Shown one piece after another: positions 1 through 64,000 of a stretch of DNA of 64,000 nt (the first letter of the stretch is position 1; every line of letters starts with the position of its first letter). The DNA lies in contig CAVXKA010000002.1 in NCBI GenBank assembly GCA_963762255.1, positions 544,001 through 608,000 on the forward strand. The letters run 5' to 3'. The position numbers and the translations under genes were made by a program. Under the pieces are notes generated by a model. It made no database searches, was not told the DNA's origin, and saw nothing but the letters and a program-made list of their open reading frames with translations. The stretch comes from Candidatus Eiseniibacteriota bacterium (lineage in GTDB: Bacteria > Eisenbacteria > RBG-16-71-46 > JABDJR01).

Positions 1-1
1 G

Positions 2-1000
2 GCGGCGCTGGCGACCAAGGGCTCGTCGATCTACGCGTGGCACGGGATGAACGTGAAGGAGTTCTACTGGTGCATCGAGAAGACGCTCGAGATGAACCCC
101 ACGCTGACCCTCGATGACGGCGCCGATCTCATCATGACCGTGCACACGAAGCGTCAGGACAAGGCGCAGTACGTGCTGGGCGGCACCGAGGAGACGACCA
201 CCGGGGTACACCGGCTGCGCGCTCTGGCCGCCGACGGCAAGCTCCTCTACCCGGTCATCGCGGTGAACGACGCCGAGACCAAGTGGGACTTCGACAACGT
301 CTACGGCACCGGCCAGTCCTCGATCGACGGCATCCTGCGCGCCACCAGCGTGTTGTTGGCGGGCAAGAACTTCGTGGTCGCCGGATTCGGCCACTGCGGC
401 CGCGGCGTGGCCATGCGCGCGAAGGGCATGGGCGCCAACGTGATCGTCACCGAGGTGAAGGCCACGGCGGCCCTGAAGGCCACGCTCGAAGGCTTCCAGG
501 TCATGAAGATGGACCAGGCGGCCAAGGTCGGCGATATCTTCATCACGGCCACCGGGATGAAGGACGTCATCGTGGAGCGCCACTTCGAGCGCATGCGCGA
601 CGGCGCGATCGTGTGCAACACGGGTCACTACGATTGCGAGATCAACATCGAGCACCTGGAGAAGCTCAAGAAGTCGAAGCGCGACGTGCGCGACAACAAC
701 GAGGAGTACACGCTCGCCGACGGTCGGCGGATCTATCTCCTGGCCCAGGGGCGGCTGGTGAACCTGGCCGCGGCCGAGGGACATCCCTCCGAGGTGATGG
801 ACATGTCCTTCGCCAACCAGTTCCTCTCACTGCTCCGCCTCTCCCGCGAAGGGAAGAAGATGGGCAAGGAGGTCTACACGATCTCGGAGGAGCAAGACCA
901 GGAGATCGCCGGGGTGAAGCTAGCGACCATGTTGCTCGGGCTGGACAAGCTCACTAAGGAGCAGATCGCCTACGCCGACGACTACATGGCAGGGACGTAG
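2..1000 (+). CDS. ahcY: Adenosylhomocysteinase (5'-truncated by window edge)
   Basis: LDDGADL, EETTTGV, FDNVYGTGQS, GFGHCGRG, NLAAAEGHPSEVMDMSF motifs; frame open from base 2. Confidence 0.97.
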   Translation, partial: AALATKGSSIYAWHGMNVKEFYWCIEKTLEMNPTLTLDDGADLIMTVHTKRQDKAQYVLGGTEETTTGVHRLRALAADGKLLYPVIAVNDAETKWDFDNVYGTGQSSIDGILRATSVLLAGKNFVVAGFGHCGRGVAMRAKGMGANVIVTEVKATAALKATLEGFQVMKMDQAAKVGDIFITATGMKDVIVERHFERMRDGAIVCNTGHYDCEINIEHLEKLKKSKRDVRDNNEEYTLADGRRIYLLAQGRLVNLAAAEGHPSEVMDMSFANQFLSLLRLSREGKKMGKEVYTISEEQDQEIAGVKLATMLLGLDKLTKEQIAYADDYMAGT

Positions 1001-1025
1001 ATCACGGCTCGTTGAGTGCACGTGA

Positions 1026-1060
1026 AGAGCCGGGGTTCCGCAAGGGGCCCCGGCTCTCTT
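1026..1060 (+). terminator. Hairpin terminator between convergent ahcY and epimerase genes
   Basis: AGAGCCGGGGTTCC-GCAA-GGGGCCCCGGCTCT stem-loop followed by CTT. Confidence 0.7.
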
Positions 1061-1121
1061 GTAGAGGGTCGCGCCGGCGCGACCGCGATGCCCACCCGCA
1101 CGATCATCCGCGCCCGCCGGG

Positions 1122-2141
1122 TCACGCGAAGGGATGGTCCCACTCGGTGAGCAGTTCGGCTTCGCGTGCGGGCTTCAATCCCGCCTTGAGCTCCGTACCG
1201 ACCGGCCGCGTCGCGTCCCATGCCAGCGTCTCGCGCACGATGTTGAGGAGCGGCCGCACGGTGAGCCCGTCCGCGGCCGCGCGCGAGACGTCCACCTCCA
1301 TGAGACCGTCCTCCTCGGCCGGAGTGGCCAGGGGAAGATCGGACCAGAGCTCCACCTTGCGCTCGAGCAGATAGCGCTCGTCCACCCACACGAACTCGGC
1401 CTTGCTCCCCGCCGCTTCACGGCACGTGGTGAGCACCTGCTCCATCGTGTAGGGCGCCGCCACCTGCGTGCCGTTTCCCGCCGGACCTATCGGTCCGGTG
1501 GCGTTGTAGATGCCAGCCTTCCCGAGTTCCGCCATCCGCAGCATCCACGCGGCGAGGTCGGCAGCGTGGATAAACTGCACCGGACGTTCGGGAGGACTCG
1601 GCACGAGAACGCGCCCGCCTGTCGAGACGCGCCGTACCCAGTAGGTGAAGCGGTCGGTCACATCGTACGGTCCCACGATGAGCCCCGCGCGCACGCTGAG
1701 TACGCGACCGGGCATGGCGTGCTCGGCGGCCTCCTCGCAAAGCGCCTTCAAGCCGCCGTACGTCTTCTCGGTGATCTCCTCCACCTTCGGGTCTTCAAGC
1801 ACGACCACCGGCGCCCGCTCGTCCATCCCCGCGTAGAACTTGCTGTAGACGGAGATGCTGGAGACGAACGTGTAGTGGCCGACCTTGTCGGCGAGATAGC
1901 GCGCCGAGGCCCCGACCAGCCGCGGGAAGTAGCCGCAGGTATCGATGGCCGCGTCCCACGTGCGGCCGGCGAGCTTGTCGAGATCGCCGTCGCGGTTGCC
2001 GAGGATGTGCTCGACCTCGGGGAAGAGCCCGGGGTTGGTCTCGCCGCGATGGAAGAGCGTGATGGTGTGGCCGGCTTTCTTGGCGAGTTCAACGGTGTGA
2101 CGGCCGAGGAACTTGGTGCCGCCGAGGATGAGGAGCTTCAT
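1122..2141 (-). CDS. NAD-dependent epimerase/dehydratase (atypical SDR) family protein
   Basis: N-terminal MKLLILGGTKFLG Rossmann motif; YGGLK YxxxK motif. Confidence 0.88.
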   Translation of the reverse strand: MKLLILGGTKFLGRHTVELAKKAGHTITLFHRGETNPGLFPEVEHILGNRDGDLDKLAGRTWDAAIDTCGYFPRLVGASARYLADKVGHYTFVSSISVYSKFYAGMDERAPVVVLEDPKVEEITEKTYGGLKALCEEAAEHAMPGRVLSVRAGLIVGPYDVTDRFTYWVRRVSTGGRVLVPSPPERPVQFIHAADLAAWMLRMAELGKAGIYNATGPIGPAGNGTQVAAPYTMEQVLTTCREAAGSKAEFVWVDERYLLERKVELWSDLPLATPAEEDGLMEVDVSRAAADGLTVRPLLNIVRETLAWDATRPVGTELKAGLKPAREAELLTEWDHPFA

Positions 2142-4291
2142 CGATTCATCTCCTGACAATCGCAACGGGGAACGAATACGGGGAGGAGAACCGGGCCTCC
2201 GACGTACACTCCTCCACGCCGGTTGCACACCCCGGACCGGAACGAGGAGGGCCCGCGCCCGATCTGCGCGCGGACGCGCTCCCCGATCTCGGGAAGGGTA
2301 TCGACTCCCGTCTCCAAGCTCACGAACAGCGCAACGCCGGGGACAAGAGTCTGGAAGTGACCACGCGAATCGGAGTCGACGACCCCGAAGTTGAAAGGAG
2401 TATCGCAGGAGTAGACGTTCCGGCCGCCGCAATCCAACGCGAACCCCGCTCCCTGGCCCTCCGACACGCCCAGACACATGTGAGGTGCACGAAGCGTATC
2501 CGCACCCGCGCCGTCGGCGAGCACTCCCAGACCCAGGTTCCCACCATAGCCCATGGCGAAACCGGGAGTCGCGGCGATTCGGTAGGCGTCTTCACCTGCC
2601 GCATCCACCAAGAGCCCCGCCCCCTGGTTCTCTCCGAAGCCCTGCGCTTGCGCGGCGCATGTGTAGCGATCCCGCCCGCGCAAGTCGATGAGCACCCCCA
2701 GGCCCGCGTTCGCGGCCGCGCCCTGCGCGTGGGTCGCCGCTGTGTACGTGTCGTCTCCCGAGGCATCCAGCAGGATCCCGATGCCGCCGGCCATCCAATC
2801 CCCGGACGCCGCTCCCTGTGTGAACACGCAAGGGGCCGCGCCCGAAAGCCCCGGCGTGCTATCGGATCGAGCCGCTTGAGCACAGCTCAGGTACTCGTCC
2901 GCCCCCGAGAGATCGACGAGCAACCCCGCGCCACCGGGACCGCCGAACCCCTGACCCCATCCCGGATGGTCTGCGGCGACACCCTCCCGCCCATGGACCC
3001 CGCGCAACTCGTAGCGGTCGTCTCCAGCACTATCCGCAAGCAGCCCCATTCCGAAGGCCGCCGCACCCTCGCCCCACCCCCGCATGGTATAGGTGTCGTT
3101 CCCGCCTTCATCGTAGATCCAGCCAACGCCGAGGAAGCCGAACCCGCACGCCCAGCGCTCACCAACATAGTGGTCGTTCCCCCGGGCCAAGTCCATGACG
3201 GCCGCATAGCCGAGAATCGCCCCCCCCGGACCGACCATGCCGGAATCGACGGGCGCATAGCAATCGTCTCCACCCAGGTCGACGACGACCGATACCGGGT
3301 CTTCACCGGAAACGGCTCCGGGGCCTTCAAAAGTGTCATTCCCGCCCAGATCGAACACGAGAAGATACGCTCCCCGGTATCGGTTTGGACCCGTCCCGCC
3401 GACGGCGACTCTCCCTCGCGGCGTGGTCCATTCGATCTGGAAGTCGCGGGCGTCCGGCGCGGGCATCGCGGCTTGCGCGCGCTCCATCGCCGTAGCCAGT
3501 GCGACCGCGCCTCGCGCGAGCCCGTCGCGATCGAATCGCTCGAAGGCCTTGCGCATATCCGACCGGGCGCGGGAAGGTCGGGTCCGCGGTTCGGCCGTCT
3601 CGGCCAGATGGACGCGCAATACCTCGGCGGTGCGGCGGGATTTGCCGCCCAGAAGACCGCCGCTGGCAAGTTCGGAGCGGTCAACAAGGTCGTCTCTTGC
3701 CTCGACCGCTCCCGCCACGGCGCGAATCAGGCTCGCCAGCCTCAAGGCCGTGCTCGATCCCAATCTCTCCCCTTCGCGCACGATCTGTTCCCGCTCCCGT
3801 CCTTGGAGGCGCTTCCCGCTCCCCCGGTAGAGCAGCTCGATGACATCGACGAGAACGGGCGGATCGTGCGTCTCCGCGGGGGGGCTCCCGACCATGAGGT
3901 CGTCGGCGGACGGCCTTGGATCGGCAGCGCTGGCCATCGCCATGTCCCACAGACAGCGGGACGGCTTGAGGTCGCCCCTGGTGAGCAATCGCCCGCGATC
4001 CTCCAATAGAGCCGGCGATCTCAACGGCTCCGCCATCACGTAGCGATGCAACGGGAGACGATCTGGATAGCCTCCGGCCAGGTCGAGCGTAGCGGGGTCC
4101 ACGCGGAACTGGTCGCGCGTGACCCCCTGGACGGCAGCCAGCGAATCCAAGGCGCTCCACAGCCACGGCCAGTTGAGGGCGAGATCCCACCCTTCATCCG
4201 CGCTCACCCGGGTGATCATTCCCGCAGATAGAAGCGCGGCGAGCCCCATTGTCCCCGCGCAGACGGACCTCGCGGACAGAAACCGCCTCAC
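2138..4291 (-). CDS. Secreted hypothetical protein with C-terminal tandem DxxGxDxY/GxG repeats
   Basis: Signal-like N-terminus; repeats DLGGNDTF, DLGGDDCY, DEGGNDTY, DSAGDDRY, DASGDDTY etc.; GTG start overlaps the acyltransferase stop (GTGA). Confidence 0.7.
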   Translation of the reverse strand: MRRFLSARSVCAGTMGLAALLSAGMITRVSADEGWDLALNWPWLWSALDSLAAVQGVTRDQFRVDPATLDLAGGYPDRLPLHRYVMAEPLRSPALLEDRGRLLTRGDLKPSRCLWDMAMASAADPRPSADDLMVGSPPAETHDPPVLVDVIELLYRGSGKRLQGREREQIVREGERLGSSTALRLASLIRAVAGAVEARDDLVDRSELASGGLLGGKSRRTAEVLRVHLAETAEPRTRPSRARSDMRKAFERFDRDGLARGAVALATAMERAQAAMPAPDARDFQIEWTTPRGRVAVGGTGPNRYRGAYLLVFDLGGNDTFEGPGAVSGEDPVSVVVDLGGDDCYAPVDSGMVGPGGAILGYAAVMDLARGNDHYVGERWACGFGFLGVGWIYDEGGNDTYTMRGWGEGAAAFGMGLLADSAGDDRYELRGVHGREGVAADHPGWGQGFGGPGGAGLLVDLSGADEYLSCAQAARSDSTPGLSGAAPCVFTQGAASGDWMAGGIGILLDASGDDTYTAATHAQGAAANAGLGVLIDLRGRDRYTCAAQAQGFGENQGAGLLVDAAGEDAYRIAATPGFAMGYGGNLGLGVLADGAGADTLRAPHMCLGVSEGQGAGFALDCGGRNVYSCDTPFNFGVVDSDSRGHFQTLVPGVALFVSLETGVDTLPEIGERVRAQIGRGPSSFRSGVCNRRGGVYVGGPVLLPVFVPRCDCQEMNR

Positions 4292-5064
4292 GCGTCTTCC
4301 CCCTTCGCCGGCGCTTTCCCCTCGATACCCTCCACCGCCGCCGACGCCGGCAACCCCGACAGCATCGCGCGGCGCACCTCCAGCACCAGGGCATCGATGT
4401 CCGAGCGCGTGCGGCCTTCCACGCTCACCGGCGGATGGATCACCACATGAATGTTGCCCGGACGGAAGAGAAGCTGCATCTTGCCGTAGATGGTACCGGC
4501 GTTGTGGATCGAGATGGGCAGGATCGGAGAGCCGGTGTCCACCGCCACGTAGAACCCGCCCCGCTTGAACGGAAGCAAGCGATCCGACGGCGACCGTGTT
4601 CCCTCCGGAAAGATCGCGAGCGCGATCCCTCGGTGGATCTTCGCCGTCGCCTCGCGCAACGCCGCCACAGCCTGCTCGCGATTGCCGCGATTCACCTTGA
4701 TGTGCTGCGAGCTGGCCACTGCCCATCCGAGGATGGGGATGCGCTTGAGCTCGCGCTTGGCTACGAAGCGGATGCTGAGCCCTCGCACGCTCAGCACCAC
4801 CGCCGGAATGTCGAGATAGCTCCTGTGGTTGGGCATGAGCACGCATGCCTGACTGCGGGGCACGTTCTCGGTGCCCTCCACGCTCAAACGCACACCGATA
4901 CCGAAGAGGATCATCCGCGAGTAGGTGTCCTGCCAGAAGTCCATCCAGACCGCGCGCCTGTCGAATGGCGCACCGATGAGGTAGGAGATGCCGCAGAAGA
5001 CGGTCGCAGCGACCACCCAGAGGTAGGCCCAGATTGTCAGGATGGCGCGCAGGAGGATCACCAT
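4288..5064 (-). CDS. plsC: 1-acyl-sn-glycerol-3-phosphate acyltransferase
   Basis: NHRSYLD and FPEGTRS acyltransferase motifs. Confidence 0.88.
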   Translation of the reverse strand: MVILLRAILTIWAYLWVVAATVFCGISYLIGAPFDRRAVWMDFWQDTYSRMILFGIGVRLSVEGTENVPRSQACVLMPNHRSYLDIPAVVLSVRGLSIRFVAKRELKRIPILGWAVASSQHIKVNRGNREQAVAALREATAKIHRGIALAIFPEGTRSPSDRLLPFKRGGFYVAVDTGSPILPISIHNAGTIYGKMQLLFRPGNIHVVIHPPVSVEGRTRSDIDALVLEVRRAMLSGLPASAAVEGIEGKAPAKGEDA

Positions 5065-5156
5065 GGGCGACTACTTTCGGGCCGCGGCCGGCCCCGGTCA
5101 AGGGTGGCGCGGCGGACCCGTTGAGGCACGAGGCCGGAGGGGCATGACGGCAAACG

Positions 5157-5186
5157 AAAGGGGCGGAGGCAAACGCCCCCGCCCCC
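5157..5186 (-). terminator. Rho-independent terminator after mdh
   Basis: GGGGCGGGGGC-GTTT-GCCTCCGCCCC then TTT on the minus strand. Confidence 0.55.
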
Positions 5187-5208
5187 GCGAACCTGTGGCC
5201 GACCCGAG

Positions 5209-6138
5209 CTACAGGAGAGCCAGCTCCTTCACGCCCGACTCGACTTCGGCGGCGGACTTCCGCAGCGCCTCGAGTTCGTCGGCCGCCAGCGGCAGCTCCA
5301 CGATCTTCTCCACCCCGCGCGCGCCGAGGATGATCGGCACGCCGACGTAGGTGTTCTTGACCCCGTACTGCCCGGTGCAGTACGCGCAGCCGGCGATGAA
5401 CCGCTTGTTGTCGAGCAGGATCGCCTCGGCCATCTGCGCCGCACCGGCGCCCGGCGCGTAGAACGCGCTGCCGGTCTTGAGCAGAGCCACGATCTCGCCG
5501 CCGCCCTTGCGCGTGCGATCCACGAGACGATCGATGGTGGCCTTGTCCATGAGGTCGGTGATGGTGACACCGCTCACCGTGGCGTAACGCGGCAGCGGGA
5601 CCATCGAGTCGCCGTGCCCACCGAGGACCATCGCGTGCACGTCGGTTGCCGCCACGTTCAGCTCCATGGCGATGAACGCGCGAAAGCGCGTGGAGTCCAG
5701 CACGCCGGCCATGCCCACCACGCGGTTGGCCGGGAATCCCGTGACCTGCATCATGTGCTGGGTCATGATGTCGAGCGGATTCGACACCACGACGACGTAG
5801 GCGTTCGGCGCGTGCTTCTTGATGTCGGCGCCGATGCCCCCGACGATCTTCGCGTTGACGGACAGCAGATCCGTGCGGCTCATGCCCGGCTTGCGGGGCA
5901 CGCCCGCGGTGACGATGACCACGTCGGAGCCGGCGATGTCCTTGACGTCGCTGGTGCCGGTGACCTTCGCATCGTACCCGCGAACGGGGCCGGCCTGCGC
6001 CAGGTCCAGGCCCTTACCGTTCGGCACGCCTTCCACGATGTCCACGAGCACGACTTCGCAGATGCCCCGCTCCGCCAAGTAGAGCCCCGCCGAGGCGCCG
6101 ACGTTTCCACCGCCGCCGATTACGCTGACCTTTCTCAT
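5209..6138 (-). CDS. mdh: Malate dehydrogenase (LDH-like)
   Basis: GGGGNVG, AGVPRKPGMSR, SNPLD, LGGHGD, GSAFYAP. Confidence 0.96.
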   Translation of the reverse strand: MRKVSVIGGGGNVGASAGLYLAERGICEVVLVDIVEGVPNGKGLDLAQAGPVRGYDAKVTGTSDVKDIAGSDVVIVTAGVPRKPGMSRTDLLSVNAKIVGGIGADIKKHAPNAYVVVVSNPLDIMTQHMMQVTGFPANRVVGMAGVLDSTRFRAFIAMELNVAATDVHAMVLGGHGDSMVPLPRYATVSGVTITDLMDKATIDRLVDRTRKGGGEIVALLKTGSAFYAPGAGAAQMAEAILLDNKRFIAGCAYCTGQYGVKNTYVGVPIILGARGVEKIVELPLAADELEALRKSAAEVESGVKELALL

Positions 6139-6207
6139 GAGTCCTCCCCTCCCTATGGGTTACCGGTCGGCCCGCCGCCGCGCCCGCGCGACGATGGGGC
6201 CGCCAAC

Positions 6208-6252
6208 AAAAAAAGGCCATGACCCGCGGACGCATCCGGGCGGGGCATGGCC
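6208..6252 (-). terminator. Rho-independent terminator after rpmA
   Basis: GGCCATG...CATGGCC stem followed by T7 on the minus strand. Confidence 0.8.
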
Positions 6253-6271
6253 CTCATCGAAACCGTACGAG

Positions 6272-6529
6272 CTATTCGACCGGCGTTATCGAGACCTCGC
6301 GGCGGTCCTTGCCCCGACGCTTGAAGGTCACGTGGCCGTCGATCAGCGCGAACAACGTGTCGTCCTTGCCCCGTCCCACGTGCGTCCCCGGGATGATCCG
6401 GGTGCCGCGCTGACGCAGGATGATGCTGCCCGCGGTGACGAGTTCACCGCCGAACGCCTTGACCCCGAGCCTCTGGCCCTGGGAATCGCGGCCGTTGCGG
6501 CTGGATCCTACGCCTTTTTTGTGAGCCAT
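6272..6529 (-). CDS. rpmA: 50S ribosomal protein L27
   Basis: [16 protein letters not shown]...RQRGT...GKDDTLFA. Confidence 0.99.
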
Positions 6530-6605
6530 GCTCCCTACTCCTTCCGATGGGACCGCCGCGCGCAAACGCCCTGTCGCGCGGGACCGCGGCGATCCGCGGC
6601 CGGAA

Positions 6606-6917
6606 TCAGCCCTGAATGCCCGAGATGCGGATCTCGGTGAAGTCCTGCCTAAATCCCCAGCGGCGCCGATAGTCCTTACGCCGCTTGTACTTTCCGGCCA
6701 CCGTCTTCTTCGTGCGCCCGTGAGTCAACACCTGCGCGGAGACCGCGGCCCCTTCGACGATCGGGGTTCCCACCTTGATGAGGGATCCGTCGCCGACGAG
6801 AAGCACCTCGGTCAAGTTCAGGTTGGCCCCTTCCTCGACATCGAGGAGCGGCACGCGGAGAACCTGATCTTTTTCGACCCGGTACTGAAAACCGGCTACC
6901 TTGACGACTGCGTACAT
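6606..6917 (-). CDS. rplU: 50S ribosomal protein L21
   Basis: [14 protein letters not shown]...[14 protein letters not shown]; adjacent to rpmA. Confidence 0.98.
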
Positions 6918-6970
6918 GAAACAAGCCTCCCGGAGGCCGCTCAGGCCTCCCCTGCAAACAAAGCCGGAGG

Positions 6971-6999
6971 AGAGTACCAGCGAGGCCGGGGACGGTCAA
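6971..6999 (-). promoter_or_regulatory. Sigma-70-type promoter for rplU-rpmA
   Basis: TTGACC-17 nt-TACTCT with TG extension. Confidence 0.6.
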
Positions 7000-7110
7000 G
7001 CCGGAATTGGGCCGAGGGCGCCCCACCCGGACCCGCCGGGCCGCCCGCCTTCACGGGCCGCCGGGCGACTCGCCCTCGCGAGGCCGCCTAACGGCTCGCC
7101 TCCCCTTCGC

Positions 7111-8697
7111 CTACGGCCGGAACCGCTCCGTCACGTCCTCGTTGGTGCGCGGGAAGATGATCTTGACCTCGCCCCGCTTGAGCCGGGGGTCGTCCCGCAC
7201 GTCGATCTGGAGCTTGAACTTCTCCTCGATGCGGGCCAGGCGCTCGGAGTTCTCTGCGAACAGATGCTGCCCCAGCTCCGGCGACACCCGAAGTTCGATC
7301 ATCTTCTCCTGCGTGTTCACCCCGACCCGCGTCAGGAGCCGCTCCACCTTGAGGGCGACCGCCTCGAGGCTCAGCACCTTGCCGAGACCGCTGCACGTCG
7401 GACAGTCGTCCGAGTAGTAGTGAAGCAGGCTCGGCCGCTCGCGCTGGCGGGTCATCTCGATCATGCCCAGTTCGGACACCGCAAACGTCTTCGTGCGGCT
7501 CCGGTCGCGCTTCAGGTGCTTGCGGAGTTCCTCCAGGACGGCCTTCTTGTTGGCCTCGGACTCCATGTCGATGAAGTCGAGCACGATGATCCCGCCCACG
7601 TCGCGCAGGCGAAGCTGGCGCGTGATCTCCTTGGCCGCCTCGATGTTGGTCTTGAGGATGGTCTCTTCCTGGTTCTTCTTGCCCACGAAGCGGCCGGTGT
7701 TCACGTCGATCGCGATGAGGGCCTCGGCCTGGTCGATCACGATGTACCCGCCGCGCTTGAGCCACACCTTGCGCTCGAAGAGCTTCTCGATCTCCCCCTC
7801 GATGCGGAACGCGTCGAAGATGGGGAGCTTGCCGCGGTACAGGCGCACGCGGCTGGCGAGATCGGGCGAGAAGGTGCGCAGGTAGTCGCGGATCTCGGCG
7901 AACGCCTCGGGCGAGTCCACCGCGACCTCGTCCACGCCCTCCGTGAGAACGTCGCGGATGAGACCGGTGGCCAGGGACAGCTCGCGGTGGATGACGGCGG
8001 GCGCGGGCGCGGACTGCACGCGGCGCTCGATCTTCGTCCAGAGCGTGGTCAAGTACTCGATGTCCTCGGCGAACTCCTCCTTGGATCGTCCTTCACCCGC
8101 GGTGCGCACGATCACCCCGGCATTCTTGGGGCGCACCTCGCGCAGGATGCGCTTCAGGCGGAGGCGCTCGTCGCGGCTGGGGATCTTGCGGGAGACGCCG
8201 ACGTGGTCGGCGCCCGGCATGAACACGACGTAGCGGCCGGGCAGCGAGAGCTGCTGGCTCACCCGGGGGCCCTTGGTGGAGATGGGCTCCTTGGTCACCT
8301 GGACCACGACTTCCTGACCCTTGGTCAGGTGCTCCTCGATCTTGGCCACCCCTTCGAAGCGGGGCTTGCGCCTGGAGGATCGGCCGCGACCGCCGAGACG
8401 GCCTCCGGCGGCGGGAGCGGGAGCCTCGTCGTCGCCCTCGTCATCGAGGTCGATGTCGTCGCTCAGCCCGGAGGTGGAGAGATCGGAGGCGTGGAGGAAC
8501 GCGGTCTTGGCCAGGCCGATCTCCACGAAGGCGGCCTGCATGCCGGGGAGAACCGCGTTGACCTTGCCCTTGTAGATGTCCCCTACGATGCGCCGCTCGT
8601 CGGGGCGCTCCACCAGGAGTTCGACGAGTTGCTTGTCTTCGAGGATGGCGACCCGTGTTTCTTTCGGGTCGGAGTTGATGACAATCGATTTCTGCAT
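7111..8697 (-). CDS. rng: Rne/Rng family ribonuclease
   Basis: GDIYKGKV..VLPGMQAAFV S1 domain, IDVNTG, GIIVLDFIDM, CPTCSG Zn-link. Confidence 0.92.
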   Translation of the reverse strand: MQKSIVINSDPKETRVAILEDKQLVELLVERPDERRIVGDIYKGKVNAVLPGMQAAFVEIGLAKTAFLHASDLSTSGLSDDIDLDDEGDDEAPAPAAGGRLGGRGRSSRRKPRFEGVAKIEEHLTKGQEVVVQVTKEPISTKGPRVSQQLSLPGRYVVFMPGADHVGVSRKIPSRDERLRLKRILREVRPKNAGVIVRTAGEGRSKEEFAEDIEYLTTLWTKIERRVQSAPAPAVIHRELSLATGLIRDVLTEGVDEVAVDSPEAFAEIRDYLRTFSPDLASRVRLYRGKLPIFDAFRIEGEIEKLFERKVWLKRGGYIVIDQAEALIAIDVNTGRFVGKKNQEETILKTNIEAAKEITRQLRLRDVGGIIVLDFIDMESEANKKAVLEELRKHLKRDRSRTKTFAVSELGMIEMTRQRERPSLLHYYSDDCPTCSGLGKVLSLEAVALKVERLLTRVGVNTQEKMIELRVSPELGQHLFAENSERLARIEEKFKLQIDVRDDPRLKRGEVKIIFPRTNEDVTERFRP

Positions 8698-8704
8698 GGA
8701 ATCC

Positions 8705-11278
8705 TCATCGGACCGTCCCCCCGCGCACCGGTTGCTGCCACCATGCGAATCCGGACGCGACCACGTCGAGCGGGTCAAGGAGTTCACTCCGACCCGGGAT
8801 GGCGAGGCGGCCGCGATGGATTCGCAGCAGCCGCTCGTCGAGGTCCGCCCAGTCGCAAAGGGCCGCGGTGAGGAGCTCGGGGCGCGCGCTGTCGGCTTGG
8901 CCCAGGGTAACCCTGAGCGCAAGCAGTGGGCGTCCTCCGTCGTCCGGCACCACATCGGCCCGAATCAGGGACGGTCTGGCATTGAAGGTTCGGGTCACCT
9001 CCCCACGCACCTTGGTGACGGGAAGATCGGCGGCGGCCAGGATCCGGGCCACGCCCCGCTCGAGGCGGGCTCGAAGCTCGTCGAAATCCATGCCGCCGAA
9101 CGCGCCGTCGATGAGCACGTCGGGGAAAGAAACCTCGTAGTCGGCGATTTGAATGGCGCTGTTCAAGGACTCGGGATCGGTACGCACCGGCGCGGCGGCA
9201 GTCACCACCAGGCCCTCCGGGAGCATGCGATTGAGGGCTTGCGCGAAGTCCTCCGGCACGTCCCGTGCGAAGGTCACGTCGAAGTACTCCGCTGTGCTCG
9301 TCATGCCGAGCGGCAGCGGCGGCCCGAACGAGACCTTGGGTCGCCGATCCTTGCCCTGGGATGTCGCCACGGGGAGCTGAGCCCGCCGCAGCGCGCGTTC
9401 GAACGCGCGGGTGACGTCGAGATGGGCGGTGAACCGCATGGGTTCGGACTTGGAGAAGCGCAGGCGGTAGCGATCCGCCTGCCGAGCTTCGCGCCCTCGC
9501 GTTCCGCGCCGGGGCCGCCGTCCCGCCGTATCGGCGGGCGCGTCGCGCCCCTCGGAGACGGCTTCCTCACCCGCGTCGCGGGCGGCTTGGCCGTCTCGTT
9601 CCCGGAACTCCCCCCTCTCCCCGCGCTGCGCGGGGGCATGGAGATCGATAAAGGCCCAGGGGGTCGTAGCCGGAGCGCTCCCGAGGGCGGCGCCTGGACC
9701 GCGCCGGGTCCAGGCCTCCTCCCATCGGGGAGCGTCAAAGAGTTCGGCATCCGCCTGATCGCGGACGCCCATTGCGGAGATCTCCTCGATCACGTCGGCG
9801 AGGGCCGCCTCACCCCGCAACAGCGCGGCCTCGACGGCCGCCGCGTGCGGGGAGCGGAGCTGCACCTTCACCTTGGCCCGCTGCAGCCGGCGGCGCCAGG
9901 TCGAGGCGATCTCTTCGCAGGCGCTGGCTTCAATCACGGCCTCACGCTCCCAACGGGTGTGAGGCCGCGGAACGACGGGAACGAGGACGAGAGCGAGCTT
10001 GGGCGCGCGAATTTCCTTGCCGCGCGTCGCCGCCGCCGCCTCCATCGTACTCAGCCATTCCTCGCGATCCGATTCCGTTTCTCCGGGAAGGCCCACGAGA
10101 ACCTGGAATCGCAGAGCCGCCCAACCTCCGCGCCAGGCGGTATCGACGGCCTGCATGAGCCGCTCGCGAGTGAGCGGCCGACCGATCTCCGCCCGCAGCC
10201 GGGCGGAGGGAGCGATAGGCGCGAAGGCGAGAGCCGAACGGCGCCCCTTGCGAAGCTCGCGGGCCGCCGCGGGAGCGAAGGCGGCAAGGTCCACGACGTC
10301 GCTCCGCACTTCCATCCCCTGCGAGCCGAACCGCTGGTTCAGCGCTTCGAGGATAGGTACGAGCTGTGCCGCCGAACTTGCGGCGGTGGACTGGAGCAGG
10401 ATTTCGCTGTGGCCGGTGGCGGCGAGCGCGTTCTCGATGTCGATGAGCAGCGTCTCGATCGAATGCGCGCGCCCCGGAGCCGACTCGAAGGCCGAGTCGT
10501 TCGTTCCGAGCGGGCGTGCCGCTTCCACCGCGAGCCCGTTCACGTCGAGCTCCACGTGGGGCACGAGCGGCTCCCGCGCGCACGAGGGGGGCGCCGCAAG
10601 CCAGCGCGCCGAGACGCGCGCAGGGGGCGCGTTGGAAGGCGCGGGCACATGCCACCCCGCGTCCGCGTCCTGCGCAACGAGGAGCGCCGGCCGGTCGGCG
10701 GCGGTCGAGGCGCGCCACGCGCGCGCGAGGCGCACGATGTCGCCGGCGAAGGCCTCGGGATCCCCTACCATGGCGGCGTCGAAGAACGGCATCGCCGCGC
10801 TCGGAGAGTTTGCGAGCGAACCGGCGAGGAGGACCGCGGGACCGCTGCCGCCGCGTTCGGCGGAGCGAGAGGCCACGCCACCCAGTCGCAGCATGGCCAG
10901 CAGATCGGGGAGTTGGAGCGCGGCGAAGGGAAGCGCGATCAGTGCGTCGTACTCACCGAGCGCGCGCCGCGCACCGAGACCGAAGAGGGGCATGTCGTGG
11001 CGCGGCAGCTCCTGCTCGAGATCGGCGGCGGGAGCGAAGCAGGCATCCACCAGCACCGATTCGTCGCCGGGCGCCTCCTGCCGGAGCGCGTCGAGGAACG
11101 TCGCCGCGGCCGCTCGGGAGAGCGCACGCTCGATCGGCTCGGGAATCACCAAACAGAGACGCGCGCTTGCCGAGTCAAAACCGGCGAGCGCCCCCCCAGG
11201 AAAGGGGGAAAGATATCGGTTTGGTTTGGAGACCCGCGGGAGGACACACTCCTCCAGCCGGTCCAGAACGCATTTCAT
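8705..11278 (-). CDS. Degenerate TIGR03960-like radical SAM domain (no CxxxCxxC) fused to TIGR03936/DUF2344 domain
   Basis: N-terminal VSKPNRY, FAP...PLF motifs; C-terminal YRLRFSK..MRFTAHLD..RALRRA..SFGPPLPLG; typical position upstream of rng-rplU-rpmA. Confidence 0.8.
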   Translation of the reverse strand: MKCVLDRLEECVLPRVSKPNRYLSPFPGGALAGFDSASARLCLVIPEPIERALSRAAAATFLDALRQEAPGDESVLVDACFAPAADLEQELPRHDMPLFGLGARRALGEYDALIALPFAALQLPDLLAMLRLGGVASRSAERGGSGPAVLLAGSLANSPSAAMPFFDAAMVGDPEAFAGDIVRLARAWRASTAADRPALLVAQDADAGWHVPAPSNAPPARVSARWLAAPPSCAREPLVPHVELDVNGLAVEAARPLGTNDSAFESAPGRAHSIETLLIDIENALAATGHSEILLQSTAASSAAQLVPILEALNQRFGSQGMEVRSDVVDLAAFAPAAARELRKGRRSALAFAPIAPSARLRAEIGRPLTRERLMQAVDTAWRGGWAALRFQVLVGLPGETESDREEWLSTMEAAAATRGKEIRAPKLALVLVPVVPRPHTRWEREAVIEASACEEIASTWRRRLQRAKVKVQLRSPHAAAVEAALLRGEAALADVIEEISAMGVRDQADAELFDAPRWEEAWTRRGPGAALGSAPATTPWAFIDLHAPAQRGERGEFRERDGQAARDAGEEAVSEGRDAPADTAGRRPRRGTRGREARQADRYRLRFSKSEPMRFTAHLDVTRAFERALRRAQLPVATSQGKDRRPKVSFGPPLPLGMTSTAEYFDVTFARDVPEDFAQALNRMLPEGLVVTAAAPVRTDPESLNSAIQIADYEVSFPDVLIDGAFGGMDFDELRARLERGVARILAAADLPVTKVRGEVTRTFNARPSLIRADVVPDDGGRPLLALRVTLGQADSARPELLTAALCDWADLDERLLRIHRGRLAIPGRSELLDPLDVVASGFAWWQQPVRGGTVR

Positions 11279-11502
11279 CTATCCGGTGATCCAAAAGACG
11301 ACAGACCGGGACGGGCCCGGGGGGCGCGCGCGGCCGCCGAACCCGGGGGGGTGATGCCGGCGGGAGCCCGGTCGAAGGGCAAACCAAAGTCGGTTAGCAA
11401 AATAGCACGAGATCCTGAATTCCCTCAACGGGTTTCCTTGGGTGCCCGGTTGGGGCCACGGGGGGCGCTCCCCCGCGGCCCTTCTGGGCGTGCCGGCGCC
11501 GG

Positions 11503-12342
11503 TCAGGCCACAGCAAGGGCGACCGGGACCACGGCCCGCGCACCCGCCTCCACCAGCCCCTGGGCGGCGGCATAGATGGTGCTCCCTGTCGTGAGCACAT
11601 CATCGATGAGCACCCAGGCGCGGCCGGCCGCCCAGCCGGGGTGAGTCACCCGAAACGCCGATGCCACGTTGGCCGCTCGGTCGGTCTCCCGCAGGCGGGC
11701 CTGAGGACTTGTGGCGCGACTTCTCTCGAGCAGGTCGGGCACCCAGGGGATCCCCCATCCGATCGCGGCTTCGCGGCCGAGGAGTGCGGCCTGGTTGTAG
11801 CCGCGCTCGCGAAGGCGGGTCCGGTGGAGCGGCACCGCGGTGACGCCGTCTGCATCCAGCGCGGGGATGCGCGCGAGGAGGAGCCTCGCGAGAGCCCGCG
11901 CGAGGTCGTCGCGGCTCTCGTATTTGTAGCTGTGGATGATCGCGTCGAGGGGCTCCTCCATCCACCAGGCCGCGCGGCCGTGCAGGTTCACGTGTTCCGG
12001 ACGGCGACAGTGATAGCCCGCTTCACGGTCGCCCCGGGCGCGTTGTTCGGCGCGGCAGGCGATGCAGATCGGTCCGGCGGGGGCGGCGCGGAGCGCGCGG
12101 CGACAGTCGGTGCAGAGCCAGCGGCCGGACGCGAGCTCGCGCCGACAGCCGGGGCAGAGGGGCGGGAGGAGCGTGTCGATGAGGGTCTGTCGGGCGTTGC
12201 GCGCGACGATGCGCGCGGCGCGGCGGGCGGCGGTGCGAAGGTTGGTGAGACGATCGTCGGCGAGGTCGATGGGCGCGCGGAGCAGGGTGACGCTGCGAAA
12301 GTCGGCGGGATCGGTGGTGCGGCGCAGGGTGATGCGAGGCAT
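11503..12342 (-). CDS. comF: ComF family protein (zinc ribbon + PRTase-like)
   Basis: CPGC/CTDC/CIAC, VPLH..RERGYNQA, LIDDVLTTGST. Confidence 0.88.
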   Translation of the reverse strand: MPRITLRRTTDPADFRSVTLLRAPIDLADDRLTNLRTAARRAARIVARNARQTLIDTLLPPLCPGCRRELASGRWLCTDCRRALRAAPAGPICIACRAEQRARGDREAGYHCRRPEHVNLHGRAAWWMEEPLDAIIHSYKYESRDDLARALARLLLARIPALDADGVTAVPLHRTRLRERGYNQAALLGREAAIGWGIPWVPDLLERSRATSPQARLRETDRAANVASAFRVTHPGWAAGRAWVLIDDVLTTGSTIYAAAQGLVEAGARAVVPVALAVA

Positions 12343-12521
12343 GATCCGTCCTTTCGGACGGGAGATGTCGAGCGGGTTCTCTCATGCTACATCGGCCCGC
12401 ACCGCAGCGTCGATCCGCGCGGACCACCTTACGCCTGTTCGCGGCTTCGCGTGCGCCCGTCGTCCTCGCCGACGGGTCCCCCGCTTCGCGGCCCGTCAAG
12501 CTGCGGTCGACGGGCGTCACG

Positions 12522-13778
12522 CTACGCCGCGGAGGTGCCACCCGGGTGAGCATCGATCCCTGAACCGCGTCGCAGCGGCCACTCCGCAGCCGTCTTGTCC
12601 CGCTCGTGGATCATGCGGTGGCAGGCAGCACACAGAGTGATCAGGTTGTCGGGGTCGTTGGTGCCGCCGTCCGACGCGAGCTATGAGGTGGTGCACGTCG
12701 AGGAAGCGTGCGCTGCCGCAGCCAGCGGTGCGGCAACGATGAGCGTCACGTGCCAAGACCTCGCGGCGTACGGAGGGCGGGATGGTCGCGCGGTTCCTCT
12801 CCCCCTTGCGATGCACGCGCGCATCGCAGAGCGCGGTCTCCAGCGCCTTCACCGCAACCGGCAGAGGACCGCGTCCGGTGGCGATCTCCGCGCGGCCACA
12901 GTCCTCACACTGGCGGATCACGATCTGATAGCGGGGATTCGTTCGAGCGTCACGGCCAGACACTCCACGAGGATCGACGGGCTGAACGCCTCCCCGGAAT
13001 CGATTTCGACCTCCGACTTGCTCACCCGGGTGAGCATCTCGGCCCTCTCGACCCGCGCGAGCATCTCCCATGCGGCGAGGAACAGCTCTTCGCGAGAACC
13101 ACGCGCACCGTTCTTGCGCGCGCTCTCCAGCATCGCTTCATACCGCGCGTATTGCTCGGGCGAGAGCTGGAATGACACCGTAACCGGGACTTCGATCACC
13201 GGGCTCACGACTGCGCCCGCTGCTCCGTCCACCGCATTATGGGTTCCGGCCGCCTGCTCATTCGCCGGGCTGTCAGCGCTGCCGCTCGACAGCAGTTCCC
13301 CCTGCCCTGGCGCCCGCCGCCGCGCCCGAGCGAAGCCCTGCGTCGCCGCCACCCGTCTCTCCAGCTCCCGCCGCCCGGTCTTCTGCGCCTGATCGATCCA
13401 GAAGACCTCCGTCTGCGGCGTGGCCACCTTCACGACCTCCCGAGCCTTGGTCCACGGCACCGCCCCCGAGGCGACCGACTCCTTCAGCGCGGGCAGCGCG
13501 TCGAACGACCGGCACAGTCGCAGGAAGTAGGCTGTGCGCGCCCGCGAGAACTCGAGCCGCGTGCTCGCGTAGTGATAGATGCTCGAGCAACCCAGCTCCA
13601 AGTAGAGCTTCCGGCTCAGGATCTCCCCGAACCAGATCACCGCGTTCTTGCGCGCGGCATCCAGGTCGCTGAGGGCGGAGACGAGGCGCGCTTCAACCTC
13701 AGCGGCTGGCAGCGTGGAGCTTGGAGACGCGTTGCTCACCCGGGTGAGCACGGCGCGATCCGACGTCGAAAATGGCAT
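12522..13778 (-). pseudogene. HNH endonuclease of a DUF222-like repeat family, interrupted by two frameshifts
   Basis: N-terminal LYLELGCSSIYHYA helical domain; second frame CEDCG...IPPSVRREVLARDAHRC..GC..LDVHH; after a +1 shift GGTNDPDNLITLCAACHRMIH. Confidence 0.8.
12536..13750. repeat. Three copies of palindrome TGCTCACCCGGGTGAGCA
   Basis: Perfect copies at 13019-13036 and 13733-13750; copy with a 1-nt deletion at 12536-12552. Confidence 0.9.
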
Positions 13779-13841
13779 TGGCGGACATGATGGTCCCTCC
13801 GTGGACGGGTGGAAGGACGGGGGAGGTGGGTGAGCGAAGTC

Positions 13842-13870
13842 ATTCTATCGCGCGACGGTATCTATTGCAA
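13842..13870 (-). promoter_or_regulatory. Sigma-70-type promoter of the HNH gene
   Basis: TTGCAA-17 nt-TAGAAT in an AT-rich intergenic patch. Confidence 0.65.
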
Positions 13871-14009
13871 CAACAAAAACGCATCACGATCAATAAATGA
13901 ATGGGCAGTTGCGAACGGCTGGCGCTATGGCGCGGGTACATGACACCAGCGGAGTAGGTAATGGATCATGTTGCACCGCAAGCACGATGCCCCGCGCCAC
14001 CCGCCACCC

Positions 14010-15650
14010 TCAGCGCGCGCGTCGAAACGCCACCACGTGAAAGTTGCGCTCGGTGCCCGCCTCCAATTCCATGACCCGCGTGAAGCGCGGATCGTTGCGC
14101 AGCAGCGTGTCGGGCACGTCCCCCCACAGCCGATCGCCGTAGTGGTTCTCCCACAGCACGAGACTTCCGACCGGCGCGCGCTCCAGGTTCTCGCGGGTCA
14201 GCCGCGGCGTGCGCGCGAGGTCATAGCGATCGCGCCCGGTGAGGAACGCGAACCACGGATGGTTCGTGTAGACGATCGCGTCGTCGAGGCCGATCCGACG
14301 CAACTGCTCGATGGAGACCCGAATCGCCGAACGCTCCGGGTCGAGGCCGATCGGCTTCACGGTCATGAGTGCCACCGCCACCGCCGCACCCCCGGCTGCA
14401 GCGGCAAAGTACGCGGCGAAACGTGAAGGGGGGCGCCACCGGAAGTAGACCGCGAGCCCCGCGAGAGCGGCGGTCACCATCCATCTCCACTCCACCCGGC
14501 CCGGCGCGACGATGGCGTGAAAGGTGAGCACGTGCGATAGGAAGACCGCCACGATCGCGGTCCACACGGACGCGAACACGACGAGGCCCCATCGGGTCCG
14601 CTGCGCCGAGCGGAGCCACGCCCCCACGCCCCACGCCGCGACCAGCGCCATCGCGGGGGCGAAGGTCACCACGTGGCGAAGAAAGCCCACGCTCCGTCCG
14701 AACGGGATGGCATCCCACGCAAGCAAACAAAGCACCGCCGTGTGGAGCAAGACCATCGCCGCGGCGAGCGCGGGGAATCCGCCGCGTGCGGGCGGCGCTG
14801 CGGAGCGGTCGCGCTCTGCGGGCTTGGCGGGCCCCGCGGGCTTGACCCCTATGCCGGTCGCAGGCGCCTCGGTGCGCGCGCGCAAGAGCCAAGACACAAG
14901 TGCCCACATGAAGAAGAACAAGACGACCGGGCCGAACGCAACGATCGCATGGCGCAGGTACTGATCGGGGCCGAGACTCAAGAGCGGCTTCTTGCCTCCC
15001 AGCACAAAGACGAAGAGCGGCTCACCGGTCCGGGCGAATCCCGCCAGATTCCACAACAACACCGGCACCACCGCCCCCGCGCGATCGCGCCATCGAACGG
15101 ATCGCCACGCGGCGATCAGCACCAGCACGGTGAGCGCTCCGGCGTCGATACGCGCAAGCGGCAGGAGCCCCGCAAGCCAGACCGCGCGGCCTCGACGCCG
15201 CGCATACCACGCCCACAGCACCGCCGCGACGAGCGCGGCCGCGAAGGGCTCGGCCAGACCGCTGAAGGAAAGCTCGAGCACCATAGGCTGGAAGAAGAAG
15301 AGCAAGGCGGCAACCCAGGGGAAACCGATTCCCGCGGCCCGCGCGGCCAGACCGATCGCCGCCGCGGCGAACGCGGTCACGATGGCCGTCGTGCCCTCGA
15401 CGCCGCCGTACCCGAAGAGCCTGGCCGGCGCCGAGAACGCCGCCACCGGAAGCGGCATCCCCCACCGGTCGAGCAGGAGGGACGGATCCTTCCAGACCTG
15501 ACGCGCCAGGTAGTACCGGTCCACGTCGTCGTCCTGATAGGTACCGGGCGACCGGTTCGCGTAGATGACGGCGATGACAAGACAGGCGAATGCCGCAGCG
15601 AGGATCGGGAGCCGACTGCCGGCGGCGCGGGTTCGGCGGGCGGTCGCCAT
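14010..15650 (-). CDS. Polytopic membrane protein, probable GT-C (ArnT/PMT-like) glycosyltransferase
   Basis: Acidic QDDDVDRY loop after TM1, many TM helices, AEP and LARID motifs. Confidence 0.6.
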   Translation of the reverse strand: MATARRTRAAGSRLPILAAAFACLVIAVIYANRSPGTYQDDDVDRYYLARQVWKDPSLLLDRWGMPLPVAAFSAPARLFGYGGVEGTTAIVTAFAAAAIGLAARAAGIGFPWVAALLFFFQPMVLELSFSGLAEPFAAALVAAVLWAWYARRRGRAVWLAGLLPLARIDAGALTVLVLIAAWRSVRWRDRAGAVVPVLLWNLAGFARTGEPLFVFVLGGKKPLLSLGPDQYLRHAIVAFGPVVLFFFMWALVSWLLRARTEAPATGIGVKPAGPAKPAERDRSAAPPARGGFPALAAAMVLLHTAVLCLLAWDAIPFGRSVGFLRHVVTFAPAMALVAAWGVGAWLRSAQRTRWGLVVFASVWTAIVAVFLSHVLTFHAIVAPGRVEWRWMVTAALAGLAVYFRWRPPSRFAAYFAAAAGGAAVAVALMTVKPIGLDPERSAIRVSIEQLRRIGLDDAIVYTNHPWFAFLTGRDRYDLARTPRLTRENLERAPVGSLVLWENHYGDRLWGDVPDTLLRNDPRFTRVMELEAGTERNFHVVAFRRAR

Positions 15651-15653
15651 GGT

Positions 15654-16877
15654 CTACACCTCGTTCCGCCGCAGCGAGACGTTGATGAGAAGTCCGCACA
15701 AAAACAACACCGTCACCAGGAATGTTCCTCCATAGGATAGGAACGGCAACGGCAGGCCGGTCACCGGCGCGAGTCCCAGCGTCATGCTCACGTTGACTGC
15801 GACATGGAAGACGAAGATGCCGCCGATGCCGACGATCAGTATTCCCCCGAACCGACTTCGAGCCCGGGTGGCGAGGAGGAGGATCCGCTGCACGAGAAGC
15901 GCGAAGAGAAGGAGGACGATCAGGCAGCCGAGGAAACCGAATTCCTCCCCGAGCACGGAGAAGATGAAGTCCGTGTGCTGCTGGGGCAGGAACGCGAGCC
16001 CCTTCTGGGTACCGTCGAGGAATCCCTTGCCGGTGATGCCGCCGGAGCCGATCGCGATCTTGGACTGAATCACCTGGTACCCGGCGCCCACGCGGTCGTG
16101 GTCCGGATTGAGGAAGGTGATCACCCGCTGGCGCTGGTATGGCTTGAGGGAGTTCCAGAGGATGGGAGTCGCCGCTCCAACCGCCATGTTGAGCGCGAGC
16201 ACACCGACCACGATGTTGCGCCGCGCGCGGGAGGCGCTTAACGCGAAAGCCACCGCCCCGAGGAAGAGCAGCCAGACCCAGAGATTGAGGGAGAGGATCG
16301 CGCTCAGGAGCGGCGAGGCAAGGACCAGGATCACCCCGATGGGAAGCCCGGCCCAGAAGAGCATCGGCACCACCGCGGCGGGAATGCTGAGCGAGGTGCC
16401 GAGATCGGGTTCGAGGAGGATCAGCAGAAAGACCCCGCCGGCGACGGCCCCCACCGGCAAAACATGGCTCCATCGTCGGGCGTCGAATCGGGGGCGCGCC
16501 AGCAGGCGCGCGACCAAGAGAATCGTGGCGATCTTCGCTAACTCGGAAGGCTGAAACTGAAAGCCCCCGAAACTGAGCCAGCGCTTCGCGCCCAGGCGTT
16601 CGACTCCGAACACCGGCACCGCCAGCAGCAACACCACGGAGAGGGCGAAGAGGAAGTGGCTGTACTCTTCCCAGAGTCGGAAGGGCAGGGCGGCTCCGAC
16701 GAGGAGCGCCACCAGCCCCAGGGCGACCCAGCTCAGTTGACGGGCGAAGAGGCCGCTCCGTCCCGGAAGCGCGGGCACGTGGCTCGCCGAATAGACCAGC
16801 AGGAGGCCGACGCCGAGGAGGGCGAGCACCGCGAGCACCAGCGGCCAATCCAGATTACGGAGAGAGCGGCGCGCCAT
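15654..16877 (-). CDS. rodA: Rod shape-determining protein RodA
   Basis: GAKRW..FQPSELAK, QSKIAIGSGG, HTDFIFS, PFLSYGG. Confidence 0.96.
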   Translation of the reverse strand: MARRSLRNLDWPLVLAVLALLGVGLLLVYSASHVPALPGRSGLFARQLSWVALGLVALLVGAALPFRLWEEYSHFLFALSVVLLLAVPVFGVERLGAKRWLSFGGFQFQPSELAKIATILLVARLLARPRFDARRWSHVLPVGAVAGGVFLLILLEPDLGTSLSIPAAVVPMLFWAGLPIGVILVLASPLLSAILSLNLWVWLLFLGAVAFALSASRARRNIVVGVLALNMAVGAATPILWNSLKPYQRQRVITFLNPDHDRVGAGYQVIQSKIAIGSGGITGKGFLDGTQKGLAFLPQQHTDFIFSVLGEEFGFLGCLIVLLLFALLVQRILLLATRARSRFGGILIVGIGGIFVFHVAVNVSMTLGLAPVTGLPLPFLSYGGTFLVTVLFLCGLLINVSLRRNEV

Positions 16878-18739
16878 CAGTCCGTGTCCCCTCCCACCTG
16901 CACGAGCAGGGAGTCGGCGACCCCGAAGTACTGGGCGAGGATCTTCCGCGCGACCGGGGCGCACACCGAGCCACCGTGACCGCGGTTCTCGAACACCAGA
17001 GCCAGCGCGACCTCCGGGTTCTCGGCGGGCGCGAACGCGATGAACAACGCATGATCGTAGCCTGGATTCTGCGCGGTGCCGGTCTTGGCCGCGATCGAAA
17101 TCCCCGGAAGCTGCACGGCCCGGGCGGTGCCTTCGGTCACCGCCGCCCGCATCCCCTTGCGCACCTCCCTCACCGCTTGCTGATCGACGGCCAACCGGCT
17201 CGACGACCGCGCCGGCGGCGGCTCCGGGTGGCGGATCTGACGGTGCTCAGGGCCCAGTTCCTTGAGGAGTCTCGGGACCGGGCGCAGGCCGTCCGCCGCA
17301 AAGGTCGCAGTGTACTGGGCAAGTTCGATCGGAGTGACGAGGACTTCACCCTGGCCGATGATCAGGTTCAGCGCCTGTCCCTGGCTCCAACCGTGCTTCC
17401 CGTAACGGCGATCGTAGTAGCCCGAATCGGGAACCAGCCCCCCGCGTTCGCCGGGGAGATCGATGCCGGTCGGCAGCGTCACCCCGAACAACTCGGCGGC
17501 TCGGGCGATACCGTCCACACCGAGGGTGGGCGCCACCTGATAGAAGAAAACGTCGCACGATTGGGCCATGGCGCCTTCCGGATCGAGCGAGCCGTGCCCC
17601 GCGGGCTTCCAGCAACGAAACGACCGGTTGCCGAAGCGGTAGCTGCCGAAGCACGGGCTCAAGCCCTGTCCGGGGTGAACGATTCCCGCGGCGAGGAGCG
17701 CGTACTGGGTGATCGGCTTGAACACAGAGCCCGGCGGGTACGAAGACTGAACCGCGCGATTCAGGAGCGGCGCACCTTCCCGATTGAGGGCGCCCCAGTC
17801 CTCGGGGCTCAGCGGCGAGAAGGCGTTGGGGCTGAAGTCGGGACGGCTGGCCATGGCCAGCACCTCGCCCCGACGCACGTCCATCAACACCCCGGCCCCG
17901 CGCACTTCGGGCGGGTCCCCGCGCCCGTCGTAGCGCGCCTCCGCCATCGCATCTTCCATCACGCGCTGCAGGTCGGCGTCGAGAGTGAGCGTCAGATCGC
18001 GCCCCGCGCGGGGCGGCACCGGCTGCGCCCGGATGAAGACTTCGCTGCGCCGGCCGAGGGCATCCACTTCCACGTAGCGAATGCCGTCCTCGCCGCGCAA
18101 TTGGTCCTCGTATTGGAGTTCGATCCCCGACTTGCCGATCAGCGAACCGGGCCGATAGCCCAGATCGGCCAGCCGGTCCAGGTCCTTCTCGCCGACCTCG
18201 CCGACATAGCCCAGGACGTGCGCGGCCAGCGAGTCGGCGGGATAGTACCGCGCGGGCCGCACTTCCACCGAGACGCCCGGAAGTTCGGCGCGATGCTCCT
18301 CGACACGCGCCACCATGAGCGTGTCGGCGTTGCGCTCGAGGCGAACGGGTTGGTACGAAGAGTTGGCGTCGCGGGTGAGGGTGTGCCGATAGTGCTCGGC
18401 GTCCCCCCCCACCAGCTCGGCAAGCCGGGTGAGAGTGGCCTCGAGGCGCTCGGGATGCCGAACGAAACGCTTGTGGTGCGGATCCACGACGATCGAAAAC
18501 GCGGGGACCATGTCCGCGAGGACCACGCCCTTGCGATCGAGGATGCGTCCGCGAGGGCCGCGAAGATACTCCGGCCTCAGCCAATTCCGCTCGGACAGCT
18601 CGCGGCTGCGATCCGAGTACACCACTTGCAGGAAGAAGAGACGGGCGACGATCGTAGCGAGCACGCCCAGCGCCACCAGGCCCAGAAACAGCGCCCGCTC
18701 GCGACGGTCGCTACCGTTTGACGAATATCTTCGGCGCAT
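16877..18739 (-). CDS. mrdA: Penicillin-binding protein 2
   Basis: PRGRILDR, PGSVFK (SxxK), SCD, KTGT; lies between mreD and rodA. Confidence 0.95.
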   Translation of the reverse strand: MRRRYSSNGSDRRERALFLGLVALGVLATIVARLFFLQVVYSDRSRELSERNWLRPEYLRGPRGRILDRKGVVLADMVPAFSIVVDPHHKRFVRHPERLEATLTRLAELVGGDAEHYRHTLTRDANSSYQPVRLERNADTLMVARVEEHRAELPGVSVEVRPARYYPADSLAAHVLGYVGEVGEKDLDRLADLGYRPGSLIGKSGIELQYEDQLRGEDGIRYVEVDALGRRSEVFIRAQPVPPRAGRDLTLTLDADLQRVMEDAMAEARYDGRGDPPEVRGAGVLMDVRRGEVLAMASRPDFSPNAFSPLSPEDWGALNREGAPLLNRAVQSSYPPGSVFKPITQYALLAAGIVHPGQGLSPCFGSYRFGNRSFRCWKPAGHGSLDPEGAMAQSCDVFFYQVAPTLGVDGIARAAELFGVTLPTGIDLPGERGGLVPDSGYYDRRYGKHGWSQGQALNLIIGQGEVLVTPIELAQYTATFAADGLRPVPRLLKELGPEHRQIRHPEPPPARSSSRLAVDQQAVREVRKGMRAAVTEGTARAVQLPGISIAAKTGTAQNPGYDHALFIAFAPAENPEVALALVFENRGHGGSVCAPVARKILAQYFGVADSLLVQVGGDTD

Positions 18740-19214
18740 GGAGCCTCAGCCGCACGTGAAGGAGTCGTTCGATCCCCAACCGCGCCAGCGGCACCGCCAG
18801 CGCGGTGAGTAGCGCGGAAGGGAGGGCGATGAGGAGCATGTAGCGCGGAAACGCGGTCAGTTCGCCGCCGCCCAGGAGCACGAGGCTCATGGCGGACCTG
18901 GCCAGGACGGCCAGAAAGAGAAACGTCGCCTGGGTGAGCGGCGAATCGCGGTACACGCTGCGGGAGAACGAACCCGCGAGCCAGCCCACCAGCGACATCG
19001 GCAGCGCCTCGACGCCGATGACGTTGCCGTAGATGAGATCGCGCAGCACGCCGAGGGCGAAGCCGGCGGCGGCACCGGCCGGCGGCTTGCGCGCCAGCGC
19101 GATGAGCACGACGAGGCCGAGAAGCAGATCGGGATGTGCGGGAAACCTGGCGAACAGGGCGAGCCGGACAGCTTCCAGTACCAGCGCGAGGACCAGCACC
19201 AGGAGCGTCTGCAT
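18711..19214 (-). CDS. mreD: Rod shape-determining protein MreD
   Basis: Hydrophobic, PDLLL, GFALGVLRD; operon position. Confidence 0.9.
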   Translation of the reverse strand: MQTLLVLVLALVLEAVRLALFARFPAHPDLLLGLVVLIALARKPPAGAAAGFALGVLRDLIYGNVIGVEALPMSLVGWLAGSFSRSVYRDSPLTQATFLFLAVLARSAMSLVLLGGGELTAFPRYMLLIALPSALLTALAVPLARLGIERLLHVRLRLHAPKIFVKR

Positions 19215-20251
19215 CACAGCGAGTCCTGCTGCGCCGCGGGCTGCGGCGGTATCCACGGCCCCAGCTCGTCGTCGGGAGGCGGAGGCAACGACGGGGGCGC
19301 CTCGCGGCGTGCGGCGCTGTCCGCCGCCGCGCTGTCACCGAGCGCTCCGGCACTGTCGGCGACACCACCGAAAATCTCCTCCGCCGCTGGGGACGCGGAG
19401 GATCCGAACGGCAGTGACGGCCACGACGGCCCTGGACCCGGCTGGAGAACGAAGACTTCCTCCAGGCGGAAGAACGTGCCGAACGGGCGGAGGGTCGCTT
19501 CCTTCAAGAGTCGATCGGGAGACTCCTCGATATCGCTCACAACTCCCACCAGGAGACCCGGCGGAAACACGCCGCCCAGTCCGCTGGTGAGAAGCGTGTC
19601 GCCGGGAACCATGTCCGCATAGAGCGGAACCATCGTGATCTTGAGACGGCTCGCTCCGGGATCCCACACCACGATGCCGAGCACGCGGCTTCGCGCAACG
19701 CGCACGCTCACCGGAGTGTCCTCGTTGCGCAGCAGGCGCACCCGCGATTGGAGGTCCTCGACCTGATCCACCACTCCCACCAGCCCGCGCACGGTGGTGA
19801 CCGGCTCGCCCCCGAGGAGCCCGCGGTTGAAGCCGAGATTCACCCACGCGACGCCGCGAAGCGGATCCAGATCGAGGCCGATCACCCGCCCTGGCAGCGT
19901 GCGGAAGCCGGAAGGCGGCTCGTAGCCGAGCATCTCGCGCAGCCGCACGTTCTCGCGCTCGGCTTCGCGAAGCCGCTCCATCTCGAGCTGCGAATCCATG
20001 ACGCGCTGCGAGGGACCGCGCGACCGGGTGAAGAGACGGGAGATCTTGAGCGGCTGCGACAGGACGTTCATGAGGCCGCCAGCGGCTCCGTCCACTGCAG
20101 GAGCGAGCACGGGGGGACGGCGCAGCACCCGCACGGTGCCCGCGCCGACGAGAACCGCAGCGGCAAGAAGGACCACGAGGAGCCCGCGGCGGCGGTCGAA
20201 GAAGGCCACCACGCGCTGGACCGCCTCGATGAGCAGATTGAGGAGGGGCAT
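19214..20251 (-). CDS. mreC: Rod shape-determining protein MreC
   Basis: ENVRLREML coiled coil, GLVGVV, TSGLGGVFPPG. Confidence 0.93.
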   Translation of the reverse strand: MPLLNLLIEAVQRVVAFFDRRRGLLVVLLAAAVLVGAGTVRVLRRPPVLAPAVDGAAGGLMNVLSQPLKISRLFTRSRGPSQRVMDSQLEMERLREAERENVRLREMLGYEPPSGFRTLPGRVIGLDLDPLRGVAWVNLGFNRGLLGGEPVTTVRGLVGVVDQVEDLQSRVRLLRNEDTPVSVRVARSRVLGIVVWDPGASRLKITMVPLYADMVPGDTLLTSGLGGVFPPGLLVGVVSDIEESPDRLLKEATLRPFGTFFRLEEVFVLQPGPGPSWPSLPFGSSASPAAEEIFGGVADSAGALGDSAAADSAARREAPPSLPPPPDDELGPWIPPQPAAQQDSL

Positions 20252-20276
20252 GACGGAGATCCGCGGTTCCGGGGTC

Positions 20277-21311
20277 TCAGTCCCGGAACGATTTCATGAG
20301 GACCTTCTCGTACAGCTCCAGATTCTCCAGCACCTTGCCCGTCCCGAGCACCACGCAGAGGAGCGCCTCGTCGGAGACCGTGATCGGCAGGTTGGTGGCC
20401 TCGCGCAGGAGCACATCCAGCCCGCGCAAGAGACTCCCGCCCCCGGTCATGAGGATCCCGCGGTCCACGATGTCGGCGGCCAGCTCGGGCGGGGTCTGCT
20501 CCAGCGACGTGCGCAGCGCCTCCACGATCTGGCCGATCGGCTCCTGGAGCGCTTCGCGAATCTCGGTGGAACTCACCTTGATCGTCTTGGGAATGCCGCC
20601 GATGAGATCGCGCCCCTTGATCTCCATCTCCTCCTCTTCCTCGAGCGGGAACGCGGAGCCGATCCGGATCTTGATCTGCTCGGCGGTCTGATCGCCGATG
20701 AGGAGGTTGTAGGCGCGCTTCACGTACTGGACGATGGCTTCGTCCATCTTGTCGCCGCCCACGCGCACGGATGTGTCGTGAACGATGCCGTTCAAGGTCA
20801 TCACCGCGATCTCGGTGGTGCCCCCGCCGATGTCGATGACCATGTTCCCGCACGGCTTGTCGACGGGAAGGCCGACGCCGATGGCGGCCGCGATGGGCTC
20901 TGCGACCATCAGCACTTCGCGCGCGCCCGCCGCTTCCGCCGAGTCGCGCACCGCGCGCTTCTCCACCTCGGTGATGCCGGAAGGGACGGCCACGATGACC
21001 CGCGGTCGCACCAGAAACTTGCGCTTCTGCACCCGCTGGATGAACTCGCGGATCATGTCTTCGGTCTTCTCGAAGTCAGTGATCACGCCGTTCTGCATCG
21101 GACGTACCGCGATGATCTCCTCGGGAGTGCGCCCGAGCATCTCCTTCGCTTCCTTGCCTACTGCGAGCACGCGTCCGGTGCCGCGATCCACCGCCACGAC
21201 CGAGGGCTCGTTGAGCACGATCCCCTTGCCCTTGACGTAGACAAGGGTGTTGGCGGTGCCGAGATCGATGGCGACGTCGGTGGTGAAGACGCCCATCAAA
21301 CGATCGAACAT
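20277..21311 (-). CDS. mreB: Rod shape-determining protein MreB
   Basis: IDLGTANT, EPSVVA, DIGGGTTE, TGGGSLL. Confidence 0.98.
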   Translation of the reverse strand: MFDRLMGVFTTDVAIDLGTANTLVYVKGKGIVLNEPSVVAVDRGTGRVLAVGKEAKEMLGRTPEEIIAVRPMQNGVITDFEKTEDMIREFIQRVQKRKFLVRPRVIVAVPSGITEVEKRAVRDSAEAAGAREVLMVAEPIAAAIGVGLPVDKPCGNMVIDIGGGTTEIAVMTLNGIVHDTSVRVGGDKMDEAIVQYVKRAYNLLIGDQTAEQIKIRIGSAFPLEEEEEMEIKGRDLIGGIPKTIKVSSTEIREALQEPIGQIVEALRTSLEQTPPELAADIVDRGILMTGGGSLLRGLDVLLREATNLPITVSDEALLCVVLGTGKVLENLELYEKVLMKSFRD

Positions 21312-21453
21312 TCGGTTCTCTGTCCTTTCAAGAGTCTCGATGAGGGTGCGGACGCCCGAGGCAATAAAGCGTCCGTCCAGGAGCGCTAACCCTCTAAGCG
21401 ATAAACCGATGGGACGCTATCAAGGGTTCGCGGCCCCGACAAGGGGGAAACGG

Positions 21454-22728
21454 CTAACCCGCGGTGGAGACACGCATCCGATGGGCGAGGACGCTCCGGC
21501 ACTCGGCGCTCAGACGGCGGAGCCGCGCCGCGTGCTGGGTCTCGGCGGCGCCGCGCGAGCCGGCGGCCTGGAGGCGGCGCGACGCCGCGTCGAGGAGCCG
21601 TGCCGCGCGGTCAAGATCGCCGAGATCCCGCCGCGCAATGTCCCCCGCCCGCTCGAGGACCGCCGCCGCCGACGCGTCCGAACGCTCCACTGCACCGGTG
21701 CGCTCGTAGAGATCGGCCGCGCGCACGAGTTCGCCGGAGCTTTCCAGCCCCTGAGCCACCCGAGCGAGCGAGCGCGCGTCCGGAATCGCCGCGTTGTCCA
21801 CCCGTTCCATCTCATCCGCGACGTCCGCCGCATCCCTCCACGCGCCGCGAGCGACCAGGGCGGCGAAGGCGCAATGGTAGGCGGCAAGCGCTTCGCTGTC
21901 CCGGCGCACGAGGCGCAGACAGCGAGCCTCGCCCAACATTCCATCCACCCGCTCCCCCGCCCCCTCGCGATAGGCCTGGTATTCGCCCAGAGCGGCGTAC
22001 CAGTTCGCCTCGCTCAGGTAGCGCTCGGCGCGCAGAAGGCGCCGCTCCGAAAGACCGCGGCGGAAGAGGCCGGACGCCGCGCCGATCCCGAACCCCAGGG
22101 CGAGGCCGGTGAAATGGGCCCAGTACGCCGTGTCTCCCCGGGGATCATCGAGTGCGATCGCCGCGTAAGCCGCCTGGAGCCCGCTCCAGGCAGCGAGCGC
22201 CACCCATGCGGGCAGCGCGGTCACCCCGCCCCGCGCGGTGCCTCGAAGGTACGCGAAGGTGGCGTGCGCCACGCGGACGCGGAGGAACCAACAGCGGGCC
22301 GCAAAGAGCCCCATGAGCCCGGCGATGGCCCCCGACGCGCCGAGCACCACCGCGCCCTGTTGCCCGGGATAGAGGGCGCGCGAGAGCTCGGCCTCGACCA
22401 GCATGGAGACGAGCCCCGAAAGGAGAAACACCGCCAGGAACGGTGCCCTGCCGACGCGATCCTCGAGCGCGGGGCCGAAGGTCACGAGGTAGAGGAGGTT
22501 TCCTCCCAGGTGAAGGAGGTTCGCGTGCACGAAGCAGGCGGTGAGAGCCTGGGAGAGGGTCGGGGCGTCCGCGGACAGGACGAGGCGGCCCCACCACGCG
22601 TAGGTGGGCGCGAAGTAGTTGAGCAGGTAGTGCACCAGGGCGAGCGCAATTACGAGCCCCAGCGTGGCCACCGGGGTTCGCTTCAGCCGGGTCTCGGTGC
22701 CGAGCGGGAAGTAGAAGAAGTAGTACAT
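21454..22728 (-). CDS. Rhomboid intramembrane serine protease with C-terminal TPR-like helices
   Basis: HANLLHLGGN, GASGA (catalytic Ser), AYWAH (catalytic His). Confidence 0.88.
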   Translation of the reverse strand: MYYFFYFPLGTETRLKRTPVATLGLVIALALVHYLLNYFAPTYAWWGRLVLSADAPTLSQALTACFVHANLLHLGGNLLYLVTFGPALEDRVGRAPFLAVFLLSGLVSMLVEAELSRALYPGQQGAVVLGASGAIAGLMGLFAARCWFLRVRVAHATFAYLRGTARGGVTALPAWVALAAWSGLQAAYAAIALDDPRGDTAYWAHFTGLALGFGIGAASGLFRRGLSERRLLRAERYLSEANWYAALGEYQAYREGAGERVDGMLGEARCLRLVRRDSEALAAYHCAFAALVARGAWRDAADVADEMERVDNAAIPDARSLARVAQGLESSGELVRAADLYERTGAVERSDASAAAVLERAGDIARRDLGDLDRAARLLDAASRRLQAAGSRGAAETQHAARLRRLSAECRSVLAHRMRVSTAG

Positions 22729-22819
22729 GGGCCCCGATCCGGTATCGGCACCGAATCGGGGTCCATTGAGCGAAGCCGGGGCGCCCCCCCTGGCCGGGAG
22801 GACGCCCGAGGACGGGTTC

Positions 22820-23977
22820 CTAGAAGTAGTAGGTGCCGGTGATGCTCGTAATCGGGCGGCTCGTCTCCCCGCTGAAGAGGTAGCCGCCGGTGAAGAGCGC
22901 GTCCGGGTTTACGGTGGCATCCACGTCGAAGTGCTCGAAATGGAGGCCCATGCCGAGTCCGAAGTAGTAACTGGAGGACACCGCATCCGTGGTCTCGGCG
23001 TCCTCGAAACCAGGGTCGACCGTGCTCAGGTCGATGGACTTGGTGGCTCCCACGCGGGCGGTCAGCCAGGAGTACACATCGAACTCGAGCGCGACGAAGA
23101 GTGCGGGCATGTCCCACCGCGAGAACTCGGCGCTCTGTGCCGCGCCGGTCGTGTAGGTGGTGCGCTTCAGGTAGTTGGCGGCGATCCCCATGATCAGGAG
23201 GTCGTCCCCGTTCACCTCGTGGTGCGCGGCGATACCGATGTTGAGCCGGTCCGAGCGGGTGACGTCGGCATCTTCCTCGGCGGTGACGTCGGTGCGGCCG
23301 TAGCTCAGGAGCGGCACCAGCGTCGTGCCCTCACTCACTTCGCTCATCATGCGGCCGACCAACCGATAGGTCAGGTTGCCGGCGTCCTCGCTGATGACCG
23401 TCCCTGCGGAGTTCTTGTCCTCCCAGGAGTACTGGGCCAGCTCTCCGGCCAGCTCCAGGGTGCTCTTGTCGCCCACGTCGAACTTCGCTCCGCCGATCAC
23501 GCTGAGGAGGCCCGCTCCCCCGCCGGCCACGTTGATGGGCGAGCGACGGAACGCGCCCGTTTCCACGCTGCTGTCCACCCAGTTCAGGGCCAGGCCCAGC
23601 GCCAGACCGGAGAACTGCTTCGCCCAGGTCAGATCGAGCTCCGCGGACTCCGCCGCGATCGTGCCCCCGACTTCATTGGTCACGAAGATCCGGTTCTCCT
23701 GGTTCAGGTAGATTGCGAACGCGCCGTACGAGCTGTTCTCTCCCGCGCCGATCACGCCGACTGAGCGGTTCCCGCCATCCCGGCTGCCCAGAGACGCGGT
23801 CACGAGGTTCTTGTAGCGGGCGACCACGGTCGGGAAGATGCGGAAGTTGTGATAGTCCTCCACGTACTCGCGCTGCACGGCGAGACCGTCGAGCCGGGCA
23901 TCGGACGCCGGCGCAACGGAGGGAAGCAGGGCGAGCAGGCCGAAGAACAGAAGACCTGCGAATACGGTTCTCATCAA
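22820..23977 (-). CDS. Putative outer-membrane beta-barrel protein
   Basis: Signal peptide, alternating beta-strand pattern, C-terminal TGTYYF. Confidence 0.65.
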   Translation of the reverse strand: MMRTVFAGLLFFGLLALLPSVAPASDARLDGLAVQREYVEDYHNFRIFPTVVARYKNLVTASLGSRDGGNRSVGVIGAGENSSYGAFAIYLNQENRIFVTNEVGGTIAAESAELDLTWAKQFSGLALGLALNWVDSSVETGAFRRSPINVAGGGAGLLSVIGGAKFDVGDKSTLELAGELAQYSWEDKNSAGTVISEDAGNLTYRLVGRMMSEVSEGTTLVPLLSYGRTDVTAEEDADVTRSDRLNIGIAAHHEVNGDDLLIMGIAANYLKRTTYTTGAAQSAEFSRWDMPALFVALEFDVYSWLTARVGATKSIDLSTVDPGFEDAETTDAVSSSYYFGLGMGLHFEHFDVDATVNPDALFTGGYLFSGETSRPITSITGTYYF

Positions 23978-24091
23978 ATGCCCCCTTGGTTACGGTCGAT
24001 AGGGTGCCGGGAGCCGGAAGGCGAGGTCACCCGCCGAGACACCGCGCGCACCCGGGCACGCGTCCAACCCCGGTCCTGACCGGACGGCAGG

Positions 24092-24120
24092 ACGCTAAGA
24101 CAGCCTCAAGAGGCTGTCAA
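24092..24120 (-). promoter_or_regulatory. Sigma-70 promoter overlapped by a palindromic operator, upstream of the beta-barrel gene
   Basis: TTGACA-17 nt-TAGCGT; inverted repeat GACAGCCTC-AA-GAGGCTGTC at 24099-24118. Confidence 0.6.
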
Positions 24121-24974
24121 TCCGGGGTCTTCTGGAGGAGCACCGGCCCTGCGGCGCGGAACAAGCGGGAGAGGTCTCGGTCGAAATCGGAGTCCTCCGA
24201 GCGGAGCGAGTTGATCCGCACGCGCCCGCGCGCATGGAGGAATCTTCCCTCGCGCAGGCAGATGCCCACGTGGGAGACCGCGGCATCGGAGGTGCCGAAG
24301 AAGATGAGATGCCCGAACTGGGCCTCGATGGGGTCGCGGTGGATGTAGGACTCGCGGCGAACCCATCGGAATTGATCCTTGGAGTCGCGCGGCAGCAGTA
24401 CGCCGTGCATGCGAAACACCGTCTGCACGAGCCCCGAGCAATCGAGCCCCTTAGCGGTCACTCCTCCCCACTGGTAGGGCACACCGAGGAACCGATGCGC
24501 GGTCCTCAGCAGCGAGGGAATGTCGCGAGGCCGCAGACGGGGACGCAGCGTGGCGCGGTCGACGAGCAGATCGTGGGAGTGCAGATACCCCGGGACCTCG
24601 TCGGGAAGGAGGACACGAAGCCAGTTCCCCGAGCGTCCGATGCGCGGAAGCTTCGCCCCGAGCGGGGCCTCGCGCAGGGCCAGGCTGCGGCTGGTGGGAC
24701 GCTCGCGCAGCCTCGCCACCAGCGAGTCCACCTCCACCATGGGGCCGCTCTGCCACGTCGCGATCTGGGCCGCGCCGGCGGGATGCACCGACCACGACCT
24801 GATCCAACCCCGGTAGCCATCCGGACATTCCACTCGGAGCCAGCGCCCCTTGTCGCGCAGGCCCAGTACGAGCAGCGGCGTTCCCAGGATGACCTGAGAG
24901 ACCTGCTCCGCGGCGTGCTCCGGCTGCCTGCGGATCTCCCCCACCGCCTCGCTGACGATTACGCGGCTCTTCAT
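24117..24974 (-). CDS. SH3-domain NlpC/P60 (C40) peptidase
   Basis: PYQWGG..GLDCSGLVQ, LPRDS, SHVGI, FLHA. Confidence 0.9.
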   Translation of the reverse strand: MKSRVIVSEAVGEIRRQPEHAAEQVSQVILGTPLLVLGLRDKGRWLRVECPDGYRGWIRSWSVHPAGAAQIATWQSGPMVEVDSLVARLRERPTSRSLALREAPLGAKLPRIGRSGNWLRVLLPDEVPGYLHSHDLLVDRATLRPRLRPRDIPSLLRTAHRFLGVPYQWGGVTAKGLDCSGLVQTVFRMHGVLLPRDSKDQFRWVRRESYIHRDPIEAQFGHLIFFGTSDAAVSHVGICLREGRFLHARGRVRINSLRSEDSDFDRDLSRLFRAAGPVLLQKTPD

Positions 24975-24987
24975 GCGCGGCCTCCGA

Positions 24988-26265
24988 TCAATTTCGGCGC
25001 GTCCCCACCAGGCGGAAACGTCCGAATCCGTCCTGGTCCTGAAAGACAAAGGTGGCGTTTCGCTCGTAATAAGTCCAGATCTCAGTCGGGGTCCCGCCGA
25101 CGTCGCTCACGGTGCGGTCCACCTGTTCGGGGGGGCCGTACTTGACGTAGATGCGCCCCATGTCGGAACGCCAACCGGGTTCCAGGACGCCGAAGTTGCG
25201 GGCCGCGTATTCGACGCGCTGCAAGAATTCGATCAGCGCCTCGTTGGCGCTGCTGCCGGGGTCGGGATCGCGCCGAGCCCAGAACCGCGTCCAGATCGAC
25301 TCCAACGAATCGTCGGGCGCGTTTTCGAGAGCGATCATCTCGTCGTTGGTTGCGACGTAACCGAGCACCGTGCGCACCATCTGGGGGTCGCGCAGTACCG
25401 AGATGCGGCTCTCGTCGATCCGGAACGAGCCCTCGCGGCGAACCCGCGACGATCCGAGGCTCACGTCCACGGTCAACCGATACGTCCCCGTGGTGAGACC
25501 GGCGATTCCCGGGCGCAGGACGACGCTCCCTCGCCTCTCGCGGCGCGGGAAGGCGAGCGTGGAGTCCCGCACCGAGCGGTTCCCGTCGTCGCGGATCTCC
25601 CAGCGCAGCGCGTACGCGGTGTCGGGAAGCCCGGCGAGGCTGTCCGCGGTGAGCGCGTACACGCAAACGACAGGCACATCGTCTCCGTAGCTGCGCGAAG
25701 GGTGGGGCAGCACGTCCCCCTCGAAGTTCTCCGCGGGCGCGGCGAGGACGAGGTCATCACACACCCCGAAGACAAGATCGGAGACCCTCAGCGACGCCGC
25801 GACGAACGAGGGCACCTTGAGTTCCAGTTCCGTCTCACCGAAGAGCCGCGTGCCGGGAACCGCGACCCGCACCTTGACCCGCGCGTCACCGGCGGGCAGG
25901 TGGAACACGTAGCGCCGCTGCAGCGAGCGTCCCTCGTTCTCTTCGCTCACCGGCGAGCCCGGAATGCGGTGATAGGACCAGTTGTCGCCTGCAAGCGGAC
26001 GTCCCTTGTGGTCGGCCCATGTCGCGGCAACGTCGAGGTCGGCGAATCCCCCGCCGGCGCCGTCGGCGGTGAAGGGAAGCGAGGTGAGAGGCACGCTCAC
26101 GTAGAGGTGCGTCTCGGTGCGGCCCAGCGAATCGGGAAAGGACGCGGTGTCGGCCGCGAATCGGATGCCGCCCGCGACAGGCGTCCCCGCCGCCGCAGTC
26201 GCGTCCGCAATCAAGGTGAGCAACGCCACGATCGTCGAGGCCCGCACGGCGGTGACGGCGCTCAT
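24988..26265 (-). CDS. GWxTD domain-containing secreted protein
   Basis: FWARRDPDP..NE...GWRSDMGRIYVKYGPP. Confidence 0.85.
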   Translation of the reverse strand: MSAVTAVRASTIVALLTLIADATAAAGTPVAGGIRFAADTASFPDSLGRTETHLYVSVPLTSLPFTADGAGGGFADLDVAATWADHKGRPLAGDNWSYHRIPGSPVSEENEGRSLQRRYVFHLPAGDARVKVRVAVPGTRLFGETELELKVPSFVAASLRVSDLVFGVCDDLVLAAPAENFEGDVLPHPSRSYGDDVPVVCVYALTADSLAGLPDTAYALRWEIRDDGNRSVRDSTLAFPRRERRGSVVLRPGIAGLTTGTYRLTVDVSLGSSRVRREGSFRIDESRISVLRDPQMVRTVLGYVATNDEMIALENAPDDSLESIWTRFWARRDPDPGSSANEALIEFLQRVEYAARNFGVLEPGWRSDMGRIYVKYGPPEQVDRTVSDVGGTPTEIWTYYERNATFVFQDQDGFGRFRLVGTRRN

Positions 26266-27284
26266 CCCCCGATCCGGTGCATTCCCCGTCCCTCGACCGG
26301 GCCGACCGCGGTGCCCTCGCGGATCTCCCGATGGTAGGGATGCTCCTCGGGCTTCTGCCGAATAGCCAGTCGGAAGAGATCGGCCAACCGCTCGTCATCG
26401 GCGCCCTCGCGCATGGCCAGGCGGAAATCGATCTCGTTCTCGTTGAGCAGGCAGCCTCGGAGCTTGCCTTCCGAGGTCAGCCGAACCCGGTTGCAGCGGG
26501 AACAGAACGCGCGGTCGGTGATCGGGGAGATGAAGGAGATTCGGCCCGCCCACCCGGAAGCGGTGTAGGTCTGAGCGGGCCCGCCGTCGTGCGGCGGATC
26601 GACAGGCGTGAGCGGATGGCGCGCCTCGATGGCGGCGCGGATCTCCGCACTTGGCAGGACCTGGGCCAGGCTCCAGCCGTTCCCGCCGAACGGCATGAAC
26701 TCGATAAAGCGAATGTCCAGCGGGCGGGTGCGCGCCAACTCCACGAAGTCGAAGAGCTCGTCCTCGGTGGTTCCCTTGATGAGCACCGTGTTGAGCTTGA
26801 CTGGATGGAGCCCTGCGTCCAGGGCGGCTTCGATACCGGCGAGGACGTCCTCGAGCTTGTCCTGACCGGTGATCCGCTGGAAGCGCTCGCGCACGAGTGT
26901 GTCGAGGCTGATGTTGACCCGGTCCAGCCCGGCGGCGCGCAGCTCGCGCGCATGGCGCGCGAGGAGGACCGCATTGGAGGTCATGACGAGCTGATGGAGC
27001 CGCGGCCCGTCGTTCTCGCCGTGCTTGTGCCGTCCCAGCCGCTCGACCAGATGCACGAGATCCTTGCGCACCGTAGGCTCGCCGCCGGTCAGGCGCACCT
27101 TTTTCCAGCCCAACATCACCGCGATCCCCACGAGACGGTCGATCTCCTCGAAGGTGAGCACTTCCTCGCGCTCGGCGTGCAGAGGATGGTCCGGCATGCA
27201 GTACGTGCAGCGCAGATTGCATCGGTCGGTGACCGAGATGCGAAGATAGGTGATCGCCCGGTCGAACGGGTCCACGAGGGGCAT
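26262..27284 (-). CDS. moaA: GTP 3',8-cyclase MoaA
   Basis: YLRISVTDRCNLRCTYC, FIEFMP, CSRCNR, C-terminal IGG. Confidence 0.97.
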   Translation of the reverse strand: MPLVDPFDRAITYLRISVTDRCNLRCTYCMPDHPLHAEREEVLTFEEIDRLVGIAVMLGWKKVRLTGGEPTVRKDLVHLVERLGRHKHGENDGPRLHQLVMTSNAVLLARHARELRAAGLDRVNISLDTLVRERFQRITGQDKLEDVLAGIEAALDAGLHPVKLNTVLIKGTTEDELFDFVELARTRPLDIRFIEFMPFGGNGWSLAQVLPSAEIRAAIEARHPLTPVDPPHDGGPAQTYTASGWAGRISFISPITDRAFCSRCNRVRLTSEGKLRGCLLNENEIDFRLAMREGADDERLADLFRLAIRQKPEEHPYHREIREGTAVGPVEGRGMHRIGG

Positions 27285-27321
27285 GCGGGTCTCCAGGGGG
27301 CTGATTGGAATCTAAATGAGC

Positions 27322-28062
27322 TTAGCCCCGGCGCGATCGCCGGATCAAGATGAGTCCGAGCAGGACGAGCGCGGCGCTGATCCACTGGGCTAGCGTCAGC
27401 CCCAGCGCGATCGGCAGGTTGAGGCGGATGAACTCGATCAGGAAGCGCTCGGTGCCTGCCAGCACGAGATACAGGCCGAAAGTGAACCCGGGCCGATCGT
27501 CCCACTTTCCGCGCTTGCTCCAGAGGAAGAAGAAGATGGCGAGCGAGACCACGACCTCGTAGACCTGGGTGGGATGCACGCGATCGATCGTGGGCGGAGT
27601 TCCCTTCGGAAATGCCATCGCCCAGGGCAGGTTGGAGACCTTGCCGTAATCGTCCCCGTTCAGGAAACAGCCGATGCGTCCCACGCCGTAGCCGAGCGCC
27701 ACGAGAGGGCCGCCCATGTCGACGAGGGTCAGGAGAGGCACCTTGTAGCGGCGTCCGACGAGCAACACACCGAGCGCTCCCCCGATCAACCCGCCGTAAT
27801 AGGTGAGCCCGGAGCCGGAGAAGATGGAGCCCAAAGGATCCGCGACCAGAACCGACCAGTTGTCGATGAGGTAGTAGATCTTGGCCCCGAGCACGCCGCC
27901 GATCATGGCGCCGAGCGTGCACGAGCCGGCGGCGTCGGCGGAGAATCCACGGCGTGTGAACTCCTTGCCCGCCAACCACGCGATGAGGAGGAACCCCACC
28001 GCCAGCATGAGACCGAAGGAGTGGATCGTGACCGGGCCGAGGCGAAGAATTACAGGCAGCAT
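27322..28062 (-). CDS. lgt: Prolipoprotein diacylglyceryl transferase
   Basis: GLTYYGG, GRIGCFLNG, HPTQVYE, RFLIEFIR. Confidence 0.93.
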   Translation of the reverse strand: MLPVILRLGPVTIHSFGLMLAVGFLLIAWLAGKEFTRRGFSADAAGSCTLGAMIGGVLGAKIYYLIDNWSVLVADPLGSIFSGSGLTYYGGLIGGALGVLLVGRRYKVPLLTLVDMGGPLVALGYGVGRIGCFLNGDDYGKVSNLPWAMAFPKGTPPTIDRVHPTQVYEVVVSLAIFFFLWSKRGKWDDRPGFTFGLYLVLAGTERFLIEFIRLNLPIALGLTLAQWISAALVLLGLILIRRSRRG

Positions 28063-28069
28063 TCAACAA

Positions 28070-28098
28070 ACGGTAGAGAGCGGGCAGGGGGGTGTCAA
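28070..28098 (-). promoter_or_regulatory. Sigma-70 promoter for lgt (probably leaderless)
   Basis: TTGACA-17 nt-TACCGT ending 7 nt before the ATG. Confidence 0.6.
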
Positions 28099-28115
28099 GG
28101 GCGGGCGGAACCGCA

Positions 28116-28625
28116 TCATGCGCACGGCTTCCCGGCGGCCAGGGCGTCAAGCACCACACGATCGGTAGGAAACGCGAGGGGCTCGGGAGGGATGCGCGGA
28201 TCGAACCAGCCGACCTCGCCTGCGTCTCCGCCCGCGCGTTCTCCCCCACCGGTCCGACGCGCGATGAACCAGATGCCGACCGAGTGGGCCTCGGGGTCGT
28301 GGAAGTTCGAGAGCACCGCGTAGACCCGCTCGATCTCGACCTCCCAGCCGCTCTCCTCGAGCATCTCGCGCCGCGCCGCCTCCCGCACGTCCTCGTCCCA
28401 TTCGATGTTGCCGCAGGGGATACACCACGCGCCCGGATACGACGTGCCGGTGCGTTTCACCATGAGCACGTGGCCTGCCGCGTCGCGCAAGATCACCGCG
28501 ACCGCCGCCTTGGGGTTCTGCCAAAGGACGAGGCCGCAGCTCGGGCACGCCGCGCGGACTCGACCGCCGCGCTCGTGCTCGACCGTGATGGATCCGCAGG
28601 CTGGGCAGTGGGTGGTGGCAGGCAC
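28116..28625 (-). CDS. Zinc-ribbon NUDIX hydrolase
   Basis: CPACG/CPSCG and Nudix box G..EWDE..REAARREMLEESG. Confidence 0.88.
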   Translation of the reverse strand: MPATTHCPACGSITVEHERGGRVRAACPSCGLVLWQNPKAAVAVILRDAAGHVLMVKRTGTSYPGAWCIPCGNIEWDEDVREAARREMLEESGWEVEIERVYAVLSNFHDPEAHSVGIWFIARRTGGGERAGGDAGEVGWFDPRIPPEPLAFPTDRVVLDALAAGKPCA

Positions 28626-28652
28626 GAGGCCTTTCGCGCGGCTCCCGAGGGC

Positions 28653-28817
28653 TCAGGGTACGGAAGGGCCGGCGTCCGTCGCGCCGCCCTGCTCCGTCCC
28701 CGCCCGGGTGCGGACTTCGCCGCTCTTGTCGTCCTGCTTCACCGGTCCGGCAAGGAAGGCCAACACCACGACCGCGAGCAGGAAGAAGGGTATGGCCACG
28801 GCGAGGCGCCGGAGCAT
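28653..28817 (-). CDS. Small single-TM hypothetical protein
   Basis: MLRRLAVAIPFFLLAVVVLAFLAG hydrophobic stretch; no family recognised. Confidence 0.4.
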   Translation of the reverse strand: MLRRLAVAIPFFLLAVVVLAFLAGPVKQDDKSGEVRTRAGTEQGGATDAGPSVP

Positions 28818-28891
28818 GGACAAGAGCTTGATCTTCAGCGGTCGTCCCTCATCGGAGCGGGTGAAGGGAATCCAACACATGAACAGGATGG

Positions 28892-29636
28892 ATGGTAGGA
28901 TCGGTGTTTTTCCATTGTCAATACAACCAACCCCGCTCGAAGGAGTTCCGCCTGCATCGCTTCGACCTCGATCCCAAGTCGCTGAGCCGCGAGGAGCCGA
29001 TGCCGATGGCCGGTCCCGCGGGCGTGCTTGAAGGCTTGTGGCGCCCCCATCGCGCCGATCGAGCGTCGCGCGGCGTCGTGGTTGTCGCCCATCCGCATCC
29101 CCTCTACGGAGGCACGATGCAGAACAAGGTCGTCTTCCACCTGGCGCGCGTGTTGGGGCACGACTTGGATCTGGCCGCCCTTCGGTTCAACTTTCGCGGC
29201 GTGGGCGCGAGCGAAGGACACCACGACGAAGGGCGCGGCGAGGTCGAGGATCTTCTCTCCGCCTGGTCCGCGGCGGAGGAGCGGGCGGGGACGGGACTCC
29301 TGGTGGCGGCGGGCTTTTCTTTCGGTGCGGCAATGACGCTCCTTGCCGCGACCGCGCGCGCTCAAGCCGGCGCGCGGATCCCCGACGCGCTGGCTCTGGC
29401 CGGTGTCCCCCTGCGCCTCTTCCCGGCGCGCGGAAGCCGTCCCCGAATCGCTCCCGCTCGCCGTCGTTCATGGCGAGCAGGATCAGTTCACCCCACCCGA
29501 AGACGTGGGGCGCTGGCTCGAAGACCGCTCCGGGCCCACCGCGTTCCATGTCGTGCGCGGGGCGGACCACTTCCTGGAGGGGCACCTCCCCGAGGCCACC
29601 CGGTTCTTGAGCGATAACTTGAGGAAGTGGCTGTAA
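28892..29636 (+). CDS. Alpha/beta hydrolase (+1 frameshift near 29425-29432; start could be ATG 29000)
   Basis: HPHPLYGGTM, RFNFRGVG, GFSFG; continues in the next frame as VHGEQD...GADHF. Confidence 0.85.
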
Positions 29637-29642
29637 CCCGCT

Positions 29643-30548
29643 CTAGGATCGTCCGTTGAACATGTTCTTGATGATGTGACCCGCCACCTCGGGGTTCTCC
29701 TTCAGACGGCGCAGCGAGTACGGATACCAGTGACTCCCGAAGGGAACGTAGACCCGCAGCCGGTGCCCCCGTTCGAGGATGCTGGCGCGCAGGCGCTCGG
29801 TGACCCCCAGCAGCATCTGGAACTCGTAGCGCGACGGATCGAGCTTCAAGTCGGCGATCAGCTTGTAGGCTCCCTCGACCAGCTCGTGATCGTGGGTGGC
29901 GATGCCGACGTAGGCCCCTCCGCGCAAGAGCGCGTCGAGCTGCTCCAGGAAACGCCGATTGATCTCGTCGTGTCCCTTGTAGGCGATCCGGGCGGGCTCG
30001 ATGTAGATGCCCTTGCACAGCCGGACGTTGGCCTTGCGTGCGGCCAGCGACTGGGCGTCGGCCAGAGTGCGCTTCAAGTACGACTGGATCACGCACCCCA
30101 CGTTGCCGGGAAACTCCTGGCGAACGCGCTCATAGACGGCCAGCGTGTCGTCGGTGCAGCTCGAGTCCTCCATGTCGATCCGCACGAAGTTCCCGTGCCG
30201 CGCCGCCTCCTCGACGATCCCCCGCACGATCTCGTGACACAGACCCAGATCGATCTTGAGCCCCATCTGGGTGAGCTTGAGCGAGACGTTGCTGTCGAGC
30301 TTCTCGCGCTCGATCGTCTGCAGGAGATTGTGGTACTGCGCTCCGCCTCGGCGGGCCTCTTCGGCCGTGCTCACGAACTCCCCGAGCACGTCCAGCGTGG
30401 TCATCATCCCCTGGCCGTTGAGAGCGCGCACGGCGGCGACCGCATCCTCGATGCGCTCCCCGGCCACGTAGCGCGCGCTCACCCGGCGGACGATCGGCTT
30501 GGGGACAACCGGCAGGGTCTGCGCGATCAAGCTATGAAACCAACTCAT
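29643..30548 (-). CDS. Monofunctional proline dehydrogenase
   Basis: TLDVLGE, RIDMEDS, VRLCKG, IATHD, EFQMLLG, YVPFG, RRLKEN. Confidence 0.93.
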   Translation of the reverse strand: MSWFHSLIAQTLPVVPKPIVRRVSARYVAGERIEDAVAAVRALNGQGMMTTLDVLGEFVSTAEEARRGGAQYHNLLQTIEREKLDSNVSLKLTQMGLKIDLGLCHEIVRGIVEEAARHGNFVRIDMEDSSCTDDTLAVYERVRQEFPGNVGCVIQSYLKRTLADAQSLAARKANVRLCKGIYIEPARIAYKGHDEINRRFLEQLDALLRGGAYVGIATHDHELVEGAYKLIADLKLDPSRYEFQMLLGVTERLRASILERGHRLRVYVPFGSHWYPYSLRRLKENPEVAGHIIKNMFNGRS

Positions 30549-30685
30549 CCTCCGCTCCCTCCTCCTCACCGGCACACGCGATCGGCCGCGGACCAGACGG
30601 CGGCGGCGCACGCGGGCGCCTGAATTCGCGGGCGAGTCTAGCACGGGGCGCGACCGGCGTCCCGCGCGCTCGATGAGCGGGCCGA

Positions 30686-31951
30686 TCAGCCGCGCAGGAT
30701 GAAGGGGAGGGTGGCGAAACCGGCGAGGAACATGACGCCGAGGGAGATGCCGAGCGGCTTGCGGATGCCTCGATCGCCCAGGGTGAAACCGATCACCGCC
30801 TTCGCGACCGTATTCGAGAGCGCCGCGAAGAGGATGGCGGTGCCGGCTACGGCGGGGTCCATGCTCTCTCTCGCGAGCTTGGCCACGCTGAGCGTGATCG
30901 CGTCTACCTGGGTGAGACCGGAGATAGCGCCCACCAGCTCGGCGCCGCCCGCCGGAAAGAGATGAATGCTGGCCTTGACCACGAACAACACGACCGCGTA
31001 CGCGGCGCCGAACGCGATCACGGTGGGGAGCCGGAACGGGTTGCGTATGGAGAGCCCGTTCGCTCTTTCCGGCGCGTGGCGGGAGCCCAGCCAGAGCCAG
31101 AACGAGACCGCGACCCCCGAGACTCCGATCGCGGTGAGCGGGAGCCACAGCACCCGGAAGAGCGAGGGGTTCGCCACTCCCACCAGGGCGGCGATGCGCG
31201 CCGCCATGACCGTGGAGGCCACCACGATCGCCAGCGCGCAGCTCCTCGAGAACTCCGGGCTCTCCTTGCTGCGCCGGCTGAAGGAAACCGCCACCGCGGT
31301 GGATGACGCCAGCCCGCCGAGAAGCCCGCTGGCCGCGATGCCGCGGTGGGGTCCGAGCAGCTTCAGGGCCACGTAGCCGAGGAAGGACACCCCCGAGATG
31401 AGCACGACCATGAGCCAGATGTTGTACGGGTTGAGCGCGGCGAACGGTCCGTAGCTGCGGTTAGGGAGGATGGGCAGCACCACGAACATGATCACCGCGA
31501 ACTTGATCGTGGTGTAGATGTCCTCGGTGGTCAGGCGCTCCACTCCGCGCACGAGCGCCGGCTTGGCGGAGAGGAGCGCTGCGATCGTCACCCCCAGCGC
31601 CACTGCGACCTCGGTCTCCCCCGCGCTCACCAGACACCCGAGCAGGAACGTGAGCAGCGCCGCGACCTCGGTGGTCATGCCGCGGTCGGCGGCCTCGGCG
31701 GAAGCGTGGAAGTAGATCACGGCGAGGAGCACGATCAACGCACCGAACGCCACGGGCAGGATGACCGGGTCGACGTTGCGGGAGAGCCAGGTGGACAGGT
31801 TGCCGAGGACCGCGAAGAACATGAAGGTACGCAGTCCGGCGAAGCCCATCTCGCGCTTCAACCGGTGGCTGTACTCGCGCTCCAAACCGATCAACGCCCC
31901 GATGAGGGCGGAGATCGCAAGCGAGGTGAGCAAAGCGAGTTGATCGTTCAT
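30686..31951 (-). CDS. MgtC/SapB family membrane protein with DUF4010
   Basis: IGLERE, AGLRTF, GMTTE, GGLASSTA, VDAIT. Confidence 0.88.
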   Translation of the reverse strand: MNDQLALLTSLAISALIGALIGLEREYSHRLKREMGFAGLRTFMFFAVLGNLSTWLSRNVDPVILPVAFGALIVLLAVIYFHASAEAADRGMTTEVAALLTFLLGCLVSAGETEVAVALGVTIAALLSAKPALVRGVERLTTEDIYTTIKFAVIMFVVLPILPNRSYGPFAALNPYNIWLMVVLISGVSFLGYVALKLLGPHRGIAASGLLGGLASSTAVAVSFSRRSKESPEFSRSCALAIVVASTVMAARIAALVGVANPSLFRVLWLPLTAIGVSGVAVSFWLWLGSRHAPERANGLSIRNPFRLPTVIAFGAAYAVVLFVVKASIHLFPAGGAELVGAISGLTQVDAITLSVAKLARESMDPAVAGTAILFAALSNTVAKAVIGFTLGDRGIRKPLGISLGVMFLAGFATLPFILRG

Positions 31952-32027
31952 CCTGGAATCCTATCGCACCGACTCGACGTGTATCGCCCTCTTTCCCGTG
32001 CGCCGGCACGGAATAGGGCCCCTGGAG

Positions 32028-34094
32028 TTATCGGAGGGGAGCGCCCACGACCTGAGTCACCGCGGCGAGGTCCTCGACCCGGGTGACCGGCCGCGCACAG
32101 GAACGCTCGCGGCAGACATGCGCAGCCGCGCCCTCGGCGGGGGCCTCCATCGCCGCCGCGTAGGGCAGGAGCGCGGCGAGGGGATCCGGATCGGGGCGGC
32201 GCCAGGCGAAGACGGTGCGGGGCAGATGGCTCGTCTGGAGGAAGCGAAGCATGGCCGTCGCGGTCTCGTCCCCCTCCCGTCCGGCGACCACTACTTCCGT
32301 GGTTGGCCCCAGCGCGAAGTCGAGCGCGCAGAGCGCTTCCGTGTAGGCCGTCGGGTACGCGTCGATCGTCCCGCCGAAGCTCTCCAGCGCCCGCTCCCCC
32401 GCCCGCGTGAACGTCGCATCGCCGGTCAGCGCGCCGAGTCTGAGGAGAAGCCCGATCGCGACCGAGTTTCCCGAGGGCGCCGCGCCGTCGTAAAGCTGCT
32501 TCTCGCGGGTCATGAGCGCTTCATGGTGCGCGGCGGTGAAGTGAAACCCGCCACCGGCGGCATCCTCGAAGAGCCGCATCAGGTCGCGAGCCAGGTAACA
32601 GGCGGTGCCCAGCCGCGCGGGGTCGAGGGTCGCCTCGTAGAGATCGAAGAGACCCGCCGCCATGAACGCGTAATCGTCGAGGAACGCCGGGATATCGGAG
32701 GAGCCGTCGCGGTAGCGGTGGAGCAGCCCTCGCTGGTCGGCCATCGTCCCCAGCACGAAATCCGCCGCCGCTTGCGCCGCGCGCAGGTATTCCCCTTCGC
32801 CGAGCACGCGCGCGCCCAGGGCGAGCGCCGAGATCATGAGTCCGTTCCAGTCGGCCAGCACCTTGTCGTCGCGGTGCGGGCGCACCCGCTTCTCCCGCGC
32901 CGCGAACAGCGTGCTGCGTGCTTCGGCAAGGCGGGCCCGCGCGACGCTCTCCTCGATTCCAAACGACGCGGCGAGGGACGCGTCGTCGGCCACGCGGGAG
33001 AGGACCGTCCTCCCTCCCTCGAAGTTGCCGCGGAGCGTGACCCCGTAGGCGGCGGCGAAGAGCGGGTACGCCTCGGCGCCCAGAAGCTCCTGCACCTCGT
33101 CGGGGAGCCAGACGTAGAACTTCCCCTCCTCCCCCTCGCTGTCCGCATCCTCGGCGGAGAGGAACGCCCCTTCGGGCCCGCGCAGATCGCGCAGCACGTA
33201 GGCAAAGATGTCGCGCGCGACGTCGGCGTGACGCTCGCGGCGCGTGACCTGATACGCCTCCAGATAGGCGCGGGCCAGGAGCGCCTGGTCGTAGAGCATC
33301 TTCTCGAAATGCGGCACGAGCCACCGCGCGTCGGTGGAGTAGCGCGCGAATCCCCCGCCGAGGTGATCGTGAATGCCCCCCGCCGCCATCGCGTCGAGCT
33401 GGTGCTCGACCAGGCGGAGCGGCTCCGTGCCGTGCACGCGATCGTTCAGGCGCAGCAGGAAGGAGAGCGCGTGCGGACGCGGGAACTTCGGCGCGCCGCC
33501 GAAACCGCCGTTCGCTTCATCGTAGTCGGCGCGCAACATCTGCCAACCCTTGTGAAGGGTGCTCGGCCCCAGCTTGGCCGGGTTCGCCGGAACGTGGCTT
33601 CGCACGAACTCAGCCACCGTTTGTGCTGAGTACTCGACCTGCTCGCGCGACGTGCTCCAGGCCTCGTGAAGCTGCAAGAGGATCGAGTGCAGCCCGGGCC
33701 GACCGAGACGCTCCCTGGGCGGGAAGTAGGTTCCGCCGAAGAAGGGTTTCAACTCCGGGGTGAGGACCACGGTGAGCGGCCAGCCGCCGCTCCCCGCCAG
33801 CCCCTGCACCGCGGTCATGTACTGCCCGTCCACGTCGGGGCGCTCCTCGCGGTCCACCTTCACCGGCACGAACCGTTCGTTCAGGATCGCGGCGATCTCC
33901 GCGTTCTCGAACGACTCTCGCTCCATGACGTGGCACCAGTGGCAGGTGCTGTAGCCGATGGACAGGAAGATCGGCTTGTCCTCGGTGCGCGCCTTGGTGA
34001 AGGCCTCGTCCCCCCAGGGGTACCAGTCCACGGGATTGTGGGCGTGCTGCAGCAGGTACGGGCTCTTCTCGCCGGCCAGGCGGTTCGCGGACAT
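32028..34094 (-). CDS. Thioredoxin domain-containing protein (YyaL/SSP411 family)
   Basis: [36 protein letters not shown]. Confidence 0.93.
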
Positions 34095-34223
34095 CGGGAC
34101 TCCTCCGGGCGCTTCGCGCCCGCGCGGCCCGCCAGGCGGTCGTGCCCGGGGCCGCGAACGGGTGAGCCTACTCCATCCCCGGGGCGGACGCGAACGCGCG
34201 ACTTCGGGTAACCTCTCCGGGCC

Positions 34224-34979
34224 ATGAACCCCGATCTGATCCGACTCGTGCTCGTGCGCCCCGAAGAAGCCGGCAACATCGGCGCCGCGGCACGGGTGGC
34301 CAAGAACTTCGGTCTCTCTCATCTGGTGCTCGTCGCTCCGCGCACGCCGCGTCCCGAGGACGCCGTGAAGTGGGCTCACGGCGCCGAGGACGTGCTGGAA
34401 GGGGCCGATCACTGCGCGGACCTCGCCGAGGCTCTGCGGGGCTGCACCAGCGCGTACGCGCTGACTCGTCGCCGCGGCAGACTCCGAGGCCGGTTTCAGA
34501 GCCCGCACGATGCGGCGCAGGAGAGCGCCGCGCGGGCCCGGGCGGGGCAACCGGTGGCGTGGGTGTTCGGTCCGGAGTCCCGAGGCCTCACTACCGACGA
34601 GGCCTCGTTGTGTTCGGCGCGAGTCACCATCCCCACGTCACCGTTGCAGCCGTCGCTCAACCTCGCCCAGGCGGTCGCGGTGTGCGCGTATGAGATCGGG
34701 TCGGCGCTCCTCGCCGAGACCCCGGCCGCGCCCCGGCGCGAGGCGGCCTGGGAGGAGCGCGAGGCTCTCTACCGGCATCTGGAAGCCGCGCTCCTGGCCA
34801 TCCGGTTCCTGCACCCGCACACCGCGCGTGCCCGCATGGCCGCCTTGCGTGCGCTCATGGAGCGCGCGGGGCTCACGTCGCGCGAGGCGAGGCTGGTGCG
34901 TGGGATGGCACGACAGATGGAGTGGGCGGCGGGGGCGAAGGGCGAACCTGTGAAGAAGCGGGAGACGAGCGCGCGCTAG
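34224..34979 (+). CDS. TrmJ/LasT family SPOUT RNA methyltransferase
   Basis: [29 protein letters not shown]. Confidence 0.88.
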
Positions 34980-34983
34980 CGGC

Positions 34984-35875
34984 TCAGGCCGCTCGGCGGG
35001 TCTCGTCCAGCGCGATCGGCACGGGGACCACGGACGGATGCGCTGCGCGCATGCGGCGACGCACGCGGCGCACGAGACGCAGGACACGCTCGCCGTCGCG
35101 GGCCTTGGCCGCCACGATGCCGGCATGTTCCGCGAGGATGCAGAGCACCCGCAGGTCGTCCTCGTTGTAGCGTACGCGCAGGCTGCGCGTACTCACGTTG
35201 AGGACCCCCACGACGCGGTTGCGCACGACGATCGGCGCGACCATCGCGTACTGGACCGGCCGCTTCTTGACCCGGAACCCCGGGAACTGCTTGATGTCGA
35301 TGTCCGGGCCGAGGATGAGTGGGATGCGGGTGAGCGCCACCTTGCCGGAGACGCTCTGGCCGATGGGAACGCGGGCGTTGCGAACGACCGAGGGCTCGCG
35401 ATGGCCGGCGAATGAGGTCACCACAAGATCGCCGGTGGGGCGATCGATCATCATCAGGCTCGCCTCATCCGACTCGAAGCAGTTGAGGCAGGAATCGACG
35501 ATGACCTGACCGAGGTCGGCGCTCGACGCTCCCGATCCGATCGCGCGGCTGACGTTGAGAAGCGAAACCAGGTGATCGATCGGGCGCGCACTCAACGACG
35601 GCGCGGCGTCGACTGCGGACTCGGGCCGTCGCTCCGGTGCGCGGTGGCGCGCGAGCAGAATCAGGGAGAGCGCGACCCCCGTGAGCAGCGAAGGCCATCA
35701 GCCCGCCCAGGAGATAGACGTTGGCGTGGGCCGGCCAGATGAGGAACAGGAGGCCGGTCATCGCACAGTAGATCGCCGCCACGCCGGCAAGGAGCGCCAG
35801 CGTGGGGTCTCCCGGGGACTTCATGCGATGCGGATCCCGGATCTCGGGGCCGATCCGCGTGGGCTCGTAGTTCAT
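34984..35875 (-). CDS. Two-TM membrane protein with a GAF domain (+1 frameshift near 35688)
   Basis: TM ORF from 35875 joins via one extra base to LLTGVALSLILL...SARPID; GAF motifs GQSVSGKVA, APIVVRNRVVGVLNV. Confidence 0.7.
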
Positions 35876-35889
35876 GGTGATGTGGTTAG

Positions 35890-35916
35890 GTATCGGCCGG
35901 TTGCGGTCGCAGTTGA
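35890..35916 (-). promoter_or_regulatory. Sigma-28 (FliA/WhiG)-like promoter
   Basis: TCAA-15 nt-GCCGATAC, 14 nt upstream of ATG 35875. Confidence 0.5.
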
Positions 35917-36061
35917 GCGAGCTTCGCCCCGCGAGGGGTTATGCCACCGGGGCAAACCCTGTATCATCCCCCGGCCTCGCCCGCGGCCGTCCCCGAGGGG
36001 ACGCCCTTGGTCGCCCATCACGTTTGATTACGGGAGCTTACCGCCCTTGCCGTTGCGCGCC

Positions 36062-36823
36062 GTGGACACCCGCATCCGCCACTTTGTCGGCGAAGTCCAG
36101 GACTTCACGCGACTGCTCGGAGCGGGGTGGTCGGGCCTGCGCGACGCCTGGCACTACCGGCGGCAGATCGGGGAGGCGATGATCGCGTTCGGCGCGTCGG
36201 CCACCCCGCTCGTCTTGCTCTCCGCGCTCTTCATCGGGCTCGTACTCTCCCTCGAATGGGGCACCAAGCTGGAGCCGTTCGGGGCCAAGGCGCTCATGGG
36301 GCGCATCGTCTCCATCGGCGTCGTCCGCGAGATCGGTCCGGTGGTGACCGGGCTCATGGTGGCGGGTCGCACCGGGGCGAAGATGGCCGCGGAGATCGGC
36401 TCGATGCAGGTCACCGAGCAGCTCAGTGCACTCCGCGCGCTGGGCGTGGACCCGGTCAACCGCCTGGTCATGCCCCGTCAGGTGGCGAGCATGGTGACGA
36501 TGCTCCCCCTCACCGTCATGGCGGATGCGATCGCCATCCTGGGCGGGTGGTACGTGGCGACGACCTGGCTCAATACGCCGGGACAACTCTTCTGGTCGGA
36601 GGCGCTGGAGAGCCTCACGTTCAAGGACCTGGCGGTGGGCTTCTTCAAACCGGTCTTCTTCGGGTACATCATCGCCTCGATCAGCGCCTACTACGGGATG
36701 GCCACGCGCGGCGGATCGAGCGGCGTGGGCAAGAACGCCACCCGCGCGGTGATGCTGAGCTCCCTCGCCGTGCTCGTCGTCGACTTCATCCTCGGCAAGC
36801 TGATTCTTGCCATCTTCGGGTAA
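36062..36823 (+). CDS. mlaE: MlaE family ABC transporter permease
   Basis: REIGPVVTGL..AGRTG, EIGSM..TEQ..AL..LGVDP; start approximate. Confidence 0.9.
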   Translation: MDTRIRHFVGEVQDFTRLLGAGWSGLRDAWHYRRQIGEAMIAFGASATPLVLLSALFIGLVLSLEWGTKLEPFGAKALMGRIVSIGVVREIGPVVTGLMVAGRTGAKMAAEIGSMQVTEQLSALRALGVDPVNRLVMPRQVASMVTMLPLTVMADAIAILGGWYVATTWLNTPGQLFWSEALESLTFKDLAVGFFKPVFFGYIIASISAYYGMATRGGSSGVGKNATRAVMLSSLAVLVVDFILGKLILAIFG

Positions 36824-36828
36824 CCGCC

Positions 36829-37614
36829 ATGCACGATGAAGCCTGCAACAACGATCCGGAGCGACCGGGCGCACAGAGCCCGTACGCGCTGGAACTCGAG
36901 AACGTCACGCTCTCCTTCGACCGGAAGCCGGTGCTCAAGAACCTCACCCTGCGCGTGGCCCGCGGAGAGACACGCGTCATCCTGGGGCGAAGCGGCGCCG
37001 GCAAGAGCACGATCCTGAAGCTCGCTCTCGGGCTCCTGCGACCCAGCTCGGGCCGCGTGAAGGTCTTCGGTATCGATATCACCGGCAAGAAAGAGCGCGA
37101 GCTGACCGACATCCGCCACCGCATGGGGATGGTCTTCCAGGGAGGAGCGCTCTTCGATTCGTTGAGCGTCGCCGAGAACGTCGGGTTCTGCCTGCTCGAG
37201 CGCCATCACGTCCCCATGCAGAGGGCGGAGCCGATCATCCGGGAACGTCTTCATTACGTGGGGCTGGAGGAGGCCTTCCATCTCATGCCGTCGGAGCTCT
37301 CGGGAGGCATGATCAAGCGCGTGGCGGTGGCTCGCGCCACCGTGTGCCACCCGGAGCTGATGCTCTACGACGAGGCCACCGGGGGGCTCGACCCGATCTC
37401 CACCCGTCGCATGAACCGGCTCATCAACCGTCTGCGCGACGACTTGCACGTCACCTCGGTGGTCGTCACGCACATCCTTCGCGACGCCCGCACGGTGGCG
37501 GATACCATCACCATGATCCACGAGGGGCAGACCATCTTCGAGGGAACCTCCGCCCAGATCGTGGCGTCCACCGACCCCTTCGTGCGAGACTTCATCTCCG
37601 AGAGAGGGACCTGA
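36829..37614 (+). CDS. mlaF: MlaF/Mkl family ABC ATP-binding protein
   Basis: GRSGAGKS, FQGGALFDSL, LSGGM, LYDE. Confidence 0.9.
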   Translation: MHDEACNNDPERPGAQSPYALELENVTLSFDRKPVLKNLTLRVARGETRVILGRSGAGKSTILKLALGLLRPSSGRVKVFGIDITGKKERELTDIRHRMGMVFQGGALFDSLSVAENVGFCLLERHHVPMQRAEPIIRERLHYVGLEEAFHLMPSELSGGMIKRVAVARATVCHPELMLYDEATGGLDPISTRRMNRLINRLRDDLHVTSVVVTHILRDARTVADTITMIHEGQTIFEGTSAQIVASTDPFVRDFISERGT

Positions 37615-37620
37615 TCCGTC

Positions 37621-38583
37621 ATGAATGACAGCTACGTCCAGCCCTGGCGCGATCTCCGGCTTGGCGTCTTTTTCATCGTCTCGACCGTGGTGCTGGTCGG
37701 ATTCCTCCTCGTGGTGGGAACCAACCGCCGCATCTTCGAGCGCGCGTACGAACTCCGGCTCTATCTCTCCAACGCGCAGGGCCTCTCCGAGGGCTCAATG
37801 GTCAGCCTCTCCGGCCTCGAGATCGGCCGCGTCACCGAACTCTCCTTCGTTCGGCAGGACACCGCGCAGGTGCTCCAGGTCGACATGACGCTCAGTCGCA
37901 AGTACCACGAGCAGATCACCAAGTCGTCGGTGGCCACCATCCGCACGCTGGGGGTGCTCGGCGACAAGTTCGTGGACATCAGCCTGGGGAACCCCTCCGA
38001 GCCGCCGCTTCCCGAAAAGAGCGCGCTCCCGGTGGCCGGCGAGATTGATTGGGCCGCCACCTTTCAACGCGCGATCAAGATGATGGATGACGTGCAGGTC
38101 TTTCTCCAGAACGCCGACGAAACCATGTCGGCGCTTAATCGCGGCGAGGGCACGCTTGGCATGCTCCTCAAGGATGAGGAGGCGGCCGATCGACTGCGCG
38201 AGACCGTGGCCAACCTCTCCGCCGTCACCAGCGAGCTACGCTCGGGCGACGGCACCGCGGCCCGGCTCCTCTCCGATCCCGCGACCTTCGACAAGCTCGA
38301 CGGCATCCTCACGCGCCTCGACAACCTCACCGCCGCGGCGGACACCGGCAACGGTGCGCTGGCCCGCCTCTTGAGCGACGAGGAACTCGGGGAGCGGCTG
38401 GGGAGCTTCATCGCCGGCTCGGACAGCCTGGTCGCGGCGGTGCGCACCGGCGGCACGACTGGGAAGCTCCTGGAGGACGAGCATCTCTATGAGGACATGA
38501 CTCGGGCGCTCGCCGAGTTGAAGGCGCTCCTCGAGGACATCCGCCTGAACCCGCGGCGCTATTTCAAGGTCTCGGTGTTCTAG
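37621..38583 (+). CDS. mlaD: MlaD/MCE family protein
   Basis: N-terminal TM, GL..GS.V..SG..IG.V MCE motif, GVLGDKFV, helical GTxGxL repeats. Confidence 0.88.
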   Translation: MNDSYVQPWRDLRLGVFFIVSTVVLVGFLLVVGTNRRIFERAYELRLYLSNAQGLSEGSMVSLSGLEIGRVTELSFVRQDTAQVLQVDMTLSRKYHEQITKSSVATIRTLGVLGDKFVDISLGNPSEPPLPEKSALPVAGEIDWAATFQRAIKMMDDVQVFLQNADETMSALNRGEGTLGMLLKDEEAADRLRETVANLSAVTSELRSGDGTAARLLSDPATFDKLDGILTRLDNLTAAADTGNGALARLLSDEELGERLGSFIAGSDSLVAAVRTGGTTGKLLEDEHLYEDMTRALAELKALLEDIRLNPRRYFKVSVF

Positions 38584-38768
38584 CCGGACCACGGGCGTGG
38601 CCGCCAGAGGCCCGTGTGTGCGCCGCTTCGCGCATTCGGTTCGGCTGATTTCAACCACACAGTAGTCGCGAGAGATCGAGCGCGCGTTCTCCTCAAGCCT
38701 AGCGAGGTTGCGCTCGATATATGGGCAGGAGCGGCAGCCGCTCCAGAACTCCAACGAGAGACGGCCCC

Positions 38769-39191
38769 ATGCCCATGGCCTCGCGACACCATCGACCGCA
38801 GACCGCCGCGCTCAACCTGAGCGGCGCCTGGACCCTCATCGGCCCCGGCAGCCTCGTGCGCGGCGAACTCCTCCTGACCGGCGACGTGCTCCTGCATGGT
38901 CGCCTGGAAGGCACCCTCTTCACCGACGGCGAAGTGCGGGTGACGGCGAGCGGTTCCGTGGACGGCGGCGTGCACGCGGTGAAGATCGTCGTGGAGGGAT
39001 CCTGCCGAGGCCGCCTCGAAGCGACTCAGGAAGTGATCCTGCGCCCGGGCTCGCTGGTGCAGGCCGATATCGACGCCGGGCTCCTCACCATCGACGACGG
39101 CGCGCGCTTCGCGGGCGACTTGAGCCTCGGCGAGGGGCGGCCCCAGCCCAGGGTCGTATCCGGCGCCCTCGACAGCCCCGGCCGCGCGTAG
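38769..39191 (+). CDS. Bactofilin (polymer-forming cytoskeletal protein)
   Basis: TLIGPGS.V.G.L...G.V...G.. beta-helix repeats, IDDGARFAG. Confidence 0.85.
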   Translation: MPMASRHHRPQTAALNLSGAWTLIGPGSLVRGELLLTGDVLLHGRLEGTLFTDGEVRVTASGSVDGGVHAVKIVVEGSCRGRLEATQEVILRPGSLVQADIDAGLLTIDDGARFAGDLSLGEGRPQPRVVSGALDSPGRA

Positions 39192-39301
39192 AGACACGCA
39201 GCGCCCCCACCCCTCTCAACCCGCCCCGGCCCCACGGTGCGTGCCCCATTGGCCAATCTCTCCGGAAGCCTGTATCGTAGGTGGGCTCTCCGGAGGATTC
39301 G

Positions 39302-39646
39302 ATGGCGCTCAAACGCATTCCCATTCCAACCCGCATCGCGTTGGACGACGACGGCGCCCGAATCGTGCTGACCTGGGAAGATGGCACGGTCTCGGAATTC
39401 CGCGCGTTCGATCTGCGCGCCGGGTGCCCCTGTGCGGGATGCGTGGACGAGTTGACCGGCATCCGCACCCTGCGCGTCGAGAGCGTTGACCCCACGGTGA
39501 AGGCGGTGACCTCCGGACGAGTCGGGCGCTACGCGGTGGCGTTTCGATGGAGCGACGGCCACTCGAGCGGGATCTACACCTATGAGAGCCTTCGCGCCGG
39601 CCGTTTCGGGCCGGCCACGCAAGCGGATGAAGACCCACGCGCCTGA
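39302..39646 (+). CDS. DUF971 / GBBH-like N-terminal domain protein
   Basis: W.DG, LRAGCPCAGC, VGRYA..F.WSDGH..GIY. Confidence 0.88.
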   Translation: MALKRIPIPTRIALDDDGARIVLTWEDGTVSEFRAFDLRAGCPCAGCVDELTGIRTLRVESVDPTVKAVTSGRVGRYAVAFRWSDGHSSGIYTYESLRAGRFGPATQADEDPRA

Positions 39647-39679
39647 TCGGGCGCGAACGAGCGAAAGGATCGCGGGACG

Positions 39680-40279
39680 ATGACGAAGGGAACGATCGTG
39701 GCGGCTGAGAAGACGACCGTGACGCAGGGTCCGCAGCATCCCACCTGGAACGGGGCGACGGCGGCGCGCAGCATCGAGGAATCGGTGCACCAGGGGCTTC
39801 TCAAGCCCTGCCGCGCGCTGGTGCTGGGAGCCGACATGATCGAGGAAGCGGCGGCGCTCTCCAAGCTCGGCTTCGAGGTTCTGGTGACGGACGCCTCCAG
39901 CGAGGCGCTCTCTCGCGCCAGCCACGCCGTGCATGCGCAAGGCGGGAAGATCGGAGCCGTTCACGCGGACTTCTTCAAGGTCCGCCAGTATTTCTACGGT
40001 TCGGTCGAACTCATCGTCGAGCGCACGATGCTGCCGGGTCTCCCTCCGATCCGTCGCGCCGACTGGTCCTACACGGTGAACCGCTGTCTTCCCAAGGACG
40101 GCCACCTCTTCGGCCTCTTCCGCGTGGGGCGCGGCGTCGAGGGACCTCCCTATTCGATGACCGGCGATGAGGTGAAGAAGATGCTGAGCCGGCTCGTCGA
40201 GCTCCAGACGTTTGCGCAGGTCGGCAACGCGGGGCCGGGCCGCGATCAGGCCTGGATGGGCATCTTCCGGAAGAAGTAG
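39680..40279 (+). CDS. Thiopurine methyltransferase-like protein (degenerate motif I)
   Basis: ADFF, ERTML, GPPY motifs; LVLGAD in place of a Gly-rich motif I. Confidence 0.6.
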   Translation: MTKGTIVAAEKTTVTQGPQHPTWNGATAARSIEESVHQGLLKPCRALVLGADMIEEAAALSKLGFEVLVTDASSEALSRASHAVHAQGGKIGAVHADFFKVRQYFYGSVELIVERTMLPGLPPIRRADWSYTVNRCLPKDGHLFGLFRVGRGVEGPPYSMTGDEVKKMLSRLVELQTFAQVGNAGPGRDQAWMGIFRKK

Positions 40280-40292
40280 CGGCGCGGTCCCG

Positions 40293-43200
40293 CTACGCCT
40301 CCCCCATCGCCTCGCGCGCGGAGAAGTAGCGCGCGTCCGGGTGATGGAAGACGAGCGCGGAGACGCTCGCCTCCGGCTCCATCATGAACCCGTCGGTCAG
40401 CTCCACGCCGATGTGGCGATCCGGCTCGAGCAACCGCCACAGGGTCGCCTGGTCCTCCAGGTTGGGGCACGCCGGATAGCCGAAGGAAACCCGAATGCCC
40501 TGGTAACGACCCTGGAAGAGATCCTTGTTGCTGAGCCCCGCAGGGTCCGGAAAACCCCAGAGAGAGCGCAAGCGCTGATGCACCAACTCGGCCATGCCCT
40601 CCGCGCACTCGATGGCCAGCGCCTGGAGCGCGTACGACTTCAGGTATTCGCCGGCGTTCTTCCACGCCTCGGCCTGCTCGCGCACGCCCGCGCCGCTGGT
40701 GGTGACGAATGCGGCGAGGTAGTCCGCGCGCCCCGCCTCGCGCGGCGCGACCCAGTCCGCCAGACAGAGCCGATCGCGATCGCCCTGGCGCGGGAAGTCG
40801 AAGCGGGCGATCTCCACGCCGCCCGGAGCATCGGCCAGCACAACGGCGTTCCCTTCCGACCACGCGGCGAAGAATCGGTAGAGACCGCGCGGCTTCATGA
40901 TGTCGAGCCGGCTCGCCTCGTCCTTCAACTCCTCGACCGCCTTCTCGAGCTTCGCGGTCTTCACGTCCCCGCTCGCGCGGAGCCGCTCGATGGAGCCCCG
41001 CACTCCGAGGTGCTTGGCGTAGAGCATCTGCGGGTTCACGTACGGAAACACGTCGCTCAATCCAACGTCATCCACAACGTGTAGCTTCAGGTCCGGCGGC
41101 GCCGGCACGTTCGACCTCACGCCAGCCGGGCACGACGTCCGGCGCACCCGAAACAACCACCGGCGCCTCGGCAACCTCCACCACCCCTCGCAGCGCACGC
41201 GCGGCCAGGAGAGCCTCCCGCCGCGCCGGATCCATCAGGTGATTCGCCACATCGAGCCCGTCCATGGCGTCGCGGCAGTAGATGACCGGGCCGTCGTACT
41301 CGACCGCAATCCGGGTCGAGGTGAACTTGCGGGTGAGCGCCGCGCCTCCCACCAGGATCGGTGTGGAGATCCCGGCATCGCGCAGGTCCTGCGCCGTCAC
41401 CGTCATCTGCTGCGCCGACTTCACCAGCAGCCCGGAGAGCCCGATCATGTCCGGCCGGTGCTCCTCCACCGCCGCGATCAGGCTCGACGGCGGCACCTTG
41501 ATGCCCAGGTTGACGATGGTGTAGCCGTTGTTGCCGAGCACGATCTCGACCAGATTCTTGCCGATGTCGTGCACGTCCCCCTTCACGGTGGCGAGCAAGA
41601 GCTTGCCGCGACTGCGCGTGTCCGCCTTCTCCATGTGCGGCTCGAGGTGCGCGACCGCCGCCTTCATCGCCTCCGCACTCTGCAGCACCTCGGCCACGAT
41701 CAGCTCGTTGGCGTTGAAGAGCCGCCCTACTTCATCCATTCCTTTCATCAGCGGGCCGTTGACGATCTCTAGCGGCTTGTACTTCGCCAGCGCAAGATCC
41801 AGGTCGGCGAGCAGTCCATCGCGACTCCCCTGGATGATGTAGTCCGCAAGCCGCTCCTCCAACGACCGGCTCTCCGCCTTGACCGGCGTGCGTACCTTCT
41901 TCTGGTCACGGTAGAACGCGGCGAAGGCACCTATCGGATCGGCGCCGCGGTTGTACAGCAGATCCTCCGCAAGGCGTCGCTCTTCCTCGGGGATCAACGC
42001 GTAGCGCTCCAGCTTCTCGCTGTTGACGATGGCCAGGTCGAGGCCCGCCGCCACGCACTGGTGCAGAAACACCGAGTTCAGCACCTCGCGCCCGGCGGCC
42101 GGAAGCCCGAACGAGACGTTGCTGATGCCAAGCAGCGTCTTGGCGCGCGGGAAGCGCGCCTTGATGAGCCGCACCCCTTCGATCGTCTCCACCGCGCTCC
42201 CCACGTAGTTCGCATCGCCGGTAGCGCAGGGGAAGACCAGCGGGTCGAAGATGAGATCCTCTTCGTGCATCCCGTACTTGCCGGTCAACAATGCGTGCGC
42301 GCGCTCGGCAATCGCCAGCTTGCGCTCCCGCGTGACCGCCATGCCCTGCTGCGCATCCTCGTCGATGCAGCCGACGATGAGCGCCGCCCCAAATCTGCGC
42401 GCCAGCGGCACAACCTTCGCAAACCGCTCCTCCCCATCCTCCAGGTTCACCGAGTTGATGATCGACTTCCCCTGGCACTGGCGGAGCGCGCGATCGAGCA
42501 CGTGCGCGTCGGTCGAGTCGAGCATGAGCGGGACCTTCACCTTGCGCGTGAGCCGGTCTAAGAACCGCGTCATGTCCTCGAGTTCGTTGCGATCGGGATC
42601 GGCGAGGCACGCGTCCAGCACGTGCGCGCCCCCCTTTACCTGGCGGCGTCCGATCTCGGCCGCATCCTCGTAGGCCTCGGCCTGGATCAGCTCCTTGAAC
42701 TTGCGGCTGCCGATCACGTTCGTGCGCTCACCCACGATGATCGGGCGGTTCTCCTCCTCCAGCGACAGGAACTCGATCCCGGACACCCGCGAGAAGCGCT
42801 TCGACGCCGGCACCGGCACGCGAGGCGCTTTCCCTTCCATCGCGCGAACGAGAGCACGGATGTACTCGGGCGTCGTGCCGCAGCAGCCGCCCACGAAGTT
42901 GACCCACCCGTGATCGGCAAAGCGCGCGAGTACCTCGGCGATCCGCTCCGGCGATTCGTTGTAGCAGCCATTCTCGTCGGGAAGACCTGCGTTGGGCACC
43001 ACCGAGACGTAGCACTCGGCGATGGCGGCGAGCGAGCGGATGTGGTCGGTCATGAACGCGGGGCCGGTCGCGCAGTTCAATCCAATCGCGAACAGATCCA
43101 GGTGCTCGAGGCTCGTGTAGAGCGCGTCCACGCTCTGGCCGGCGAGCATGGTGCCCATCGGCTCGATGGTGCCCGAAACGGCCAGCGGCACGCGGCGTCC

Positions 43201-43785
43201 CGCGATCTCGTAGGCCTCGGTCACGCCCAAGGCGCCCGCCTTGACGTTTAGGGTGTCCTGGGCGGTCTCGAGGATCAGGAAGTCTGCACCCCCCTCCAGG
43301 AGCCCGACCGCCTGCTCGCGATAATGAGCGAGCATCTCGTCGAAGGTGGCGCCGCCGGTGACCGAGATCGTCTTCGTGGTCGGCCCCATGCTCCCGGCCA
43401 CGAAGCGCGGCTTCAACGCAGTGGAGTATTGCGCGGCCATGCGGCGCGCGATTCCCGCCGCCACGCGCGAGATCTCGCGCGCCCGTTCGCCCAGCCCGTA
43501 CTCGGCGAGCACGAGCGGCGTCGAGCCGAAGGTGTTGGTCTCGATGATGTCGGCGCCGGCCTCGAGAAAGCCGCGGTGCACCGTCTCCACCGCCTCCGGC
43601 TTCACCAGGTTCAGCATCTCGTTGCAGCCTTCGTACTCGGGGCCGCCGAAATCCTCCGCACTCAGGTTCATGCTCTGGAAAGAGGTGCCCGTCGCCCCGT
43701 CGAAGACGAGGATCCGCTCGCCGAGAAGCTTCCGCAGAAGCGCGAGGCGCTCCGCGTCCTCGCGGAGCCGGTCACGATGGGTCAA
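40293..43785 (-). CDS. metH: B12-dependent methionine synthase (+1 frameshift near 41120-41150)
   Basis: DGATGT, GGCCGT, GERTN, DVHDIGKN; activation domain RVSFGYPACP...PEASVS..HHPDARYF in the next frame. Confidence 0.93.
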
Positions 43786-43834
43786 CGGGGTCTCCTTTGC
43801 CTGAATGCGCCGACGGTCCGATTGTGCTTGTCGG

Positions 43835-45064
43835 CTACGGAGCCGGGAAGAGGAACCTGAGAATCTCGTCCACCCGCTCCGCCCACGCTGCCTCGTTGTG
43901 CATCGCTCCCGCGGCTTCCATGTAGTCTAGGTCCTGGCCAAGCACCCAACCCTGTTGCACCAGGGCGTCGCGCAGCGCTCGCGCGCCCGAGATCGCCTCC
44001 GCACCCTCGCCGGTTCCCATGTCCAGCCAGATGCGACTCGCTACCTTGGGCTGCGCCGTCACCCGCTGAACGATGTACCCGTTCCCCCACCACACCGACG
44101 GCGACACCACGCCGATGCGCGAGAAGGTCTCCGAGTGGGTGAGCGCGAAGTACATGGAGACGAGTCCGCCGAGCGAGGAACCCGCCACGCCGGTGTTCGC
44201 GCGATCCGGCAACGTGCGATACGTACCGTCGATGAAGGGCTTCAGCTCCTCGACAAGGAACCGGCCATAGTTGTCCGCGTTCCCGCCTCCGTGTGGCTGG
44301 TCCGCGACCGGCGTGTACTCGGCAATCCGATCCGCCGTGTTGTAGACGCCCACCACGATCAGGGGTTCGATCTCGCCCGTGGAGATCAGATCCTCCGCGA
44401 TCTCATCGACGTGCCACTCGCCGACGAACGATGTCGCCGCGTCGAAGATGTTCTGACCGTCGTGCATGTAGAGGACGGGATAGCGCCGCGTAGGATTCGT
44501 CTCATAGCCGGGGGGGAGGTAGACGATCACGCTACGCGTGCGGGTCAGAAAGCGGCTCGCGATGTTCTCAAGAAGGTGGATGTCGCCGGTCAGGGTCGAT
44601 TCGCCATGTCCCCCCTCGCCCCAGTCCCGCCAGTTCGCGACCACGACGTTGACCGTCTCCGGACCGGCCACGGTGAGGCGCCGGTTGGAAATCTCCGAGC
44701 CGTCCGCCCCCTTCTCCACCGTCTCCCACCCGCCGCGCGTCACCTTGAACTCGAGCTGGGTGCCCGGGTCGAACTTCTGGCGCGCCTCATGGATTCCGCT
44801 CGGAAGCCGCTGTGTCTTCAACCCCTGACCATTCCAATTGCCCAGCGCGGGGTGATTGCCGGAGATCCACACGCTCGCCGTGTCCGGGGTGCCGGCAGGC
44901 ACGCTTACGTGGAACGTGATCACGCTATCGGCCAGCGCGGCCGGCTTGGTCGGTTTGGAGTCGCTCGTGTCGCAGCCTATTGCCATCAGAAGCCCCACTG
45001 TTCCAAAGAAAACCAACGGCGCGCCGAGCCACGCCCTCCTCCCCCGTCCCGCCACGTGCCGCAT
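43835..45064 (-). CDS. Lipoprotein: CBM20-like domain + alpha/beta hydrolase esterase
   Basis: Lipobox AIGC, ISGN..LGNW, EFKVTRG.W, LYMHDGQN, GSSLGG, HNE.AW. Confidence 0.85.
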   Translation of the reverse strand: MRHVAGRGRRAWLGAPLVFFGTVGLLMAIGCDTSDSKPTKPAALADSVITFHVSVPAGTPDTASVWISGNHPALGNWNGQGLKTQRLPSGIHEARQKFDPGTQLEFKVTRGGWETVEKGADGSEISNRRLTVAGPETVNVVVANWRDWGEGGHGESTLTGDIHLLENIASRFLTRTRSVIVYLPPGYETNPTRRYPVLYMHDGQNIFDAATSFVGEWHVDEIAEDLISTGEIEPLIVVGVYNTADRIAEYTPVADQPHGGGNADNYGRFLVEELKPFIDGTYRTLPDRANTGVAGSSLGGLVSMYFALTHSETFSRIGVVSPSVWWGNGYIVQRVTAQPKVASRIWLDMGTGEGAEAISGARALRDALVQQGWVLGQDLDYMEAAGAMHNEAAWAERVDEILRFLFPAP

Positions 45065-45172
45065 GCGCGCTCTCCTCTTCACGGTTTCGATGGACCCGCC
45101 GAGGCCCAATTCTACTCCCGCCGCTAAAAAAGATGGACGATTGCCGCAATTTCCGCTACTTCTGCTGTCACG

Positions 45173-46180
45173 ATGACGACGACACCCGCGCCCCCCCGTC
45201 TTGGGGCGCCTCTCGAATTCTGCTGGGAGATTCTCCCGCACGTCTCGCGGACGTTCGCGCTGACCATTCCCGCGCTCAGGGAACCGCTCCGCGACCGGGT
45301 GGGGATCGCCTACCTCCTGTGCCGGATCGCCGACACCGTCGAGGACCGCCCCGACCTCGCTCCCCCGGTCCGCCGCGCGCTCTTCGGCTGCCTCCAGCAC
45401 CTCGCCGCGGACCCCCGCGACCAGACCGCCCGGCACGATCTGCAGGCCATGTGGCCGCCGCTCGACGATCTTCAGCACGAACGGCTGGTGCGCCGAGCCG
45501 CCGACATCCTGGATCCCTACGCGGATCTCGACGACCCGCCGCGACGGGCCATCGGCGCGTGCCTCACCGAGATGATCGCCGGCATGTCCGCCTACCCCGG
45601 CCCCGCCGACGCCCGGGCTCCGATCCACGCCTGTCGCGATCTGGACGACCTCGAGCACTACTGCCATGTGGTGGCGGGAACGGTGGGGATTTTGCTTTCG
45701 CGACTCTTCGCCATGGAGCTTCCGGACGAGGGGTGGCTCACGCCGGAGCGACTCGAGGACGGGCGCCGGTTCGGGCTTGGGCTGCAGATCACCAATGTCC
45801 TCAAGGACCACGCGGCGGACGCCCACCGAGGCATCTGTTACGTGCCCAAGGCGTACCGGGATCCTGAGACCGGCGTCCTCACCTCCGACGGGCTGCACAT
45901 GCTGATTCAGCGTGCGGTGGGCCACCTCGAGGCGGCGCAGCGATACGCGGTGTCCCTGCCCGCGGCCCACGCGGACATGCGGCTCTTCTGCCTCTGGGCT
46001 GCGCACCTCGCGCTCGGCACGCTCGGGCAGATCGCGCGCTTCCGCGAGGGGGAGGGAACCCCGAAGCTGGAGCGCGCCGCGGTCGGCCAGATCCTCGATC
46101 GCGCGCGGGAGCAGGTGGCCAACGACGCCGCGCTGCACGATCTCTTCGAGGAGTACCGCCGGGCGGTGTTCGTCTCGTAG
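45173..46180 (+). CDS. Squalene/phytoene synthase family protein
   Basis: VSRTFALTI, RIADTVED, YCHVVAGTVG, GLGLQITNVLKD. Confidence 0.9.
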   Translation: MTTTPAPPRLGAPLEFCWEILPHVSRTFALTIPALREPLRDRVGIAYLLCRIADTVEDRPDLAPPVRRALFGCLQHLAADPRDQTARHDLQAMWPPLDDLQHERLVRRAADILDPYADLDDPPRRAIGACLTEMIAGMSAYPGPADARAPIHACRDLDDLEHYCHVVAGTVGILLSRLFAMELPDEGWLTPERLEDGRRFGLGLQITNVLKDHAADAHRGICYVPKAYRDPETGVLTSDGLHMLIQRAVGHLEAAQRYAVSLPAAHADMRLFCLWAAHLALGTLGQIARFREGEGTPKLERAAVGQILDRAREQVANDAALHDLFEEYRRAVFVS

Positions 46181-46230
46181 GTTTCGGCGCGACCCGCGCG
46201 CCGGGGCGGCTAGTGACAGCCGCCGGAGCC

Positions 46231-46419
46231 TCAGGTCGGGGTGAACCGAGGCGCATCGCTCCCGTGCCCGCCGCCGATGTTGGGGGCGCTCACAAGCCGC
46301 TTGGCCCCGGGCTTGCCGCACTTCGGGCAGACCACGCCGTCGCGATCCCGCTCCGAGATCATCAGGTTCTCTTCGAAGGTGTGCCGGCAGACCGGACACT
46401 GGAAATCGTAGTTGGGCAT
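46231..46419 (-). CDS. FmdB family zinc-ribbon protein
   Basis: MPNYDFQCPVC..FE...CPKCG..RLVS; AGGAG RBS. Confidence 0.88.
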   Translation of the reverse strand: MPNYDFQCPVCRHTFEENLMISERDRDGVVCPKCGKPGAKRLVSAPNIGGGHGSDAPRFTPT

Positions 46420-46435
46420 CCTCACTCCTTCACTT

Positions 46436-47740
46436 TCACCAGGCGGATGGATGCAGACCGGCCGGGGCGGTCACACTCGCCGCGGCGCTCCACCCCGCCA
46501 CGTACCCGCTGGACCAGGCCCACTGAAAGTTGTAGCCGCCGATCCGCCCGTCCACGTCGAGGATCTCGCCGCAAAGGTGGAGGCCGGGGCAGATCCTGGA
46601 TTCCATCGTCTCCAGGCGGATCTCACCGAGGGGAACACCGCCCGCCGTCACCTCGGCGTAGCGGAACCCGCGGCTCCCTGTTATCGGCAGTCGAAGCTCC
46701 GACACCGCGCGGACGAAGGCCACGCGAGTCTCGCGGGTGAGCGTGGCGCCGGTCTCGCCCCCGGAGAGGCCCGCCTCTGCGCCAAGCGCTCTGGCCAGGC
46801 GCTCGGGGAGGCGCCGGCTCAAGGCCGCCACCGGCGACCGGCCTTCGAGGGATCGCAGCCACCGCTCCAGAGTCTCGCGCGTCTCTCCGGGGAGCCAGTT
46901 GACGACGAGATGCGCCTCGGGGTCCTCCGCGACCGCGTCCAGGTAGTAGCGGCTGATGTCGAGAACACCGGGGCCGGAGAGACCGAAATGCGTGCACAGG
47001 ATCGAGTCGGTGAAGCCGACGAGCCGCTTCCCGCCCGACGCGCGCAGCTCGATCGCGGCGGGGACACTCACCCCGCTCAGCCCGCAGAGGAAGTGACCCG
47101 AGGGCAGTGTGAGAGGAACAAGCGCGGGCAGCAGTCGCGGCGTGAGCGTATGCCCTAGCGATCGGGCGATCGCGAACCCGGCTCCGTCCGAACCGGATCG
47201 GGGGAGACTCTTGCCGCCGGTGGCGAGGACGACTCGCCGGGCGCGCAACTCCCCTTCGCTCCCGGCGAGGGCGAACCCGTCTTCTTCCCGGCGAATCGAC
47301 TCCACTCGCCATGGATGCCGCAGTTCGGCGCCAGCGTCGTCCGACGCGCGCAAGAGTGCGTCGAGCACGGTACGCGCGCGGTCATCGACCGGGAAGAGTT
47401 TGCCCCCCTCTTCACGCTTCAGCGTCACGCCCAGCTCTTGGAAGAAGGCCACCGTGCGGGGCACGTCAAAGCGTAAGAGGACTTTGCGGATGGCGTTTCG
47501 CGAGGAGCCGGCGAAGGCGAGTGGATCCACGACATCGTGGGTCACGTTGCAGCGCCCGCCGCCGGAGACGAGGATCTTCGCGCCGATCTTCCCGGCACCA
47601 TCAAGGAGGAGAACCCGCGTGTCGGATCCCGCCAGTGCGCGTCCCCCGCGCGCCTCAGCCGCGCGACGCCCGGCCCAGATCGCAGCCATGAGCCCGGCCG
47701 CGCCGGCGCCCACCACCACGGTTTCTGCTTGGACGTTCAT
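46436..47740 (-). CDS. HI0933/BaiN family flavoprotein
   Basis: GAGAAG, KILVSGGGRCNVT, THFGLSGP, VTAGGV, GGYNFQWA. Confidence 0.92.
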   Translation of the reverse strand: MNVQAETVVVGAGAAGLMAAIWAGRRAAEARGGRALAGSDTRVLLLDGAGKIGAKILVSGGGRCNVTHDVVDPLAFAGSSRNAIRKVLLRFDVPRTVAFFQELGVTLKREEGGKLFPVDDRARTVLDALLRASDDAGAELRHPWRVESIRREEDGFALAGSEGELRARRVVLATGGKSLPRSGSDGAGFAIARSLGHTLTPRLLPALVPLTLPSGHFLCGLSGVSVPAAIELRASGGKRLVGFTDSILCTHFGLSGPGVLDISRYYLDAVAEDPEAHLVVNWLPGETRETLERWLRSLEGRSPVAALSRRLPERLARALGAEAGLSGGETGATLTRETRVAFVRAVSELRLPITGSRGFRYAEVTAGGVPLGEIRLETMESRICPGLHLCGEILDVDGRIGGYNFQWAWSSGYVAGWSAAASVTAPAGLHPSAW

Positions 47741-47829
47741 GCATCAACTCCCGGGGGAGAGATCCTTCGATGCGACAGGGATGGTATCATCGCGCGTCGA
47801 GTCGGGACGCTCTCCAGTGGAGGAAGACC

Positions 47830-48645
47830 GTGATCGAGCCGAAGTCGGAGACCCTCGAGCAGACCCTGGCCCGTGACGACGTTCACGAGCAATGGGACCA
47901 GGATTACCGATCCCCCGAGAGCCTGGAGTATCTCGATCGAGTGCTGGATCGTCTGATCCCGATCCTGACCGCCAAACCAGGCGCGGTCATCCTGGACGCG
48001 GGCTGCGGTACGGCAGTGAACGCCATCCAGCTTGCCCGGAGAGGATTCCGCGTGGAGGGCGTGGACTTCTCGGATGCCGTCCTGCGGACGGCTCGAACGA
48101 ACGTCGAGAGTGCCGGGATGTCGGACATGATCCATCTCCGGCAGGGGAATCTCCTTTCCCTTTCCTTCCCGGACGAGTCCTTCGACACCGTCGTGTGCTG
48201 GGGCGTCCTGATGCACATCGCGGAGATCGAACAGGCGCTCTCCGAGCTCGCGCGCGTCCTCAAACCGGGGGGCCGGCTGGTAGTGGGCGAGATCAACATG
48301 CACTCCCTGCAGAGGATCAGCTTCGTGACCCTCGCGCGGCTCCTTGGACGGAGCAGGACCCCGGAGACCAGAACCCCTGCCGGGATGGAGTGCTGGTTTG
48401 AGACGTCGGCGGGAACACTGCTGAGACGGCACACGGATATCCGTTGGCTGACGCGGGCGATGGAGGACAGAGGGCTGACGCTGGTCAAGCGGCTCCCGGG
48501 TCAATTCACGGAGCTCTACCTGAAGACGCGGTCCCGACGCACCAAGGTCTGCATCCAGCGATTCAACATCTTCTGGGTCAGGTTTATCCGCGAACCTCGA
48601 TTGGCCTTCGGGAATGTCCTGGTCTTTCAGAAGACCCGGATCTAA
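47830..48645 (+). CDS. Class I SAM-dependent methyltransferase
   Basis: ILDAGCGT, GVDFS, FD.V.C..VLMH, RVLKPGG. Confidence 0.88.
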   Translation: MIEPKSETLEQTLARDDVHEQWDQDYRSPESLEYLDRVLDRLIPILTAKPGAVILDAGCGTAVNAIQLARRGFRVEGVDFSDAVLRTARTNVESAGMSDMIHLRQGNLLSLSFPDESFDTVVCWGVLMHIAEIEQALSELARVLKPGGRLVVGEINMHSLQRISFVTLARLLGRSRTPETRTPAGMECWFETSAGTLLRRHTDIRWLTRAMEDRGLTLVKRLPGQFTELYLKTRSRRTKVCIQRFNIFWVRFIREPRLAFGNVLVFQKTRI

Positions 48646-48654
48646 TAAGAAATA

Positions 48655-48732
48655 TGGTGTCCCCAACGGGATTCGAACCCGTGTCGCCAGCGTGAAAGGC
48701 TGGTGTCCTAGGCCAGACTAGACGATGGGGAC
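48655..48732 (-). tRNA. tRNA-Glu (UUC)
   Basis: GTCCCCA/TGGGGAC acceptor stem, anticodon arm CCAGC-CTTTCAC-GCTGG, GGTTCGAATCC T-arm, encoded CCA. Confidence 0.97.
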
Positions 48733-48776
48733 GAGAATGAGGCAGAGCGTGTCGGGCCGGCCAAAACCGGGCAAGA

Positions 48777-48805
48777 AAGTTATCAGCGCACCCAACCTGG
48801 GTCAA
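48777..48805 (-). promoter_or_regulatory. Sigma-70 promoter for tRNA-Glu
   Basis: TTGACC-17 nt-TAACTT. Confidence 0.6.
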
Positions 48806-48813
48806 CTGAAGGC

Positions 48814-48843
48814 AAAAAAAAGGCCGGGGGGTGATCCCCGGCC
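48814..48843 (-). terminator. Rho-independent terminator ending the putative ncRNA
   Basis: GGCCGGGG-ATCACC-CCCCGGCC followed by T8. Confidence 0.85.
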
Positions 48844-49016
48844 CCGCTCCAGACTGGAACCGGGCGTAGGCACCCGGCTGGAGGGCAACCAGTCCGAAGA
48901 CTGAATCGCGCGCTATCGCACGACCTCTTGGCAGAGTAGCTTGGGGGTCTCAAGAGGGATGAGCAAGGACCGCGATGCATCGCGATCAGCTTCGCAGAGA
49001 CCTATCCAAGTTACTC
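48814..49016 (-). ncRNA. Putative structured small RNA (~200 nt), family not recognised
   Basis: Own promoter and terminator; predicted +1 coincides with the first base of the closing helix; multiple stable hairpins; no RBS-led ORF. Confidence 0.7.
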
Positions 49017-49022
49017 GACGTG

Positions 49023-49050
49023 ATTATAGCAGCCCCCCGCTTTGAGTCAC
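49023..49050 (-). promoter_or_regulatory. Extended -10 sigma-70 promoter for the putative ncRNA
   Basis: GTGACT-16 nt-TATAAT with TGn immediately before the consensus TATAAT. Confidence 0.7.
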
Positions 49051-49062
49051 CAAAAAAGACCG

Positions 49063-49677
49063 TTAACGATACCTTCGTATCAGACCAACAACTATCCCGA
49101 CGATCTTCAACTCTTTTGGGTTCCGTATCACGATGGGATCCATCTTCGCGTTCTCTGGCAAGAGCCGAAGCTTATCCCCTTTCCTTTCAAAGCGTTTCAC
49201 GGTGGCCTCATCCTCGATCATGGCCACCACGATATCCCCGCTCGCCGCCGTCTTCTGAGGCCGGACGAGGATCTGATCCCCCGGGCAGATATGGGCCTCG
49301 ATCATGCTTTCGCCCTGAACCTCCAACAGGAAATTGCCCTCTCCCTTGAGCAGACCCTGATCCAGAGTGATTCGGTCGGAGATGTTCTCCTGCGCCAGGA
49401 TGGGCTCACCTGCGGCAATCCGGCCGACCACCGGGACACTCTGCCCGGCCGCCGTCGGCCGCGGTCCCATGATCTCGATTCCGCGTGACCGGTCACGTGT
49501 CCTGGCGATGTAGCCCTTCCGCTCCAGCGCCAGGAGATGGTCGGACGCCGCCCGCGTACTCTTCATGCCGAACTCGGAGCAGATTTCCCGCAAGGTGGGC
49601 GGGTACCCGTGATTCTCCAGATGGCTCGCGAGGTACTCGTAGATCTCCTGCTGACGCGGAGTCAGGTTATGCATCAC
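49063..49677 (-). CDS. lexA: SOS repressor LexA
   Basis: LTPRQQEI..GYPPTLREI wHTH, IAAG cleavage site, GESM (Ser), TVKR (Lys). Confidence 0.97.
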   Translation of the reverse strand: MMHNLTPRQQEIYEYLASHLENHGYPPTLREICSEFGMKSTRAASDHLLALERKGYIARTRDRSRGIEIMGPRPTAAGQSVPVVGRIAAGEPILAQENISDRITLDQGLLKGEGNFLLEVQGESMIEAHICPGDQILVRPQKTAASGDIVVAMIEDEATVKRFERKGDKLRLLPENAKMDPIVIRNPKELKIVGIVVGLIRRYR

Positions 49678-49726
49678 GTCCTCCCAAGACGGGCGTTGAT
49701 CCAGGTCGGCCCCGCCTGAAGCCGAT

Positions 49727-50161
49727 TCACGAACATACCGGAACGGCGACCTGGCAGGGCTGGAAAAGGTCCCCCTGACCGTTTCGCTCGCCCTCCCCGC
49801 GACGGCGGGCAGGCTCCGCGACCGGACTGGGCTCCGGCGTCGTCGCCGATGCGGGCGCCGGTTCCGCCGCCCGATCCCACCCTATCTGAGAGGCGAGGCC
49901 GAGCAGGAAGCTCTTGCGCCAGAGATCCCCGGCTTCGGAAGCCACTGCCGGACCGACGGCGAGCGCGCGGCGGAGCAGGGGGAGCCTCCCATCTTCCAAG
50001 AACGATGTCCATTCCTCGGCGAACCGCCGAAGCTGCTCGACACGTTCCCGCCGGGAAACACCCCGTGAACTCTTCTGGAGCCGCTCCACCAGGATGCGGC
50101 GCAGCGCGTAGGTATCTTCCTGAGTGATCTCATCCGGAATCTGATTCGAGAACGCGATCAT
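49727..50161 (-). CDS. Hypothetical protein co-oriented upstream of lexA
   Basis: 144-aa ORF: helical N-terminus, Pro/Ala linker, C-terminal QGDLF. Confidence 0.55.
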   Translation of the reverse strand: MIAFSNQIPDEITQEDTYALRRILVERLQKSSRGVSRRERVEQLRRFAEEWTSFLEDGRLPLLRRALAVGPAVASEAGDLWRKSFLLGLASQIGWDRAAEPAPASATTPEPSPVAEPARRRGEGERNGQGDLFQPCQVAVPVCS

Positions 50162-50384
50162 GACGCCTGCCCTTCCTGCCACTTCGAGCGAACCATCCGC
50201 CCTTCCTGACGATCTGCCCGGTCGGGCGGCTTCGTCCGCCTCACCCGACTTCCCCCATCTGTTGAGAGCGAACGTCCCGACCGGGCTCAATCCGTTTTCT
50301 ACGCATATGTATACTACTCGTATGTTCCGGCAGCAAGGACAAAAGGGGGCGGGGCGAAAAAATTTGTAACGTAATGAAACAGAA

Positions 50385-52349
50385 TTAGTTATCGACGTCC
50401 AAGAACGCTTCGAGGCGCATCGCGAGGCGTTCCCACTCGCTGATGGCGGCTGAGGCTTCTTGCTGGGCCACCTCCAGGCGGGATTGAAGGTCGGCCAACC
50501 GAGCCGCTTCGGTGGCCAGACGGGGATCCTCCATCTCCATGAGGATCTCCTGCCGGAGCGCGTCGAGCCGCCCGACTTCGGCTTCCGCCTCGTGCAGCCG
50601 GCGGCGGAGCTTCTCTTCGTCGCGCTTGCGCTGTCGTTGCTCCTCGCGACTGAACCGCCGCTCTTCCTTCTCGGCACTCCGACTTTCAACCAGAACAGGA
50701 TCATCGCCTTCGCGTGTGGCCGCAGAACTTGCGTCGGCGGGAACCGCGCGCCGTTCCGCCGCGTAGCGGGAATAGCCCCCCTCCCACAAGCGACACCCAT
50801 CCGCGTGCAGTTCGAGGACGTGATCCATGACCCGGTCCAGGAAATACCGGTCATGGCTCACCACGAGGACAGTCCCCGCATAGGCCTGGAGCGCGGCCTC
50901 GAAGACCTCCCGCGACTCGATGTCCAGGTGGTTGGTGGGCTCGTCGAGAAGGAGGAAGTTCGCCCCCTGGCGCACGAGCTTGGCCAGTGCCACTCGGCTC
51001 TTCTCGCCGCCGGAAAGGAAGTTGAGCGGCTTGAACACGTCGTCGCCGCGAAAGAGGAACGACCCCAGGAAGCTGCGGATCTCGTTCTCGGTGGCCTGCG
51101 GGGTGATGGACCAGACCTCGTCCAGCACGGACTGGCTGCCGCGGATGTGGGTCTGCTCCTGTTCGTAGTAGCCCATCTCGACGCCGGGGCCGATCCTGAG
51201 CTTGCCTTCGTCCTGGCTTTCCTCCCCGATGATGAGCCGAACCAGCGTCGTCTTGCCCACCCCATTGGGGCCGATCAACCCGACCTTCTGGCCGCGCATG
51301 AGCAGGAACTCCACGCCGCCGAAGACTCGGAGATCGCCGTAGCGCTTGCCGAGCCGCTTGGCTTCGACCACGTTCCGCGCGCAGCGCGTGGGCTCGGGCA
51401 GGCGCATGTGGATGCTCGAAGCGGGCCACTCCGGGGCCTCCACCCGCTCCAGCTTCTCGAGCATCCGGCGGCGTGCCTGGGCCTGCTTGGTGTTCCCGCC
51501 GGCGAGGTTGCGGCGGACGAAATCCTCCTGCCGCTTGATCTCGGTCTGTTGGAGTTCGTAGCGCCGGGCCTGCTCCTCGAGGCGACGTTCGCGTTCGACG
51601 AGGAACGCGTCGTAGTTGCCTTGAAATCGATGCAGCTTGCGGTATCGCAGCTCCACGACTTCGCGCGCGAGGCGATTGAGGAACATCCGGTCGTGGCTCA
51701 CGATCACGTACGCACCCTGGTACTCCTGCAGGAAGCGCTCGAGCCATTCGATGGCGTCGAGATCGAGATGGTTGGTGGGCTCGTCGAGAAGGAGCAGGTC
51801 GGGGTCGCGCAGCAGCACCCGCGCCAGCATCGCCCGGCTCTTCTGCCCGCCGCTGAACTCGACGAGCGGCCGGTCCAAGTCCTCTTCGCGGAAGTGGAGG
51901 CCCTCGAGGACCTCCTTGATGCGCGCGTCGAACGAGTACCCGCCCTCACGTTCCAGCCGCTCCTGCAAGCGTGCGTAGTGTTCGAGGAGGGACTCGGCCT
52001 CGGCGTCGCCCTCCTGCAAAGCACTCAGGGCGCGCGTCGCCTCCGCGTGTTCCTGTTGGAGATCCTGGAGGTGCTGAAGCCCACGCGCCGCCTCCTCGCG
52101 CAGCGTGCGCCGGTCGTCGACCCGGACTTCCTGCTCCATCGATGCGATGACCGCTCCTCGGCGCCGCCACACCGAGCCGCGGTCCGGATCCATCTCTCCG
52201 GCGAGGATACGGAAGAGCGTGGTCTTACCCGCGCCGTTGCGGCCGACCAGCGAGATGCGGTCGCCTTCGCGGATCTGCCAGTGGATGTCTTCGAGCAACT
52301 CCTGGGAGCCGAAGCTCTTGGAGACCTCGCTGAGCTGGGCGATCAGCAC
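50385..52349 (-). CDS. ABC-F family ATP-binding protein
   Basis: Two ABC cassettes (GRNGAGKT, GPNGVGKT, LDEPTNHLD twice), C-terminal coiled coil, no TM. Confidence 0.93.
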   Translation of the reverse strand: MLIAQLSEVSKSFGSQELLEDIHWQIREGDRISLVGRNGAGKTTLFRILAGEMDPDRGSVWRRRGAVIASMEQEVRVDDRRTLREEAARGLQHLQDLQQEHAEATRALSALQEGDAEAESLLEHYARLQERLEREGGYSFDARIKEVLEGLHFREEDLDRPLVEFSGGQKSRAMLARVLLRDPDLLLLDEPTNHLDLDAIEWLERFLQEYQGAYVIVSHDRMFLNRLAREVVELRYRKLHRFQGNYDAFLVERERRLEEQARRYELQQTEIKRQEDFVRRNLAGGNTKQAQARRRMLEKLERVEAPEWPASSIHMRLPEPTRCARNVVEAKRLGKRYGDLRVFGGVEFLLMRGQKVGLIGPNGVGKTTLVRLIIGEESQDEGKLRIGPGVEMGYYEQEQTHIRGSQSVLDEVWSITPQATENEIRSFLGSFLFRGDDVFKPLNFLSGGEKSRVALAKLVRQGANFLLLDEPTNHLDIESREVFEAALQAYAGTVLVVSHDRYFLDRVMDHVLELHADGCRLWEGGYSRYAAERRAVPADASSAATREGDDPVLVESRSAEKEERRFSREEQRQRKRDEEKLRRRLHEAEAEVGRLDALRQEILMEMEDPRLATEAARLADLQSRLEVAQQEASAAISEWERLAMRLEAFLDVDN

Positions 52350-53713
52350 TGGGAAGCGGATTGCCCGCGGGCGGGAAAGCGAACCGCGATCGTGGATCCA
52401 CGCCCCAGCTCGCTCGTGACCTCGATGCTGCCGCGATGACGGTTGACGATGCCTTCCACGGTCGAAAGGCCGAGACCGTTCCCTATGCCTTCCGCCTTGG
52501 TGGTGTAGAACGGTTCGAAGATGTGCGCCTTGGTCTCCTCCGTCATCCCGTCGCCGGTGTCGGCCACCTCAAGGACATAGTCCGCGGCACCCGGATCCCC
52601 GATCCCCGCGGCGTCTCGCCGCGGGCTCGGCGACCGGCGAACCGTAACCGCCAAGTTTCCCCCCGCGGGCATGGCGTCCTTGGCGTTGACGATCAGGTTC
52701 ATCAGGACTTGCTCGATCTGCCCCCGGTCGGCTTCGATCAGAGCCGGCCGGTCCAGAGGTCGGACGGAGAGCCGGATGCTCTTGCCCAACAACGGGACGA
52801 AGAGCTTCTCCATGCCGCCGACGATCTCGTTCAAGTCGACGAGCTCGAATCGCTCCGGGCGCGGTCGGCTCAAGCTCATGAGTTGCGCGACCAGATCGCT
52901 TCCCCGTCGCACCGCGCCCTCGATCGCCGTGAGGCCCTGGCTTGCGCGGTCATTCTCACCGAGACCGGTGCGGAGAAGTCCCGCGTGGCCGCCGATCGTG
53001 GTGAGCAGGTTGTTGAAGTCATGCGCGGCGCCGCCGGCCATGCGCCCGATCGCTTCGAGCTTCTGGGCGCGGCGCATCTCCGCTTCCAGCCGCTTCAGAT
53101 CGGAAACGTCGGTGACGAATCCCTCGATGGCCACGACCTTTCCCTGCGCGTCTTCAACTCCTCCCCCCTGCTCCCACACCCATTTCTCCCCACCGTCAGC
53201 CGTTCGGATGCGATAGACATGGCGAAACTTCTCCCCCGTGTCCAGGGCCGTTCTCACGATCCGGCGCAGCTCATCGAGGTCTTCCTCATGAACGACTTCC
53301 GCGTAGGAGAGGACTCGGTTTCCGCACAGATCCTCCGGCCGGTACCCGGTAAGGGCGAGACAGCCATCGCTCAGAAACTCCATGGTCCACGCCGGGTCGT
53401 CGGCGCGGCGGTAGGCCATCCCGGGCAGATTGCCGAGCAGGGTGTTGAGCCGCCGGTGCTGCTCTCGCAGTTCCTCGCGCGATGCCTCCATCACCCGGAA
53501 CTGACGCTCGAGAAGCGCGTACAGGATCGCCCCGGTGACCAGAACGAAGAACCAACCCTTCACAGTCTGAAAGCGGATCAGCATGTCCGGGTAAGCAACG
53601 AGACGTTCGAGCAGTCTATCGGAGAGGATAATCCAGGCGAATCCCACGATGAGGTAGATCAGGGAGATCCGCATCGCGGAGCGGCGTACCGAGTCATGGG
53701 CGCTGAAGAGCAT
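52343..53713 (-). CDS. PAS-domain sensor histidine kinase
   Basis: Two TM, PAS domain, AHDFNNLL H-box, N-box, DTGDG, FEPFYTTK, GLGL. Confidence 0.92.
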   Translation of the reverse strand: MLFSAHDSVRRSAMRISLIYLIVGFAWIILSDRLLERLVAYPDMLIRFQTVKGWFFVLVTGAILYALLERQFRVMEASREELREQHRRLNTLLGNLPGMAYRRADDPAWTMEFLSDGCLALTGYRPEDLCGNRVLSYAEVVHEEDLDELRRIVRTALDTGEKFRHVYRIRTADGGEKWVWEQGGGVEDAQGKVVAIEGFVTDVSDLKRLEAEMRRAQKLEAIGRMAGGAAHDFNNLLTTIGGHAGLLRTGLGENDRASQGLTAIEGAVRRGSDLVAQLMSLSRPRPERFELVDLNEIVGGMEKLFVPLLGKSIRLSVRPLDRPALIEADRGQIEQVLMNLIVNAKDAMPAGGNLAVTVRRSPSPRRDAAGIGDPGAADYVLEVADTGDGMTEETKAHIFEPFYTTKAEGIGNGLGLSTVEGIVNRHRGSIEVTSELGRGSTIAVRFPARGQSASQC

Positions 53714-53772
53714 CGGCTATTGCCTCGAGGTTATCTCCGGGAGTGCCGGGATCATAGCGCAGGCCTCGCCCC

Positions 53773-55941
53773 CTATCGAGAGAGGAGGACAAGCCGCCGG
53801 GTCATCGTGCGTGGACCCACCTGCAGCCGCGCGAAGTACACCCCGTCCGGAGCCGCCCTGCCGTCGTCACCGCGGCCGTCCCATTCGAGGGCGAAGGTTC
53901 CGGGTGCAAGGGACCATGGACCGAGGCGCCGCACCAAGCGCCCCCGCACGTCGATCACGCTGAGGGTGGCCGACTCCCCCATCGAACCGGAGAGGAAACC
54001 CCTGATCGTGAAGTGGAGCCCCGAGGGATTCGGGCTCACCGTCAGCGCGGTCAGCCGCGGGAAGAGATCGCCGCGCGCGTGGGAGGCGAGAAGCCAGCCG
54101 TCGGGGTCCGGCACCATCTCCCAATCGCCGGCGGGGAGCTCCACCGACCATTCGGTGAGGCGCCCGTCGACCCAGCGGACATCGTCGATCGCCGCGTCCG
54201 AGGAGACATAGCGGACGTGTACGGGCATCCGAAACAAGGGGACACCAGGTTCTTCCTGGGTCTGACGCGCGCGCACATCGAGGACGATGCCCCCGCCGGA
54301 GTTGGTCGAGCGCCAATCCCACTCGAACTTGGGATACCCCTTCCCGATGAGCCAGGGATGAAAGAACCAGGTGAGATCCTCGCCGAGTACGTCCTCGGCG
54401 GCCTGCTTGAAGTTCTCGGTCGCGACGTTACCGAAGGCGTGCCGGCGGGCGTAGCGGGAGAAGATCTCGAGGAACCGGCGATCGCCTTCGACCGCCGCCT
54501 GCTGAAACGCGCGGTCTCCGACGAGTTCCCCCTCCAGGTGCTGCATCCGGGAAATGGACCGCAGCATGTGCAGCACGCGGGCGCCCTTGTTGTACACGAC
54601 GAAGGACAGAAGGCGACCGGGCGGATGATCGAGAAGCGGATGGTCCAGATGGGGATTCGCCTTGTACACGCTGTCGCGCAGAGCAAGCCCGGCGCGTAGA
54701 GCGTCGGTGCCGTAGAGGTGCTCGGCGAAGAGCAGTTCGAAATACGTGGCGAACCCCTCGTTGAGCCAGATGTCGCGCCAGGTGGAGGGCGTGACGAGGT
54801 TCCCCCACCACTGATGAGCAAGCTCGTGCGCGTAGAGCCCCTCGGACTTGCGGTCGCCGCGCACCGCGGAGTAGGCGATGAGCGAGTTGGTCTGGTGCTC
54901 CATCCCGCCGCCGAAGAGTCCCAGGGTCATCGCGTAGCGCGCGAATGGGTACGGGTAGACGCGCGAGTAGAACTCCATCATCGCCGGAACGTTCAGGAAA
55001 TCGCTCCGCGTCTTGTCGATTCGGTCTTCGAACGTGAAGTACTCGAGGGGAACGCCGTCCGGTGCGGCGTCCTCCAGTCGGACGAAGTTCCCGACGTAGA
55101 ACGCCACCAGGTAGGTCGCTACCGGCTCGTCCATGACCCACCGCATCCGACGGCGGCCGTCCACGCGCCGGTCCTCCACCAGCGTGCCGATCGCCGAGGC
55201 CTCGCGCCCTTCCGGCACGTCCAGCGTGATCGACACCGCGGCCTTGTCCCAGGGAACGTCGTGCGAAGGAAACCAATGACGGGCGTAGACCGGCTCCGCG
55301 AACGTGTGGACGTCGAGCGACGTGAAGACCATGCCGCCGGGGACGCCCGATTCGCCGATGCAATCCGAGTTCGCCGACGCGTACGTGATGGCGATCTCGA
55401 AGCGTCCTTCTCGCGGGATCGAGGAGAGCGGCCCGATGTGGACGAGCCCCGTCGATTGTGCGAACGGCGCAGGCACAGGCGCCGCGCCGGCGCCGAGCGA
55501 CACCAACGCGCGTTCCACCGCGCAATCGACGAGATCGAGGTCTACGGCGTTGATCGGTTTGAGAGCGCGGATGGTGAGGGTCGTGGTGGCTCGAAAGCTC
55601 TTGGCTCTTTCGTCCAGCTCCTCGATGTGAATGTCGTAGCGGAGCACATCGAGGCTGTCGGGTTGGGACGGAGGATCCATCGACACGAGTCGCGCGCAAT
55701 CCGTTCGCGTGGTCTCGTATCGAGTGAGGGCCTCGAGAACGTCCGCGCGCGAAGCATCGAGAAGCCACGGCAGGTCCGCGTCCGGCACCAGTCCCTGCTC
55801 CATGTAGGGGATGAGCAGGTCCAGGTTGGGAGCCGAGGGCGAGGGCGCCGCGCTCACTGCGGATTGCGCCCCGAGCCGCATCGCGAGGAATCCGGAGAGG
55901 AATATGAGACCGGCTGCCCGGCGGGTGGTGAGGTTCTTCAC
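53773..55941 (-). CDS. Secreted M1 family aminopeptidase with C-terminal FlgD-Ig-like domain
   Basis: GGMEH, HELAH..WLNEGFA, VYNKGA; tail IDVRGRLVR..WDG..G.YF; start approximate. Confidence 0.88.
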   Translation of the reverse strand: MKNLTTRRAAGLIFLSGFLAMRLGAQSAVSAAPSPSAPNLDLLIPYMEQGLVPDADLPWLLDASRADVLEALTRYETTRTDCARLVSMDPPSQPDSLDVLRYDIHIEELDERAKSFRATTTLTIRALKPINAVDLDLVDCAVERALVSLGAGAAPVPAPFAQSTGLVHIGPLSSIPREGRFEIAITYASANSDCIGESGVPGGMVFTSLDVHTFAEPVYARHWFPSHDVPWDKAAVSITLDVPEGREASAIGTLVEDRRVDGRRRMRWVMDEPVATYLVAFYVGNFVRLEDAAPDGVPLEYFTFEDRIDKTRSDFLNVPAMMEFYSRVYPYPFARYAMTLGLFGGGMEHQTNSLIAYSAVRGDRKSEGLYAHELAHQWWGNLVTPSTWRDIWLNEGFATYFELLFAEHLYGTDALRAGLALRDSVYKANPHLDHPLLDHPPGRLLSFVVYNKGARVLHMLRSISRMQHLEGELVGDRAFQQAAVEGDRRFLEIFSRYARRHAFGNVATENFKQAAEDVLGEDLTWFFHPWLIGKGYPKFEWDWRSTNSGGGIVLDVRARQTQEEPGVPLFRMPVHVRYVSSDAAIDDVRWVDGRLTEWSVELPAGDWEMVPDPDGWLLASHARGDLFPRLTALTVSPNPSGLHFTIRGFLSGSMGESATLSVIDVRGRLVRRLGPWSLAPGTFALEWDGRGDDGRAAPDGVYFARLQVGPRTMTRRLVLLSR

Positions 55942-56257
55942 GGCGTGGCAATAGTTTAGCCGGTGCCGGGGCCGTTGAGGATGCCGAGCTGGAGTCCCGC
56001 CACGCGCGTCACGGCCGGAGCGGCATTTTCCCCAAATCGCGGCTGAGGCCAGCCAGCATTCGCAATTCACTGCCCGGCAATGCGTTCGACCCGCCGAGGC
56101 GGAGGCGGCTTCCGGCGCTTGCCGCGTCCGACCCGGGGACCGGGGCATCTCCCCCAGTGCGTTTGCCCAGTTATCGAGGCCTCCCGAGGGAGGAGCGGCC
56201 GCCTATTTGATTATTCGATAATCGGTTACGGCCCGTTTTGGCACTGCCACCGGCCAG

Positions 56258-56272
56258 TGGCACCCGCCTTGC
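56258..56272 (+). promoter_or_regulatory. Sigma-54 (-24/-12) promoter
   Basis: TGGCAC-CCGCC-TTGC with exact consensus spacing, about 80 nt before ATG 56353. Confidence 0.7.
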
Positions 56273-56352
56273 GTTTGTCTCCTGCGATCGCGCACCCGAA
56301 GGCGCATCGGTCTCTCTCCCGGGAGTCGGGGGAGCGCAAGGAGGGAAAGGTC

Positions 56353-56535
56353 ATGAAGCAGCACTCGATCATCCGGAAGCTGGCCCTGGTGGGAGCATTT
56401 GTAGGTATCGCCGCGTTCGCGGTGGGATGCGGGCAGACGACCCCGACCGGGGTGGATGTGCAGCAACTGGAATCGGAGCAGGACCTTTCTCAGCAGGGTG
56501 GGGGCGTCCAAGACTGGGACCAAGTTCCTCGTTGA
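56353..56535 (+). CDS. 60-aa putative lipoprotein / exported peptide precursor
   Basis: Purine-rich RBS region (AAGGAGGGAAAGG); MKQHSIIRK, hydrophobic core, lipobox AVGC; tail GGGVQDWDQVPR. Confidence 0.7.
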   Translation: MKQHSIIRKLALVGAFVGIAAFAVGCGQTTPTGVDVQQLESEQDLSQQGGGVQDWDQVPR

Positions 56536-56536
56536 C

Positions 56537-59500
56537 CTAGTCGCGCACAGCTAGGAGAGCAGCTCTCGTGCGCGGAAACAACAAGTAATCCCTCTTCAGA
56601 TCCGCCGACTCGAAGGAGTCGGCGATCTGCGTTATGGCCGCCAGCACAGCTTTCTGAATGAGGAGGCGCTGAGTTGCATGTGAGCTCCGGATCAGCTCCA
56701 CGCCCCACGTTGCCAGGTCCATTTGACGCCCCTCTGACTTCAGACTCTTCATCAACTCTCCAGGGGCATCACCCGGTGCTTCCCACCCCAGCTCCCAACC
56801 TATGATTCTGAAGACTGGCTGCGCGAAGGGAAACTTCCCAGTTTGGAAGAAATCTGCGCCTACTTGGAAGTGAGTTCGTGCGACGTCGGGCGCATCAAGC
56901 TTCCAGTGAGCTAGTGCCAGGAGAACAGAACTCATGGCTTCAGCATCGGCCATACCGCTCCGCCGATAGCCTAGGACTGAGTTGTGGAATCGGTCACGCG
57001 CTGATTCCCACCTGCCGGCCCCCGAATCCAATAGACCCAGACATTCATCAATGAACCCGGAATGTCGCCATCTTTCTGCCTCAGCCATTGCCTGTAGACT
57101 CCCAGCGATCAAGTCTGGGAATCCAGCTCGGCAGCCGAGAAACATGCCCAGTCGATAGCATTGCGTGAGCAGCACATGGTCTTCAGAGCGCCTCCCCCTT
57201 TCAAGAAGCCGGGCCTGCCGTCTCAGGACCGGGCCCAGATGGCCCAGGTTGACTTCATAGAAGGCAACTGCATTTTCCGCCAAGTCTGCCATACGGTCGC
57301 TACCAAGGGCCATCGCAACAGAGATAGCTCGTGTACCGGTCCGATGTGCCTGACGTACCTTCCCAGCCTCCATCGCGAGAGATCCTGCCCGGCTCGCGAT
57401 CATCACGTAGTCCTTCCACCGCCCGGCCTCGGCGGCAAGTCCTGCGGCCCGAGTCGCGATGGACTCTCCAAGGACTTGCTCCCCCGTATTCTGCATAACT
57501 CCAGCTATGGCATGGAGGAACAGCGGTTCCCGAGCACACAGCTCCTCACCCAACGCGCGCTGAGCCGCCGCTAGGTAATGCTGCATCTCCGCCAGCAGCC
57601 TTTGTTGCCCAGCCGCCCGCGCCCGCCCCACAAAGTACCTCAGCAGCAGTTCTTTGCTTGGAAGATTCCCCGGATCCAGCGTGCCGTAGACCTCGTCGGC
57701 CTCCTCGAAATGCCCGGTCTGCCACAGGAACTCCGCCTTTTGGAGTCGCGCCCAGATGCGATCGCTCGCCGAAATCCCCGTCAACGCGATCAGTTCATCG
57801 CACTCGCTCACCGCCCGCTGCCAATCCCCCACCGCGAATCGCGCAGTGGCTAGCATCTTCCGCCACTCCACCGCCTCGGCGGCATCCGGCATCGCCTTCA
57901 AGAGATCTTCCAGAACCCGCACTTCCTCGGGGAATCGTCCTAGACGTTGCACCGCGCGCAGCGCTACCTCCCAAACAAAACGGTGGTGCGCGGCATCGAG
58001 GTTTCCCTCCTCCACGACCCGCGCCCAGAACCCGATGACCGCTTCGAACCGGCCGGCTCCGATCGCCGCGCTCAGCGCGTCTTCCAGATATCGCACGGGA
58101 AGGCGGCCGTGCCGCACCATCTCGCCGGCCAGAGCGAGATCACCCGGGTGAACACCGGGGTCCGCCTCCAGACACCGACAGACATCGGCAAGACACGCGT
58201 CGCTCAAGTGGCCTTCGGCGACGTCCATCAACGCACTCTGCACCATGCGATCGGCCATGCGTTCCTGCAGCTCGCCTCGCTCGTAATCCCGCTGTGAGAG
58301 CCCGAGCGTCTCCAGCTCCCGCTCGACTTCCAGCAGTGGCGCGCCTGCCATCCCGAGAGCCCGGCCCAGTGACACCCACCGCCACCCCCGCTCGCTCCAG
58401 GCCAGCAGTGACAGCGCGTCGCGCGCCGAGCCACTGGCATGGGACCAGATCCTCACGACTTCCGCGCTCATCGCCTCGTCGGTGAGGTCCGCACCCGAAC
58501 CGGATCCGACCTGCTTGAGGCGAACCAGGGACAGAGGACTCGCGCCCGCGCCCACCTCGGGAGGCTCCTTCGCGGCTCCGTAGCCTTCCTCCTCGGGGAA
58601 CAGGTCATCGCGCAGGGACCTCAATGCGGCGATGTCCGGTCCGGGCCACGACGCATCGATGGAACGCGTCGTCGTCATGACCCACGCCCCGTCCGCGTCA
58701 TCCTCGGTCGCTGACGCGGCCTTGAGTACGCATGTGCGCGATCCGGACCCTTCCTCCTCCCGACTTACGACGAATGAGCGCAGGAGGCGCGACTCGAGAT
58801 CTCCTGCGCGCTCGGGCCAGGGAACGACCGCATCTTGTCCCGAGAATCGCTCGACCAGCTCGCGCGCGAGAATCACCGGATCGGGGTCGCCCGGCGAGGC
58901 TTCCAATAGGTCGCGCACCGACTCCAGCGGCTGCTCCGCAAGCGCCGTCCAACCATCCGCGACCAGAGCACGGACCATCGCTCGGCAGAGGGTCTTGCGT
59001 CCGCTCCCCACCCGACCGCGAACCAGGATGCCGCCGGTGCGTCCTGTCGGAAGTCCCCGCGCCCACGACCTCCATTCGGCAAGCTGACTCTCCAATCCGT
59101 AGACGCCGCCGTGCGTGACGGGCGGCCCCCAAGCATCCGTGCGCGCGCGCAGGTCATCCCAGTCACCGATGCCTCGTACCGCTGGGTCCGAGCTTCCCAA
59201 GAGCGCAATGAGATCGACCAACTCTCTCGACACGACGCGGCGAGACGACGGCAGGAAGCTTCCCGACACGAGCCGGCGCAACATCTCGGCGGGGCTCGCG
59301 CCCTCCAACGGATGGCGCCCGTCAATCCACATCACCGCGGTGACTGCGAGCGAGAAAAGATCGGCCGCCGGACCGGCGCCCTCACCACGAGCGCTCTCGG
59401 GCGCCATGTACCCGGGCGTGCCCCGCACGCCGGCCGCGCGCGCTTCTGTCAACGGAAGCGTCAACCCCAGATCGGCCACCTTGGCGCGCCAGCGCTCGCC

Positions 59501-59929
59501 TTCCCGCCATACGAGCAGGTTTCCGGGAGCGATGTCGCCGTGGACGAAACCTCGACGGTGCATGTAGGCAAGACCGCGCAAGGACTGGGTCAACGCGGCC
59601 CACACTGCGGCCTCGCCCCCTTCGTCCCACAGGCGCTCGGCGGGCACCGCCGGCACGAATTCGAGCAGATGAGCGACGTCGTGGCCGTCGCGGACCAGAC
59701 CGCGCGACTCGATGAGGCATGGATGGGAGAGCGTCCCGAGGAGGCGGTACTCGGCGACCAGGCTGTCGCACGACGCCGAGGACTCTGCGATCTTGAGCGC
59801 GGCGACGTGGCCTGTCCAAGTGTCGCGCACGCGGAAGAGGCGTCCTTCCGCGCCGCGCGCGAGCGGGGTCCACTCGGTGAACCGGCCGCCGAAACGCAGT
59901 GTGTCTTCTGTGCTCACCGCCACGTTCAC
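56537..59929 (-). CDS. Ser/Thr protein kinase + degenerate P-loop NTPase + TPR-like repeats
   Basis: AALK, HGDIAPGN, DLGL, GTPGYMAPE; GRVGSGRKT; helical repeats; AGGAG RBS before GTG 59929. Confidence 0.85.
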   Translation of the reverse strand: MNVAVSTEDTLRFGGRFTEWTPLARGAEGRLFRVRDTWTGHVAALKIAESSASCDSLVAEYRLLGTLSHPCLIESRGLVRDGHDVAHLLEFVPAVPAERLWDEGGEAAVWAALTQSLRGLAYMHRRGFVHGDIAPGNLLVWREGERWRAKVADLGLTLPLTEARAAGVRGTPGYMAPESARGEGAGPAADLFSLAVTAVMWIDGRHPLEGASPAEMLRRLVSGSFLPSSRRVVSRELVDLIALLGSSDPAVRGIGDWDDLRARTDAWGPPVTHGGVYGLESQLAEWRSWARGLPTGRTGGILVRGRVGSGRKTLCRAMVRALVADGWTALAEQPLESVRDLLEASPGDPDPVILARELVERFSGQDAVVPWPERAGDLESRLLRSFVVSREEEGSGSRTCVLKAASATEDDADGAWVMTTTRSIDASWPGPDIAALRSLRDDLFPEEEGYGAAKEPPEVGAGASPLSLVRLKQVGSGSGADLTDEAMSAEVVRIWSHASGSARDALSLLAWSERGWRWVSLGRALGMAGAPLLEVERELETLGLSQRDYERGELQERMADRMVQSALMDVAEGHLSDACLADVCRCLEADPGVHPGDLALAGEMVRHGRLPVRYLEDALSAAIGAGRFEAVIGFWARVVEEGNLDAAHHRFVWEVALRAVQRLGRFPEEVRVLEDLLKAMPDAAEAVEWRKMLATARFAVGDWQRAVSECDELIALTGISASDRIWARLQKAEFLWQTGHFEEADEVYGTLDPGNLPSKELLLRYFVGRARAAGQQRLLAEMQHYLAAAQRALGEELCAREPLFLHAIAGVMQNTGEQVLGESIATRAAGLAAEAGRWKDYVMIASRAGSLAMEAGKVRQAHRTGTRAISVAMALGSDRMADLAENAVAFYEVNLGHLGPVLRRQARLLERGRRSEDHVLLTQCYRLGMFLGCRAGFPDLIAGSLQAMAEAERWRHSGFIDECLGLLDSGAGRWESARDRFHNSVLGYRRSGMADAEAMSSVLLALAHWKLDAPDVARTHFQVGADFFQTGKFPFAQPVFRIIGWELGWEAPGDAPGELMKSLKSEGRQMDLATWGVELIRSSHATQRLLIQKAVLAAITQIADSFESADLKRDYLLFPRTRAALLAVRD

Positions 59930-60050
59930 GCCAAGCTCCTGAAAGCGTTGACTGGAGAGGGTCGGACATCGAAACTCTACCCGACTTTGCGCGGGGGCGC
60001 ACCGGGGCTCTGTGCTCCAGGGGCCCCGCACCAGAATCATGGAGGCTGTC

Positions 60051-61004
60051 ATGCGCACGTTCTATCCGCCCATCGAGCCGTACCGCTCCGGTCATCTCCG
60101 GGTGTCCGATCTCCACGAGATCCACTACGAAGAGTGCGGTCGTCCGGACGGTCTCCCTGCCGTGTTCGTGCACGGGGGTCCCGGGGGCGGGATCGTTCCG
60201 CTCTACCGTCAGTTCTTCGATCCAGATGCGTACCGCATCGTTCTCTTCGAACAGCGAGGATGCGGGGAGAGTCGGCCGCACGCGAGCCTTGTCGACAACA
60301 CGACGTGGCACTTGGTCGAGGACATGGAGAAGCTGCGCGAGTCCCTGGGGATCTCGAAATGGGTTGTGTTCGGCGGCTCCTGGGGCAGCACGCTCGCCCT
60401 CGCGTACGCGGAAACCCACCCGGAGCGCGTGCTTGCCCTGGTGCTGCGCGGCATCTTCCTTCTGCGCCCGAGCGAGATTCGGTGGTTCTACCAGGACGGC
60501 GCCAGCCACATCTTCGCGGACGCCTGGGAGCACTACGTCGAGCCGATCCCCCTCGAAGAGCGCGACGACTTCGTTCGCGCCTACTATCGGCGGCTGACCA
60601 GCGATGATGCCTCGGTGCGCGCGCGCGCGGCCAAGGCCTGGAGCATCTGGGAGGCATCCACGAGCAAGCTCTTTCCCGATCCGAACCTCATCGCCACGTT
60701 TTCGCAGGACGCCTTCGCCGACGCGTTCGCGCGAATCGAGTGCCACTATTTCGTGAACAAGGGCTTCTTCACACACCCGGATCAACTGCTGGACGGTGCC
60801 GAGCGCATTCGGCACATTCCCGGCGTCATCGTTCAGGGACGCTATGACGTCGTCTGCCCGATGGTGAGCGCCTGGGACTTGCACAGGCGGTGGCCGGAGG
60901 CCGAGTTCCACCTGATCCCTGACGCAGGTCATGCCGCCAGCGAGCCTGGGATTACGGACAGATTGATCCAGGCGACGGACCGGTTCCGCAAACTCATTGT
61001 TTGA
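60051..61004 (+). CDS. pip: Proline iminopeptidase
   Basis: HGGPG, QRGCG, GGSWG, LRGIF, GRYD, AGH. Confidence 0.95.
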   Translation: MRTFYPPIEPYRSGHLRVSDLHEIHYEECGRPDGLPAVFVHGGPGGGIVPLYRQFFDPDAYRIVLFEQRGCGESRPHASLVDNTTWHLVEDMEKLRESLGISKWVVFGGSWGSTLALAYAETHPERVLALVLRGIFLLRPSEIRWFYQDGASHIFADAWEHYVEPIPLEERDDFVRAYYRRLTSDDASVRARAAKAWSIWEASTSKLFPDPNLIATFSQDAFADAFARIECHYFVNKGFFTHPDQLLDGAERIRHIPGVIVQGRYDVVCPMVSAWDLHRRWPEAEFHLIPDAGHAASEPGITDRLIQATDRFRKLIV

Positions 61005-61222
61005 CAGCAGGTTTCGCCGTTTCTGCGCCAGATCTGGAAGCGCTGGGGACCCGGTAGAAAATTGCGATCAGACTGCCAACGATACGATTTTGGTAGCACC
61101 CGAACAGCACTTTGAGTGAAAATAAGCGCCATCGGCGAGTGCGACTCAATCGCATCTCGCCCGCTTCGCTCCCTACCCATAATCGGAGAACCTGTCCACT
61201 GGCTTTATGCCAAGGAGGAATC

Positions 61223-61871
61223 ATGCGACGTCAAAGGCTATCGCGTGGCCGGGCTGCTCTTCCTGATCGTGGCCATCCCCTCGTTCTTCCTGTTCCACTC
61301 GCCTGCACCGCCGGCCAACGCCGCGGTAGGCGATCTCTATCTCGAACTCGCCCCCAGCTCATTCGCGCCCGGCGTTCTCACTTTCAGTGTCGCCGGGCCT
61401 GCAATCCCCCCGACGGGATCCATCTGGCACGAGCTCTATCCCGCCTTCTGCACCATGCTCCCCCAAGAGGGGTACGGTGACAACGGGGACGGCGTGGTTT
61501 CCGTCTGCGACGCCATTCAGTGGGGTGGGGTGGTCTACCACATCGATTGGGTGGGACCCACGTACCACTTGATGGCTGTCGGCACCGCCCTCGACACCTA
61601 TTGGGAGCCGACCGACCCGAACCACAATCCCGCCAATCCTGTATGCGAGAGCTGGCAGGAAGTCCATCCGGATTTCGGCATGCTCCATCACATCGACGAG
61701 TGGCAGGATGCGAACGGAACCGGCGTGGTCGACGCATGCGACATGATTGCGTCCGGAGGGATTCTGTACCACGTCGAAGAGGTGAGTTTGAACATCCGCG
61801 TCACTCCGGGTGGAACGCCGACCGAACAGTCGACCTGGGGCAAGATCAAGAGCCACCTCTGGCCCTTCTAG
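61223..61871 (+). CDS. Secreted protein with two Cys/Trp/His repeats and STWGKIK tail (+1 frameshift at about 61229)
   Basis: AAGGAGG RBS then ATG 61223, one base out of frame with the signal peptide VKGYRVAGLLFLIV. Confidence 0.65.
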
Positions 61872-61897
61872 AGTCCGACCTGTGGGATGAATCGATC

Positions 61898-61929
61898 AGG
61901 GCCCGTCCGGCTCGTCCGGGCGGGCCCTT
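61898..61929 (+). terminator. GC-rich hairpin, probable terminator
   Basis: AGGGCCCGTCCGG-CTCGT-CCGGGCGGGCCCT. Confidence 0.55.
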
Positions 61930-62042
61930 CACGTGTCGACGCACAGGCCGATTCCGCACCCTTGCCAGGAACCCCGCGATCGCGGTTTAGTTGTGCCGTC
62001 GAACGACCCCACGTCCTTACCGTCAGCCACAGGAGGCCTCGC

Positions 62043-62252
62043 ATGACCGACCATGTGTACAAGCAAGTCGAGATCACCGGAACCTCGTCCAAGTCCCCGC
62101 AAGACGCCGTCGAGCGCGCGATCGCCAAGGCTGCGCAAACGGTGCACAACCTGCGCTGGTTTCAGGTGACCGAGACGCGGGGTGCCATCACCGACGCCAA
62201 GGTGTCGCAGTGGCAGGTGACGGTGAAGATCGGATTCACGCTCGAAGATTGA
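62043..62252 (+). CDS. Dodecin family flavin-binding protein
   Basis: HVYKQVEITGTS...NLRWFQV...WQVTVKIGF. Confidence 0.93.
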   Translation: MTDHVYKQVEITGTSSKSPQDAVERAIAKAAQTVHNLRWFQVTETRGAITDAKVSQWQVTVKIGFTLED

Positions 62253-62308
62253 TCGATCCTCGCCGGCGGCCACCGACCGAAACCAGCCTTTCACAGCAGA
62301 GAGGAAGG

Positions 62309-64000
62309 GTGAGCACCGTGGACCGATTCTGGACGAAGCATTACGACGAAGGGGTACCCGCGGTTCCCCAGTTCCTGGAACGCACCGTCGTGGATTTCCT
62401 CTACGACTCCGCGCAGAAGTGGCCCGAGCAGCCTGCGCTCAGCTTCATGGGCAAGGCCCTCACCTACCGCGAATTGGTGGATCAGGTCGACGCGTTTGCC
62501 GCGGGTCTGGCGGAACTCGGGGTCGTGAAGGACAGTCGGGTCGCCCTGTGGCTCCCCAATCTGCCGCAGATGGTGATCGCGTACTTTGCCACGCTCCGGC
62601 TGGGGGCTCAGGTCGTCAACAGCAACCCGCTCTACGTGGAGCGCGAGATCGAGCACCAGTTCAACGATGCTGGGGTGAGCGTCGTCGTCACCCTCGACTT
62701 CCTCTGGTGGTACAAACTGCGGGGCATCCTGGATCGAACGTGCGTCAAGCATGTCGTCGTCGGCTCGATCCCCGACTACCTGCCGTTCCCCCTGCGCACC
62801 CTTGCGCCCCTCAAGCTGAAGCGGACGAAGCAGTGGGTGCAGGTTCCCCGCGATCCTCGCGTCCGGTTCTTCAAGGAAATGATCGCGGAGCGCCGACCCG
62901 CCCCGCCCAGAGTGGACATCCCGCTCGATCATGTCGCCCTCCTGCAGTACACCGGCGGCACCACCGGATCGGCCAAGGGTGCCATGCTCACGCACCGGAA
63001 CATCTCGATCAACGCTCAGCAGTGCGCGTACTGGTTCCCTTTCGCTGAACCGGGACGGGAAGTGCTCCTGGCCTGCCTTCCCCTCTTCCACGTGTTCGGG
63101 ATGACGGTGTCCATGCTCTGGCCCATCTTCAAGGGATTCCATATCGTCATGGCGCCGAACCCGCGAGACATCAAGGACCTGGTCAAGAGCATCACGAAGC
63201 GGCGGGTCTCGCTCTTCCCCGCCGTCCCGGCTCTCTTTGCCGCCATCAACAACTACCCGCATATCGACAAGCTCGATATCACCAGCATCAAGGGTTGTTT
63301 CTCGGGATCGGCTCCGCTCCCGGTCGCGGTGATGGAACGCTTCGAGGCGCTCACCGGCGGCAAGATCACCGAGGGCTTCGGCCTCACCGAGACATCGCCC
63401 GTCACCCATGGGAACCCGGTGCACGGCCTGCGTAAGCCGGGGTCGGTGGGCGTCCCGGTGCCCGGTACGGATGCCAAGATCGTCGACATGGAGACCGGAG
63501 AGAGGGAGCTTGGCGTGAACGAGGAAGGCGAGCTTTGCATCAAGGGGCCGCAGGTCATGGCCGGCTATTGGAATCGCCCCGAGGAAACCGCGCAGACGCT
63601 GAGGGACGGATGGGTCTACACCGGCGATCTGGCGAGGATGGACGAGGACGGCTACTTCTTCATCGTCGGTCGCAAGAAGGACATGATCCTCGTCAACGGC
63701 TGCAACGTGTACCCCGACGAAGTCGACGGAGTACTGGCCGCCCATCCCGCGGTTCTCGAGGCCGCCACCGTCGGTATCCCGGACGAAAGACGCGGTGAGA
63801 TTCCCGTCTCGTTCGTGGTCCTGAAGCCGGACCGGAAGCTGACGGTCGAAGAGTTGCGGGCCTACTGCAAGACCCAGCTCGCGGCGTACAAGCTCCCGAA
63901 GCGGATCGAGTTCATTCCCGAAATGCCGAAGAGCGCCATGATGAAGATCCTGCGCCGGGAGCTGAAGGAGATGGCGCAGAAAGAAGCCCGTCCCAGCTGA
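62309..64000 (+). CDS. Long-chain fatty acid-CoA ligase
   Basis: YTGGTTG.AKG, EGFGLTE, GYW, TGD, GRKKD; stop at the last codon of the window. Confidence 0.93.
   Translation: MSTVDRFWTKHYDEGVPAVPQFLERTVVDFLYDSAQKWPEQPALSFMGKALTYRELVDQVDAFAAGLAELGVVKDSRVALWLPNLPQMVIAYFATLRLGAQVVNSNPLYVEREIEHQFNDAGVSVVVTLDFLWWYKLRGILDRTCVKHVVVGSIPDYLPFPLRTLAPLKLKRTKQWVQVPRDPRVRFFKEMIAERRPAPPRVDIPLDHVALLQYTGGTTGSAKGAMLTHRNISINAQQCAYWFPFAEPGREVLLACLPLFHVFGMTVSMLWPIFKGFHIVMAPNPRDIKDLVKSITKRRVSLFPAVPALFAAINNYPHIDKLDITSIKGCFSGSAPLPVAVMERFEALTGGKITEGFGLTETSPVTHGNPVHGLRKPGSVGVPVPGTDAKIVDMETGERELGVNEEGELCIKGPQVMAGYWNRPEETAQTLRDGWVYTGDLARMDEDGYFFIVGRKKDMILVNGCNVYPDEVDGVLAAHPAVLEAATVGIPDERRGEIPVSFVVLKPDRKLTVEELRAYCKTQLAAYKLPKRIEFIPEMPKSAMMKILRRELKEMAQKEARPS

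Follow-up and report, generated by a model that had tools for sequence, protein, structure and literature searches.

A structured small RNA gene behind lexA in a Candidatus Eisenbacteria family and its predicted pairing with the leader of an OmpA-family gene

Features of the locus between lexA and tRNA-Glu

The window was a stretch of 64,000 nt of contig CAVXKA010000002.1 from a Candidatus Eiseniibacteriota bacterium. The features of the locus are given in Table 1. A gene for a small RNA (sRNA) follows lexA and is itself followed by a tRNA-Glu gene. The elements listed in a preliminary description, which was made from the letters alone, were all found at their positions on the minus strand. 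According to the promoter scan, GTGACT-16-TATAAT with an upstream TG matched the consensus at 10 of 12 positions and was the sole promoter-like site in 48500-49900, where 0.2 were expected in shuffles. This result supports the earlier proposal that transcription starts near 49016 from the TGcTATAAT element. TGnTATAAT was kept in all eight homologues, and in each of them the distance between this near-consensus extended -10 element and the first helix was the same. G[GA]TGAC was likewise kept in 8/8, with a spacing to the -10 element of 16 nt, but 19 nt in G006.

The GC hairpin with U8 that had been proposed as the 3' end was confirmed by the terminator scan as GGGGCCGGGG-AUCACC-CCCCGGCC followed by U8. 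Its stem was invariant in the seven sequences that reached that far. A promoter of its own and a Rho-independent terminator, both predicted, characterize the sRNA class and were present here. The lexA stop codon is located at 49065-49063, and the -10 element starts 33 nt further on. The terminator scan gave no terminator-like site in the interval from the lexA stop to the sRNA. Hence, read-through from lexA into the sRNA is plausible, and the sRNA would also form the 3' end of lexA transcripts. Moreover, the tRNA-Glu gene had been credited with its own promoter; a -35 hexamer, TTGACC, was indeed present, but the -10 element was weak and no promoter was called by the scan. The related claim that the sRNA is not a leader of the tRNA was upheld by the U8 terminator and by a variable, unalignable spacer of 81-455 nt before tRNA-Glu.

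Table 1. Features of the sRNA locus, from upstream to downstream; position 1 is the first letter of the window
Feature	Position	Strand	Evidence or remark
lexA, upstream neighbour	49063-49677	minus	Pfam LexA_DNA_bind 7.5e-24, Peptidase_S24 2.6e-35
-35-like hexamer GTGACT	49045-49050	minus	Promoter scan
Extended -10 TGcTATAAT	49023-49030	minus	Promoter scan; +1 near 49016
sRNA, ~203 nt	49016-48814	minus	Promoter and terminator scans, fold, homologues
5' domain	48934-49016	minus	P1, 49016-49006 with 48944-48934
P2 (5' domain)	49002-48997 with 48951-48946	minus	
P3 hairpin (5' domain)	48987-48968	minus	
Motif 1, proposed seed UCCUUGCUCAUCCCU	48955-48969	minus	Mostly in internal loop 3' of P3
Motif 1 invariant core UUGCUCAUCCC	48966-48956	minus	Invariant in 8/8 sequences
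P4 hairpin UCGUGCG-AUAG-CGCGCGA	48904-48925	minus	Fold and alignment
3' domain	48846-48899	minus	P5 (48899-48889 with 48857-48847) around P6 hairpin (48879-48858)
Motif 2 invariant block CUGGUUGCCCUCCAG	48892-48878	minus	Invariant in 8/8 sequences
Motif 2, 9-nt bulge UUGCCCUCC	48880-48888	minus	Resembles anti-Shine-Dalgarno
Intrinsic terminator	48814-48845	minus	10-bp GC stem, loop AUCACC, U8; terminator scan
tRNA-Glu(UUC), downstream neighbour	48655-48732	minus	81 nt away

Fold, distribution and transcription of the RNA

The fold of the segment 49020-48814 (207 nt) had a minimum free energy of -100.7 kcal/mol. For 200 dinucleotide shuffles the mean was -75 (sd 4.7), which gives z = -5.49, and no shuffle reached the native energy. 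In this fold, a long 5' helix surrounded the GAUCGCGA/UCGCGGUC hairpin and was followed by the UCGUGCG/CGCGCGA hairpin and by the 3' domain. According to RNAalifold with six sequences, 61 pairs were formed, 10 of them with compensatory changes. For the alignment of eight sequences, which had been fitted to the structure of the covariance model and whose covariation counts should be read with this in mind, 94.8% of the cells were paired and compensatory changes were found in 12 of the 61 pairs. None of 500 column shuffles reached the observed value on any of five structure measures, and at most 5 pairs had compensatory changes when the structure was moved by 1-3 columns as a control. The helices of the preliminary description, for which a covariation check on homologues had been suggested, were supported in this way.

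The single helices were also compared. Seven of the eight pairs of P3 had changed on both sides. P2 was misaligned by the alignment tools and was counted from single-sequence folds; it formed in all eight homologues from differing sequences, such as GGUCUC/GAGACC, GUCCC/GGGAC and AUCCACG/CGUGGAU. The proportion of paired cells was 97.9% for P4 (helix 7, with one compensatory pair), 98.9% for P5 (helix 8) and 98.6% for helix 9. P5 had two two-sided and four one-sided changes. Covariation favours a single fold with the long-range helix CUUCRGRCUGG/CCAGYYUGRRG, i.e., P5.

The distribution of the sRNA was explored in the organism's own genome (G000, 93.6% complete), in the other genomes of its Candidatus Eisenbacteria family (f1) and beyond. 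The contigs with homologues were titled as Candidatus Eisenbacteria or Eiseniibacteriota MAGs. The sRNA was present at the lexA/tRNA-Glu position in 7/8 f1 genomes, G000 and six of the seven others. The exception (G001) was 75% complete, and lexA was also missing from it. A covariance model (R1) built from six sequences gave 164-232 bits in G000 and five other f1 genomes, and 49.9 bits for the copy in G002, which was cut by a contig end. A further copy with lexA upstream was found on a metagenome contig (L042, 213.8 bits). The DNA search of 61 related genomes yielded just one 30-nt chance match beyond f1. In the 144 non-f1 genomes of a phylum sample of 151, no credible sRNA was detected by the model, which gave seven weak matches at 22-26 bits. 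Six of these were inspected and rejected, since they rested on a terminator hairpin of similar form or matched only in part and had no lexA/tRNA-Glu nearby; the seventh (G136) covered terminator positions only. Nine of 15 exact 21-mer matches, in Streptomyces, Methanomicrobiales and others, were also discarded as chance, with at most 16 bits by the model.

lexA was located upstream of the sRNA in all seven f1 loci, as in L042, and tRNA-Glu was located downstream in the six full-length f1 loci, at 81-455 nt. The spacer to the tRNA could not be aligned between genomes, whereas the sRNA aligned. In the families f2 (two genomes) and f3 (one genome), lexA was followed directly by tRNA-Glu without the sRNA. 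Hence, the sRNA was an f1-specific insertion. Descent from the f2 tRNA-Glu leader was also considered and rejected, with local alignment scores of 16-20 that lay within those of shuffles (max 24-27). No candidate protein partner was encoded adjacent to the sRNA.

Transcription was evaluated via a public run index, in which the stretch or part of it occurred in 20 runs from 15 studies, six of the runs being RNA libraries. Contigs from four RNA libraries of four studies were compared, although such contigs cannot show transcript ends, and those from three of the four covered the sRNA. A contig of 157 nt (X17; 48838-48994, two differences) lay fully inside the sRNA, the immediate flanks being uncovered. 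Another of 256 nt (X19; 48847-49102) reached 86 nt upstream of +1, and a third of 712 nt (X15; 92% identity) ran across tRNA-Glu, the sRNA and the lexA 3' end. The fourth library (X16) covered the tRNA alone. These contigs would fit transcription as well as read-through out of lexA; library DNA is another possible source.

The locus was compared with known families via cmscan against Rfam 15 (4227 models). At gathering thresholds only tRNA passed in the whole window, and the novelty suggested in the preliminary description held against Rfam. A permissive search of 48700-49150 gave eight matches with E up to 10, all below threshold. Seven of them, on the same strand, fell entirely within 48807-48905 at the 3' end, which has an unpaired CCCUCC ahead of the terminator; the eighth was ylbH on the opposite strand (12.1 vs 50 bits). 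No family covered the 5' domain, and no riboswitch family matched the locus, at E up to 10. The weak matches included SorY (27 bits vs a gathering score of 111), SorX (20.5 vs 46.6), mmgR (suhB) (21.7 vs 41), anti-hemB (19.1 vs 49.5) and a Betaproteobacteria toxic sRNA (18.5 vs 50). The C-rich (CCUCC) sRNAs of alpha- and beta-proteobacteria resemble the RNA in its 3' 70-90 nt, with an unpaired CCCUCC, a GC terminator and a U-tract; however, this likeness is that of a generic C-rich stretch and a terminator, and the 5' domain is unmatched. 6S RNA shares the length of ~200 nt, the high degree of structure and a promoter and terminator of its own, but it is a rod with a central bubble, whereas the RNA here has two multi-helix domains. 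RF00013 gave no match at the locus and two above-cut-off matches elsewhere in the genome (87.3 and 49.6 bits), in agreement with the earlier statement that this is not a rod-shaped 6S RNA. The promoter, terminator, fold and conservation all support the self-contained structured RNA gene that had been proposed, and this previously undescribed gene of ~200 nt is very probably real.

Complementarity of an invariant loop to an OmpA-family leader

Two unpaired motifs were conserved in the sRNA. Both were C-rich, and each occupied an asymmetric internal loop within a long stem. In partition-function folds, the UCCC(U) of motif 1 was predicted to be unpaired with a probability of at least 0.9 in five of the seven full-length homologues, and the UUGCCCUCC bulge of motif 2 with a probability of ~1.0 in all seven. 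The invariance in 8/8 sequences and the predicted accessibility point to a conserved, accessible seed of the kind found in the sRNA class. The 3' domain, including its stems, was nearly invariant across genera. Two resemblances to the 16S rRNA were noticed after the fact: the terminator loop GGAUCACC is identical to 8 nt within GGAUCACCUCC, the 3' tail of the 16S, and motif 2 also resembles this tail.

When the genome was scanned with motif 1 (UCCUUGCUCAUCCCU), a 15-nt stretch of the leader of an OmpA-family gene (G000 C1:276529-276543) proved perfectly complementary to it. The protein has 539 aa, with a signal peptide, a barrel region, TSP_3 repeats and an OmpA domain (9.9e-22). The complement spanned -25 to -11 of the start codon and overlapped the first bases of the Shine-Dalgarno sequence AAGGAGG. 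An upstream hairpin was only ~40 nt from the site. Among 3450 predicted start regions, which represent a crude gene set, this was the longest complement to motif 1, and the next best had 12 nt. Complements of at least 10 nt were found in 11 start regions, compared with 0/3450 interior control windows (max 9 nt). This complementarity of an invariant loop to the OmpA-family mRNA leader is the main functional clue and had been missed in the preliminary description.

The site AGGGAUGAG(C/U)AAGG was kept in all six f1 orthologues with varying flanks. The leaders of G003-G007 keep the DNA form AGGGATGAG(C/T)AAGG, and the only change within the site was C to U in G003, by which pairing was kept as G.U. 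The duplex between the sRNA and the leader had a length of 12-15 bp across these orthologues. The site was missing from all eight orthologues in six other families, all without the sRNA (E 1e-64 to 1e-92). The outgroup leaders carried only CAAGGAGGUA-N5-AUG (DNA: CAAGGAGGTA-N5-ATG), with just a GGAG-type Shine-Dalgarno kept in G012 and G015, and nothing in them resembled the upstream half of the site. Complementarity to a start region, which is typical of the sRNA class, was conserved in 6/6 f1 orthologues and in 0/8 of the outgroup. The co-occurrence of sRNA and site is that of one clade, hence one evolutionary event and not six independent observations. Moreover, the 16-nt pattern GGGATGAGYAAGGAGG occurred once per genome in six of seven f1 genomes, always at the OmpA-family gene. 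It was found in one of 144 other genomes, at an unrelated small gene, which was the same rate as for a reversed-pattern control.

The duplexes of each genome's own RNA with its own mRNA had energies of -28 to -34 kcal/mol, compared with shuffle means of -19 to -24, and the G000 RNA with five outgroup leaders (G008, G009, G022, G028, G034) gave -17 to -26 kcal/mol. In the RNAduplex ranking the OmpA-family gene was only about 8th of the 3450. In a genome so rich in GC, duplex energy alone was undiscriminating.

An AUG inside the site was in frame with the gene in all six f1 orthologues, despite a 3-nt insertion in G003. The conservation of the site might therefore reflect an f1-specific N-terminal extension (MSKEVK..) rather than pairing. 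However, second-position changes occur in both codons that precede the second ATG, and the first ATG is without a properly spaced Shine-Dalgarno. The second ATG was taken as the start because the outgroups keep its Shine-Dalgarno and spacing. The pairing would cover the initiation region whichever ATG starts.

Proposed function and alternative readings

The sRNA represents a new family within a known functional class. MicA and VrrA are both represented by models in the Rfam 15 library, and neither family was among the matches with E up to 10. MicA is sigma-E-dependent. Like these two, the RNA would be a trans-encoded sRNA (70-200 nt in the known cases) with its own promoter and an intrinsic terminator, and a conserved single-stranded stretch is predicted to pair with the translation start region of an ompA-type mRNA. 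VrrA is described as pairing with the ompA 5' region and repressing translation, with no stringent requirement for Hfq, and as needing sigma-E (PMC2628432). The promoter here resembles a sigma-70 extended -10 type and not a sigma-E one. Furthermore, there is no similarity in sequence or structure, the RNA being ~200 nt with two stem domains, and it belongs to another phylum and to a genome without a detected Hfq gene. The resemblance is purely functional. If the proposed pairing is true, control of an OmpA-type protein by an sRNA would have been invented independently for a third time, MicA and VrrA being the first two, and here in a genome in which no Hfq gene was found.

The favoured reading, to which a probability of about 0.6 is given on the basis of sequence comparison, is a trans-acting base-pairing sRNA that represses translation of the OmpA-family protein. 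Transcription would begin at a promoter of the RNA's own, of the extended -10 sigma-70 type, just past the lexA stop codon, and the intrinsic terminator of the RNA probably ends lexA transcripts too. The two stem domains would each display one invariant C-rich single-stranded motif. The loop CAUCCCU of the 5' domain, extending into UCCUUGCU, may nucleate the duplex with the OmpA-family mRNA leader. The duplex over -25 to -11, including the first Shine-Dalgarno bases, would block 30S binding, and less OmpA-family protein would be made. The bulge UUGCCCUCC of motif 2 is perhaps a second seed. No Hfq gene was found in G000 by the PF17209 search, and the action would proceed without Hfq. We infer pairing in the cell, repression as its outcome and independence of Hfq. 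The pairing can be tested in E. coli, and growing the organism is unnecessary.

To our knowledge, regulation by RNA is almost unexplored in candidate phyla without cultured members. From the sequence alone, a new RNA family could be recognized here, together with a specific target that can be tested and a rough date for its origin. The sRNA and the site both occur in one family and are both missing from sister families, which makes them a clean case for studying the birth of an sRNA-target pair. In a literature search, the one top-ranked paper that combined the phylum with small RNA was on CsrA.

The main rival is a protein-binding role for all or part of the sRNA. The structured RNA would sequester or scaffold a factor with specificity for C-rich loops or for sequences that mimic the 3' tail of the 16S rRNA, and the OmpA match would be incidental. 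The two invariant motifs are placed in similar asymmetric internal loops, an arrangement typical of protein sites, and the near-invariance of the 3' domain down to its stems would fit such a role. For motif 2, no conserved target was found in start regions or in pattern scans across eight genomes. The 8-nt match of the terminator loop to the 16S tail would also fit, although it is a post hoc observation. Against this, a 15-nt complement kept in every f1 orthologue and in no outgroup one is hard to call chance; moreover, neither a CsrA nor an Hfq gene was found in G000, and the neighbouring genes offer no candidate partner. A protein-binding role is somewhat unlikely.

The RNA could also be the structured 3' UTR or terminator of the lexA mRNA, with an effect in cis on stability, or a processing product of it. 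The short interval behind the lexA stop, which holds no terminator-like site, the bridging of the lexA 3' end and the sRNA by the X15 and X19 contigs, and the presence of lexA upstream at every locus agree with this explanation. However, the extended -10 promoter is kept in all homologues with a constant distance to the first helix, lexA of f2 and f3 runs straight to tRNA-Glu without such an element, and the X17 contig lies within the sRNA and leaves the lexA 3' end uncovered. A role confined to the lexA mRNA is distinctly unlikely. 3'-UTR-type sRNAs with an internal promoter exist, such as DapZ and MicL, and the 3'-UTR and own-gene readings are compatible. The RNA resembles this type in lying directly behind a coding gene, with a common terminator and a separate promoter where the coding region ends; its promoter differs in being just past the stop codon and not within the coding region.

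The preliminary description had favoured a switchable or pseudoknotted architecture. CCUCUUG/CAAGAGG and CUCCAG/CUGGAG can pair in G000, which would allow a riboswitch-like switch or a leader controlling tRNA-Glu transcription. However, the CCUCUU/AAGAGG pseudoknot was not conserved: it was 71% paired without covariation, and 500/500 shuffles did equally well. The central pair of CUCCAG/CUGGAG was broken in five of seven sequences, and neither this helix nor the local CAGUC/GACUG hairpin had compensatory changes, so the alternative pairings that the switch would need did not hold up. Furthermore, the terminator was constitutive in all predicted folds, the spacer before the tRNA varies in length and sequence, and riboswitch families are absent from the permissive matches. 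Such a switch is very improbable. The chance that the locus encodes a small protein is negligible: an ATG-initiated ORF of 65 codons is present on the sRNA strand (48980-48783), but the start codon of this ORF falls within the loop of P3 and is missing from the homologues, which have GTCAAGACG, GCTCAGACG and others there, indels of 1-3 nt occur in the alignment, and the substitutions are compensatory in helices, not synonymous.

For the base-pairing sRNA, a link to the SOS response is possible, as suggested by its position behind lexA. No clear LexA-box palindrome was seen upstream of lexA in six aligned genomes. In a wider scenario, which is unlikely, the sRNA and its target would be a young pair linking the outer membrane to the SOS response. 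The sRNA would have arisen at the base of f1, and the matching site would have arisen in the leader of the major OmpA-type protein. Derepression of lexA after DNA damage would deliver the sRNA as the lexA 3' UTR, and porin synthesis would be reduced during SOS. The anti-Shine-Dalgarno-like bulge would serve a second regulon, all without Hfq.

Other candidate targets were explored for both motifs. Complements of at least 10 nt to motif 2 were found in six start regions and two control windows, i.e., without enrichment, and GGAGGGCAA-N(1-9)-RTG was no commoner than its reversed control in eight genomes. A motif 2 match at a VOC-family gene was rejected because it was not orthologous between genomes; two further matches lay inside coding regions, as did a 7-nt match at +97 of the OmpA-family gene. 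For motif 1, the start of the EF-Tu gene (tuf), GAAGGAUGAGCAAG, was 11-nt complementary in G000, G006 and one copy of G004. It was rejected because G003 has AUGGCGAAG while the sRNA motif there is unchanged. The starts of a BamE-like and a PEGA/PD40 lipoprotein gene had 12 and 11 nt in G000, and were set aside because relatives have only the Shine-Dalgarno part (4-9 nt). Envelope proteins account for six of the 11 start regions in which the complement to motif 1 reached 10 nt or more, and two of the six are paralogues; this is suggestive only.

Gene order at the locus and flanking reading frames

The arrangement of lexA and tRNA-Glu(UUC) was examined in two other families of the phylum (f2 and f3). 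The tRNA gene directly followed lexA at the three loci L139 (G008), L140 (G009) and L141 (G010), the sRNA was absent between the two genes, and a clear tRNA-Glu(UUC) promoter was found in each case (TTGACC-17-TATAAT/TATACT). Therefore, the lexA and tRNA-Glu neighbourhood predates the sRNA.

Pfam gave zero matches for both the 375-aa and the 309-aa ORFs that flank the locus. The start of the 309-aa ORF was probably mis-set, or the ORF was spurious, because it overlapped tRNA-Glu and was blank in Pfam.

Coordinates of the features described
Feature	Location	Strand	Remark
375-aa ORF	window 49727-50854	-	directly upstream of lexA, gap 49 nt
309-aa ORF, as listed	window 47737-48666	-	12-nt overlap with tRNA-Glu 3' end
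tuf (EF-Tu) starts	G000 C2:1298064; C2:1281768		both open with GAAGGAUGAGCAAG
L072, broken PEGA/PD40 lipoprotein paralogue	G000 C2:1419467-1420682		several in-frame stops
Terminator-like hairpins	G136 C11:45273-45298 (L035); C11:46673-46698 (L041)		two copies, 1.4 kb apart
Terminator-like hairpins, further loci			terminators L036-L040
6S RNA (RF00013), L010/L011 pair	G000 C2:243811-243989	-	87.3 bits, above cut-off
6S RNA (RF00013), L010/L011 pair	G000 C1:103435-103588	+	49.6 bits, above cut-off

Complementarity to motif 1 and a broken lipoprotein gene paralogue

The sequence GAAGGAUGAGCAAG at both tuf starts of the window's organism (G000) had 11-nt complementarity to sRNA motif 1, the invariant C-rich proposed seed. 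This complementarity was retained in G006 and in one G004 copy and was lost in G003 (L043, L045, L047, L049). L072 was a broken paralogue of the PEGA/PD40 lipoprotein gene at C1:59808-61217 and had its leader and signal peptide in common with that gene.

Terminator-like hairpins and 6S RNA

Hairpins closely resembling the sRNA terminator (GGGGCCGGGGAUCACCCCCCGGCC) were also present in other Eisenbacteria families. The hairpin loop, GGAUCACC, was identical to an 8-nt stretch within the 16S rRNA 3' tail.

The RF00013 matches raise the possibility that this organism carries two 6S RNAs. Both matches fell outside the window.
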